Shown here: one piece after another, positions 1-15,862 of the stretch | Layout of the letters: the number at the start of each line of letters is the position of its first letter | How positions within the stretch are numbered: the first letter of the stretch is position 1 | From: a virus | Reading direction: 5' to 3' (one strand) | Length of the DNA: 15,862 nucleotides | UHGV virus genome: UHGV-0076425 | The notes under the pieces: generated by a model | The model's input: only the letters and a program-made list of their open reading frames with translations | What the model was told of the DNA's origin: nothing | The model's database searches: none | Program-made: the position numbers and the translations under genes

Positions 1-49
1 TAAAGCGTGGTGTTGCCCTCCACGCAGTTAACATGACGGGTATTAAGGA

Positions 50-1363
50 TTAACTTACTGATTTTAATAAGCCTCTGGTGTCACTTTGGTGACTATGGGG
101 CATCATTGGGACATAATCTGTCAGCTTCTGATTCAGCATTGCGATCTGTTCTGCATTGCTGTCAGTCATCCATGCTCCGTATACATTGAATACCATCTGG
201 GCACTTGCATGGCCCATCTGGCTGGCAATGAAGCTTGGGTTTGCTCCGGCAGATAATGACCAGCACGCATAAGTGTGTCGTGACTGGTATGCCTTTCGAT
301 GCCTGATCCCTGCACGCTTAATGGCTGTTTCCCATGAGTCACCTACAGAATCGACTTTGTAGACAAAACCTACCTGTTCGCTTTTTCTAACCACTTGAGG
401 GTTAAACACGAAAGTACATTCATGGTTCACTGAACGTCCATATTCACGTAGTTGCACCTTGATGTTGTACTGCTTACCCAGTCTTGTCATTTCAGCCTGA
501 TTTTTCAGGACACTGATAGCGGGCTGGATAAGGTGCACAACCCTGTTTGTGCTTGCTTCAGTTTTCGGTAGAGTGAACTCACCAAGTTTCGTATAATTGC
601 GCCTGATGGTAATTGTTCCTGCCTTCAGATCGATATCTTCCCAGGCCAGGGAGACCAGTTCACCGTGACGCATTCCTGTGTACACAGCCAATGACCACAG
701 GTTTTTCGTCTGCTGATGTCGGCAAGCATCTATCAGGCGAATAAATTCGTCACGAGTTAGCGGATCTGGCTCTGCCCTGGCTCTTTTAAGAGGCTTAATT
801 CCCTGGAAGGGATTTGCTTCTAAGTAACCGTGATCTGCAGCAAACTGAAACATTCCAGCGATTGTCGTCATGTAATAATTTACAGTAACGACGCTCCGTC
901 CTTTTGCTGCTGCTTTGTTTTTCGTTGAATTCTGATACCCGGTTAGCAAATCTTTCCTGATATACAGCAATTCCTCTTTGGTTACCGATGACACCAGTCT
1001 ACTGCCTCCAATTTTCGAAACCATCGTTCTTGCAACGGATTCATAGCGATTGAATGCATTTGCAGAGATTTCCATTCGTTTCAGATCCAGCCACTTTTCT
1101 TCAAGTTCCTTCACCGTAATTTCTTTTTTACTTACCCCAAAAGCCTGAAGGTTGGGGGAGTCAGGGAACTGTGCAGCATAATCAAAGCTTCCTGTGCGGA
1201 TGGCAAAACATACTGATGTCCGCAGTTCCCCGGCGATCTTCCTGTTCTTGGCAGTGTCAGGGACACCAAGATTTTCCCTGACACGTTTACCTTTAAAATT
1301 AAACCAGATGCGTAATGTGCCGCCGTGGTTTTCGACGCCTGTTGGATATTTGACTTTATCCAT
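50..1363 (-). CDS. int: Tyrosine-type site-specific integrase (phage integrase family)
   Basis: 437 aa ORF with catalytic-domain motifs of tyrosine recombinases (TGMRHGEL...; HxxR region SRHTYACW; C-terminal Tyr region); GGAGG Shine-Dalgarno 7 nt upstream of the ATG at 1363; first gene next to the putative prophage end. Confidence 0.9.
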   Translation of the reverse strand: MDKVKYPTGVENHGGTLRIWFNFKGKRVRENLGVPDTAKNRKIAGELRTSVCFAIRTGSFDYAAQFPDSPNLQAFGVSKKEITVKELEEKWLDLKRMEISANAFNRYESVARTMVSKIGGSRLVSSVTKEELLYIRKDLLTGYQNSTKNKAAAKGRSVVTVNYYMTTIAGMFQFAADHGYLEANPFQGIKPLKRARAEPDPLTRDEFIRLIDACRHQQTKNLWSLAVYTGMRHGELVSLAWEDIDLKAGTITIRRNYTKLGEFTLPKTEASTNRVVHLIQPAISVLKNQAEMTRLGKQYNIKVQLREYGRSVNHECTFVFNPQVVRKSEQVGFVYKVDSVGDSWETAIKRAGIRHRKAYQSRHTYACWSLSAGANPSFIASQMGHASAQMVFNVYGAWMTDSNAEQIAMLNQKLTDYVPMMPHSHQSDTRGLLKSVS

Positions 1364-1418
1364 CGATACCTCCAGACGCCCAAGAGCGATACGAGCTTAC
1401 ATATTTCATGATATTAAA

Positions 1419-1655
1419 TCACCTGGGTTGTTTGTTTTTCATTGAGGCGACCCAGGCATCTATTGCTTTTCTGTTATACATACATTCACTGGAAGGCTTT
1501 GGATTACCGTCTGGTGATACGTGAATATACTCTCTTCCAACCATCCAGCATTCTTTCCGGGCCCGAAGAATTGTGCCTGGTTTGAGCCCGGTAATTGCGA
1601 TAAGAACGCTTTCACAAACCCATTCATTGGGAGCCAGTTGAATCACATTGCCCAT
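1419..1655 (-). CDS. xis: Excisionase-like protein (lambda Xis-like)
   Basis: 78 aa ORF immediately upstream of int on the same strand; contains a W..E..I and GREY segment resembling lambda Xis; GAGGT Shine-Dalgarno precedes the ATG. Confidence 0.65.
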   Translation of the reverse strand: MGNVIQLAPNEWVCESVLIAITGLKPGTILRARKECWMVGREYIHVSPDGNPKPSSECMYNRKAIDAWVASMKNKQPR

Positions 1656-1663
1656 GTATTACC

Positions 1664-1810
1664 TCACACAACACTCAGCCCACGGCAGTGGCAACACACT
1701 TCAAACATTCGCTTCACAACTTCACGACAGTAGAAGCCGTCAACATCTCGCGTCAGGTCATAGCGATTGCCGTAACGCTGGTGGACCCATCGTTCAAATG
1801 CTTTATTCAT
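1664..1810 (-). CDS. Hypothetical small protein (48 aa, Cys-rich C terminus CCHCRG)
   Basis: Not in the ORF track (under 60 aa). ATG at 1810 preceded by AGGAAG; TGA stop overlaps the Shine-Dalgarno of xis, suggesting translational coupling; fills an otherwise unexplained gap in a tightly packed operon. Confidence 0.4.
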   Translation of the reverse strand: MNKAFERWVHQRYGNRYDLTRDVDGFYCREVVKRMFEVCCHCRGLSVV

Positions 1811-1813
1811 TCT

Positions 1814-2056
1814 TTACTTCCTTTTTATGGCTCGTAATTTTTTCAGGTGCTTTTCCTGCTCAGTGTCCGCGAGAATTTTGCGGTACTCCTGGTGGTCAAT
1901 ATGTTCGAACAGGCAGTTTAACTCACCAATGCGTACCCGCCCGGATCGTCCGTCCATCCGTCGAAAGAACACTGAGTGCTCAGTGATGCGAGTAATCACC
2001 ACGGGGTATCCGGCTCTGTCCGTGTATATCTGACCGCGTTGAATCAAAGCGAACAT
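1814..2056 (-). CDS. Hypothetical phage protein (80 aa)
   Basis: The ORF track gives 1814..2092 from a TTG; the internal ATG at 2056 has a GGGGAT Shine-Dalgarno 6 nt upstream; packed head-to-tail with neighbours. Confidence 0.45.
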   Translation of the reverse strand: MFALIQRGQIYTDRAGYPVVITRITEHSVFFRRMDGRSGRVRIGELNCLFEHIDHQEYRKILADTEQEKHLKKLRAIKRK

Positions 2057-2140
2057 GTGGTTATCCCCATCGACAAATCGAGAACACAACAAACGCTGCT
2101 GCGAATACCACCCCCAGAGTTACGATTGCATCAGGCCAGC

Positions 2141-2899
2141 TCATTGATTCACCTCCTGCCTGTCGTCCGGCATTCGCTCACTACAGCTTATCCAACCATC
2201 CGGAGTTACCGGAGAGTTGCCCGATAGTGCATTCTGCTCCAGTGATGCTTTTACAAACCACGCTGCCTGAACTATAACGCCATGAATCCAGCGCAAATCA
2301 GCATCGCGATCTTTCTTTTTCATCTTTTCGCCACTTAAGGCCTTGCTTATGTGGCTGCGTACCAGGTCTTCATGTAATTCCTTCGCCTCCTCAATGGTGA
2401 AACCACCAGGCAGAAGAGCCGGAGTTACCGGAGAGCTGGTTGACGCTTCCGGGATTTCCCGAAAATTATTGGTTGACGAATTCTTGCTTTCCCGAAAGTT
2501 TCCGGACTGAAGCATGGCGGTGCGGCAGGCGTTCCATATTTCGGCAGCAATATCGCGCTCGCTATCGGTTAATTTGTACGTGGAAACATAGCCAGAGAGC
2601 ATTTCTACGTTTTCCGGAGTTGCTTCTTCCGGCACTACCGGCGCTGGCGGGGCGGCAAATAGATATCCGCCAAAGTCAGGAAGCTCTCCAATGGCCTGTA
2701 CGAACTTTTGTTTGCCTACGTCAACTCCTAATGGGTAATGAGCTATAATCTTTGCCACCGGCTCTGCTTCCAGCGATACCAGTGCAATTCGTGCCAGTTC
2801 TTCCGCTTCTTCTGCTGGCAGTACAACGTTGCTACCCGGTCCGTATGTTTCGCGCCACTGCTTGATTGTCAGCAGTCGCCCTTTGGTAATAGTGATCAT
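2141..2899 (-). CDS. Hypothetical phage protein with internal sequence duplication (SPVTP repeats); C-terminal WIS...P motif reminiscent of DUF551
   Basis: 252 aa ORF; start ATG overlaps the stop of the upstream gene (ATGA); contains a 17-bp exact direct repeat at 2200..2216 and 2419..2435. Confidence 0.6.
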   Translation of the reverse strand: MITITKGRLLTIKQWRETYGPGSNVVLPAEEAEELARIALVSLEAEPVAKIIAHYPLGVDVGKQKFVQAIGELPDFGGYLFAAPPAPVVPEEATPENVEMLSGYVSTYKLTDSERDIAAEIWNACRTAMLQSGNFRESKNSSTNNFREIPEASTSSPVTPALLPGGFTIEEAKELHEDLVRSHISKALSGEKMKKKDRDADLRWIHGVIVQAAWFVKASLEQNALSGNSPVTPDGWISCSERMPDDRQEVNQ

Positions 2900-3411
2900 G
2901 CCGCGTTTCCTTCTTTCTTATTAACAATCACACCGTCATATATTTCATTAAGGTGCCCTCTCAACTCCATGCGCCTTAATGCAGATAACATGTAATCGCA
3001 TTCAACCTGCTTATTCCCAGTAAATGGCTTATCGTCAGGATTACCCCAACAGCAATTACCCCTGGGCCATCCATGTACTTTCCGTACTCTTCCGTTAACA
3101 ACGTGAAGTAATCCCCAGCCGGGAGGTAAATCCTCAACTGAAATAATTTCCGGCTCACTAATAAAGAATCGCCAGTCGCCCATGCCAAGTGAGGGATTTT
3201 TACGGAAACGCTTTTTTCTATCTGCCAACAAGTCAGCACGAGAACACTTCGCCTCTATCAGGCATGATGCTGAATTTCTGAATCCCATAGCATCTGGCTG
3301 TTCTCCGGTACTGGTTACAGCAACAAAGCGGTCATAAAAGCAAACCTTGAACCCGTTGCGCTTAAGGAACTTGTACGCAATCTGACAGAGTTCGTGGTGT
3401 GTTAACGCCAT
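2896..3411 (-). CDS. Putative PD-(D/E)xK-type nuclease-like protein
   Basis: Track ORF 2896..3444; the ATG at 3411 is preferred because AAGGAGAG lies 6 nt upstream. Motif PD-x15-IEAK fits the PD-(D/E)xK catalytic signature; Cys/Trp-rich C-terminal segment. Confidence 0.5.
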   Translation of the reverse strand: MALTHHELCQIAYKFLKRNGFKVCFYDRFVAVTSTGEQPDAMGFRNSASCLIEAKCSRADLLADRKKRFRKNPSLGMGDWRFFISEPEIISVEDLPPGWGLLHVVNGRVRKVHGWPRGNCCWGNPDDKPFTGNKQVECDYMLSALRRMELRGHLNEIYDGVIVNKKEGNAA

Positions 3412-3412
3412 A

Positions 3413-3961
3413 TCACTCTCCTTTGATGCGAATGCCTGTTGCAATGCTGTTTATGATGCTGTCAGTGCATGGGGTAGAAAGCTGGGCATCTCCAGCAATT
3501 TTCATGACCTCAACATCTGCATATCGAATACCGAGGTGTATCAGACCGGCTATGCCTGACTTAAGCCGAGCATTTTCCATAAATAGAACTTTTGCCCGCT
3601 GTTTTTCTGCTTCAAGCTCAACACGCAGCTTCCCTACCGTTAGCGCAATATCCTCGTTCTCCTGGTCACGGCGTTTGATGTATTGCTGGTTTCTTTCCCG
3701 TTCATCCAGCAGTGCCAGCACGGTAGCCGGGTTAGCCTCTGCTATGAATTCAGCGTTTGCATAAGCCTGAGCATCTGATTCAATCAGGCAGTTAACATGA
3801 CATTCCGCAATCACGCCACCGGGTTCTCCTTTCCATTTTTGACAAACAAAAACTCCTGTTAAATTGCCGTGTTGGTTAACAGATGTATGCCCTACGATGT
3901 AGCTTCCTTTAGTTGCTTTCTCTGCCTTTTCACGCAGTACCTGATAGTTAATGTTGCTCAC
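3413..3961 (-). CDS. Ea22-like early-left phage protein (coiled-coil central region)
   Basis: 182 aa; GTG start at 3961 with a strong AAGGAGG Shine-Dalgarno 6 nt upstream; central charged heptad-like region (LLDERERNQQYIKRRDQENEDI...). Family assignment is from memory of ead/Ea22-like proteins. Confidence 0.5.
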   Translation of the reverse strand: MSNINYQVLREKAEKATKGSYIVGHTSVNQHGNLTGVFVCQKWKGEPGGVIAECHVNCLIESDAQAYANAEFIAEANPATVLALLDERERNQQYIKRRDQENEDIALTVGKLRVELEAEKQRAKVLFMENARLKSGIAGLIHLGIRYADVEVMKIAGDAQLSTPCTDSIINSIATGIRIKGE

Positions 3962-4197
3962 TGGTTGCCTCCTTTACGGATCTGCGCTGCGATGCACGAA
4001 AAAAAAGACTTTCGCGTATGACTGTTAAGAGCTGGCGCGAACGCCGCGTTAAGAACGGCGGCATCACAGCCGTCATCGATATAGAGCGCAATTTTTTTCT
4101 CCAGGCGTGCTTTGGCTTCCTGCAACTGCATATCCCGGCACGCACGCGGGATATACTCAGCAATTTGAGCGATAGATTTTTCGTTCTGTTTAAACAT
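3958..4197 (-). CDS. Hypothetical small phage protein (79 aa)
   Basis: ORF overlaps its neighbours by a few nt on both sides, consistent with an operon; no recognisable domain. Confidence 0.45.
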   Translation of the reverse strand: MFKQNEKSIAQIAEYIPRACRDMQLQEAKARLEKKIALYIDDGCDAAVLNAAFAPALNSHTRKSFFSCIAAQIRKGGNQ

Positions 4198-4393
4198 GCT
4201 TCACCTCGATAGGCTTGATGGTATCGATCAGCAGTCGGCGGCGAGTATTTTCTGCAAAGTGGCGGCGTCCGGTTTCTTTGTGGTAAAACTCGTTTTTTCC
4301 GACGACCCACATCCGCTTTGTCTGGTGCAGTTTTTTTACCTGCGGACCGTCTCGGGTGATAACAATTCCTGTATGAGTTTTTATCACGCTCAT
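4190..4393 (-). CDS. Hypothetical small basic phage protein (67 aa)
   Basis: ATGA overlap with the upstream gene stop; basic composition; no recognisable domain. Confidence 0.45.
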   Translation of the reverse strand: MSVIKTHTGIVITRDGPQVKKLHQTKRMWVVGKNEFYHKETGRRHFAENTRRRLLIDTIKPIEVKHV

Positions 4394-4752
4394 TTTTTAT
4401 TCTTCGGTGCTTTCGGCATTACTGCCCAGTGAGTGATATTGACGTTTTCAAGGTCCCCGACCTGAAATGTCCACTGCCATTCTCCGGTTTCTTTTTGTCC
4501 CCAGGTGTACCAGAGAGAACGCCAGCCAATCAGCCAGCCTTCTCCATTAGCATCAAATAACAGAACACTTTCATTTGCTGGCGGCAGTTCAGCTGACACT
4601 GGTATTACTTTGTTTTCCAGTGCTGTACATTTAGCTTCAAGCGCATCGAATTTACGTACCAGGTATTCAGCATCTGTTTCATTCACTTTCAGATCTCGCG
4701 GTACACATCTCCCACGAAGAAACCCTTCCATTTCGAAAACATTCATGCGCAT
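4390..4752 (-). CDS. Hypothetical phage protein, DUF551-like C terminus (THW..P.P)
   Basis: 120 aa ORF; the second in-frame ATG (4746) overlaps the stop of the HD gene (ATGA) and may be the true start; Trp-rich C-terminal motif. Confidence 0.55.
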   Translation of the reverse strand: MRMNVFEMEGFLRGRCVPRDLKVNETDAEYLVRKFDALEAKCTALENKVIPVSAELPPANESVLLFDANGEGWLIGWRSLWYTWGQKETGEWQWTFQVGDLENVNITHWAVMPKAPKNKK

Positions 4753-5279
4753 TTGCGTAACTCCGATAACTCGTTAAAACGTTCCATAAACATCCCGTAG
4801 GCATGGCCCGGTGCCTGTGGAATCACTTTGAACATCTCTGTTGCCGGGATACCTTCCAGTACAGGCCAGAAAGAGCCATCATCAAGCCCGAGATCGCGGC
4901 GTTCGGTTGCCAGCATAATGAGATCGGCATATTTCACTGGCGTGCTCATAACAGGAGGTAACCCGTATTTCTCACGGATTACGGCGTCTATTTTTTCTTC
5001 CATCCGTTTATAGTCAGGAAGAAGGCGTTTCAGTGGAGCAGGGATGTCCTGGCAATACGCTTCTGTTGCATCATGCATTAACGCTTCAAAAGCAAATTCC
5101 TGCGGTACCAGCTGGCTGCAAAGCACCGCATGTTGGGCGACGCTGTAGAAGTGCGAAAGATGACCGGCAAAGCGACAGATATTTGAAAGGGAAACCGCGA
5201 TATCGTTAATATCGATGTCGTCTTTATTTATCTTGTCATAATAAAAATGTTTCCCGGAAAAAGTCTTAATAAATGACAT
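4743..5279 (-). CDS. HD-domain metal-dependent phosphohydrolase
   Basis: Track ORF 4743..5348; the ATG at 5279 is preferred (GGAGAA Shine-Dalgarno 7 nt upstream). Motifs H..H (HLSHFYSVAQH) and HD (MHDATEAY) plus a downstream Asp match the HD superfamily metal-binding pattern. Confidence 0.7.
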   Translation of the reverse strand: MSFIKTFSGKHFYYDKINKDDIDINDIAVSLSNICRFAGHLSHFYSVAQHAVLCSQLVPQEFAFEALMHDATEAYCQDIPAPLKRLLPDYKRMEEKIDAVIREKYGLPPVMSTPVKYADLIMLATERRDLGLDDGSFWPVLEGIPATEMFKVIPQAPGHAYGMFMERFNELSELRKCA

Positions 5280-5321
5280 TTTGTTCTCCATGTTATATGC
5301 GCTGCACCGCTCTGAATTTTG

Positions 5322-5371
5322 ATTGCAGCAATCCAGCCCATTTGACATGGGATGATTGCTGCAATTTTTTT
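5322..5371. other. Perfect 12-bp inverted repeat (ATTGCAGCAATC / GATTGCTGCAAT) with nested 5-bp stem, followed on the plus strand by T7
   Basis: Read directly from the sequence in the 90-bp gap between the rdgC-like stop and the HD gene start; looks like a plus-strand intrinsic terminator, or an mRNA hairpin or protein-binding palindrome. Confidence 0.5.
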
Positions 5372-6287
5372 AAGTTGTTGGATTTTGGCTTTTATCTTCT
5401 TTGTAAGAAAGAAGGTCACACATCAAATTAACTACCTTGCTGAATTGGAAAAGGTCAGTGCCAGTCTGATGACGCCACTGGAATGCTTTATCATCTTCAT
5501 CATTAAATGTCTGAGATTGAGTATTGATGCGCGAAAAATGGAAATTTTCGGTAAGAATGAAGGTCACACCGCAACCGGATAACTCCATTTTATCAGCAGT
5601 GAAACTACTACTAAGGCTATCGGCCAGTTCGCTTTGAATTGACTCATGCTCAGCTGAGTAGCGAATAATTTCCTTTTGATCTGCGTAGCGTGATAGCTGA
5701 ATATAATTCCCGACAGTGAATCCTTCAAATGCATTGGCTGCACCATTGATGTAGTTCTTCAGGCGTGTAGTCAGTCCATTCTTGATATCACTGATGTTGA
5801 TTGTTTCTGTTTTTACTGAACCGACAACCTTAATCAGCATTGCGCATACCATACCGGCTATTATTTTATTGGTTGTGTTGATTACCAATAATTTCTCATC
5901 AGTGCTGTACAATACAAGAATCAGCGTAGACTTAACAAATGCCTGTTTGCATAGATCTACTCGTACGTTATCAATAATGGCCAGTCGTTCGGCACGCTTT
6001 AATTTATTCCCGGACATATTTTCGATTGTTTGGATTCGAGAATTAGCTTCTTTCATGACGACATGTCGGGGAATTATTTTCTGATCATGACGGATTACCA
6101 TTGCGTACCCACCAGATATCGGAGTTACCAGTTCACCAGTGACAGGATTCTCTACAAAAGAGGACCGTGAAAATTCTGTTTCCCCGATTTCAGAATAAGG
6201 GAGTTCGAGAAGATGCCCTTCAATAGCCTGTATACTAGGTAATGTTGCTCGGTACACAATTGCGTTACGAAATTTTGGTAATTTCAT
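5370..6287 (-). CDS. rdgC: RdgC-like recombination-associated protein
   Basis: Track ORF 5370..6443; start chosen at the ATG at 6287 (GAGGAAAA Shine-Dalgarno). This gives about 305 aa and an N terminus MKLPKFRNAIVYR that parallels E. coli RdgC (MLWFKNLMVYR); the longer ORF would run through the upstream terminator and hairpin. Confidence 0.7.
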   Translation of the reverse strand: MKLPKFRNAIVYRATLPSIQAIEGHLLELPYSEIGETEFSRSSFVENPVTGELVTPISGGYAMVIRHDQKIIPRHVVMKEANSRIQTIENMSGNKLKRAERLAIIDNVRVDLCKQAFVKSTLILVLYSTDEKLLVINTTNKIIAGMVCAMLIKVVGSVKTETINISDIKNGLTTRLKNYINGAANAFEGFTVGNYIQLSRYADQKEIIRYSAEHESIQSELADSLSSSFTADKMELSGCGVTFILTENFHFSRINTQSQTFNDEDDKAFQWRHQTGTDLFQFSKVVNLMCDLLSYKEDKSQNPTT

Positions 6288-6321
6288 TCTATTTTCCTCT
6301 GCACAAGATATTAGTTTCTCC

Positions 6322-6410
6322 ACAAAACAGAGAAGAACACCTGCGGTGGCAGCCGCCCGGATGGATTGGGTTATGAGCCCGTCGTCCGGTGATGCTCTTC
6401 TCTGTTTTGT
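6322..6410 (-). promoter_or_regulatory. Long-range perfect 15-bp inverted repeat (ACAAAACAGAGAAGA ... TCTTCTCTGTTTTGT, 59-nt spacer) immediately upstream of the rdgC ribosome-binding site
   Basis: Seen in the sequence; would form a large stem-loop in the leftward transcript between the leader terminator and the first early-left gene. Confidence 0.5.
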
Positions 6411-6457
6411 AAAAAGAGCGGTACCAGCCGGAAGCAAGGGCACAAACTGGTACCGCC
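6411..6457 (-). terminator. Intrinsic terminator within the leftward leader (tL-like)
   Basis: Minus-strand RNA: GCGGUACCAG, 20-nt loop, CUGGUACCGC, then UCUUUUU; 10-bp GC-rich perfect stem with a U-tract. Confidence 0.55.
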
Positions 6458-6878
6458 AAAGCAGTGGCTGTTGTGGTGACCGGTGCTGATCTCCGGCTTG
6501 CGGTTATTTCAGACTCTCACGGGCGTTTAATTGCCCCGCCGAACAGCTCTTTTCCGCAATAGCTGCAATGTCTTTCGCGCATCAGCCTGCGCATTCACCA
6601 CAACGCTGAGAGCACTTAGCCAGTTACGGCACCACACTTTGTCGCGGTTCCATAAATGCCCTCATCGTTGCACCCTGGTCTCTTCCAAGGTGTCAAACCG
6701 AACCGCCACGCTGGTTAGGCGTCTTATCAGCATCATCATTGCCTTGCACATTCCGGCTACCTGGTTTGTTTGCTCGAGCAAGGAGTGGATTGTCCCCTTT
6801 AACGTCACCAGACCGCTAACGACGCATGTGCCATACGCCGTGTTACAACCAAATTTTGTTTTAATCTTGCCTGTGTTA

Positions 6879-6905
6879 TGTTTCTTTTAGATACATTATG
6901 TATCT
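6879..6905. promoter_or_regulatory. Left operator: 17-bp palindrome AGATACATTATGTATCT overlapping a TGTAT-N7-GTACA site
   Basis: Dyad symmetry seen in the sequence; the half-sites match the two TGTAC-N7-GTACA sites in the cro-repressor intergenic region; sits in the spacer and -10 of the leftward promoter. Confidence 0.6.
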
Positions 6906-6912
6906 CATGGGT
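6885..6912 (-). promoter_or_regulatory. pL-like leftward early promoter
   Basis: Minus strand -35 TTGACA (6912..6907), 16-nt spacer, -10 CATAAT (6890..6885); immediately downstream of the repressor terminator, as pL is placed in lambda. Confidence 0.6.
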
Positions 6913-6916
6913 ACAT

Positions 6917-6937
6917 TGTCAAGTATAAAAAAACCTG
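6917..6937 (-). terminator. Intrinsic terminator of the repressor gene
   Basis: Minus-strand RNA: CCUGC-UUCG-GCAGG followed by U7, about 25 nt after the repressor stop codon. Confidence 0.7.
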
Positions 6938-6961
6938 CCGAAGCAGGTTCATAAATATTGA

Positions 6962-7636
6962 TTAGGCCTTTATTGTGTATCTTCTTGGTTTTCCCGAGAA
7001 AATCACTGTACCAATTATAGAGCAATTACCGTTAATCTTAATGTAAGGCTCAGGCCAGTTTGGGTTTAATGCTTTGAGATAACGCTGTGTTCCATCTTCT
7101 ATCAATCGCTTGAAGGTGGTTTCGCCTGTATCGTGCATCAATGCAATAACGTCGTCACCGTGGCAGGCAGGGACTTCGGGATCAACAAAAATCATGTCTC
7201 CAGGGCGGTACTCATCAATCATTGAATCACCAATCACCCGCAAGATATAAGTCATTTCGCCACAGGGTACAGGGCAGGGATACGTTTCTGCTGTGCTCAA
7301 ATCAACCTCAGAATAGCCAACTTCTTTCCATGCTCCGGCCTGTACCCATGATATGACAGGGACTAACGTTATTTGTTTGTTAGTGATTGAAACATCAGGT
7401 TTTTTTGTGATGTTCGTTGTCTGGTGTTCTTGATCAAGCCATCCGACAGGCAGGTCGAAACATTTTTCGATGTGCCGTGCCATGCTGTCACCGATATTTT
7501 TAGTAGCGCCATCCCCCATAAACCTGCTGGTTTGGGTTGGCTCGCGATCAATCATGGTGGCAAAGGATGAATTTCCGCCAACACCATCTCTCAGTTTTCT
7601 GGCGTTAGACCGCCGGATGTCATGGATTGTTTTCAT
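6962..7636 (-). CDS. cI: CI-like prophage repressor with C-terminal S24 (LexA-type) autopeptidase domain
   Basis: 224 aa; C-terminal GDSM (Ser nucleophile) and a downstream Lys; candidate RecA-stimulated cleavage site VQAG-AW paralleling lambda CI VQAG-MF; divergent from the cro-like gene. Confidence 0.9.
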   Translation of the reverse strand: MKTIHDIRRSNARKLRDGVGGNSSFATMIDREPTQTSRFMGDGATKNIGDSMARHIEKCFDLPVGWLDQEHQTTNITKKPDVSITNKQITLVPVISWVQAGAWKEVGYSEVDLSTAETYPCPVPCGEMTYILRVIGDSMIDEYRPGDMIFVDPEVPACHGDDVIALMHDTGETTFKRLIEDGTQRYLKALNPNWPEPYIKINGNCSIIGTVIFSGKPRRYTIKA

Positions 7637-7653
7637 AACGAAATTAAAACCTT

Positions 7654-7720
7654 TGTACCGATAAGGTACAAGTATCTTGAAGGTTCATTTCAATCATGTA
7701 ATATGTACACCGGAGGTACA
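7654..7720. promoter_or_regulatory. Right operator region: two TGTAC-N7-GTACA sites (7654..7670 and 7704..7720)
   Basis: Two perfect copies of the 17-bp dyad in the 90-bp divergent intergenic region; the second overlaps the -10/start of the rightward promoter. Confidence 0.65.
7677..7704 (+). promoter_or_regulatory. pR-like rightward early promoter
   Basis: -35 TTGAAG (7677..7682), 16-nt spacer, -10 TAATAT (7699..7704); GGAGG Shine-Dalgarno follows before the cro-like ATG. Confidence 0.45.
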
Positions 7721-7726
7721 TATTGT

Positions 7727-7927
7727 ATGAAAGCGTATTGGGACTCTTTAACCAAAGAACAGCAGGGCGAGTTGGCCGGAAAAGTTGGCTCAACACCTGG
7801 CTACTTACGGCTGGTTTTCAATGGTTATAAAAAAGCCAGTTTTGTGCTGGCGAAAAAACTTGAGCAATGCACGTCAGGTGCAATTACGAAATCTGACTTA
7901 AGACCGGATATCTATCCGAAAGATTAA
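7727..7927 (+). CDS. Cro-like HTH regulator (YdaS family)
   Basis: Track ORF 7622..7927; start chosen at the ATG at 7727 because the longer ORF would cover the operators and promoter. 66 aa, first rightward gene opposite the repressor; C-terminal DLRPDI motif recalled from YdaS-type proteins. Confidence 0.65.
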   Translation: MKAYWDSLTKEQQGELAGKVGSTPGYLRLVFNGYKKASFVLAKKLEQCTSGAITKSDLRPDIYPKD

Positions 7928-7958
7928 CAGAACACCTTCAATTTTTAACCACAGAACG

Positions 7959-8528
7959 ATGAGGCTAACCGTGGGTAAGTATCACTGGAAAGTAGAAAAA
8001 CAGCCTGAGTGGTACGTGAAAGCTGTCAGAAAAACTATCGCAGCGTTGCCGGGTGGTTACGCTGAAGCAGCTGACTGGCTGGATGTAACAGAAAACGCAT
8101 TATTTAACCGCCTTCGTGCCGATGGCGATCAGATTTTCCCGCTGGGATGGGCAATGATTTTGCAACGTGCTGGTGGAACTCACTTCATTGCTGACGCTGT
8201 GGCGCAGTCTGCAAATGGCGTCTTTGTGTCTCTTCCTGACGTCGAGGATGTGGACAACGCCGATATTAACCAGCGTCTGCTGGAAGTCATTGAACAGATC
8301 GGCAGTTATTCCAGACAGATTCGTTCAGCAATCGAAGACGGTGTAGTGGAACCGCATGAGAAGACAGCAATTAACGACGAGCTGTACCTCTCAATTTCGA
8401 AGCTCCAGGAGCATGCAGCACTGGTCTACAAAATCTTCTGCGCTCCAGAAAATAGTAACGCCCGCGAGTGTGCAGCTCCGGGCGTCGTGGCGTCGATTGC
8501 TTCTGGTTGTGGAGAAACTAACGCATGA
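7959..8528 (+). CDS. CII-like regulator (YdaT family) candidate
   Basis: 189 aa ORF second in the rightward operon; family assignment from position and memory only; alternative GTG start at 7971 has a better GAGG Shine-Dalgarno. Confidence 0.45.
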   Translation: MRLTVGKYHWKVEKQPEWYVKAVRKTIAALPGGYAEAADWLDVTENALFNRLRADGDQIFPLGWAMILQRAGGTHFIADAVAQSANGVFVSLPDVEDVDNADINQRLLEVIEQIGSYSRQIRSAIEDGVVEPHEKTAINDELYLSISKLQEHAALVYKIFCAPENSNARECAAPGVVASIASGCGETNA

Positions 8529-9673
8529 ATAGTTTAACGGCAAATAACCGTTTGTCGCAACAGCTGGTGGTCAGCGTCGCTGAACACCTGTTGTTACGGC
8601 ATGAATGCAGATTACCAAATCACCTGGCTGTAAGTAACCACAGAGAACTTTACCTGACTGTGGGGGGCGAGTTGTGCAGGAACTTAACCGCTGGTTTCGT
8701 GACGGAAGAGGACTTTATGTTCATGTTATTCGTTGGGAGCCAGAAACACAGCGCGTTATCTATCTTCGCAAAGACTACCAGCATGAGTGCTTTAGTCCTT
8801 TGTGGAAATTCAGGCGTGATTTTGTTGAGTGTGAAGGACCACCAGCACATTGATTCTGCCATTCCGGGACGTTACACTGTTCAGGCACCTTATAAAGCGG
8901 GTGTCGGGATTGGCGTCCTGGAATTGCATACGGCGACAATTGGCGCGTTAGCGTCTTTTTTGTTGCTACAACTCAGCTATACCCAAATTATGGTGGGCTG
9001 GGTGGGGGCACCGAAAGGTGCGCCGGTTTCCGTATGCGCCGGTTACGCCAACCCTGCTCAGTTCACCACCAGCGAAATTGGCGTTTCCGGTGGTGGAAGT
9101 TATCCATTGCATACGGAGGCTGCCATCATGGCTACGATCCCAACCCTCACTCAACCTGAAATTGCCATCGTTGATGGTCAGGCTGTTACTTCATCCCTGG
9201 CTGTTGCCAACTTCTTCTCCAAACGTCATGACGATGTACTGAAAAAGATCCGCACGCTTGAATGTTCCGCATCATTCACTGCCCGCAATTTTTCGGTGAG
9301 TGATTACACCGATTGCACAGGCCGCAAACTACCTTGCTATCAAATAACCCGCGACGGCTTTGCGTTTCTTGCTATGGGTTTCACGGGTAAACGTGCTGCC
9401 CAGTTCAAAGAGGCATACATCAATGCCTTTAACCAGATGGAAAAACTGCTTTCAAAGCCATCCACGCTGAGCGATGCCGCAGATAACGCCAGCGTGCTTT
9501 ACTCCCACCTGTCGGTAATCCACAAGGTCTGGCTGCAGCAGCTTTATCCCATGTTGGCAAAAGCCGAATCCCCGCTGGCTGTAAGTCTGTATGACCGCAT
9601 CAACGACGCGGCGCTACTGGCCAGTCTCATAAATTTGTCGCTGAACCCTTCAGAGGTAAGGGGGCGCAAATGA
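8525..9673 (+). CDS. Rha-family phage regulatory protein; true start uncertain (alternative ATG at 9128)
   Basis: Rha-domain signature (VTSSLAVANFFSKRHDDVLKKIRTL...) lies at residues ~205-300 of the 382-aa ORF; Rha domains are normally N-terminal, so the ATG at 9128 (GGAGG 8 nt upstream) may be the real start. The upstream 600 nt are stop-free in this frame and the ATG at 8525 overlaps the preceding stop (ATGA). Confidence 0.55.
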   Translation: MNSLTANNRLSQQLVVSVAEHLLLRHECRLPNHLAVSNHRELYLTVGGELCRNLTAGFVTEEDFMFMLFVGSQKHSALSIFAKTTSMSALVLCGNSGVILLSVKDHQHIDSAIPGRYTVQAPYKAGVGIGVLELHTATIGALASFLLLQLSYTQIMVGWVGAPKGAPVSVCAGYANPAQFTTSEIGVSGGGSYPLHTEAAIMATIPTLTQPEIAIVDGQAVTSSLAVANFFSKRHDDVLKKIRTLECSASFTARNFSVSDYTDCTGRKLPCYQITRDGFAFLAMGFTGKRAAQFKEAYINAFNQMEKLLSKPSTLSDAADNASVLYSHLSVIHKVWLQQLYPMLAKAESPLAVSLYDRINDAALLASLINLSLNPSEVRGRK

Positions 9674-9894
9674 TCCGGAATATTTTCAAACGGTTTACCA
9701 ATCATACTTTCCGTTGTCCTCGTCCGGGTCAGTGGTACACCACGCCTGCAGGGCATGTTCTACGTGTTAGCCTGGTTGACCGTGAATGTCAGAAGGTGAT
9801 TTGTGAACCGCTGGGCCGTAATTACCGCGTCAGTATGCCGCTTATAGCCTTTTGCTCCGGAAAAATGTTTAAGCGTCTGGGAGGTGTGGCGTGA
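9670..9894 (+). CDS. Hypothetical small phage protein (74 aa)
   Basis: ATGA overlap with the Rha stop; no recognisable domain. Confidence 0.45.
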   Translation: MIRNIFKRFTNHTFRCPRPGQWYTTPAGHVLRVSLVDRECQKVICEPLGRNYRVSMPLIAFCSGKMFKRLGGVA

Positions 9895-10190
9895 ACTGTT
9901 TTCAGTTTGTGTGCGGATGTGCTTTCGATAACCCGATTCAGCGCCTGATTATGTTGCGTGTTTTGATGTCGGGTTCTTCAGACGGTGAAGGCGAGAGAGT
10001 TATTGATCATCAGGTGCTTGCTGATTTCTGCTGTTGTTCTAAGCAAGCGATATTCAGGGAAACCCTGGCACTGGAAAGAGCTGGTTATCTTCATATCCGA
10101 AAAATTGCAACGCTTACTATTGATGCAAAAGCCAGACTACAACCTGCGCGTGGCTACACAATTCTCATGCCGCGGAAGGAGGTTGTATGA
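9891..10190 (+). CDS. Hypothetical protein, possible winged-helix DNA-binding protein (replication-associated?)
   Basis: GTG start overlapping the upstream stop, GGGAGG 6 nt upstream; loose pattern similarity to the N-terminal DNA-binding region of lambda O is by eye only. Confidence 0.4.
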   Translation: MNCFQFVCGCAFDNPIQRLIMLRVLMSGSSDGEGERVIDHQVLADFCCCSKQAIFRETLALERAGYLHIRKIATLTIDAKARLQPARGYTILMPRKEVV

Positions 10191-11170
10191 GCCGTTACGC
10201 CCCCACACCGGAAGTTATGGCTATTGGTCAAATTAATATTTCCGGCAATGTTACACCTGCGACCTGGTGGAAATATATTCGACTACCCAGTGGGCGTCCG
10301 GATGCGACGGCTATCGCTCTGCTTTCAGAGATCGTTTACTGGTACCGCCCGACAGAGGTCAGGGATGAGCACACCGGAGCGTTGCTGGGATATCGCAAGC
10401 GTTTTCAGGGCGACAAACTGCAAAGAAGCTACCAGGCGTTTGCTGAGCAGTTTGGTTTCGGGAAAAGGGAAACCGCAGATGCGCTGAAGCGTCTCCGTGA
10501 TGCCGGGTTTATTACTCTGGATTTACGCACGGTGGAAATGCTCGATGGGGTGAAATGTAGCAATATTTTGTTTGTCGGGATCAACCCACAGGCAATTGCG
10601 GCCATCACCACACCTTCTTCTGTTTCGCCAGAAAGTAACAGCAATAATGCAATCAGCGATACAGCTATTACGTTAAAACGGAACACCCCCCGACGTCGTA
10701 ACGGAACAGGGGATACGCCGAATGTTGATACAAATACAGAGATTACTACAGAGATTACAACGGAGACTAAAAACACTATTGGCGCATCCGCTGACGCGTC
10801 TGCACCAGCGCGTTCTGCCCGACAGGAATATTCACCGGAATTTGAACAGGCCTGGCAGGAATATCCCAAACGTGCTGGTGGTAATTCAAAATCCGCCGCT
10901 TTTAAAGCCTGGAAAGCCCGAATCAGGGAAGGTGTGACACCTGAAACCATGCTCGACGGTGTGAAACGCTATGCCGCCTGGGTGCGTGTCTCTGGAAATA
11001 CCTGTACCCAGTTCGTGAAGCAGGCGTCGACGTTCTTTGGTCCGGATCGTCATTTCGAAGAATCCTGGGAAGTTCCTGCGGTATCTGCAGCCAGACGCGA
11101 GGACCCGTACTTCAAAGCCAGTTACGACAACGTGGACTACAGCCAGATCCCGACAGGATTCAGGGGGTGA
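10187..11170 (+). CDS. Putative phage replication initiation protein
   Basis: 327 aa; strong AAGGAGG Shine-Dalgarno; occupies the position of the replication initiator after the cro/cII-like genes; two-domain layout with a repeat-containing linker (TEITTEITTETK). Function assigned by position and general resemblance. Confidence 0.5.
   Translation: MSRYAPTPEVMAIGQINISGNVTPATWWKYIRLPSGRPDATAIALLSEIVYWYRPTEVRDEHTGALLGYRKRFQGDKLQRSYQAFAEQFGFGKRETADALKRLRDAGFITLDLRTVEMLDGVKCSNILFVGINPQAIAAITTPSSVSPESNSNNAISDTAITLKRNTPRRRNGTGDTPNVDTNTEITTEITTETKNTIGASADASAPARSARQEYSPEFEQAWQEYPKRAGGNSKSAAFKAWKARIREGVTPETMLDGVKRYAAWVRVSGNTCTQFVKQASTFFGPDRHFEESWEVPAVSAARREDPYFKASYDNVDYSQIPTGFRG
10736..10771. repeat. 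Three tandem 12-bp repeats (ACAGAGATTACT / ACAGAGATTACA / ACGGAGACTAAA) inside the putative replication gene
   Basis: Seen in the sequence; located in the inter-domain linker, which is where the ori iterons sit in lambda O. Confidence 0.4.
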
Positions 11171-11172
11171 TC

Positions 11173-11661
11173 ATGAGTCTGATGAACGATGTACAGAAAT
11201 TCATTGAAGCCCATCCGGGGTGTACTTCAGGTGACATTGCGGATGCTTTTGCTGGTTACTCACGACAGTGCGTTCTGCAGTCAGCAAGCAAGTTACGTCA
11301 GAGTGGCCGTGTGGCTCACTGTTGTGAAGGGAAAACACGCAGACATTTCCCACACCAGGCTGAGATATCGCAGGAGGAGAAACTGCAACCTGTTCTTGAA
11401 ACCATACCTGTGCGCAATTTCTATGTCGGCACTAACGATCCCCGGGTGATTTTGTGCCTGACCCGCCAGGCGGAAGAACTGGAGTCCAGGGGCTTATACC
11501 GTCGTGCTGCAACCGTGTGGATGGCGGCATTCCGTGAAAGCCACTCCCAGCCAGAACGAAACAATTTTCTGGCGCGTCGTGAGCGGTGCTTACGGAAAAG
11601 CAGAAAGCGCGCTGTAGCGGGTGATGAGTGGTATCTGTCAGGGAATTACGTGGGGGCTTAA
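11173..11661 (+). CDS. PerC-family-like transcriptional regulator with N-terminal winged-helix-like region
   Basis: Track ORF starts at a GTG at 11167; the ATG at 11173 has a GGGGG Shine-Dalgarno. C-terminal segment AEELESRGLYRRAATVWMAAF...LARRERCL resembles the PerC/Pch signature as recalled. Confidence 0.45.
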   Translation: MSLMNDVQKFIEAHPGCTSGDIADAFAGYSRQCVLQSASKLRQSGRVAHCCEGKTRRHFPHQAEISQEEKLQPVLETIPVRNFYVGTNDPRVILCLTRQAEELESRGLYRRAATVWMAAFRESHSQPERNNFLARRERCLRKSRKRAVAGDEWYLSGNYVGA

Positions 11662-12314
11662 TGAGTAATAAATATTGCCAGGCGCTGGTGGAACTACGGA
11701 ACAAACCAGCCCATGAACTGAAGGAAGTGGGCGATCAGTGGCGCACGCCGGACAACATTTTCTGGGGAATTAACACCCTGTTTGGCCCGTTTGTTCTGGA
11801 TCTGTTTACTGACGGTGATAACGCCAAATGTGCCGCGTATTACACGGCGGAAGACAACGCGCTGGCACATGACTGGTCAGAACGTCTTGCGGAGCTTAAA
11901 GGTGCTGCCTTTGGTAATCCCCCGTACAGCCGCGCCAGTCAGCATGAGGGACAATACATCACCGGCATGCGTTACATCATGAAGCATGCCAGTGCCATGC
12001 GTGATAAAGGCGGGCGCTATGTTTTCCTGATCAAAGCGGCCACCAGCGAAGTGTGGTGGCCGGAAGATGCAGATCATATTGCTTTTATTCGCGGGCGTAT
12101 TGGTTTTGAACTGCCAGCCTGGTTTATCCCGAAAGACGAAAAGCAGGTGCCAACAGGTGCTTTCTTCGCTGGTGCTATTGCTGTTTTCGACAAGACCTGG
12201 AAGGGAGCGGCAATCAGCTACATCGGGCGCGATGAACTTGAGGCATGTGGTGAGGCATTTCTGGCGCAGGTTCGCCAGCAGGCGGAAAAACTGGTCAGGG
12301 AGATGGCGGCATGA
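11661..12314 (+). CDS. dam: Phage N6-adenine DNA methyltransferase (Dam-like)
   Basis: Catalytic NPPY motif (FGNPPYSRA); start chosen at the ATG overlapping the upstream TAA (TAATG) rather than the track start at 11628. Confidence 0.8.
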   Translation: MSNKYCQALVELRNKPAHELKEVGDQWRTPDNIFWGINTLFGPFVLDLFTDGDNAKCAAYYTAEDNALAHDWSERLAELKGAAFGNPPYSRASQHEGQYITGMRYIMKHASAMRDKGGRYVFLIKAATSEVWWPEDADHIAFIRGRIGFELPAWFIPKDEKQVPTGAFFAGAIAVFDKTWKGAAISYIGRDELEACGEAFLAQVRQQAEKLVREMAA

Positions 12315-12628
12315 CGACATTAACTCAATGCCAGCAGCAGGTGCTGGATATGCTGATTTCTTATCAGAAAGAACGTGGCTTCCCGCCAACCAATCAGGAG
12401 GTGGCAACCATGCTGGGATACCGTTCGGTGAATGCAGCGGTGGAGCATCTTCGCGCACTGGAGAAAAAAGGTGTCATCACGATAAAGCGTGGCGTGGCCC
12501 GGGGTATCACTCTTCATACCGCGGTGAAGGACGACGACAGCGAGGCGGTCGGGATTATCCGCGCCCTGCTTGCCGGTGAGGCAAACGCCAGGCTGCGTGC
12601 AGCCCACTGGTTACATGAGAGGGCCTGA
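12311..12628 (+). CDS. LexA N-terminal DNA-binding-domain protein lacking the S24 peptidase domain
   Basis: 105 aa; aligns by eye along residues 1-70 with the E. coli LexA N-terminal domain (G-PPT, LG-RS-NAA-EHL-AL-KGVI, RGI-L); no Ala-Gly cleavage site or Ser/Lys peptidase domain follows; ATGA overlap with the dam stop. Confidence 0.8.
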   Translation: MTTLTQCQQQVLDMLISYQKERGFPPTNQEVATMLGYRSVNAAVEHLRALEKKGVITIKRGVARGITLHTAVKDDDSEAVGIIRALLAGEANARLRAAHWLHERA

Positions 12629-12632
12629 AAGT

Positions 12633-13028
12633 ATGAAGCTAATACTGCCTTTTCCGCCCAGCGTGAACACGTACTGGCGACACCCCAATAAAGGGGCGTT
12701 TGCTGGTAAGAGCCTGATAAGCGCGGCGGGGCGAAAATTCCAGAGCGCGGCGTGTGCAGCAATAGTTGAGCAGTTACGTCGTCTGCCGAAACCAACGTCG
12801 GCACCTGCTTCAGTGGAGATCGTGTTGTTTCCTCCGGATAACCGGATCCGCGATCTGGACAACTATAACAAGGCGCTGTTTGACGCCCTGACCCACGCGG
12901 GTGTGTGGGAAGACGACAGCCAGGTGAAAAGAATGCTGGTGGAGTGGGGACCGGTTATCCCGGAAGGGAAGGTCGAGATCACTATCAGTAAGTACGAAAA
13001 AGCGAGTTGCAAATTAGCAACTCGGTAA
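12633..13028 (+). CDS. rusA: RusA Holliday-junction resolvase
   Basis: Track ORF 12570..13028; the ATG at 12633 is preferred (GAGAGGG Shine-Dalgarno). Motif RDLDNYNKALFDALTHAGVWEDDSQV matches the RusA catalytic-Asp region; about 131 aa. Confidence 0.85.
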   Translation: MKLILPFPPSVNTYWRHPNKGAFAGKSLISAAGRKFQSAACAAIVEQLRRLPKPTSAPASVEIVLFPPDNRIRDLDNYNKALFDALTHAGVWEDDSQVKRMLVEWGPVIPEGKVEITISKYEKASCKLATR

Positions 13029-13190
13029 CGGAATTGAGCAACACCCTAAATTTGGGTATTACCTCGTTAAAGATACTGTATTTATGAAGAGTGTATCCTT
13101 GATAACTATTAAAAATCGCAGTAAGTTCATCCTGCATCAACGAAAAGGGAGTGCAGTCCCGCTCGTGGATAAAAATTTGTGGAGAAACCA

Positions 13191-14006
13191 ATGAATCAGT
13201 TGCTTGTAATTGATGGCGTTTCTGTGCGCCAGTACTTCGAATCTAACTACTGTCTTAACGACCTTCAGAAAGCTGCTCTTCTTGCCGCTGGTGAGAATCG
13301 CTCCTCCCGTTCGCTGGAAGTTCACGAGTTTATGCGTCGTCCTGAAACGAAGGCTCTTGTGGAATTATTGGAAGAAGAAACTACGGGAGATTCCCGTAGT
13401 ATTCCTGTCATCACCATTCAGGGGCGCAATGGTGGGACGTATGTCTGTAAAGAGCTGGTCTATGCATATGCAATGTGGATCAGCCCGGCATTCAGCTTAA
13501 AAGTGATACGTACTTTTGATGCGCTTCATAATTCATCACCAGAAGAAACCACATCCGACAAAATTAAATCCGGGGTCATTCTGCTTGAATCAGCAGCAAA
13601 GACTCTAAATCTGTCAAACTCCTCGAAACTTGGTGCATACCAGAAATTATCAAAGGTAGCTGGTCTTCCTGAACTTATGCCGATCTATGCCATTGATGCA
13701 CCTGCTGATGCGCCAGATGGTTCAAGCCGCCCTACGCTGTCGCTGAGTGCACTGCTGAAGCAGTATGGTATCCGCCTGACGGCTAATCAGGCATATCACC
13801 AGATGGCGAAGCTGGGGATCGTTGAACAACGCGAACGATACAGCCGTACCGCGATTAACAACATCAAAAAATTCTGGTCGCTGACAGCGAAAGGCTGCAT
13901 GTTCGGCAAGAACATCACCAGTCCTGCAAATCCGCGCGAGACGCAGCCGCATTTCTTCGAATCCCGATTCCCTGAGCTGTTAAAGCTGCTCGATACCGTT
14001 CATTGA
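13191..14006 (+). CDS. KilA-N domain-containing phage protein
   Basis: N-terminal region with GTYVCKELVYAYAMWISPAFSLKVI is typical of the KilA-N (APSES-like) domain; the ATG at 13191 has a GGAGAAA Shine-Dalgarno; preceded by a 160-bp AT-rich intergenic region. Confidence 0.75.
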   Translation: MNQLLVIDGVSVRQYFESNYCLNDLQKAALLAAGENRSSRSLEVHEFMRRPETKALVELLEEETTGDSRSIPVITIQGRNGGTYVCKELVYAYAMWISPAFSLKVIRTFDALHNSSPEETTSDKIKSGVILLESAAKTLNLSNSSKLGAYQKLSKVAGLPELMPIYAIDAPADAPDGSSRPTLSLSALLKQYGIRLTANQAYHQMAKLGIVEQRERYSRTAINNIKKFWSLTAKGCMFGKNITSPANPRETQPHFFESRFPELLKLLDTVH

Positions 14007-14007
14007 G

Positions 14008-15003
14008 GTGACCGTGAGAGCACTACTGACCCCTGAAATCGCCCCGCGTATGGGGATCGTATTGTTCAGGCCAGGTTCAGAGCTGATGCCCCTGTTTATG
14101 CAGGGGCGTGTCCTGCTGGAGCCTGAGCCGGAACGTTATTCATCTTTTGCCAGTGGTGCCGTTCCGGCATCATCACAACCGCTGGCGGATGATCCTGCCG
14201 TTCGGGCCGTGTTCCGCCATGAGGCGGTGATCCGTCGTGCTGGTGGCGTGGAATGCCTTGAGAGCTGGTTACTTCGTGAAAAGGGCTGTCAGTGGCCTCA
14301 TTCCGACTGGCACAGCGAGAACATGACCACAATGCGGCACGCGCCAGGCGCAATCCGTCTGTGCTGGCACTGTGACAATCTTCTCCGTGACCAGTTCACG
14401 GAACGGCTGGAAGCAATGGCAACGGATAACTGTGCCCGCTGGGTGTTGTCTGTTGTGCGCCGTGATCTTGGTTTTGATGACAGTCACGTTGTGACAATGC
14501 CGGAACTGTGCTGGTGGCTGGTTCGTAATGACCTGGCGGATGCTTTACCGGAAAGTGCAGCCCGTAAGGCCCTGAGATTACCGAAGCCTGTTTTGCCGTC
14601 TGTCACCCGGGAGAGTGACCTTGTACCTTCGGTTACTGCCACCAGTATTATCCGGGATAAAGCGAAAAAGGTGCTGGCGCTGAAAGTGGATCCGGAGTCG
14701 CCGGAGTCTTTTATGTTACGCCCCAAACGTCGTCGCTGGGTTAATGAAAAGTACACTCGCTGGGTTAAGACGCAGCCGTGTGCATGTTGTGGAAAGCCAG
14801 CTGATGATCCGCATCATCTGATTGGTCACGGCCAGGGTGGTATGGGGACAAAAGCGCATGATCTCTTTGTGTTGCCTTTGTGCAGAAAACACCATGACGA
14901 ACTGCATGTGGATACCGTGGCATTTGAAGAGAAGTATGGTTCCCAACTGGAGCTGATATTTCGTTTTATCGATCGCGCACTGGCGATTGGTGTGCTGTCC
15001 TGA
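14008..15003 (+). CDS. DUF968-family prophage protein with C-terminal HNH-like Cys/His motif
   Basis: 331 aa; C terminus CACCGKP...DPHHLIGHGQGGMGTKAHD...PLCRKHHDELH resembles an HNH-type zinc-binding nuclease motif; GTG start. Confidence 0.65.
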   Translation: MTVRALLTPEIAPRMGIVLFRPGSELMPLFMQGRVLLEPEPERYSSFASGAVPASSQPLADDPAVRAVFRHEAVIRRAGGVECLESWLLREKGCQWPHSDWHSENMTTMRHAPGAIRLCWHCDNLLRDQFTERLEAMATDNCARWVLSVVRRDLGFDDSHVVTMPELCWWLVRNDLADALPESAARKALRLPKPVLPSVTRESDLVPSVTATSIIRDKAKKVLALKVDPESPESFMLRPKRRRWVNEKYTRWVKTQPCACCGKPADDPHHLIGHGQGGMGTKAHDLFVLPLCRKHHDELHVDTVAFEEKYGSQLELIFRFIDRALAIGVLS

Positions 15004-15020
15004 TTTTGTGGAGAAAGTTG

Positions 15021-15413
15021 ATGCGTGATATTCAGATGGTTCTTGAACGCTGGGGGGCATGGGCGGCAAGTGGTAACACCGGGGTGGACTATTCTCCGAT
15101 AGCTGCTGGATTTAAAGGCCTTTTACCATCCACCGCTAAACCTCGCCCGGCCTGCAGCGATGATGACGGCCTTATCATCGAAAACTGCCTTACGCGCCTG
15201 AAGAAGAAAAAACCGGACGAGTATTCGCTGCTGGTAGCTCATTATCTGCTGCGCATATCAAAAAGGCAGATTGCCAGAACAAGAAAGAAGAGCGAAAAGG
15301 CAATACGAATTGAGATGCAGATTGCTGAAGGATTTATTGACGGATGTCTGTCGATGCTGGGTGTAAGGCTGGAGATGGACGACTGGCTGCCCAAAAAAGT
15401 AAAAAATGATTAG
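15021..15413 (+). CDS. Q: Late-gene antitermination protein Q (QuuD-type)
   Basis: Track start is a TTG at 15006; the ATG at 15021 has a GGAGAAAG Shine-Dalgarno. N terminus MRDIQMVLERWGAWAA matches the short Q-type antiterminators of E. coli prophages as recalled; followed by an intrinsic terminator. Confidence 0.8.
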   Translation: MRDIQMVLERWGAWAASGNTGVDYSPIAAGFKGLLPSTAKPRPACSDDDGLIIENCLTRLKKKKPDEYSLLVAHYLLRISKRQIARTRKKSEKAIRIEMQIAEGFIDGCLSMLGVRLEMDDWLPKKVKND

Positions 15414-15473
15414 CGCGGTCCGCAAAAAGTATGTCAGTATGTTAAGAGTGGTTACTACGCCACACAACTTAAA

Positions 15474-15495
15474 CCCGCCGCCTGGCGGGTTTTTT
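15474..15495 (+). terminator. Intrinsic terminator downstream of Q (candidate tR' or operon terminator)
   Basis: CCCGCC-GCCT-GGCGGG stem-loop followed by T6. Confidence 0.8.
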
Positions 15496-15614
15496 ATGAC
15501 TGAAATCGCATCAGTACAGTAAACGTGCTGGTGGTGAATACCTGTCTTTCAGCTTGCTGGCTTTTTAGACAAGAGTTATTGGTATGTCACGTTAACCGGA
15601 AAAGGGAAAAAGAC

Positions 15615-15812
15615 ATGCTAAAACAGCAGGATATGACAGAAACCGCCAGAGTGGTGTTTAATGAATTAAGCGTTACCGAACCGGCGACAGTCGGGGAGAT
15701 AGCGCAGAATACTTACCTTTCACGCGAACGCTGCCAGTTAATACTGACCCAGCTGGTTATGGCGGGTCTGGCAGACTATCAGTTCGGTTGTTACAGACGC
15801 CTTCCGCAGTGA
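15615..15812 (+). CDS. Hypothetical small protein (65 aa), possible winged-helix fold
   Basis: Track ORF 15525..15812; the ATG at 15615 is preceded by AAGGGAAAAAG; the stop codon is embedded in a downstream terminator stem. Confidence 0.5.
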   Translation: MLKQQDMTETARVVFNELSVTEPATVGEIAQNTYLSRERCQLILTQLVMAGLADYQFGCYRRLPQ

Positions 15813-15821
15813 AGGCTTTTT
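15798..15821 (+). terminator. Intrinsic terminator
   Basis: GCCTTC-CGCAGT-GAAGGC followed by TTTTTTATTT. Confidence 0.7.
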
Positions 15822-15862
15822 TATTTGTGGTAAATGGGCGGCTGGTGGGTGTGGTGGTTGTT

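Follow-up and report, generated by a model that had tools for sequence, protein, structure and literature searches.

The MmcB-like family (PF06319, formerly DUF1052; COG5321) includes Caulobacter crescentus MmcB, has 3dnx (SPO1766) as its structural representative, and is classed among the PD-(D/E)xK nucleases, with a relationship to archaeal Holliday-junction resolvases (PMC1189080, PMC3424549). MmcB proper is chromosomal and SOS-regulated, and occurs mostly in alphaproteobacteria (PMC3424549, PMC9578287). The SOS-induced protein is a PD-(D/E)xK endonuclease involved in tolerance of mitomycin C and cisplatin, and has been proposed as a partner of translesion polymerases (PMC9578287). Here we describe a predicted nuclease gene in the viral genome UHGV-0076425, a stretch of 15,862 nucleotides that is referred to below as the window. 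The fold, motif and nearest family of the gene product are already known, and nothing in its architecture is unusual; what is new is a large, unannotated mobile-element branch of MmcB-like nucleases. No description of the window protein was found in the literature on the exo-xis region, ea22, MmcB and plasmid leading regions, and the gene is annotated as "hypothetical protein" only.

The gene lies in the pL early-left operon of a lambdoid prophage. This location, which had been assigned in the original prediction, was borne out by a tightly packed chain of genes on the same strand, in which the gene and its neighbours join stop to start:

50-1363, integrase
1419-1655, excisionase
1814-2092, DUF4222 protein
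2141-2899, minus strand, downstream neighbour, a 252-residue ea22/DUF551-mosaic protein (first 16 DUF551 profile positions)
2896-3411, minus strand, coding sequence of the 171-residue PD-(D/E)xK protein, from the translated reading frame, relatives and dN/dS
3418-3422, minus strand, Shine-Dalgarno sequence AGGAG, read from the sequence, six bases 5′ of the ATG at 3411
3413-3961, minus strand, upstream neighbour, an Ead/Ea22-like protein of 182 residues (Pfam PF13935, E 4.6e-36)
3958-4393, two small open reading frames
4390-4752, DUF551 protein
4743-5348, minus strand, HD-domain 5′-deoxynucleotidase-like protein
5370-6443, minus strand, RdgC-like protein of 357 residues, N-terminally extended by about 55
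6962-7636, S24 repressor

To the right of the repressor are CII-like, Rha/Ash, PerC-like, Dam, RusA, KilA-N and DUF968 genes. A 382-residue protein encoded just 3′ of the CII-like gene (8525-9673, plus strand) combines an Ash-family domain (residues 117-212) with a Rha regulatory domain (222-307). The RdgC-like and HD-domain genes occupy the place of lambda exo, bet and gam in the early-left operon, and the window showed no Red-type recombinase. The nuclease gene is accompanied by exo, bet and gam in PhiR5_1, and is found without them in phage Lys8385Vzw and, together with the RdgC-like gene, in the window. The 252-residue protein ends in ...PDGWISCSERMPDDRQEVNQ. It appears to have lost its C-terminal end through a frameshift, deletion or mosaic joint, because its counterpart in Stx2c_EH0430 continues through a longer C-terminal region and because its DUF551 match covers only 16 of the 68 profile positions.

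The predicted coordinates proved exact: the minus-strand reading frame of 171 codons occupies 2896-3411 including the stop codon, and its product begins MALTHHELCQ. The ATG at 3411 is the true start, because AGGAG is found six bases 5′ of it, within the 3′-terminal codons of the Ead/Ea22-like gene (3422-3418), the TGA of that gene is located just 5′ of it at 3415-3413, and homologues start at the same methionine. A longer reading frame with a TTG start at 3444 was rejected; it overlaps the upstream gene, and both the Shine-Dalgarno sequence and the homologues favour the ATG. The TGA stop codon of the nuclease gene at 2898-2896 overlaps the ATG of the next gene (ATGA).

The PD-(D/E)xK motif had been recognised from two segments, EQPDAMGF and CLIEAKCSRAD, which are residues 37-44 and 50-60. 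The segments start 13 residues apart, the distance from D40 to E53, and not 15 as originally given. The bare pattern is no better than chance, and its significance rests on conservation and fold. The pattern D-x(8-25)-[DE]-x-K arose in 58% of shuffles of the 171-residue protein, and PD-x(8-25)-[DE]-x-K in 5.8% of shuffles and also in 3 of 36 long reading frames of the window. The elements of the protein were located as follows:

3247-3294, minus strand, predicted catalytic motif codons D40 (3294-3292), E53 (3255-3253) and K55 (3249-3247), from alignments
from the catalytic codons down to 3220, minus strand, family signature S57-R58-x-D60-F/L61-x-x-D64, from alignment A2
3157-3411, minus strand, N-terminal core, residues 1-85 (alpha1, beta1, beta2, beta3, alpha2, beta4), holding near-invariant H5, E37 and R81
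2932-3126, minus strand, C-terminal subdomain, residues 96-160 approximately, with P96-x-G-W99-G-L-L, a beta hairpin (100-113) and a helix (134-150)

In alignment A2, which contains 61 relatives of 33-56% identity, D40 was present in every sequence and E53 and K55 in 60 each. The two further aspartates of the conserved stretch ExK-x-SRxDF-x-x-D, D60 and D64, were present in 61 and 60 sequences respectively. H5 (59/61) and E37 (60/61) were also near-invariant, E7 was E or D in 43 of the 61, and conservation extended to P39, S57, R58, K67, R70, R81, W99, E137, R146 and R147. The motif call is therefore supported by the near-invariance of D40, E53 and K55 together with a matching predicted fold, the pattern alone not being significant. 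The Cys/Trp-rich C-terminal part noted originally is present as NCCWGNPDD at residues 119-127, but its cysteines do not form a conserved cluster, C120 being kept in 8 and C121 in 3 of 32 close relatives; a zinc-binding or Cys-rich C-terminus was rejected for this reason. W122 is invariant in close relatives only (32/32 in alignment A1, 34/61 in the distant set), and C9, C50 and C138 are kept only in close enterobacterial relatives, the wider family having V, I and variable residues respectively at these positions.

The nuclease gene is under purifying selection, with a dN/dS of 0.11 in comparison with a copy of 96% identity carried by an IncY phage-plasmid. Its close relatives form 304 clusters, and a profile search of 1.84 billion representatives recovered 3288 family members at E<=0.001, and 2433 at E<=1e-10.

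A structure predicted with AlphaFold2 from a 32-sequence alignment (pLDDT 85.1, pTM 0.79) consists, in order, of a helix (5-18), three strands (23-26, 41-45 and 48-54), a helix (58-64), a strand (80-85), a hairpin (100-113) and a long helix (134-150) that carries the near-invariant E137, R146 and R147. The alpha-beta-beta-beta-alpha-beta core of the PD-(D/E)xK superfamily is present in the model, with the motif residues in their canonical arrangement, D40 at the start of strand 2 and E53 and K55 at the end of strand 3. From this secondary structure and the alignments we infer the geometry of a D40/E53/K55 active site. The C-terminal subdomain is common to the nuclease protein and the MmcB-like structure 3dnx, and is likely to be a DNA-binding or dimer surface. 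Foldseek searches of the PDB gave a best E of 0.077 and did not list 3dnx, the weak matches being nearly all PD-(D/E)xK nucleases; against viral models, phage proteins labelled MmcB-like were matched.

Searches with the window protein by itself gave little. No Pfam or NCBIfam match was obtained even at E up to 1, so that the curated MmcB-like cut-off was not reached, a single-sequence search of the PDB yielded noise, and PADLOC returned no match and no named defence or anti-defence family. Matches to PHROG were all to families of unknown function, except for a weak one to 'DNA repair protein' (E 0.0049). A profile of the 61 sequences reached the PD-(D/E)xK structure 3dnx with an E of 8.6e-5 and the common signature IE-x-K-x-SR-x-DF-x-x-D, and Hjc structures with E of 0.16-0.4. 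The catalytic motif aligns with IECKSSRADFQAD of 3dnx and with D42, E55 and K57 of Hjc. Weak Pfam matches were found to the MmcB-like family in 11 of the 61 relatives (best E 2.9e-4) and to Hjc in 26 (best E 1.3e-4, which in the cases shown did not reach the 21.1-bit cut-off). The Pfam MmcB-like threshold is narrowly passed (23.0 against 22 bits) by a relative on an Acinetobacter plasmid, annotated "MmcB family DNA repair protein", which matches the family profile with 99.9% probability (E 6e-34, 142 columns). Homology to accepted MmcB-like members was found both by profile and by structure. Because of the profile match to 3dnx, the weak matches of relatives and the plasmid MmcB protein, we place the window protein, on sequence comparison, in a divergent branch of the MmcB-like family that is borne by mobile elements and is missed by current models.

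The gene was present in 928 of 5426 complete E. coli genomes (approximately 1 in 6), with up to six copies in each, and occupied 1049 chromosomal and 248 plasmid places. It is carried at more than 90% nucleotide identity by 137 phage records, mostly of Stx1 and Stx2 phages; relatives were found in 865 plasmid records and in 478 IMG/VR stretches. The gene is dispensable, since phage 24B, plasmid F and Stx2c_EH0430 are without it. Two probable annotation errors were encountered: Acinetobacter and Burkholderia plasmid homologues (H47, H48) are labelled 'adenylosuccinate synthase', and the gene 3′ of the nuclease gene in phage Lys8385Vzw (L002 4513-5079) is labelled 'valyl-tRNA synthetase'.

In lambdoid phages and IncY phage-plasmids, close relatives retain the gene order Ead/Ea22-like, nuclease, DUF551-type, and an Ead/Ea22-like gene is found upstream of close homologues in PhiR5_1, Lys8385Vzw, an IncY phage-plasmid and a Citrobacter plasmid. 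Distant phage relatives are located in nin-like regions, as in a Morganella prophage with the order NinB, homologue, NinG; a Serratia relative lies between replication genes and Dam/Q, and a Pseudohongiella relative precedes DUF968. At 72 viral loci, the 282 flanking reading frames fell into 182 clusters, and the Pfam families most common in immediate neighbours were DUF551, Ead/Ea22, NinG, dATP/dGTP pyrophosphohydrolase, C5 methylase, NinB and SSB. A fixed partner gene, whether toxin-antitoxin, methylase or recombinase, was sought among the 282 neighbours, and none was found. In a Halomonas prophage (L003 6483-6848), the gene adjoining the homologue weakly matches the Acb2/Tad1 hairpin family of anti-CBASS/anti-Thoeris sponges, which hints at an anti-defence neighbourhood.

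Some F-like conjugative plasmids (L006-L008, L013) carry a 172-residue homologue of 60% identity directly 3′ of psiB-psiA in the leading region, which is transferred first. The start codon of the homologue overlaps the psiA stop codon and hok/sok follows; approximately 200 plasmid records contain a match to it of at least 90% identity. In plasmid F (L098) there was no trace of the homologue between psiA and hok, and no classical gene name can come from F, which is itself without the gene. The psiAB neighbourhood is anecdotal. In two plasmids inspected, umuD-umuC was found within 1-7 kb of the homologue (L100 4998-7875; L013 1-616), accompanied in one case by a DinI-like gene. These two cases fit the proposed link between MmcB and translesion polymerases, and are suggestive but anecdotal.

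The boundaries of the gene could be compared directly with a locus that is without it. In Stx2c_EH0430 (L096 1001-2546), a 228-residue Ea22-like protein ending ...GIRIKGE runs directly into a 339-residue DUF551-type protein, which starts MSAITKDRLLTIKQWRETYGP and is the full-length counterpart of the window reading frame 2141-2899. The junction there, AAAGGAGAGTGATATG, is the same as the junction 5′ of the nuclease gene in the window, and ...GCATTCGCATCAAAGGAGAGTGATATG precedes a different downstream gene in Stx2c_EH0430. Presence/absence polymorphism at exact gene boundaries was thus seen both in Stx2c_EH0430 and between F and other F-like plasmids, and the protein has no recognisable target-recognition domain. 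By these sequence comparisons, the nuclease gene appears to behave as an optional cassette extending from start codon to start codon.

The gene very probably encodes an active, metal-dependent DNA endonuclease of the MmcB-like clade. Our reading as a whole, that this is a small metal-dependent DNA endonuclease of the mobile MmcB-like branch which processes the DNA of the element that carries it, has in our estimation an even chance of being correct. The biological part, a role by analogy with MmcB in repair or processing of damaged or branched element DNA at induction or entry, is the likeliest of the roles considered but tentative. The phage pL operon is de-repressed by SOS-dependent repressor cleavage. 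Expression of the nuclease would fall in the first minutes of infection or of prophage induction, and that of its plasmid relatives in the brief early phase in which the leading region is expressed. The nuclease would cut at a DNA structure or lesion, for example an intermediate that is branched, stalled or cross-linked, and not at a sequence; such specificity is probable because there is no immunity or methylase partner and the hosts must survive. Clearing these structures from the DNA of the element would allow replication, recombination and packaging to proceed, in parallel with what has been proposed for SOS-induced MmcB in tolerance of mitomycin C and cisplatin. The psiB/psiA/ssb neighbourhood, and the fact that SOS-inducible Stx phages are the main carriers, are anecdotal points consistent with a repair role. 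A broader version, in which a conserved 'first-minutes' nuclease common to temperate phages, phage-plasmids and conjugative plasmids removes a DNA structure or host defence nucleic acid that blocks establishment, is doubtful.

A nuclease made first on entry might instead act in counter-defence or in competition between elements, destroying a defence nucleic acid or competitor DNA, for example retron DNA, the guide or intermediate of a defence system, or the DNA of a resident prophage or plasmid. The locations of the gene are of the kind in which anti-defence genes are concentrated, namely the plasmid leading region by psiB, psiA and ssb (PMC11541004) and phage early or nin regions. Lar restriction alleviation, orphan C5 and N6 methylases and the weak Acb2/Tad1-hairpin match are found in its neighbourhood, and it shows the presence/absence polymorphism of accessory genes. 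However, it matched neither PADLOC nor any named anti-defence family, searches of the leading-region paper and its supplementary files, apart from the text of the table of uncharacterised families, did not pick the family out (PMC11541004), and the nearest relatives are enzymes of repair and resolution rather than inhibitors. The 60% identity between phage and F-like plasmid copies is also unusually high for an arms-race gene, and we regard counter-defence as unlikely. Similarity to Hjc (weak Pfam matches in 26 of 61 relatives, profile E of 0.16-0.4 and aligned catalytic residues) would suit a classical Holliday-junction or branched-DNA resolvase serving phage recombination in the manner of RusA or Rap/NinG. 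Lambdoid phages keep resolvases in their nin regions, and some homologues lie there between NinB and NinG. Yet RusA is encoded in the same window, and NinG beside a homologue elsewhere; the role is therefore probably not identical to theirs, substitution for the phage resolvase was rejected as improbable given this co-occurrence, and a classical resolvase is distinctly doubtful.

The clean presence and absence of the gene at its boundaries, with Ea22-like running directly into DUF551-type through the same junction in Stx2c_EH0430, its absence from F and its position after psiA in other F-like plasmids, and its very varied contexts would fit a free-standing, selfish homing-type endonuclease, which propagates by cleaving alleles without the cassette. 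Homing enzymes change specificity with their site, whereas here strong conservation extends over the entire protein at unrelated insertion sites, with a dN/dS of 0.11, and there is no extra DNA-recognition domain. Lambdoid mosaicism at gene boundaries accounts for the polymorphism without homing, and the nearest relatives are chromosomal repair genes, making homing improbable. The presence of the gene in the company of ea22-type genes, for which an influence on lysogenisation has been reported (PMC7093339), and the basic character of the predicted protein (pI 9.0) could also indicate a DNA-binding protein with no catalytic activity that modulates the choice between lysis and lysogeny, as other genes of the exo-xis region do. 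The near-invariance of the three predicted catalytic residues and of D60, D64 and E137 across thousands of relatives argues for catalysis, and plasmids, on which homologues occur, have no lysis-lysogeny decision; a non-catalytic role is thus very improbable.

The gene is very common and lies in regions under active study, and current MmcB-like models miss the large mobile-element branch to which it is assigned. Three residues to mutate, D40, E53 and K55, are named as well. If the protein repairs or processes phage DNA in mitomycin-type induction, it could affect the yield of Stx phages and hence toxin output. If it acts at plasmid entry, the psiB/ssb establishment module would gain a nuclease, and a 'first-minutes' nuclease, if real, would represent a new class of function, in establishment or counter-defence, that transduction and conjugation have in common.

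Among described systems, RusA and Rap (NinG) resemble the window protein as small accessory DNA endonucleases of temperate phages, and some homologues of the window protein occupy the nin region as they do, but the folds and families of RusA and Rap are unrelated to it. Archaeal Hjc (PF01870; 1hh1) is closer, both being small, single-domain proteins with a PD-(D/E)xK core. D40, E53 and K55 fall on D42, E55 and K57 of Sulfolobus Hjc, three of its four catalytic residues (PMC6555300); the fourth, E12, has no clear counterpart (E7 being E or D in 43/61), and Pfam Hjc gave no match to the window protein. With respect to the MmcB-like family, the window protein has a seven-residue insertion, K-x-F-R-x-x-P, before G-M-G-x-x-R, and the near-invariant H5, E37 and E137 are specific to its own family, H5 and E37 being absent from 3dnx. 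Whereas MmcB proper is chromosomal and SOS-regulated, the branch containing the window protein is found in phages and plasmids of gammaproteobacteria, and is here under the control of phage pL.

Follow-up and report, generated by a model that had tools for sequence, protein, structure and literature searches.

A CI-controlled leader ahead of rdgC in an N-less lambdoid prophage is a mosaic of conserved structured RNAs

Layout and control of the leader

The DNA analysed here, a stretch of 15,862 nucleotides from virus genome UHGV-0076425 (referred to as the window), comprises the immunity and early region of a lambdoid prophage. Its early-left operon is read from the minus strand and begins with rdgC (5370-6287), whose Shine-Dalgarno sequence AGAGGAAAA and ATG together occupy 6287..6300. 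The product is recognized as RdgC by Pfam (E=1.6e-30, with the match beginning at residue 6), in agreement with the start at 6287 assigned to the first early-left gene in the original prediction. Downstream of rdgC, Pfam identifies YfbR-like, DUF551 and Ead/Ea22-like genes, and the operon is completed by xis (excisionase, 1419-1655) and int (integrase, 50-1363). On the other side of the leader, also on the minus strand, is the S24 repressor gene cI (6962..7636; Pfam Peptidase_S24), which is followed by an intrinsic terminator (6931..6950, minus strand) consisting of an 8-bp stem and the sequence TTTTTAT.

The pL promoter is located after the cI terminator (6950..6931). The pL-like promoter that had been proposed upstream of the leader is borne out by a sigma-70 sequence at 6922..6895 on the minus strand, in which the -35 element TTGACA (6922-6917), a 16-nt spacer and the -10 element CATAAT (6900-6895) give 11 matches to the 12 consensus positions; transcription probably starts at about 6888. 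Two 17-bp dyads of the form TGTAY-N7-RTACA, OL1 (6899-6915) and OL2 (6879-6895), overlap the spacer, the -10 element and the +1 position, and the same dyad is found twice more between cI and cro, at the oR operators 7654-7670 and 7704-7720. Because pL and the cI-cro interval have this operator dyad in common, pL is, as judged from its sequence, controlled by the CI repressor. The sequence around pL co-varies with immunity type, and phage mEp460, which carries a different cI, differs at this site. No internal promoter was found in the leader, and apart from the leader's own terminator no second convincing intrinsic terminator was found in the left operon.

From its start site at about 6888 the transcript runs for about 600 nt to the rdgC ATG at 6287; the length of roughly 420 nt originally given for the leader is too short, and corresponds instead to the distance of about 430 nt between the start site and the leader terminator. 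The minus-strand leader folds with an energy of -221.9 kcal/mol (z = -4.7 relative to shuffled sequences) and has a G+C content of 51%, as compared to 40% in the genes to its left. It is a mosaic of four conserved minus-strand RNA modules, namely M1, the P6 hairpin with a cloverleaf, an intrinsic terminator and an element that we call M3b, each of which is kept with compensatory changes in many other phages, and two of which (M1 and M3b) are apparently undescribed. The expectation that this region would hold elements of RNA-based control is supported by conserved and covarying RNA structures. These also occupy two parts of the leader that had been passed over before, the 420 nt upstream of the terminator and the ‘loop’ of a 15-bp stem located downstream of it.

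A search of phage records with the leader matched 177 records, in which its parts are distributed independently. Block 1 of the leader also matches P1 and P7, where it lies directly after tRNA-Ile and before ban, as well as phiV10, SPN1S and other epsilon15-like phages of the genus Uetakevirus, where it lies directly upstream of tRNA-Arg. Block 2 has counterparts of 96-97% identity in other P1 isolates and in the Klebsiella siphovirus IME207, and block 3, comprising the terminator and the hairpin, is found in SfII, SfIV, and Salmonella and Klebsiella phages. The modules therefore have a mosaic distribution, as they occur separately in unrelated phages at 96-98% identity. Of 5426 complete E. 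coli genomes, 2724 contain parts of the leader and 462 contain at least 80% of its length, and no annotated feature underlies the E. coli genome matches listed.

Structured RNA modules of the leader

M1 is a structured RNA of ~180 nt (6666..6846, minus strand) that lies 47 nt from the pL start site and is matched by the covariance model R1 with 189.6 bits. Homologs were gathered with a 22-mer from its invariant core, which retrieved at least 120 viral contigs, and divergent copies were added from phage records and from the genomes of 24 enterobacterial species (Kosakonia, Citrobacter, Klebsiella, Phytobacter, Buttiauxella, Erwinia and others). The fold contains five helices and a pseudoknot. 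Specifically, the P1 hairpin spans 6841-6819, the closing pairs of P2 join 6811-6808 to 6764-6761, P4 spans 6722-6708, and P5 (6690-6674) carries the loop GAAGAGA; the P4 loop, NACC, pairs with GGUN located 12 nt downstream, which in the window joins AACC (6716-6713) to GGUU (6699-6696). Paired cells account for 97.3% of all cells in 35 distinct sequences, as compared to 27-48% when the partners are slid, and compensatory changes occur in 14 of the 27 pairs. The latter include the pseudoknot, where a C-G pair is replaced by A-U in 6 of the 35 sequences even though the search model did not contain the pseudoknot. Between the helices, the junction GUAGCCGGAAUGUGCAAG (6760-6743), the segment GGCGAUNCGGUGUGAC and the loop GAAGAGA are essentially invariant, and unpaired segments of 16-18 nt are kept without change in three phage types that are unrelated to one another and in more than 12 genera. 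M1, like M3b below, is a genuine structured RNA. Rfam 15 contains no match to M1, a literature search for its invariant sequences found nothing, and Rfam scans at permissive E-values returned chance-level matches in the leader and, elsewhere in the window, only C4 and isrK. A reading of GGUAGC in the invariant junction as an ops/RfaH-like element was discarded, as only 8 of 12 positions match and the C3:G8 pair is lost (by eye). A reading of the GGA motifs as CsrA sites was likewise set aside; just two such sites are present.

M1 is found in three genomic contexts. In lambdoid phages it lies 113-980 nt after cI, an arrangement present in lambdoids of 11 species; in Uetakevirus it heads a reverse-oriented unit between the portal gene and terL, upstream of tRNA-Arg; and in P1-like phages it is positioned between trnI (tRNA-Ile) and ban.

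M1 is followed by the P6 linker hairpin (6601..6670, minus strand; -33.4 kcal/mol), in which CAACGAUGAGGGCA pairs with UGCUCUCAGCGUUG around a variable insert. Inspected by eye, the P6 stem covaries between loci, with the pairings GAGAGCA/UGCUCUC, AAGAGCA/UGCUCUU, GAGAGUA/UACUCUC, AAGGGUA/UACCCUU and GAGCGCAC/GUGCGCUC. Following P6 is a slot that is closed by GUUGUGG...CCACAAC and that in the window holds cassette A, a 135-nt cloverleaf (6470..6604, minus strand) whose minimum free energy fold resembles a tRNA without being one. Its closing stem is formed by GUUGUGGUGA (6604-6595) and UCACCACAAC (6479-6470) and begins where the acceptor stem of the Uetakevirus tRNA-Arg begins, and within it are a D-like hairpin (6592-6577), a long central arm and a T-like hairpin (6497-6479). 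The D-like loop GGCUGA(U) and the T-like loop (A)UCAGC are complementary; both are present in 15 cases, one only in 4 and 1, and neither in 49. ARAGORN predicts no tRNA in the window, and cassettes A, B and C stay negative also with its intron and tmRNA options; the Rfam tRNA model finds no match in the leader, cassette A included. Elsewhere the slot is filled by cloverleaves of types B, C and D, by a genuine tRNA-Arg(UCU), or by cassettes that retain a canonical T-arm sequence, and Klebsiella phage 6991 keeps the outer arms of cassette A around a different centre. Copies of cassette A with 96-97% identity are located within tRNA arrays, both in P1-like phages and in Klebsiella phage IME207. 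Judged by these comparisons, the best reading of cassette A is that of a tRNA-derived cloverleaf in a swap slot. Two other readings were rejected: positions 274-422 of the query do not correspond to the P1 tRNA-Asn/Thr genes, as the alignment places the match 70 nt downstream of those genes in other P1 isolates, and the GTTGTGG/CCACAAC repeat is not analogous to an integron attC site, as the order of the core sites is reversed.

The slot is followed in most loci by an intrinsic terminator, which in the window is located where the original prediction placed a GC-rich one (6411..6457, minus strand). An 11-bp GC-rich stem, GGCGGUACCAG...CUGGUACCGC (6457..6418), encloses a structured loop and leads directly into the U tract UCUUUUU (6417..6411); the predicted hairpin energy of -23.3 kcal/mol, together with the immediately adjoining U tract, is what an intrinsic terminator would be expected to have. 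A terminator is found at the same position in nearly all related leaders, and one also follows tRNA-Arg in Uetakevirus. A boxA-like CGCUCUU in its tail is confined to the window, with CGCCCUU, GCACCUU and CGACCUU at this site in relatives, and the boxA reading was dropped for this lack of conservation.

M3b is a 96-nt three-way junction (6319..6414, minus strand; -51.2 kcal/mol). It contains the perfect 15-bp stem that was originally noted here, with arms at 6410..6396 and 6336..6322 that are separated by exactly 59 nt; a perfect inverted repeat of this size within ~100 nt would be expected by chance about 1e-3 times per 15.9 kb. The arms are merely the core of a basal helix of ~25 bp, so the description as a simple 15-bp hairpin needs to be amended, and the stem does not abut the rdgC ribosome-binding site as had been stated, since its 3' arm stops 21 nt before the Shine-Dalgarno sequence. 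The region once taken for the loop folds into two apical hairpins that bear the conserved GACGGGCUCAUAACCCAAUCCA. In an RNAalifold analysis of 12 diverse sequences, 33 pairs were formed, 9 of them with compensatory changes, and G.U pairs are seen only if the sequence is read as the leftward transcript. In at least 120 further viral contigs M3b always lies directly after a terminator U tract, and most of these leaders also have P6 and a cloverleaf.

Coding potential and known systems

The leader contains open reading frames of 20-119 aa on both strands, 14 of which are listed at a length of at least 20 aa. If GTG and TTG starts are allowed, minus-strand frames of 56 aa (6289..6459) and 48 aa (6662..6808) are present; the earlier limit of 36 aa was thus too low, and the accompanying view that this strand holds no credible gene stands. 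Eight of the 14 frames were scanned against PHROGs, which yielded a single family match, to an antisense 47-aa fragment, and no N family. This fragment (6346-6489, plus strand) matches phrog_3651, a family of unknown function, with E=1.9e-27, but only over positions 88-127 of a 162-position profile, and the frame is truncated here. The 119-aa plus-strand frame (6531-6890) and the other small frames lack a family match and are closed in homologs. Together with the conservation check, in which no leader frame is kept open in related phages, these results uphold the claim that no N-like gene is present. In M1 homologs, specifically, no frame stays open; in six of them every one of the six frames is interrupted by stops, and the length differences are not multiples of three.

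The one tidy upstream frame, the 13-aa MRAFMEPRQSVVP (6665-6624), appeared to be conserved in comparison to a phiV10-like phage, in which three of the four differences from the window are synonymous; however, it lies on the 5' strand of the covarying P6 helix, whose freely variable insert is replaced wholesale elsewhere, and the leader peptide that had been listed among the possible control devices is not supported. It is accordingly very improbable that the leader encodes a protein after all, be it a small minus-strand N-like or leader peptide or the product of the plus-strand frames of 119 and 47 aa. The phrog_3651 score, the synonymous differences in the 13-aa frame and the hypothetical proteins annotated in this region in the mEp460, Ayreon, SfIV and cdtI records would favour it; the partial and truncated family match, the position of the 13-aa frame, the closed frames and indels of M1 and the absence of other PHROG matches, N included, argue against it.

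The leader resembles HK022 put in that both are structured RNAs transcribed shortly after pL in lambdoid phages that lack N, and put was the cis-acting element named in the original prediction. HK022 put suppresses terminators in cis by way of the zinc-binding domain of the beta' subunit of RNA polymerase. Moreover, the P1 hairpin of M1 and stem I of put both contain ACGGCG...CAUGCGUCG and the same G.U pair, and the likeness is confined to this local feature. We extracted putL and putR of HK022, collected their relatives and built a covariance model (R2, from 7 put sequences) that recovers putL with 95.4 bits and putR with 44.5 bits. With filters off and a threshold of E<=10, this model matches neither the leader nor any of the M1 loci, and homology to put was rejected on these grounds despite the likeness in the first hairpin. 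The two also differ in architecture, as put is about 70 nt long, has two stem-loops and is present in both early operons, whereas M1 is ~180 nt long, has five helices and a pseudoknot, is optional, and also occurs beside tRNAs in non-lambdoid phages. It is a single-copy element: the only match in the window is that at 6846-6666, and the pR side contains no second copy. An HK022-type put element is thus not supported here. For phages of this group, which are without N, a put-like mechanism has merely been speculated upon (PMC12315714).

The leader of the lambda N gene contains nutL and an RNase III hairpin upstream of N. Here, similarly, the first gene behind pL has a long helix directly upstream of its ribosome-binding site. 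The leader differs in that no N gene is present, boxA is not conserved, and no boxB-like 15-nt hairpin follows CGCUCUU.

Another parallel is found among prophage small RNAs. The slot cassette of SfIV, which precedes the same terminator and M3b, aligns over the whole of the Rfam STnc100 model up to the terminator that they share (38.4 bits, below the gathering score of 47), and the cassettes of loci L247 and L287 behave like it, all three scoring 35-38 bits against this gathering score of 47. On inspection, cassette A and its flanks have the STnc100 architecture, with a closing stem UGGUGAAU...CACCA, a last hairpin abutting it, a short spacer and a terminator. However, its internal arms differ from those of STnc100, and the STnc100 model (RF02076) has no match in positions 6250-6960 of the window at E<=10, cassette A included. 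STnc100 and PasD are related prophage small RNAs, and members of the Pas group are bound by Hfq as determined by RIL-seq (bioRxiv 10.64898/2026.05.13.724894). In the same preprint, PasD genes are described near the late-region genes Q and lpxR, the neighbours of STnc100 are commonly genes of the Fels-1 prophage, and neither is assigned a position behind pL (bioRxiv 10.64898/2026.05.13.724894). A further difference is that both are seen in uninduced cells, whereas the pL of the leader is repressed in lysogens. The species 1 and 2 RNAs of T4 (rnaC/rnaD) offer a similar comparison, as they are 120-140 nt long, have tRNA-like features and stand in line with tRNA genes, and cassette A and M1 also occur in tRNA arrays. 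Their sequences share just chance matches of 7-8 nt with the leader; T4 rnaC has a canonical T arm that cassette A lacks, and the leader RNA is located in a repressor-controlled leader ahead of protein genes.

Possible roles of the leader RNAs

The explanation that we favour, with confidence that reaches about the midpoint of the scale, is that the initial product of pL is a structured small RNA with tRNA-like features, whose 3' end is set by the leader terminator, that expression of rdgC through int requires read-through, and that M3b serves in processing or as part of the 5' UTR. The CI-repressed, untranslated pL transcript of ~600 nt would in effect be an RNA operon ahead of the early-left genes. 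Upon derepression, M1, P6, the tRNA-derived cloverleaf and the strong intrinsic terminator would be transcribed in this order, and most transcripts would stop at the terminator to give a stable RNA of ~470 nt, or processed M1 and cloverleaf pieces. These products may be the counterpart of the tRNAs, STnc100-like small RNAs and other stable RNAs that occupy the same slot in relatives. Only read-through transcripts would reach rdgC to int, and on them M3b would act in processing, stability or translation, freeing the structured RNA and setting the 5' UTR of rdgC; by analogy to the lambda N leader, RNase III acting at the long M3b helix would be the obvious candidate. The sequence analysis shows the anatomy of the leader, its conservation and covariation, its lack of coding sequence and the repressor control of pL, whereas the efficiency of termination, the processing, any trans-acting role of the leader RNAs and all other statements on function are inferences.

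The small-RNA reading is favoured because M1, the hairpin, the slot and the terminator together behave like an RNA gene. The unit that they form recurs outside lambdoids, in the portal-terL interval of Uetakevirus, with tRNA-Arg(UCU) in the slot, and the slot is interchangeable among cassettes A-D, tRNA-Arg and cassettes that retain a T arm. Further points in its favour are the repressor control of pL, the likeness of the SfIV cassette to STnc100, the terminator behind the slot in most loci, the lack of another convincing intrinsic terminator in the left operon and the optional presence of M1. Among the alternatives raised in the original prediction, the best fit is a small RNA with its end at the terminator, because the latter closes a conserved M1-hairpin-cloverleaf unit that is free-standing in Uetakevirus and is also found within tRNA arrays. 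Against this reading are the repression of pL in lysogens, where STnc100 and PasD are visible without induction, and the failure of the STnc100 model to detect cassette A. In addition, a cis-acting modifier of RNA polymerase would also be compatible with the long single-stranded stretches that are invariant in M1 and with its location near the 5' end of transcription units, and a terminator of -23 kcal/mol ahead of int and xis is awkward without a known read-through device.

A rival explanation, which we consider rather improbable, is that M1, M3b or both are a cis-acting processive antiterminator RNA that replaces N, similar to put in its action and different in its fold. While still being transcribed, the RNA would attach to the host RNA polymerase during elongation and enable it to pass the leader terminator and any Rho-dependent sites. 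The phage and its group lack N, as noted above, and a put-like mechanism is what has been speculated for them; M1 is transcribed close to the start site and upstream of the terminator, follows cI in lambdoids of 11 species and heads the Uetakevirus unit; its invariant unpaired segments point to a host partner; its P1 hairpin shares the sequence and G.U pair of put stem I; and M3b is a constant element at the point where the mRNA proper begins. On the other hand, the put model is silent, M1 is single with no copy on the pR side, and in P1 it is found mid-operon, directly after a tRNA. Furthermore, M1 is carried by only 6 of 80 other M3b-type leaders, and is thus missing from 74 that have the same terminator and M3b, which argues that it is optional cargo and not a device for terminator read-through. 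M3b is transcribed after the terminator and therefore cannot rescue it. A related proposal, which we also hold to be improbable but worth stating, is that M1 (and possibly M3b) represents a new class of host-directed cis-acting RNA, with a fold unrelated to put, that loads on RNA polymerase or another conserved host machine where phage transcription units begin.

Two other explanations, together with the hidden protein gene discussed above, are less likely than the small-RNA and put-like readings. It is doubtful that the leader is a conformational attenuator or sensor, in which a ligand, tRNA or protein bound to M1 or the cloverleaf decides folding, processing or termination. Such a switch could operate through GUUG (6604-6601), which in the window can pair either with CAAC at 6670-6667, extending P6, or with CAAC at 6473-6470, closing the cloverleaf; the triad CACAAC...GUUGUGG...CCACAAC recurs in relatives, and the pseudoknot and invariant junction nucleotides of M1 are riboswitch-like. 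However, the terminator hairpin has no evident competing partner, a whole tRNA separates M1 from the terminator in Uetakevirus, no covariation test could separate the two pairings, and no Rfam riboswitch class is resembled. We find it harder still to credit that the modules are conserved DNA without a function at the RNA level, such as recombination scars, relics of tRNA genes or a small mobile element with inverted ends (GTTGTGG...CCACAAC). Their mosaic spread at high identity through unrelated phages, the T-arm relics in some cassettes and the 7-bp inverted repeat that flanks the slot are compatible with this idea, but compensatory changes keep the helices, the pseudoknot among them, G.U pairs fit the transcribed strand only, the order and orientation of the modules relative to promoters are constant, and the region is kept in half of the complete E. 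coli genomes counted above.

The leader holds at least two well-supported RNA structures that are missing from Rfam 15, one of which, M1, is shared with the model phage P1 and with epsilon15-like phages, and in some phage records the region is mis-called as hypothetical proteins. For early-left expression in N-less lambdoids (such as SfV, ST64B, cdtI, 2H10 and the mEp460 group), the answer is not put, and our analysis defines the exact RNA elements for deletion or mutation. It also links STnc100/PasD, an Hfq-associated family of prophage small RNAs, to a wider set of tRNA-derived cloverleaf cassettes, which are interchanged with genuine tRNA genes in a slot of fixed position. If M1 does belong to a new class of cis-acting RNA, this class would be the missing early antitermination system of a large group of N-less lambdoid prophages, and its action would extend to epsilon15-like phages and to P1, where M1 lies upstream of ban.

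Antisense ORF calls, isrK/C4 and repeated motifs in the window

ORFs antisense to the leader, the minus-strand interval from pL to rdgC, are annotated in several phage records (mEp460_036/037, SfIV_35/36 and an Ayreon hypothetical protein), and one is likewise called in the window at 6346-6489 (+). Together with PHROG phrog_3651, they appear to be ORF calls over conserved RNA elements, not true genes. An Rfam scan of the window also placed isrK (58.9 bits) and C4 antisense RNA (80.7 bits), both above gathering scores, at 8885-9073 (+). These matches are enclosed by a 382-aa ORF (8525-9673, +) that matches Pfam Phage_ASH (residues 117-212) and Phage_pRha (residues 222-307), and the RNA genes overlap its 'Ash' portion. 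The true start of the Rha-type antirepressor gene probably lies downstream of C4, an arrangement like that of P1-style immI modules (c4-icd-ant).

The 10-mer GCGGTACCAG occurs in the window as four exact copies and one copy with a single mismatch, whereas chance alone would give ~0.5 such matches when one mismatch is allowed. Two of the four exact copies form the arms of the leader's intrinsic terminator (6418-6427, +; 6447-6456, -), while the remaining two are located within genes (5102-5111, +; 10339-10348, -).

RNA modules in the P1 ban-operon leader

The ban-operon leader of P1 (isolate OP279344, 2278-4345; also P1 mod749::IS5) is an array of RNA modules that the window also has, all of them without annotation. 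Downstream of tRNA-Asn and tRNA-Thr it carries the tRNA-like cloverleaf cassette A (2501-2649), followed by a further GUUGUGA...CACAAC cassette, a sub-threshold match to the prophage sRNA family STnc100 (3206-3326) and, directly 3' of tRNA-Ile, the pseudoknotted RNA M1 (4158-4345). In RCS47, the cassette-A match is labeled 'putative lipoprotein Plp'. DUF551 is encoded downstream of M1 in both the window's early-left operon (4390-4752 and 2141-2899, -) and the Uetakevirus Tyrion unit (L128, 2817-3059), which may be a coincidence.

Cloverleaves and tRNAs in other phages

Cassette-A-type cloverleaves are also present in the virulent Klebsiella siphoviruses IME207 (1501-1923), where tRNA-Ser and tRNA-Arg(UCU) lie just downstream, and 6991 (1001-1130). 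Many siphoviruses of Klebsiella, Salmonella and E. coli, as well as Ackermannviridae, contain ~40-nt matches to the 5' part of the cloverleaf. In two Phytobacter ursingii prophages (L147 and L167), a lambdoid pL leader contains M1 and, ~440 nt later, a true tRNA-Ile; lambdoid phage leaders, therefore, can also hold real tRNAs.

Follow-up and report, generated by a model that had tools for sequence, protein, structure and literature searches.

The 17-bp dyads that lie on both sides of the cI-type repressor gene in virus genome UHGV-0076425, a stretch of 15,862 nucleotides referred to below as the window, are very probably operators of that repressor, placed at both early promoters of an e14/SfV-type immunity region. 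The region itself serves as the immunity region in a lambdoid prophage of the e14/SfV type and is already known rather than new: the comparison with known immunity groups that the preliminary description of this DNA had proposed matches it to the e14/SfV group, which is already on record, and about a quarter of complete E. coli genomes (1324/5426) carry the region. As a discovery it therefore carries little weight, being a familiar type of element in an immunity group already described, of which K-12 itself is a carrier; the practical gain is a cleaner map of five predicted operator sites with the consensus TGTAYC-N5-GRTACA, together with promoter assignments (Table 1). The two regulators, known in K-12 as CohE and CroE, control the SOS-inducible division inhibitor ymfM in that strain, and they also control the induction of Stx2c, cdtI and serotype-converting phages.

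Table 1. Features of the immunity region, in window coordinates (OL1 and OL2 are names given here)
Feature	Position	Strand	Description
OL2, weaker left operator	6879..6895	.	TGTTTC-TTTTA-GATACA
Perfect 17-bp palindrome	6889..6905	.	OL2 inner half + 3 bp + left half of OL1; contains the PL -10 hexamer
PL, leftward early promoter	6895..6922	-	-35 TTGACA (6922..6917), 16-bp spacer, -10 CATAAT (6900..6895)
OL1, stronger left operator	6899..6915	.	TGTATC-TCATG-GGTACA; one mismatch; occupies the PL spacer (16 bp)
Intrinsic terminator of the repressor gene	6923..6950	-	8 pairs, 4-nt loop, T run; directly upstream of the PL -35
cI-type repressor, 224 aa (e14 YmfK/CohE)	6962..7636	-	223/224 identical to b1145
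Candidate maintenance promoter of the repressor gene (inferred)	7643..7671	-	TTGTAC (7671..7666), 17 bp, TTTAAT (7648..7643)
OR3, operator nearest the repressor gene	7654..7670	.	perfect, TGTACC-GATAA-GGTACA; over the candidate repressor promoter
OR2, weak middle operator	7671..7687	.	AGTATC-TTGAA-GGTTCA; abuts OR3, covers the PR -35
PR, rightward early promoter	7677..7704	+	-35 TTGAAG (7677..7682), 16-bp spacer, -10 TAATAT (7699..7704)
OR1, operator nearest cro	7704..7720	.	TGTACA-CCGGA-GGTACA; spans the start site, beginning at the final base of the PR -10
Cro-like repressor, 66 aa (e14 YmfT/CroE)	7727..7927	+	65/66 identical to b1146

Predicted Operator Dyads and Their Conservation

The preliminary description had reported two perfect TGTAC-N7-GTACA dyads between the repressor and cro-like genes, and both are found exactly where it placed them, TGTACCGATAAGGTACA at 7654..7670 and TGTACACCGGAGGTACA at 7704..7720. 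To the left of the repressor gene its elements are real but misplaced: the one-mismatch copy TGTATCTCATGGGTACA lies at 6899..6915, i.e. 10 bases higher than the 6889..6905 given for it, and the perfect 17-bp palindrome AGATACATTATGTATCT (8+1+8) lies at 6889..6905 and not at 6879..6895, the latter interval being occupied by a three-mismatch copy of the dyad, TGTTTCTTTTAGATACA.

A scan of the whole window yields three dyads with at most one mismatch, as compared with 0.28 expected, and none of 200 shuffled sequences contains three or more; all three are located in two short non-coding stretches on either side of the repressor gene, and the window holds such sites solely there. Dyads with three mismatches occur at chance level (47 observed vs 46.3 expected in the window), and a palindrome of the 8+1+8 kind is not significant by itself, at least one being present in 61 of 300 shuffles. 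What supports the three-mismatch copy at 6879..6895 and the palindrome is therefore their position and conservation, not within-window statistics. OL2 and OR2, with three mismatches each, are likewise at chance level across the window, and it is therefore only their conservation that argues for them.

Conservation was assessed in 37 non-redundant loci from many genera, in which the repressor is 72-100% identical to that of the window, and in a closer set of 80 contigs with a repressor at least 99% identical (5 contigs are without one of the two regions). In prophages sharing this repressor, where the preliminary description had suggested that its reading be checked, the dyads keep fixed offsets and have variable centres in 37 of the 37 loci, the TGTAYC/GRTACA half-sites being positionally fixed while the five central bases are free to vary. 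Over 18 cross-genus sequences the information content is 1.4-2.0 bits at the half-site positions, as compared with 0-0.4 bits at the five central ones, and in the closer set variation falls in the operator centres, position 5 of the half-sites (C/T) and the DNA outside the sites. The exact sequence TTGTACC-N5-GGTACAA has 120 matches in IMG/VR viral contigs, of which 85 have a YmfK-like gene no more than 150 bp away and the remaining 35 are isolated single sites. More distant relatives of the repressor (23-39% identity) have three dyads of the TAGCG-N3-CGCTA type or two of the form TTAGC-N5-GCTAA in the same intergenic place, and in those numbered L259-L266 the spacing of the sites is even, about 24 bp as judged by eye. 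Comparison thus strongly supports the reading of the dyads as S24-repressor operators, placed at the two early promoters, which would define the immunity type of the prophage.

The same pattern of constraint bears on whether the dyads might instead act as RNA, that is, as terminator or attenuator hairpins in transcripts and not as protein-binding DNA. A terminator scan does list the minus-strand interval 7671..7653 as terminator-like, with 7 pairs and a 5-nt loop followed by AGGTTTTAAT, but the T-rich tail is not preserved in relatives, and all copies share one arm sequence, which is invariant, shows no compensatory changes and encloses a free centre. Furthermore, the sites overlap the hexamers of PL and PR, where an RNA hairpin serves no role, and a terminator 17 bp ahead of the repressor ATG would block the repressor gene itself, so that a hairpin function is highly improbable.

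Predicted Left Operators and PL

The leftward promoter is near-consensus, matching at 11 of 12 positions, with both hexamers invariant in the 18 cross-genus sequences, and the phage Ayreon record has an annotated promoter in the corresponding position. PL heads a contiguous run of minus-strand genes that reaches the integrase gene at 50..1363. The equivalent of the terminator upstream of it is annotated in the records of both SfV and Ayreon, and, judged by eye, its stem sequence differs between relatives with the pairing preserved.

OL1 has at most one mismatch in 33 of the 37 relatives, with a variable centre. OL2 is placed exactly 20 bp from it, centre to centre, and extends from the final T of the PL -10 hexamer across the transcription start, predicted near 6888 (minus strand), an arrangement that OR1 has at PR. 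As a whole site OL2 is matched with two or fewer mismatches in 27/37 relatives vs a background of 0.14%; its inner half is GGTACA in 25 of the 37, with G/A variants in the remainder, and its outer half has the form TGTT[C/T/G]C in 25 of the 37 and is missing in about a quarter.

The preliminary description had seen in this part of the DNA an unusual architecture of overlapping dyads, which turns out to be where two tandem operators, spaced by 20 bp, meet. Relatives have GGTACA-TTA-TGTAYC at the position of the palindrome, and a single G-to-A change in the inner half of OL2 makes it a perfect 17-bp palindrome; this allele is found in phage Ayreon and in many close IMG/VR contigs, and not in e14, SfV or the cross-genus relatives. 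One could instead take GGTACA-TTA-TGTAYC, here AGATACATTATGTATCT, for a separate site of another protein, e.g. Cro, that recognizes half-sites spaced by 3 bp. This would fit with the presence of the palindrome core in 18/18 cross-genus sequences and with the far better conservation of the inner GGTACA than of the outer half of OL2, which is absent from about 10 of the 37 relatives. However, six bases of the palindrome belong to the invariant PL -10 hexamer and six to OL1, and therefore only GGTAC needs explaining. At OR no palindrome with 3-bp spacing is conserved: beyond the right edge of OR1 the length of the DNA is not constant, and OR3 and OR2 adjoin with a spacing of 0 bp. The outer half itself also argues for a complete operator: independent lineages repeatedly have TGTT[C/T/G]C at precisely the N5 spacing, in some lineages (L239, L240, L246 and L258) OL2 is a better site than OL1, and TGTTTC is retained, next to a variable left flank, in all OL variants found in the 80 near-identical contigs. 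A separate site is thus improbable, and OL2 and OL1 are taken below as tandem operators.

Predicted Right Operators, PR and the Candidate Repressor Promoter

In each of the 37 non-redundant loci the outer two right-hand sites are exactly 50 bp apart. OR3 matches the dyad perfectly in 34 of these, and its distance to the repressor ATG is always 17-18 bp. OR1 includes the Shine-Dalgarno sequence of cro (GGAGG, 7712..7716); its left half is TGTAT, not TGTAC, in most phages with an identical repressor. The start of the cro gene is found in 18 of 18 aligned cross-genus relatives.

Between the two lies a conserved weak site, OR2, that is absent from the operator set of the preliminary description. 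Its left half is AGTAYC in 22 of the 37 relatives, its right half, located within the PR spacer, is GGTTCA in 29 and GGTACA in 8, and the whole site is present with three or fewer mismatches in 25 vs a background of 0.37%. In near-identical phages variation starts just past it, at 7689..7693. A middle site at the 24-bp offset known from lambda (7679..7695) was also considered and was rejected, as it has no resemblance to the dyad.

PR was read from the sequence, with a predicted start near 7711 (plus strand); its score of 8/12 is under the listing threshold of the promoter scan. Its -35 hexamer keeps TTG in 17 of 18 relatives, and its -10 has A as the second base and T as the sixth in 18/18 (TAATAT, CATAAT, TAGAAT, TATCCT).

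The assignment of a promoter to the repressor gene, likewise read from the sequence, is tentative. The transcription start is predicted at or beside the A of the ATG at 7636. Relatives keep a T-N-TAAT hexamer whose end lies 6-7 nt ahead of the repressor ATG, and they show no conserved Shine-Dalgarno sequence at a working distance from this ATG; the transcript may thus be leaderless. Position 2 of the hexamer (-11) is rarely A in relatives, and the promoter scan did not list this candidate.

Repressor and Cro-like Proteins

The repressor has 100% tblastn matches in E. coli genomes. Its C-terminal part (residues 93-212) matches the Pfam family Peptidase_S24 (PF00717) at 1.5e-26 and is 35% identical to the corresponding part of lambda cI, whose C-terminal structures match at 1.8e-9. 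The motifs VQA100-G101, GDS138M and FK176RL align with VQAG, GNSM and FKKL of lambda, in agreement with the PDB-based alignment. The N-terminal 75 residues resemble the DNA-binding domain of SPC32H Rep (5d50, E 5e-4), the N-terminal domain of a phage CI (7nkv) is matched at 0.05, and residues 1-92 are matched by the PHROG repressor families 12107 and 5736; Pfam gives no match of any kind for this domain, even at E 10, and does not recognize a helix-turn-helix in it. For the Cro-like protein there is a match to PHROG 35 (transcriptional repressor) at 3e-15 and a weak one to YdaS/HTH_3.

In K-12 e14, which shares its repressor and sites with the window, ymfJ in the left operon, ymfM in the right one and intE are switched on jointly and late in the SOS response (PMC11002266). 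This counts in favour of the repressor reading and is indirect support for self-cleavage of the repressor on DNA damage. An alternative is that the dyads are bound by host LexA, and not by the phage repressor, with LexA conferring the SOS induction of e14. ymfJ and intE do appear in published lists of SOS boxes, yet the same source reports that the late induction does not track the LexA heterology index and assigns these genes to a CI-like repressor (PMC11002266), and an earlier study placed the e14 division inhibitor outside LexA control. Moreover, CTGT-N8-ACAG with at most one mismatch is absent from 6800..7760, and the dyads co-occur with the YmfK-like gene. Control through LexA is accordingly given very little credence, and the phage repressor is retained as the predicted ligand. 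A lone perfect CTGT-N8-ACAG at 8628..8643 was rejected as a LexA box: it has poor flanks and no nearby promoter, and is therefore treated as a chance occurrence.

The literature searched contains no footprint, gel-shift or ChIP data for YmfK/CohE or CroE, and for TGTAC operators it gives unrelated systems only, e.g. YefM-YoeB. In the Mendoza-Vargas supplement on K-12 transcription starts, the ymfJ primer is the sole relevant entry. The small RNAs co293 and svsR of e14-like prophages were also looked at; they are located elsewhere and have no link to the operators.

Proposed Mechanism

In the model that best fits these placements, dimers of the cI-type repressor would bind the five dyads, possibly cooperatively and in a preferred order, and the Cro-like protein probably binds the same dyads. 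OL1 and OL2 together would cover the spacer, the -10 hexamer and the start of PL, OR1 would cover the edge of the PR -10 and the start as well as the ribosome-binding site of cro, the weak OR2 would cover the PR -35, and OR3 would cover whichever promoter serves the repressor gene. The bound repressor would thereby block RNA polymerase at PL and PR and, via OR3, limit its own synthesis, while activation from OR2 may or may not contribute. Following DNA damage, RecA-stimulated self-cleavage of the repressor, predicted from its motifs to occur at Ala100-Gly101 by means of Ser138 and Lys176, would free both operons together.

A more far-reaching version of this model, in which the switch is wired unlike that of lambda, is conceivable but unlikely. 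In it negative autoregulation would dominate, and repressor dimers would bridge OR1 and OR3, or OL and OR (755-825 bp apart), as opposed to the cooperativity of adjacent pairs and the OR2-dependent activation of lambda. This version draws on the location of the best operator over the repressor's own, possibly leaderless, promoter, on a deliberately weak operator 17 bp away, and on the strictly conserved 50-bp distance to the PR-proximal operator.

Comparison with Known Systems

The closest systems are e14 (ymfK/cohE-ymfT/croE) and SfV (cI-cro), which have the same repressor, Cro, three strong dyads, terminator, PL and PR as the window; SfIV, cdtI, 2H10, Ayreon and Stx2c phages are also alike. 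In MG1655 the dyads are located at 1202196 (one mismatch) and at 1202951 and 1203001 (both perfect), and SfV and Ayreon align base for base with the window at the operator dyads. The SfV feature table (GenBank U82619) has a "putative operator region" on the equivalent of 7653..7721, one end of which is marked by OR3. Compared with the group, the window shows only small sequence differences, such as the perfect TGTAC allele of OR1 (TGTAT in most carriers) and the G-to-A change in the inner half of OL2 that completes the palindrome. Different genes lie to the left of OL, the homology with SfV starting near 6865.

The general plan is that of lambda, with divergent repressor and cro genes separated by a multi-site operator, a further operator set at PL on the far side of the repressor gene, 17-bp dyads that overlap -35 and -10 hexamers and start sites, and a terminator after the repressor gene. 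The repressor C-terminal domain likewise has the Ala-Gly, Ser and Lys in place, and a leaderless repressor transcript, as in lambda, is possible in the window. The operators themselves differ: lambda half-sites are of the TATCACCGC type, whereas those of the window follow TGTAYC-N5-GRTACA. The even spacing of lambda (about 24 and 23 bp) is not seen in the window, where OR3 and OR2 are 17 bp and OR2 and OR1 33 bp apart. The best-matching site of the window lies over the repressor promoter, while the strongest site of lambda is at PR, and there are two left sites as compared with three in lambda, with about 0.8 kb between OL and OR vs 2.4 kb. Because of this difference in site geometry, the occupancy order and the activation model of lambda may not apply. 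The N-terminal domain of the window repressor is unrelated in sequence to that of lambda, and, unlike lambda, the window has a YdaS-type Cro and a CII like that of 186 (CP76 type).

The similarity of the N-terminal 75 residues to SPC32H Rep (PDB 5d50) suggests a related DNA-binding domain. That repressor reportedly acts as a tetramer and is inactivated by an antirepressor, as summarized in PMC9638917. Unlike SPC32H Rep, the repressor of the window carries, as judged from its motifs, a lambda-like S24 C-terminal domain of the self-cleaving type.

Identity of the Locus

On its sequence, the locus is a member of the immunity group of the E. coli K-12 prophage e14 and the Shigella phage SfV, with all testable features of that group present. 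The DNA at 6400-8100 shares 96-99% identity with phages 2H10, Ayreon, cdtI, Stx2c phages, SfV, and SfIV, and the two genes bear the RefSeq names ymfK and ymfT. The repressor matches YmfK (b1145, CohE) of MG1655 at 223/224 residues and the Cro-like protein matches YmfT (b1146, CroE) at 65/66, and MG1655 carries the same three dyads at 1202196, 1202951, and 1203001. The 876-bp region was found in 1324 of 5426 complete E. coli genomes. The GenBank record of SfV contains a "putative operator region" (26377..26445, equivalent to 7653..7721) running from one base before one right dyad to one base past the other, and that of Ayreon has promoter and terminator features at the left-hand site. The operator set is already annotated, still only as putative, and the prophage module is very common, which removes the novelty implied by the preliminary description.

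The repressor contains a Peptidase_S24 domain (1.5e-26), is 35% identical to the C-terminal part of lambda cI, and in that alignment possesses the cleavage site A100-G101 (Ala-Gly), Ser138, and Lys176. Its N-terminal 75 residues are similar to the DNA-binding domain of the SPC32H repressor (5d50, E 5e-4); Pfam called no helix-turn-helix in this part. The product of the gene following cro is a CII-like activator belonging to the CP76 family of phage 186 (Pfam 8.4e-14; PHROG 101, 1e-71). The locus brings this 186-type CII together with an S24 repressor of lambda-like type and a Cro of the YdaS type.

Dyads and Their Conservation

The preliminary description placed the two perfect TGTAC-N7-GTACA dyads, which lie between the two genes, correctly, while both of its left-hand positions, for the one-mismatch copy and the palindrome, were 10 bases too low. 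Three dyads with at most one mismatch occur in the window versus 0.28 expected, a number reached in 0/200 shuffles. At three mismatches the count is at chance level (47 vs 46.3 expected), and at least one 8+1+8 palindrome was present in 61/300 shuffles, so that the weaker features cannot be argued from the window alone. A two-mismatch dyad within the integrase gene has the form AGTAC...GGTTCA, like the weak middle operator.

Features of the immunity region and its surroundings
Feature	Position (strand)	Sequence or form	Remark
Integrase gene	50..1363 (-)
Two-mismatch dyad	413..429	AGTACATTCATGGTTCA
OL2, putative operator	6879..6895	TGTTTC-TTTTA-GATACA	exactly 20 bp left of OL1
Left palindrome	6889..6905	AGATACATTATGTATCT	perfect 8+1+8
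OL1, putative operator	6899..6915	TGTATCTCATGGGTACA	one mismatch; ≤1 mismatch in 33/37 non-redundant loci
PL, leftward early promoter	6922..6917, 6900..6895 (-)	-35 TTGACA, 16 bp, -10 CATAAT	11/12 consensus positions
Intrinsic terminator	6923..6950 (-)		conserved
Repressor gene	6962..7636 (-)	224 aa
Candidate repressor promoter	7671..7666, 7648..7643	TTGTAC, 17 bp, TTTAAT
OR3, putative operator	7654..7670	TGTACCGATAAGGTACA	perfect; perfect in 34/37 non-redundant loci; adjoins repressor gene
OR2, putative operator	7671..7687	AGTATC-TTGAA-GGTTCA	three mismatches
PR, rightward early promoter	7677..7682, 7699..7704 (+)	-35 TTGAAG, 16 bp, -10 TAATAT
OR1, putative operator	7704..7720	TGTACACCGGAGGTACA	perfect; 50 bp from OR3 in 37/37 non-redundant loci
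cro ribosome-binding site	7712..7716	GGAGG
Cro-like gene	7727..7927 (+)	66 aa
CII-like gene	7959..8528 (+)
"Ash/Rha" ORF	8525..9673	382 aa
CTGT-N8-ACAG	8628..8643	CTGTAAGTAACCACAG
isrK Hfq-binding RNA	8885..8961 (+)		58.9 bits
Terminator-like hairpin with T run	8942..8955
C4 antisense RNA, P1/P7 immI type	8986..9073 (+)		80.7 bits

Scanning one genome per species yielded 17 further loci (repressor identity 74-100%) in Escherichia, Klebsiella, Pantoea, Edwardsiella, Rahnella, Leclercia, and other genera. In all 17, two dyads precede the repressor ATG, by 68-69 bp and 18-19 bp, and a third lies some 50-80 bp beyond the stop codon; the pooled logo, TGTACC-N5-GGTACA, carries 1.4-2.0 bits at half-site positions and 0-0.4 bits at the five central ones. 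The addition of 31 viral contigs gave 37 non-redundant loci. Among 80 contigs with a repressor at least 99% identical, variation falls in the operator centres, at half-site position 5 (C/T), and outside the sites. The exact TTGTACC-N5-GGTACAA has 120 matches in IMG/VR. A YmfK-like gene lies no more than 150 bp away in 85 cases; the remaining 35 matches stand alone, with no further copy inside 1.2 kb, which chance would be expected to produce in a collection that large. The dyads are thus conserved alongside this repressor in all 37 non-redundant loci, a lack of which would have spoken against the preliminary description, and its core interpretation as operators stands.

The distant repressor relatives (23-39% identity; betaproteobacterial loci L259-L266, L023, and L022) have other dyads in the same intergenic position, which indicates that operator sequence changes with repressor subfamily while the layout persists. 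One group shows three TAGCG-N3-CGCTA-type dyads evenly spaced about 24 bp apart (by eye), and a Comamonas locus shows two TTAGC-N5-GCTAA dyads 48 bp apart; the outer-site distance (48-50 bp) is like that of the YmfK family, whereas the middle site is placed differently and the specificity is not the same.

Putative Left Operators

The OL1 dyad occupies the spacer of PL, both hexamers of which are invariant in 18 cross-genus sequences, and the terminator separates the repressor gene from this promoter. OL2 begins at the last T of the PL -10, just as the PR-proximal dyad is placed at PR. Among the 37 relatives, the inner half of OL2 reads GGTACA in 25, with G/A variants in the remainder, the outer half reads TGTT[C/T/G]C in 25, and the whole site has at most two mismatches in 27, where the background rate is 0.14%; a few lineages have a better site here than at OL1. 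TGTTTC is kept by every OL variant among the 80 near-identical contigs, with the DNA just to its left differing. Given this placement and conservation, the palindrome, within which the PL -10 hexamer sits, is the junction of the OL2 inner half, TTA, and the OL1 left half. Its perfection arises from one G-to-A change common to Ayreon and many close relatives; e14, SfV, and the cross-genus relatives lack this change. What had been described as an unusual overlapping-dyad architecture is, as read from the sequence, two tandem putative operators about two helical turns apart, ordinary for lambdoid phages.

Similarity to SfV starts at about 6865, immediately to the left of OL2, and that to e14 at about 6870 (by eye), and phages whose repressors are identical differ in the flank left of TGTTTC; the immunity module accordingly has its mosaic boundary at the outer edge of its operators.

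Putative Right Operators and Candidate Repressor Promoter

The right region is tripartite, its sites lying 17 and 33 bp apart from centre to centre. OR2, which the preliminary description overlooked, directly follows the gene-proximal dyad and overlies the PR -35. Its right half is GGTTCA in 29/37 relatives and GGTACA in 8/37, despite its position in the PR spacer, and its left half is AGTAYC in 22/37. At PR, 17/18 relatives keep the TTG of the -35, and 18/18 keep a -10 whose second base is A and whose sixth is T.

The relatives keep a T-N-TAAT hexamer whose end lies 6-7 nt ahead of the repressor ATG, and they have no conserved Shine-Dalgarno at working distance from that ATG; together these suggest a leaderless repressor transcript, as at lambda PRM. 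A is seldom found at position 2 of the hexamer, which makes the assignment of the candidate promoter weak.

Proposed Switch and SOS Induction

In the proposed mechanism, repressor dimers would bind the five dyads. On the left, bound repressor would cover the spacer, -10, and start of PL, which heads the minus-strand gene run to the integrase gene; on the right, it would cover the PR -35, the start, and the cro ribosome-binding site. As OR3 lies only 17 bp from the repressor ATG and so overlaps any repressor promoter in the gap, its occupancy would be expected to result in negative autoregulation. Induction would proceed through RecA-stimulated self-cleavage of the repressor. In K-12, the SOS response includes a joint late rise of ymfJ (left operon), ymfM (right operon), and intE (PMC11002266), and the e14 division inhibitor has been reported to lie outside LexA control (bioRxiv 10.1101/2020.11.19.390815); no LexA-box-like site was found in 6800..7760. 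It has to be noted that we infer the binding steps, occupancy order, cooperativity, middle-site activation, and the role of Cro alike, our literature search having found no footprint, gel shift, or ChIP for the e14/SfV immunity type.

Predicted RNA Elements to the Right

The isrK and C4 matches, both above the Rfam gathering score, lie inside the "Ash/Rha" ORF, and the end of the former falls at a terminator-like hairpin. These matches point to a second antirepressor-type module, under RNA control, some 1.2 kb to the right of the operators, and to a possible mis-call of the ORF. The corresponding SfV gene carries the annotation "immunity region". Upstream of both RNAs lies the sole perfect CTGT-N8-ACAG (LexA-box core) in the window, which would gain significance were the antirepressor-like module under LexA control. 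Given its poor flanks, no promoter-like site nearby, and about 0.2 such cores expected in the window, it is probably a chance occurrence.

Comparison with Lambda

The locus is like lambda in kind, a repressor-operator switch. It differs in operator sequence, in site spacing, in which site matches the consensus best, in the N-terminal domain family of the repressor, and in its YdaS-type Cro and 186-type CII. Of some interest is that the right-hand geometry of the e14/SfV switch is not that of lambda, whose OR sites are roughly evenly spaced.

Follow-up and report, generated by a model that had tools for sequence, protein, structure and literature searches.

Among the closest described counterparts of the locus studied here is the immunity region of the satellite phage P4, in which the promoter PLE, the leader seqA, the CI RNA and the target seqC follow one another within eta/kil. 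PMC10111431 cites Forti et al. 1999 for the coupling of eta to the gene before it, for a promoter internal to eta and for a translation of Eta that prevents termination. The same source sets out the logic of the system (PMC10111431): pairing between RNAs keeps expression shut, a block that is overridden when the long form is translated from an upstream promoter. The start codon of eta in P4 lies on the orf88 stop (GCATGATGATG), and Rfam yields matches to the isrK and C4 families inside it.

A similar arrangement is found in the isrK-orf45-anrP locus of Gifsy-1, where IsrK is followed by a C4-like element (STnc1160), an AUG at about +106/+107 of isrK and an Rha-like antirepressor as the payload. 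There, IsrK is transcribed from a promoter of its own and ends at a leaky terminator (Hershko-Shalev et al. 2016, PMC4825925), and its pairing with the mRNA was verified by compensatory pairs, G28/G31 with C162/C159 (PMC4825925). This locus is situated behind gene Q and outside the immunity region. Its orf45 is a separate uORF of 45 codons that ends on the AUG of anrP (AUGA), and a TGA two codons before the orf45 AUG closes the reading frame upstream.

In the immI region of phages P1 and P7 (c4-icd-ant), an antirepressor is controlled by a C4 RNA with segments a′ and b′, and the target sets of these segments are duplicated before and after it. Citron and Schuster are said to have worked out the details of the P1/P7 C4 RNA in 1990, including heteroimmune types that differ by co-variation. 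The C4-type RNAs of P1/P7 and P4 require excision by RNase P from a longer transcript.

Overview of the locus

The window, by which we mean the whole analysed stretch of 15,862 nucleotides from virus genome UHGV-0076425, carries its elements in the same order as the P4 immunity region; all features described below lie on the + strand. A long ORF of 382 aa, taken from the ORF listing (8525..9673), threads through all of the nested elements. We think that its part upstream of the Rha domain is probably the 5′ portion of a carrier frame of the Eta type, belonging to the early-right operon of a lambdoid prophage, which embeds a DUF4222 gene and an RNA immunity cassette with a nested 181-aa Rha. 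This reading is based on the identities and positions of the RNAs, on a three-way co-variation, and on selection acting on DUF4222, on the first 49 codons and against stop codons.

In both P4 and the window, a promoter (a candidate one in the window), an IsrK-like leader and a C4-family RNA are located inside a long ORF, and an in-frame short form starts with the identical 21 nt, GGAGGCTGCCATCATGGCTAC, which is the initiation region of kil in P4 and of Rha in the window. The long ORF of the window starts on the stop codon of ymfL, just as eta starts on that of orf88. The two systems differ in their host, which for the window is a lambdoid prophage, in the upstream partner (the CII-like ymfL instead of an alpA/orf88 homolog) and in the payload (an Rha domain instead of Kil). 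Moreover, the long ORF of the window extends far longer before the candidate promoter (about 110 codons) and overlaps DUF4222 in another frame.

Compared with Gifsy-1, in which orf45 is separate from the payload, the frame of the equivalent AUG in the window (8990..8992, identified by position and frame at +106 of isrK) runs into Rha without a stop, and upstream it is open from 8525. This AUG is in frame with Rha, and every enterobacterial variant examined keeps the Met codon. The payload of the window belongs to the Phage_pRha family, not to the Ant family of P1 as generally described, and the C4 RNA targets the Shine-Dalgarno of the payload itself rather than that of an icd-like gene. No icd-like ORF is present between C4 and the payload in the ORF listing of the window.

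Another point of comparison is e14 ymfM of E. coli K-12 (the division inhibitor SfiC), which has the same ATGA overlap with ymfL and the same first codons (MNSLT). It, too, shares part of its DNA with a DUF4222 gene in the same relative frame and avoids stops in the overlap. In contrast to the window, ymfM ends after 112 codons with no IsrK-C4-Rha cassette following, and its N-terminus is only distantly similar.

The RNA immunity cassette

Positions 8850-9127 are an RNA immunity cassette of the P4/P1/Gifsy-1 type. The sequence-only reading had correctly reported the 382-aa ORF, a run of six Gs, a small GTG-initiated ORF and a stop-free stretch ahead of the Rha domain; it had offered four explanations for that stretch (a two-domain protein, a gene disrupted by an indel, a programmed frameshift or a separate small gene with a promoter of its own) and overlooked the RNA genes that fill this part of it.

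The first of them, IsrK (seqA in P4), spans 8885..8961 and is recognised by Rfam RF01394 with 58.9 bits against a gathering threshold of 50. It folds into three hairpins, and both the terminator scan and the fold place an intrinsic terminator at its end (stem 8942-8955, followed by a run of six Ts at 8956-8961). IsrK contains the elements b1, UUGGCG (8910-8915), and a1, UGCAUACGG (8925-8933). The second is a C4-family antisense RNA (CI in P4) at 8986..9073, matched by RF01695 (clan CL00128) with 80.7 bits against a gathering threshold of 45 and over the full model (positions 1-87 of 87). Its minimum-free-energy fold equals the Rfam structure (z = -3.9): a stem of 17 bp followed by ACCACCA, a loop with a′, UUUCCGUAUGCG (9027-9038), and a single-stranded b′, CGCCAA (9046-9051).

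A second set of C4 targets (seqC in P4), recognised by complementarity and co-variation, lies at 9078..9119 and is composed of b2, UUGGCG (9078-9083), and a2, UGCAUACGGAGG (9108-9119). The latter includes GGAGG (9115-9119), the Shine-Dalgarno of the Rha start codon ATG 9128. Segment a′ of C4 is complementary to a2 over 12 nt and to a1 in IsrK over 9 nt, while b′ is complementary to both b1 and b2; the compensatory pairs of Gifsy-1 map exactly onto b1 UUGGCG : b′ CGCCAA. Across the relatives, the C4 loop, UUUCC plus seven variable nucleotides (N7), pairs over 11-12 nt with N7′ plus GGAGG at the payload start and over 8-9 nt with a1. Loop, a1 and a2 co-vary three ways, giving at least seven specificity types among 65 distinct cassettes. 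The cassette is also mosaic: among the relatives it is found next to unrelated DNA on its upstream side (before about 8850) and joined to unrelated payloads from about 9150 onwards.

A candidate promoter, PisrK, counterpart of P4 PLE, was recognised by sequence inspection and position at 8850..8878. It has a -35 box TTGATT (8850-8855) overlapping the DUF4222 stop codon, a 17-nt spacer and a -10 box TACACT (8873-8878) that ends 6 nt before the putative start site G8885. The boxes match the consensus at 8 of 12 positions, and a promoter scan of 8300-9400 called nothing. The location relative to the 5′ end of isrK is the same as for Gifsy-1 PisrK (TTGACA-17-CTATAT) and for the matching P4 region, and the candidate is 97-100% conserved in close relatives, where it forms the 5′ edge of the mosaic cassette.

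The long frame and its start

The long ORF begins at a junction with ymfL (7959..8528), a regulator of the CII/CP76 family (Pfam Phage_CP76, E 8e-14) whose homologs bear the name ymfL in RefSeq. The TGA stop of this gene (8526-8528) overlaps ATG 8525 in the tetranucleotide ATGA (8525-8528), and a Shine-Dalgarno-like GGAG was found by inspection 10 nt before the ATG (8511..8514). The junction 'gGAGAnAcyAACGCATGAACAGTTTA' is conserved in loci L004, L210, L212, L213, L216, L218 and L219, and the ATGA overlap recurs at the same place in most ymfL-context relatives from other genera.

The N-terminal 49 codons (8525..8673) are protein-coding as judged by pN/pS and by the alignment of the peptide family. 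In the 8525 frame, the window's group has a pN/pS of 0.43-0.65 and e14-like pairs one of 0.22-0.56, with the other frames mostly at about 1 or above; one off-frame is also low in the window's own group (0.37-0.49). Substitutions relative to L004 are distributed 7/10/11 by codon position, a modest coding signal in this group. The 49-codon peptides align as one family with the N-termini of ymfM-position ORFs of other lambdoid prophages. The 49-aa N-terminus alone matched no HMM, PHROGs included, and a fold z-score of -1.2 for 8525-8673 was not significant for a structured RNA.

Directly after these codons, in the +2 frame counted from the 8525 frame, lies a nested gene that starts with GTG and encodes 59 aa (8674..8853). 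This is a real DUF4222 gene, selected as a protein in its own frame, so that, of the separate small gene with a presumed promoter considered in the sequence-only reading, the gene itself does exist. The product matches Pfam PF13973 (DUF4222; E 1.1e-13, 51 bits against a threshold of 27) and phrog_1343 over its full length (E 4e-36); no NCBIfam model matched this piece or the piece assigned to Ash (see below). In comparison with Salmonella-type relatives, substitutions fall 3/4/13-16 by codon position, and pN/pS is 0.07-0.26 in the DUF4222 frame, compared with values of about 0.9 and upwards in the other frames.

From 8525 to 9127 the long frame is stop-free, for which the chance in random sequence is (61/64)^200, or about 7e-5, and it is held open by selection, more than chance would explain. 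Within 8885-9127, no stop sites occur in the long-ORF frame among 60 distinct relatives, while the other two have 18 and 16 (34 together); these counts ignore phylogeny, as the relatives were sampled by an exact C4-core pattern and the variants share kinship. Insertions in this part of the relatives are 39 or 45 nt long and thus in frame; both they and the hypervariable spacer are without stops in the long frame, whereas the other frames gain them. Across the DUF4222 overlap, the long frame has 0 stops in 12 lambdoid lineages, where synonymous-codon shuffles lead one to expect 2.0-2.95 (P 0.01-0.055 each). Paralogs of DUF4222 from P4-like contexts show no such avoidance, with 3 and 5 stops in the corresponding frame.

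Codon usage favours the 8525 frame in every sub-segment, with a tie with the DUF4222 frame in 8674-8853. The same architecture is present in Citrobacter (L210, 383 aa) and in Symbiopectobacterium (L221, 393 aa), and in the latter it is kept even though DUF4222 is only 44% identical. The payload ATG is in frame with the open frame in 53 of the 65 cassette variants.

The foremost alternative is that the functional parts are just the two RNAs, DUF4222 and the 181-aa Rha, and that the 382-aa frame is never translated, having stayed open through conservation of the RNAs, exchange with P4-like satellites in which eta matters, and shared ancestry. Several observations are in its favour. In the long frame, pN/pS over 8885-9127 is 0.93-0.94, no lower than in the other frames, and entropy revealed no codon periodicity; this part is under no amino-acid selection. 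The payload is out of frame in 12 of the 65 variants, and the sampled relatives are not independent. Furthermore, Gifsy-1 functions with a closed upstream frame, so a cassette of this kind can work without a long ORF. Against it stand the absence of stops even in the hypervariable spacer and the insertions, the avoidance at synonymous sites of DUF4222 in the lambdoid lineages, pN/pS below 1 in the first 49 codons, the conserved ATGA coupling with its Shine-Dalgarno, and the persistence of the architecture in Symbiopectobacterium. After the stop-site counts, the in-frame insertions and the DUF4222 shuffles, and with P4 eta as a precedent, we dropped the idea that the long ORF is a mere artefact of RNA conservation, and we regard an untranslated frame in general as rather unlikely.

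The Rha payload and the Ash match

The nested short form starts at ATG 9128, which is residue 202 of the long ORF and whose initiation region is the C4 target, and encodes 181 aa (9128..9673). It belongs to the Rha family of regulators or antirepressors: Pfam PF09669 (Phage_pRha) matches residues 21-106 of the short form, or 222-307 of the 382-aa ORF, with E 5e-31 and 105.9-107.5 bits against 29.9, TIGR02681 reaches 101 bits against 45.95, and the Rha and anti-repressor families of PHROG match as well. It presumably acts as an antirepressor. Similarity to relatives with other payloads stops near 9152.

Upstream of this domain, Pfam PF10554 (Phage_ASH) scores above its threshold at residues 117-212 of the long ORF. 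One could propose that a folded 'Ash' domain at the N-terminus and Rha make up one two-domain protein, with 8525 as the only real start. The full N-terminal extension is present in over 1000 database proteins, thousands of entries show the same extension, and Rha/Ash domain proteins are named in the literature. Nevertheless, the Ash match (nt 8873-9160) coincides with the RNA locus (8885-9073), and in P4 the family is represented by the ORF of an obsolete 'cI protein' that overlies the CI RNA. As pN/pS here equals that of the off-frames, the stretch upstream of 9128 contains no folded second domain, and Pfam 'Ash' is better read as the conceptual translation of an RNA locus inside the carrier ORF than as a protein domain.

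The internal start argues in the same direction: ATG 9128 with its GGAGG is conserved, is a co-varying target of C4 and is identical to the kil start of P4, and in relatives payloads are swapped directly after it. We therefore consider a fusion of two folded domains very unlikely. Of the genuine long two-domain protein envisaged in the sequence-only reading, what stands is a frame that is kept open and whose start is coupled to ymfL; the second domain does not. That reading had also taken one continuous 382-aa frame in homologs as an argument against its view of an ambiguous segment; the frame is indeed continuous in the homologs, yet the small ORF is conserved there as well.

The G6 run

The run of six Gs at 8662..8667 ends 6 nt before the GTG of DUF4222 and, on comparison of homologs, is best read as the ribosome-binding site of this gene, not as a frameshift site. 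Nearly all DUF4222 homologs examined begin at a start codon of their own (ATG, GTG or TTG), and most carry a GGAGG-like site at the same distance and no G run.

The sequence-only reading had suggested a programmed -1 frameshift at G GGG GGC (8662-8668), which would join the 8525 frame to DUF4222. The heptamer exists, in the window only, and is in the correct phase (codons GTG GGG GGC in the 8525 frame), a -1 slip would give 48 + 61 = 109 aa, and purifying selection acts on the first 49 codons as well as on DUF4222. Besides the start codons that the homologs have of their own, three observations led us to reject it all the same. The inspected relatives with five Gs have a stop codon (TAA or TGA) in the DUF4222 frame, placed after the run and ahead of the GTG; e14-like homologs lack the run and yet show the same two-frame arrangement; and the zero frame remains open, under selection, for hundreds of codons further. 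A 109-aa frameshift product is thus hardly credible. An ancestral single gene broken by an indel in the G tract, or a sequencing error there, is equally improbable and was discarded: homopolymers are indeed prone to indels and two frames do meet at the run, but G6 (95 loci) and G5 (14 loci) differ by substitution, with the surrounding alignment of the same length and both ORFs intact in all of them, and the e14-like layout needs no G run at all.

Discussion

Taken as a carrier frame with an embedded RNA cassette, the locus allows a working model drawn from P4 and Gifsy-1. By analogy with these systems, we infer that the promoter is active, that the RNAs are processed, that translation can override the block and that Rha serves as an antirepressor. 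In a lysogen, the main repressor would close the early promoter, while the internal promoter would still give IsrK and, via read-through and processing, C4. C4 would pair with the ribosome-binding site of Rha and switch Rha off, and the downstream genes would probably be off too because they are translationally coupled. Since IsrK has the same target sequences, it could compete for C4.

After induction or infection, transcripts would enter from upstream, and ribosomes ending ymfL would restart at ATG 8525. On their way they would cross the promoter and the terminator, the genes of the two RNAs and the ribosome-binding site under the block; such translation would override the RNA block and yield the 382-aa long form. 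On this account, the 382-aa frame would be a translated switch through which ribosomes arriving from ymfL override RNA immunity in a lambdoid phage, and its product a long Rha isoform with an N-terminus like that of ymfM-position ORFs. The evidence leaves this further step evenly poised.

If true, four overlapping layers would share the same DNA, namely the long ORF, DUF4222, the two RNAs and the nested short Rha. The ymfM-position ORFs of e14-like prophages would then be truncated versions of the carrier, and the filamentation activity of SfiC that has been given to e14 ymfM might belong to the carrier frame or to the nested DUF4222 product.

The locus is widespread: of 5426 complete E. coli genomes, 2940 match some part of 8400-9300, and 969 of these have most of the stretch. 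Existing annotations variously call it 'ash family protein', 'peptidase' or N-terminally extended Rha, or mark DUF4222 as a pseudogene, and the annotated records that we inspected contain no RNA features. The reading as a cassette thus corrects a widespread annotation problem.

It is worth stressing that this interesting regulatory module is of a kind already known from the satellite phage P4. The evidence that the long frame is kept open suggests that lambdoid phages, too, make use of the P4 mechanism in which translation overrides RNA immunity. In many lambdoid and Stx prophages there is probably a second layer of immunity, one based on RNA, over a likely antirepressor and in several specificity types, and such a layer bears on prophage induction and superinfection exclusion.

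Results

The segment of interest lies in the early-right region of a lambdoid prophage. Around it we found a LexA-like repressor gene (6962-7636, minus strand; ORF listing, Pfam and RefSeq relatives), a cro-like gene, ymfL of the CII/CP76 family (7959-8528), a long ORF of 382 aa (8525-9673), and small coupled ORFs with replication genes. All features named in the sequence-only reading exist where it placed them: the 600 nt upstream of Rha are stop-free in the Rha frame, a G6 run occupies 8662-8667, a 59-aa ORF with a GTG start spans 8674-8853, and the heptamer G GGG GGC is in phase with the frame opened at 8525. The Rha domain (Pfam) covers residues 222-307 of the long ORF, and the ATG at 9128 is in frame with it as residue 202. 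The next ATG overlaps the long-ORF stop (ATGA at 9670), and the ORFs after 9670-9673, including the 9891 region, likewise abut or overlap. From ymfL onward, the genes of the operon therefore seem to be linked one to the next by translational coupling.

Accurate as it was on these features, that reading overlooked both RNA genes inside the segment. In Rfam, IsrK (RF01394) at 8885-8961 scored 58.9 bits (gathering score 50), and the C4 antisense RNA (RF01695) at 8986-9073 matched along the whole model with 80.7 bits (gathering score 45). Overlapping the IsrK 5' end is a c4-a1b1 match that stays below threshold. The fold predicted for 8986-9073 is the C4 structure (z = -3.9), and the terminator that closes IsrK consists of a stem (8942-8955) and then a T6 run. 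Together, the two RNAs are the immunity system called seqA/CI in phage P4. Such pairs have already been recorded in some lambdoid prophages (Barquist et al. 2013), and the homologous long ORF is labelled 'immunity region' in the annotations of SfV and phage Ayreon.

The C4 loop element a' (UUUCCGUAUGCG, 9027-9038) is complementary over 12 nt to a2 (UGCAUACGGAGG, 9108-9119), which holds the GGAGG at 9115-9119, 8 nt 5' of the ATG at 9128, and over 9 nt to a1 (UGCAUACGG, 8925-8933) within IsrK. The C4 element b' reads CGCCAA (9046-9051); its targets b1 (8910-8915) and b2 (9078-9083) both read UUGGCG. We compared 65 distinct cassettes from 155 related loci in viral contigs, drawn with an exact C4-core pattern and phylogenetically non-independent. 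Among them, a variable heptamer in the loop, a1 and a2 co-varies with pairing retained, in at least 7 types (GTATGCG, TTGATCA/G, GATAACG, AATGTTG, AATAAGG, TTGAAGG and GTAGGTA). This co-variation shows the ATG at 9128 to be a genuine start and is direct comparative evidence for C4 action at its ribosome-binding site. We also located isrK, C4 and orf45 in the Gifsy-1 sequence. There, the compensatory mutations G28/C162 and G31/C159, which proved IsrK pairing (PMC4825925), correspond exactly to the b1:b' helix. Thus, the same helix is experimentally backed in a relative.

The suggestion that the 59-aa ORF is a separate small gene was borne out. Pfam assigns it to DUF4222 (E 1e-13), and phrog_1343 aligns along its full length. 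Substitutions in its frame relative to Salmonella-type relatives number 3/4/13-16 by codon position, with pN/pS of 0.07-0.26 and values of about 0.9 or more in the other frames. Among the DUF4222 homologs examined, nearly all begin at an ATG, GTG or TTG of their own, most preceded by a GGAGG-like motif, and the G6 run stands where homologs carry that motif. The ORF is thus a real gene and not a frameshift partner. The heptamer had also raised the possibility of a -1 shift joining the frame from 8525 to this ORF, and a homopolymer indel had been considered as another origin. Of the loci compared, 95 have G6 and 14 have G5, and the G5 relatives inspected carry a TAA or TGA past the run, ahead of the GTG, in the frame of DUF4222. 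Taken together, the evidence on this gene rules out both a productive shift and an indel origin.

Annotation of this gene varies. In E. coli MS7163 (99.6% identical; 1775-2774), RefSeq calls DUF4222 an incomplete pseudogene and starts Rha at an internal Met (window 8723, long-ORF residue 67), a choice apparently made to limit overlap. A 70-aa ATG ORF antisense to DUF4222 (8650-8862, minus strand), with a similar one of 83 aa in comparison sequence L004, is probably no more than a coding-strand shadow. One assembly with a Gram-positive label (L218, Vagococcus sp. WN89Y) also contains a prophage segment of the typical enterobacterial ymfL/ymfM/DUF4222 kind, probably through contamination or mislabelling.

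Our initial view of the long frame as an artefact was contradicted by five observations. First, between the IsrK 5' end and the ATG of the payload (the gene starting at 9128, here Rha), 60 distinct, though not independent, enterobacterial variants have 0 stop sites in this frame, and the other two frames have 12 + 10 upstream of the AUG at 8990 and 6 + 6 downstream; insertions in the spacer measure 39 or 45 nt. Second, across the DUF4222 overlap, synonymous-codon shuffles predict 2.0-2.95 stops and 0 were observed in 12 lambdoid-context lineages (P = 0.01-0.055 per lineage); two non-overlapped DUF4222 paralogs in P4-like contexts have 3 and 5. Third, the order of N-terminus, DUF4222 in another frame, IsrK, C4 and in-frame Rha recurs in Citrobacter (383 aa) and in Symbiopectobacterium (393 aa), the latter with a DUF4222 only 44% identical. 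Fourth, the ATG at 8525, with GGAG 10 nt 5', overlaps the ymfL stop (ATGA), and this junction is kept across genera. Fifth, the first 49 codons, which align with the N-termini of ORFs directly after ymfL in other lambdoid prophages (the ymfM position), have pN/pS of 0.22-0.56 in e14-like pairs and 0.43-0.65 in the window's own group, a modest signal. Codon usage is best in the long frame in every sub-segment, tied with the DUF4222 frame in 8674-8853.

For 8885-9127, amino-acid selection was not found (long-frame pN/pS 0.93-0.94, no lower than the off-frames), and codon periodicity was absent from entropy. The frame is therefore kept open while the peptide it encodes there is without selection. 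The payload ATG is out of frame in 12 of the 65 variants. Of the proposed genuine two-domain protein, then, the maintained frame stands, but the unselected 8885-9127 peptide leaves the two-domain reading unsupported.

Identity profiles place the interval of about 8850-9150 next to unrelated 5' DNA in five comparison sequences (L104, L119, L106, L097 and L144) and join it to other payloads, switching about 25 nt past the ATG; one of these other payloads also belongs to the Rha family. The cassette is thus a mosaic unit.

Symbiopectobacterium purcellii (L221) has tandem IsrK-C4 cassettes (2206-2400 and 3152-3353), the second directly 3' of the first long Ash-Rha ORF. MS7163, the window's closest relative, has a second Rha-family pseudogene directly after the first. 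In viral contigs L090 and L190, a 1-nt difference shifts the open frame out of register with the ATG at which the payload usually starts. The frame then continues for 495-520 codons (C4 core to about +1216) into sequence that, by eye, resembles a tyrosine recombinase.

Discussion

The window shares the eta/kil design of P4, with ymfL as upstream partner and Rha as payload. The full open frame of P4 eta starts on the orf88 stop codon, covers the IsrK-like leader and CI, and encloses the kil start, which shares 21 nt (GGAGGCTGCCATCATGGCTAC) exactly with window 9115-9135. According to PMC10111431, which cites Forti et al. 1999, the constitutive promoter lies within eta and Kil is a short form nested in it; full-length Eta is made only from the late promoter further 5', by translation coupled to the preceding gene, and this translation blocks termination. 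Gifsy-1 differs from the window: a TGA shuts the frame two codons 5' of the orf45 AUG, and orf45 terminates on the anrP AUG.

The historical P4 'cI protein' ORF is a Pfam Ash match lying over the C4-family CI RNA (L208, minus-strand entries 8168-8584 and 7888-8175). The P4 ε protein belongs to a different family, PF25738, and has no PF10554 match. PF10554 served as the ε/Ash marker in a published P4-satellite detection scheme (PMC8628076); it really detects the RNA immunity locus, not ε.

The RNA identities, the target pairing with its co-variation, the nested start, the coding DUF4222 and N-terminus, and stop avoidance are directly supported, and around them a mechanism can be proposed. In the lysogen, an internal promoter would make IsrK, plus C4 via read-through and processing. 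The candidate, placed by homology, has a -35 TTGATT (8850-8855), a 17-nt spacer, a -10 TACACT (8873-8878) and a start site at 8885; it is weak by consensus, and our promoter scan did not call it. C4 would mask the Rha ribosome-binding site, and IsrK, bearing the same target sequences, may compete for C4. In Gifsy-1, IsrK in trans raised anrP translation 140-fold (PMC4825925). Once the early promoter is derepressed, ribosomes coupled from ymfL would read across the terminator, the RNAs and the blocked site, overriding the block and sustaining the downstream coupled genes, beginning with the ORF at ATGA 9670.

A side question concerns prophage e14 of E. coli K-12 (L209, 1626-1984, equivalent to window 8525-8853), where the 112-aa ymfM overlaps a 59-aa DUF4222 in another frame, and strong purifying selection in the overlap is on the DUF4222 frame. 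ymfM has been reported as the SfiC division inhibitor. The published ymfM clone would hold DUF4222 minus its last few codons, so that filamentation may stem from either product.

The locus is very common, and its public annotation is inconsistent. The annotated records inspected carry no RNA features at the locus, and the labels in use range from 'ash family protein' through extended Rha to pseudogenised DUF4222. The finding holds up and is of a known kind: an IsrK-C4 RNA immunity cassette of the P4/P1/Gifsy-1 type controlling a Rha-type regulator. In the lambdoid setting, the cassette is enclosed in a long ORF that is kept open and, in addition, overlaps a DUF4222 gene.

Follow-up and report, generated by a model that had tools for sequence, protein, structure and literature searches.

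A probable Q-dependent late-gene switch of the Q21/Q933W family at the end of a lambdoid E. coli prophage sequence, with a candidate palindromic Q-binding element

The DNA analyzed here is a single stretch of 15,862 nt (UHGV virus genome UHGV-0076425), referred to as the window. The last 2.9 kb of the window has all of its genes on the plus strand; these encode RusA, a KilA-N protein, a DUF968/HNH protein (14008-15003) and the antiterminator Q (15021-15413). The features in and around the region that follows Q, 15414-15821, are listed below, with positions relative to the predicted transcription start where these are useful.

15021-15413, plus strand: Q antiterminator gene of the Q21/Q933W family (Pfam PF06530, phrog_79).
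15393-15407, plus strand: A-rich tract, -54 to -40; an A5-8 tract occurs at the same place in most relatives.
15415-15423, no strand: palindrome GCGGTCCGC centered at -28, candidate Q-binding element (QBE); subtype-specific, with position and symmetry kept.
15428-15443, plus strand: tandem 8-bp repeat AGTATGTC/AGTATGTT, in the promoter spacer and overlapping the -10.
15435-15440, plus strand: putative -10 hexamer of the late promoter pR', CAGTAT, at the same distance from a conserved AAGAGT as TATCAT in Sakai.
15447 (15444-15447), plus strand: predicted pR' transcription start, from homology to the Sakai PR' mapped by dRNA-seq.
15448-15463, plus strand: predicted 5' hairpin of the nascent late RNA, +2 to +17; also predicted in Sakai and in about 25 of 28 variants.
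15471-15495, plus strand: terminator 1, the proximal tR', +25 to +49; hairpin and U-tract, z = -3.9.
15571-15589, plus strand: conserved leader box AAGAGTTATTGGTATGTCA upstream of the ribosome-binding site of the small ORF; kept in Klebsiella.
15615-15812, plus strand: gene for a 65-aa winged-helix protein, first of the late transcript (phrog_331, coding signature).
15799-15822, plus strand: terminator 2, distal and weaker, +353 to +376; found by consensus scan.
15832-15852, plus strand: conserved AAATGGGCGGCTGGTGGGTGT, unchanged among the homologues from E. coli, SfV, Klebsiella and Salmonella.

The Q protein matches PF06530 with an E-value of 2.8e-52 and 176 bits (cutoff 26). This is the family in which Q21 and Q933W have been grouped (Yin et al. 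2019). The gene runs from ATG 15021 to the TAG at 15411-15413; in a near-identical genome the annotated start is TTG 15018. The window Q is 47.7% identical to the Q of 933W/Sakai and 93% identical to the Q of several Stx2 phages. The alignment to the solved Q21 structures (E 1.4e-7) is limited to residues 8-86, and the C-terminal, DNA-reading part of the protein has no sequence alignment to Q21. A putative helix-turn[loop]-helix region, the boundaries of which were read here by analogy with Q21, varies between Q subtypes and is constant within each. A 38-aa ORF at 15406-15522 lacks in-frame conservation or any match and was not accepted as a gene.

The earlier note had proposed a search beyond 15862 for holin and endolysin genes, and these are present in a 99.5%-identical E. 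coli chromosome. This chromosome carries, in order, the 65-aa gene, a small pseudogene fragment, a SASA esterase (nanS-p), DUF1378, DUF826, holin, lysozyme, Rz and terminase. A late operon therefore begins at the end of the window, in a lambdoid prophage with the architecture of an Stx phage. Where Q is 93% identical to that of the window, the gene order in the phages is DUF968, Q, the 65-aa gene, a DNA methylase, three tRNAs, stx2AB and yjhS/nanS-p. The homology of the window to its methyltransferase-bearing relatives stops at 15852 and is followed by DNA that is found after stxB in Stx phages; therefore, the methylase-tRNA-stx block is absent in the window lineage. In the relatives, AAATGGGCGGCTGGTGGGTGT forms the 5' arm of a hairpin located ahead of the methyltransferase gene, and the window keeps the 5' arm alone. 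In several phages of the Stx2a and Stx2d types, stx2 comes immediately after this type of Q and pR', and the window represents the same switch without the toxin block.

A late promoter near Q had been proposed earlier without a -35 or -10 assignment, along with promoter prediction and an alignment to known pR' regions as ways to find it. The prediction failed, since a consensus sigma-70 scan of 14000-15862 gave no promoter, and the alignment succeeded. Positions 15440-15479 (TGTTAAGAGTGGTTACTACGCCACACAACTTAAACCCGCC) are homologous to TGATAAGAGTGGTTACATTGCCACGCAGTCGAACCCGCC, which lies just after Q in Stx phages of the 933W/Sakai type and belongs to the PR' region of the Sakai Stx2a prophage. 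Mapping by dRNA-seq for this PR' start and by Term-seq for the 3' end of the StxS RNA gave a distance of 258 nt (Sy et al. 2020, PMC7547250). The 3' end of StxS must lie in the terminator U-tract at 998-1003 of the Sakai record L090, which places the Sakai start at L090:741-746, and this segment is homologous to 15444-15447 of the window. If the assumed coordinate offset between two versions of the Sakai genome is right, the start is A746 and the 3' end coincides with the last U. TATCAT, the Sakai -10, is found 3 nt before AAGAGT and ends 7 nt upstream of the mapped start. From this homology we infer that pR' starts at A15447 (15444-15447) and uses CAGTAT at 15435-15440 as its -10. AAGAGT was also considered as the -10, in combination with the tandem repeat as QBE, and was rejected because the mapped Sakai start falls inside it.

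The hexamer at -12 to -7 is well conserved as TAnnnT among the distinct upstream sequences of relatives, with the first T in 62 of 71, the A in 70 and the last T in 68. The window allele is the only common allele in this census of 71 sequences that has a C at -12, and no recognizable -35 match was found at 16-18 bp from the -10. The promoter may therefore be weak, or it may start 3 nt further downstream. In the latter case TATGTT (15438-15443) may act as an alternative -10, with a start at about 15450. The placement of pR' is thus based on homology and not on a match to the consensus. The A5-8 tract upstream of pR' persists even in relatives with 1-1.7 kb of foreign DNA between it and Q, and the tract in the window (15393-15407) is possibly an UP-like element of the promoter.

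The initial transcribed block (15440-15470) is nearly invariant between Q subtypes that are just 48% identical, and a sigma-dependent pause element is expected to lie within it. TACTAC at +7 to +12 is a weak -10-like match, and the equivalent sequence is TACATT in Sakai and TTCTTC in mEp390. The earlier note had described a canonical terminator 60-80 nt past the Q stop, which agrees with terminator 1 at 58-82 nt after the stop. The terminator has a 9-bp stem, AAACCCGCC/GGCGGGTTT (15471-15479/15484-15492), a GCCT loop and a T6 run at 15490-15495. With a folding energy of -15.6 kcal/mol (z = -3.9), it outperforms all 200 shuffled sequences. A likely reason why the consensus scan missed this terminator is that the flanking A3/T3 can pair and lengthen the stem into the T-run.

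An RNA that starts at A15447 and ends in the U-tract measures 49 nt and is predicted to fold as the 5' hairpin (+2 to +17) followed by the terminator (+25 to +46). The predicted stability of the whole short RNA is -21.9 kcal/mol, similar to the -19.6 kcal/mol in Sakai. An RNA of 49 nt would drop out of ordinary RNA-seq libraries. The T-run is located at 47-51 nt in 26 of 28 distinct promoter-to-terminator variants (58 and 60 nt in the other two), and the terminator hairpin is at the same distance in about 23 of the 28, where changes in the loop and stem keep the pairing. Terminator 1 is also a recombination joint. SfV and prophages of Klebsiella and Salmonella share the DNA from the hairpin onward and not the DNA upstream, and their Q proteins are a 250-aa Q in SfV, a PF06323 Q in Klebsiella and a DUF1133-type Q in Salmonella.

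Sakai lysogens transcribe past the homologue of terminator 1, which lies within the 258-nt StxS precursor; the authors of that study reserve the name tR' for the distal terminator (PMC7547250). The suggestion that one of the two terminators is the tR' on which Q acts holds in the sense that both terminators would lie in the Q-controlled path, and it is refined by the Sakai usage, in which tR' is the distal one. The second terminator had been described as overlapping the stop codon of the 65-aa ORF, and terminator 2 does so. It consists of GCCTTC-CGCAGT-GAAGGC (15799-15816; 6-bp stem and 6-nt loop) and T6 at 15817-15822, and it spans the TGA at 15810-15812. Terminator 2 alone is marginal, with a folding energy of -8.9 kcal/mol, z = -2.1 and 9 of 200 shuffled sequences equally good. 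Compensatory and wobble changes preserve the hairpin in the homologues from Klebsiella and Salmonella. Their U-tract has decayed, and the tract is found only in E. coli/Shigella lineages.

The 65-aa gene starts at ATG 15615 and is preceded by AGGGA 8 nt upstream of the start codon. It has a clear coding signature, with 22 of 32 variable sites at third codon positions and a ratio of synonymous to non-synonymous changes of 23:11 against an expectation of 23% (p = 3.6e-8). Homologues in E. coli, Shigella, Salmonella, Klebsiella, Citrobacter and Buttiauxella are 81-100% identical, and 27 columns are invariant across these six genera. The ORF had been called winged-helix-like, and the AlphaFold model (pLDDT 90.1) confirms this description. 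The helices are at residues 4-16, 26-33 and 37-49 and the wing is at 53-62, which gives the canonical winged-helix order H1-b1-H2-H3-b2-b3. A longer version of 95 aa from GTG 15525 was rejected since the leader indels in relatives are not multiples of three.

The TM-score to IclR-type N-terminal domains is 0.8, and the structural neighbors are generic, comprising IclR and MarR DNA-binding domains and methyltransferase dimerization domains with E-values of about 1e-3. Residues 1-64 match the phrog_331 profile (E 1.4e-37), a family without an assigned function. The family is narrow, with 61 representative clusters among 1.8 billion proteins in an exhaustive HMMER search, and this search returned no informative distant relatives. 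Searches of Pfam, NCBIfam, PADLOC, PDB sequences, PDB by Foldseek and BFVD gave just generic or sub-threshold matches; MarR_2, HTH_24, DprA_WH and Rrf2 were all below the Pfam threshold, and NCBIfam gave nothing usable. The label TrmB (PF01978) was rejected for this protein at 18.0 bits versus a gathering threshold of 25.6. Automatic annotation labels SfV orf47, phiP27 L23 and phrog_331 as 'TrmB family transcriptional regulator'. No study of phiP27 L23 was found in the literature search.

Across three different Q families, the 65-aa gene opens the series of genes that follows tR' in the phages. Outside the window lineage, a gene for an N6_N4 DNA methyltransferase of ~350 aa almost always follows it at a distance of ~150 nt. 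The 65-aa gene is most aptly seen as the first late gene of a winged-helix and methyltransferase module that is orphaned here. It had been placed at a site where lambdoid phages often carry cargo (moron) genes. The position is correct; however, the gene is probably not sporadic cargo but a conserved first late gene that is usually paired with a DNA methyltransferase. The protein possibly controls or assists the methyltransferase gene, which is a guess, and this link is weak given the generic nature of the winged-helix matches and the lack of the methyltransferase in the window lineage. A small winged-helix gene without an assigned function is widespread in enterobacterial prophages as the first late gene.

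It is still conceivable, if unlikely, that the 65-aa gene forms an independent moron that combines a promoter within the 120-nt leader with a dedicated terminator, and that lysogens express it independently of pR' and Q. A terminator of its own is present, and the gene is missing in mEp390 and phage 21. The leader also contains the conserved box at 15571-15589, which has no assigned function and is retained in the Klebsiella homologue although the rest of the leader is unrelated. However, the consensus scan found no sigma-70 promoter match at this box or anywhere else in the leader, and the gene is always found directly after a tR'-type terminator in the orientation of the late operon. Expression in lysogens could equally come from leakage past terminator 1, as for StxS in Sakai, and by this analogy it is a possibility that the winged-helix protein is made in lysogens. 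The assignment of the gene to the late operon is preferred over an independent moron.

The palindrome GCGGTCCGC at 15415-15423 is the best candidate for the Q-binding element. In the window it is followed by A5 (15424-15428), and in relatives the palindrome is followed by an A5 or AT4 tract. The longest palindrome is centered at -28 or -27.5 in 52 of the 71 distinct upstream sequences. Its sequence shifts with the Q subtype while the dyad symmetry and the position are retained, and at least nine types were found:

GCGGTCCGC: window clade, including mEp390; more than 10 different flanks.
GCGGCCCGC: Q of the type in relative L068, closest to the window-clade Q of relative L062.
GCGTACGC: mEp460, SfII and Stx2a_1447.
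GGAATTCC: phiP27.
TGTTATAACA: Q most similar to that of phiP27, with a lower score.
TGTCATGACA: Q also most similar to that of phiP27, with a lower score.
TTTACGATCGTAAA: 933W and Sakai.
TTTACGTACGTAAA: ev243 type.
ATTCGT-T-ACGAAT: Q distantly similar to the window Q (score about 350-370).

This pattern suggests that Q proteins of the Q933W branch recognize a dyad-symmetric element at -28 of pR', with one palindrome for each subtype; this general rule is held tentatively, at slightly below even odds. The palindrome would probably be bound by a symmetric Q dimer, and loading of a symmetric dimer would be unlike the tandem-repeat mode that has been solved for Q21. Since the window subtype has no -35, Q at -28 might also be needed for promoter activity. 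The association between palindrome and Q subtype could result in part from linkage, and the difference in position and format from the phage 21 QBE also counts against the assignment. The literature search turned up no published definition of a QBE for the Q933W type. If the match between palindrome and Q subtype is real, the specificity of a Q can be read from sequence alone, which would give a readable code for which Q activates which late operon, stx included.

A quite unlikely alternative is that the tandem repeat at 15428-15443 is the QBE, as in phage 21, and that the palindrome is a -35 substitute or the site of another factor. The repeat has the format of the phage 21 QBE (two adjacent 8-bp direct repeats), and its offset from the Q stop and the -10 nearly equals that of the phage 21 QBE. 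If the loading geometry is like that of phage 21, the QBE would also be expected closer to the -10 than the palindrome is. However, the repeat is confined to the allele group of the window itself and is missing in at least nine spacer variants whose Qs are 71-79% identical and whose palindrome is the same, and for this lack of conservation it was rejected as a QBE of the phage 21 type. Part of the repeat is simply the -10, outside of which these relatives have unrelated sequence in this stretch, and the C-terminal DNA-reading part of the window Q does not align with Q21. The palindrome is retained as the candidate Q site.

The position of the promoter relative to Q can also be questioned. Terminator 1 might just end the early Q operon, with the true late promoter in 15496-15614 or past terminator 2. 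This is very improbable. No consensus sigma-70 promoter lies between Q and terminator 1, and many relatives have a terminator directly after the Q stop; but the scan found no promoter downstream either, and terminator 1 is preceded by a block that shares homology with the mapped Sakai PR' and has the conserved TAnnnT. Those relatives that have a terminator right after Q also retain the promoter block, further downstream and immediately ahead of the late genes. In many relatives foreign DNA of 0.8-1.7 kb separates the Q stop from the promoter block, much of it reverse-strand genes such as the OmpC-type porin in ev243, and the block still matches the Q type. The promoter upstream of terminator 1 remains the preferred assignment.

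The idea that the segment between the terminators acts mainly as a regulatory RNA like StxS or IsrK, and not through its protein, is hardly credible, because its location in the position of StxS in Sakai, a weak full-length match of 15422-15495 to isrK and a long RNA that folds better than shuffled sequences (z = -3.8) are set against a strong protein-coding signature, a confident fold, an isrK (RF01394) score of 16.5 bits versus a threshold of 50 that comes from the terminator hairpin alone, and no sequence similarity to StxS. The isrK membership was accordingly rejected. All Rfam hits were sub-threshold, and the isrK and STnc370 matches are accounted for by the terminator hairpin.

The region 15414-15821 is thus read as the Q-dependent late-gene switch of a lambdoid E. 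coli prophage of the Q21/Q933W family, with a probability of about 0.8. The late-regulatory interpretation in the earlier note is supported by the homology to the mapped Sakai PR' and by the late genes downstream in the 99.5%-identical chromosome. The anatomy of the region, its homology and the coding status and fold of the small ORF come from this analysis. The type of switch is already known, since it is the same as the one that drives the Shiga toxin genes in related phages, and the correspondence between palindrome and Q subtype is the only part that goes beyond the textbook.

In the proposed mechanism, RNA polymerase would start at pR' near A15447, from the -10 CAGTAT (15435-15440) with the A-tract upstream and no recognizable -35; the start and the -10 follow from homology to the mapped site. 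In the absence of Q, most transcripts would stop at terminator 1 and yield a 49-nt RNA with two hairpins, while the transcripts that leak through would allow translation of the 65-aa winged-helix gene and stop at terminator 2. When Q is present, it would bind the promoter DNA, most probably at the palindrome GCGGTCCGC at -28, and load onto the polymerase paused close to the promoter, which would then read through both terminators into the late genes. Comparative patterns or knowledge of the family suggest this Q site, the pausing and the leakiness of terminator 1, as well as the role of the small protein, a winged helix of the DNA-binding type that would be the first product of the late transcript. 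The late genes reached would be nanS-p and the lysis and morphogenesis genes in the window lineage, and also the methyltransferase, tRNAs and stx2 in sister phages of the same Q type. The start, the -10 and the candidate Q site placed here are concrete targets for mutagenesis, and they help to predict when the Q of one prophage could trans-activate the late (toxin) operon of another in the same cell.

Several known systems can be compared with the window. The lambda 6S RNA and IsrK-orf45 of Salmonella Gifsy-1 are alike in that a short RNA arises from a promoter just after a Q-type antiterminator gene, with an intrinsic terminator and a read-through transcript that has a small ORF (Hershko-Shalev et al. 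2016, PMC4825925). They are unlike the window in sequence, and there is no covariance-model membership. SfV orf47, phiP27 L23 and phrog_331 represent the same protein family as the 65-aa protein, with 81-100% identity and the same position as the first gene after tR'. However, SfV orf47 and phiP27 L23 precede an N6_N4 methyltransferase gene, whereas the window lineage has no methyltransferase.

Phage 21, for which the annotated record OL657228 (Yin et al. 2019) served as the reference, has the layout Q stop, -35, two adjacent 8-bp QBE subsites, -10, start, pause element and terminator. The window is similar in the Pfam family of its Q, in the order and spacing of Q stop, promoter with the candidate Q site between the -35 position and the -10, start and terminator, and in a short RNA of about 50 nt. 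It differs in that it has no TTGACA -35 and its Q aligns with Q21 over residues 8-86 only. The QBE of phage 21 is a tandem direct repeat at -27 to -12, whereas the palindrome of the window is symmetric, spans -32 to -24 and lies ~10 bp further upstream.

The PR'-tR' region of Sakai and 933W (Sp5, Sp15) has a Q that is 47.7% identical to that of the window. The Sakai palindrome TTTACGATCGTAAA also provides a -35-like TTTACG, whereas GCGGTCCGC in the window provides no -35. The DNA between the two terminators is unrelated, with the 258-nt StxS precursor in Sakai and the 65-aa protein gene in the window. The two regions nevertheless share the Q family and the positions of the -10 and start. The block from about -6 to +46 is homologous, including the TGnTAAGAGTGGTTAC...GCCAC...AACCCGCC hairpin and U-tract. 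Both also have a palindrome, centered at -27.5 in Sakai, and a second terminator a few hundred nucleotides downstream.

Position 15852 is the last in the window that is homologous to the sister phages carrying the methyltransferase and stx genes, and the breakpoint falls within a conserved hairpin (GGCTGGTGGGTG...CACCnGCCAGCC) whose G-U wobbles pair on this strand only. Past this position lies DNA that elsewhere sits between stxB and nanS-p. The stretch compared was window 15832-15862 and L001:9853 onward, L001 being a 99.5%-identical E. coli genome that runs beyond the window's end. The prophage is a version of an Stx2-type phage without the toxin and without the methylase.

Two genes upstream of Q (15021-15413) are listed below.

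13179-14006, KilA-N protein; residues 67-122 match PDC-S22, a candidate defence model in PADLOC, with E 7.6e-10
14008-15003, DUF968/HNH gene (phrog_96, ydfU-like), directly upstream of Q

The DUF968/HNH gene also directly precedes Q genes of other families, PF06323 in Klebsiella and the DUF1133 type in Salmonella, and its pairing with Q looks conserved whatever the Q type.

Many relatives (among L002, L003, L058-L083, L097 and L099-L101) carry an unrelated insert of 0.8-1.7 kb precisely between the stop codon of Q and the pR' block. Most of these inserts bear reverse-strand genes, such as the OmpC/NmpC-type porin of ev243; that of phiP27 has a GIY-YIG nuclease gene on the plus strand. In the insert-bearing relatives a hairpin usually lies directly 3' of Q, and the pR' block retains a copy of the final 10-20 nt of Q (AAAAATnAnTAnCG).

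The leader between terminator 1 and the gene for the 65-aa winged-helix protein (15615-15812) contains a box, AAGAGTTATTGGTATGTCA (15571-15589), which has both pR' motifs of the window, AAGAGT and GTATGTCA, in reversed order. The box is kept even in Klebsiella, despite an otherwise different leader, and could be a binding site, an RNA element or a chance likeness to the pR' motifs. In the 65-aa protein, C40 of the recognition helix and C59 of the wing are invariant (24 of 24 aligned homologues).

Terminator 1 (15471-15495) has a homologue in Sakai Sp5 (L090:775-800), where a hairpin followed by U7 occupies +25 to +49 of PR' and is about as stable as its counterpart in the window. The published tR' of Sakai is nevertheless the terminator at +258, despite this proximal hairpin and U7; a 49-nt PR' RNA may have been lost to size selection in Sakai and hence overlooked.
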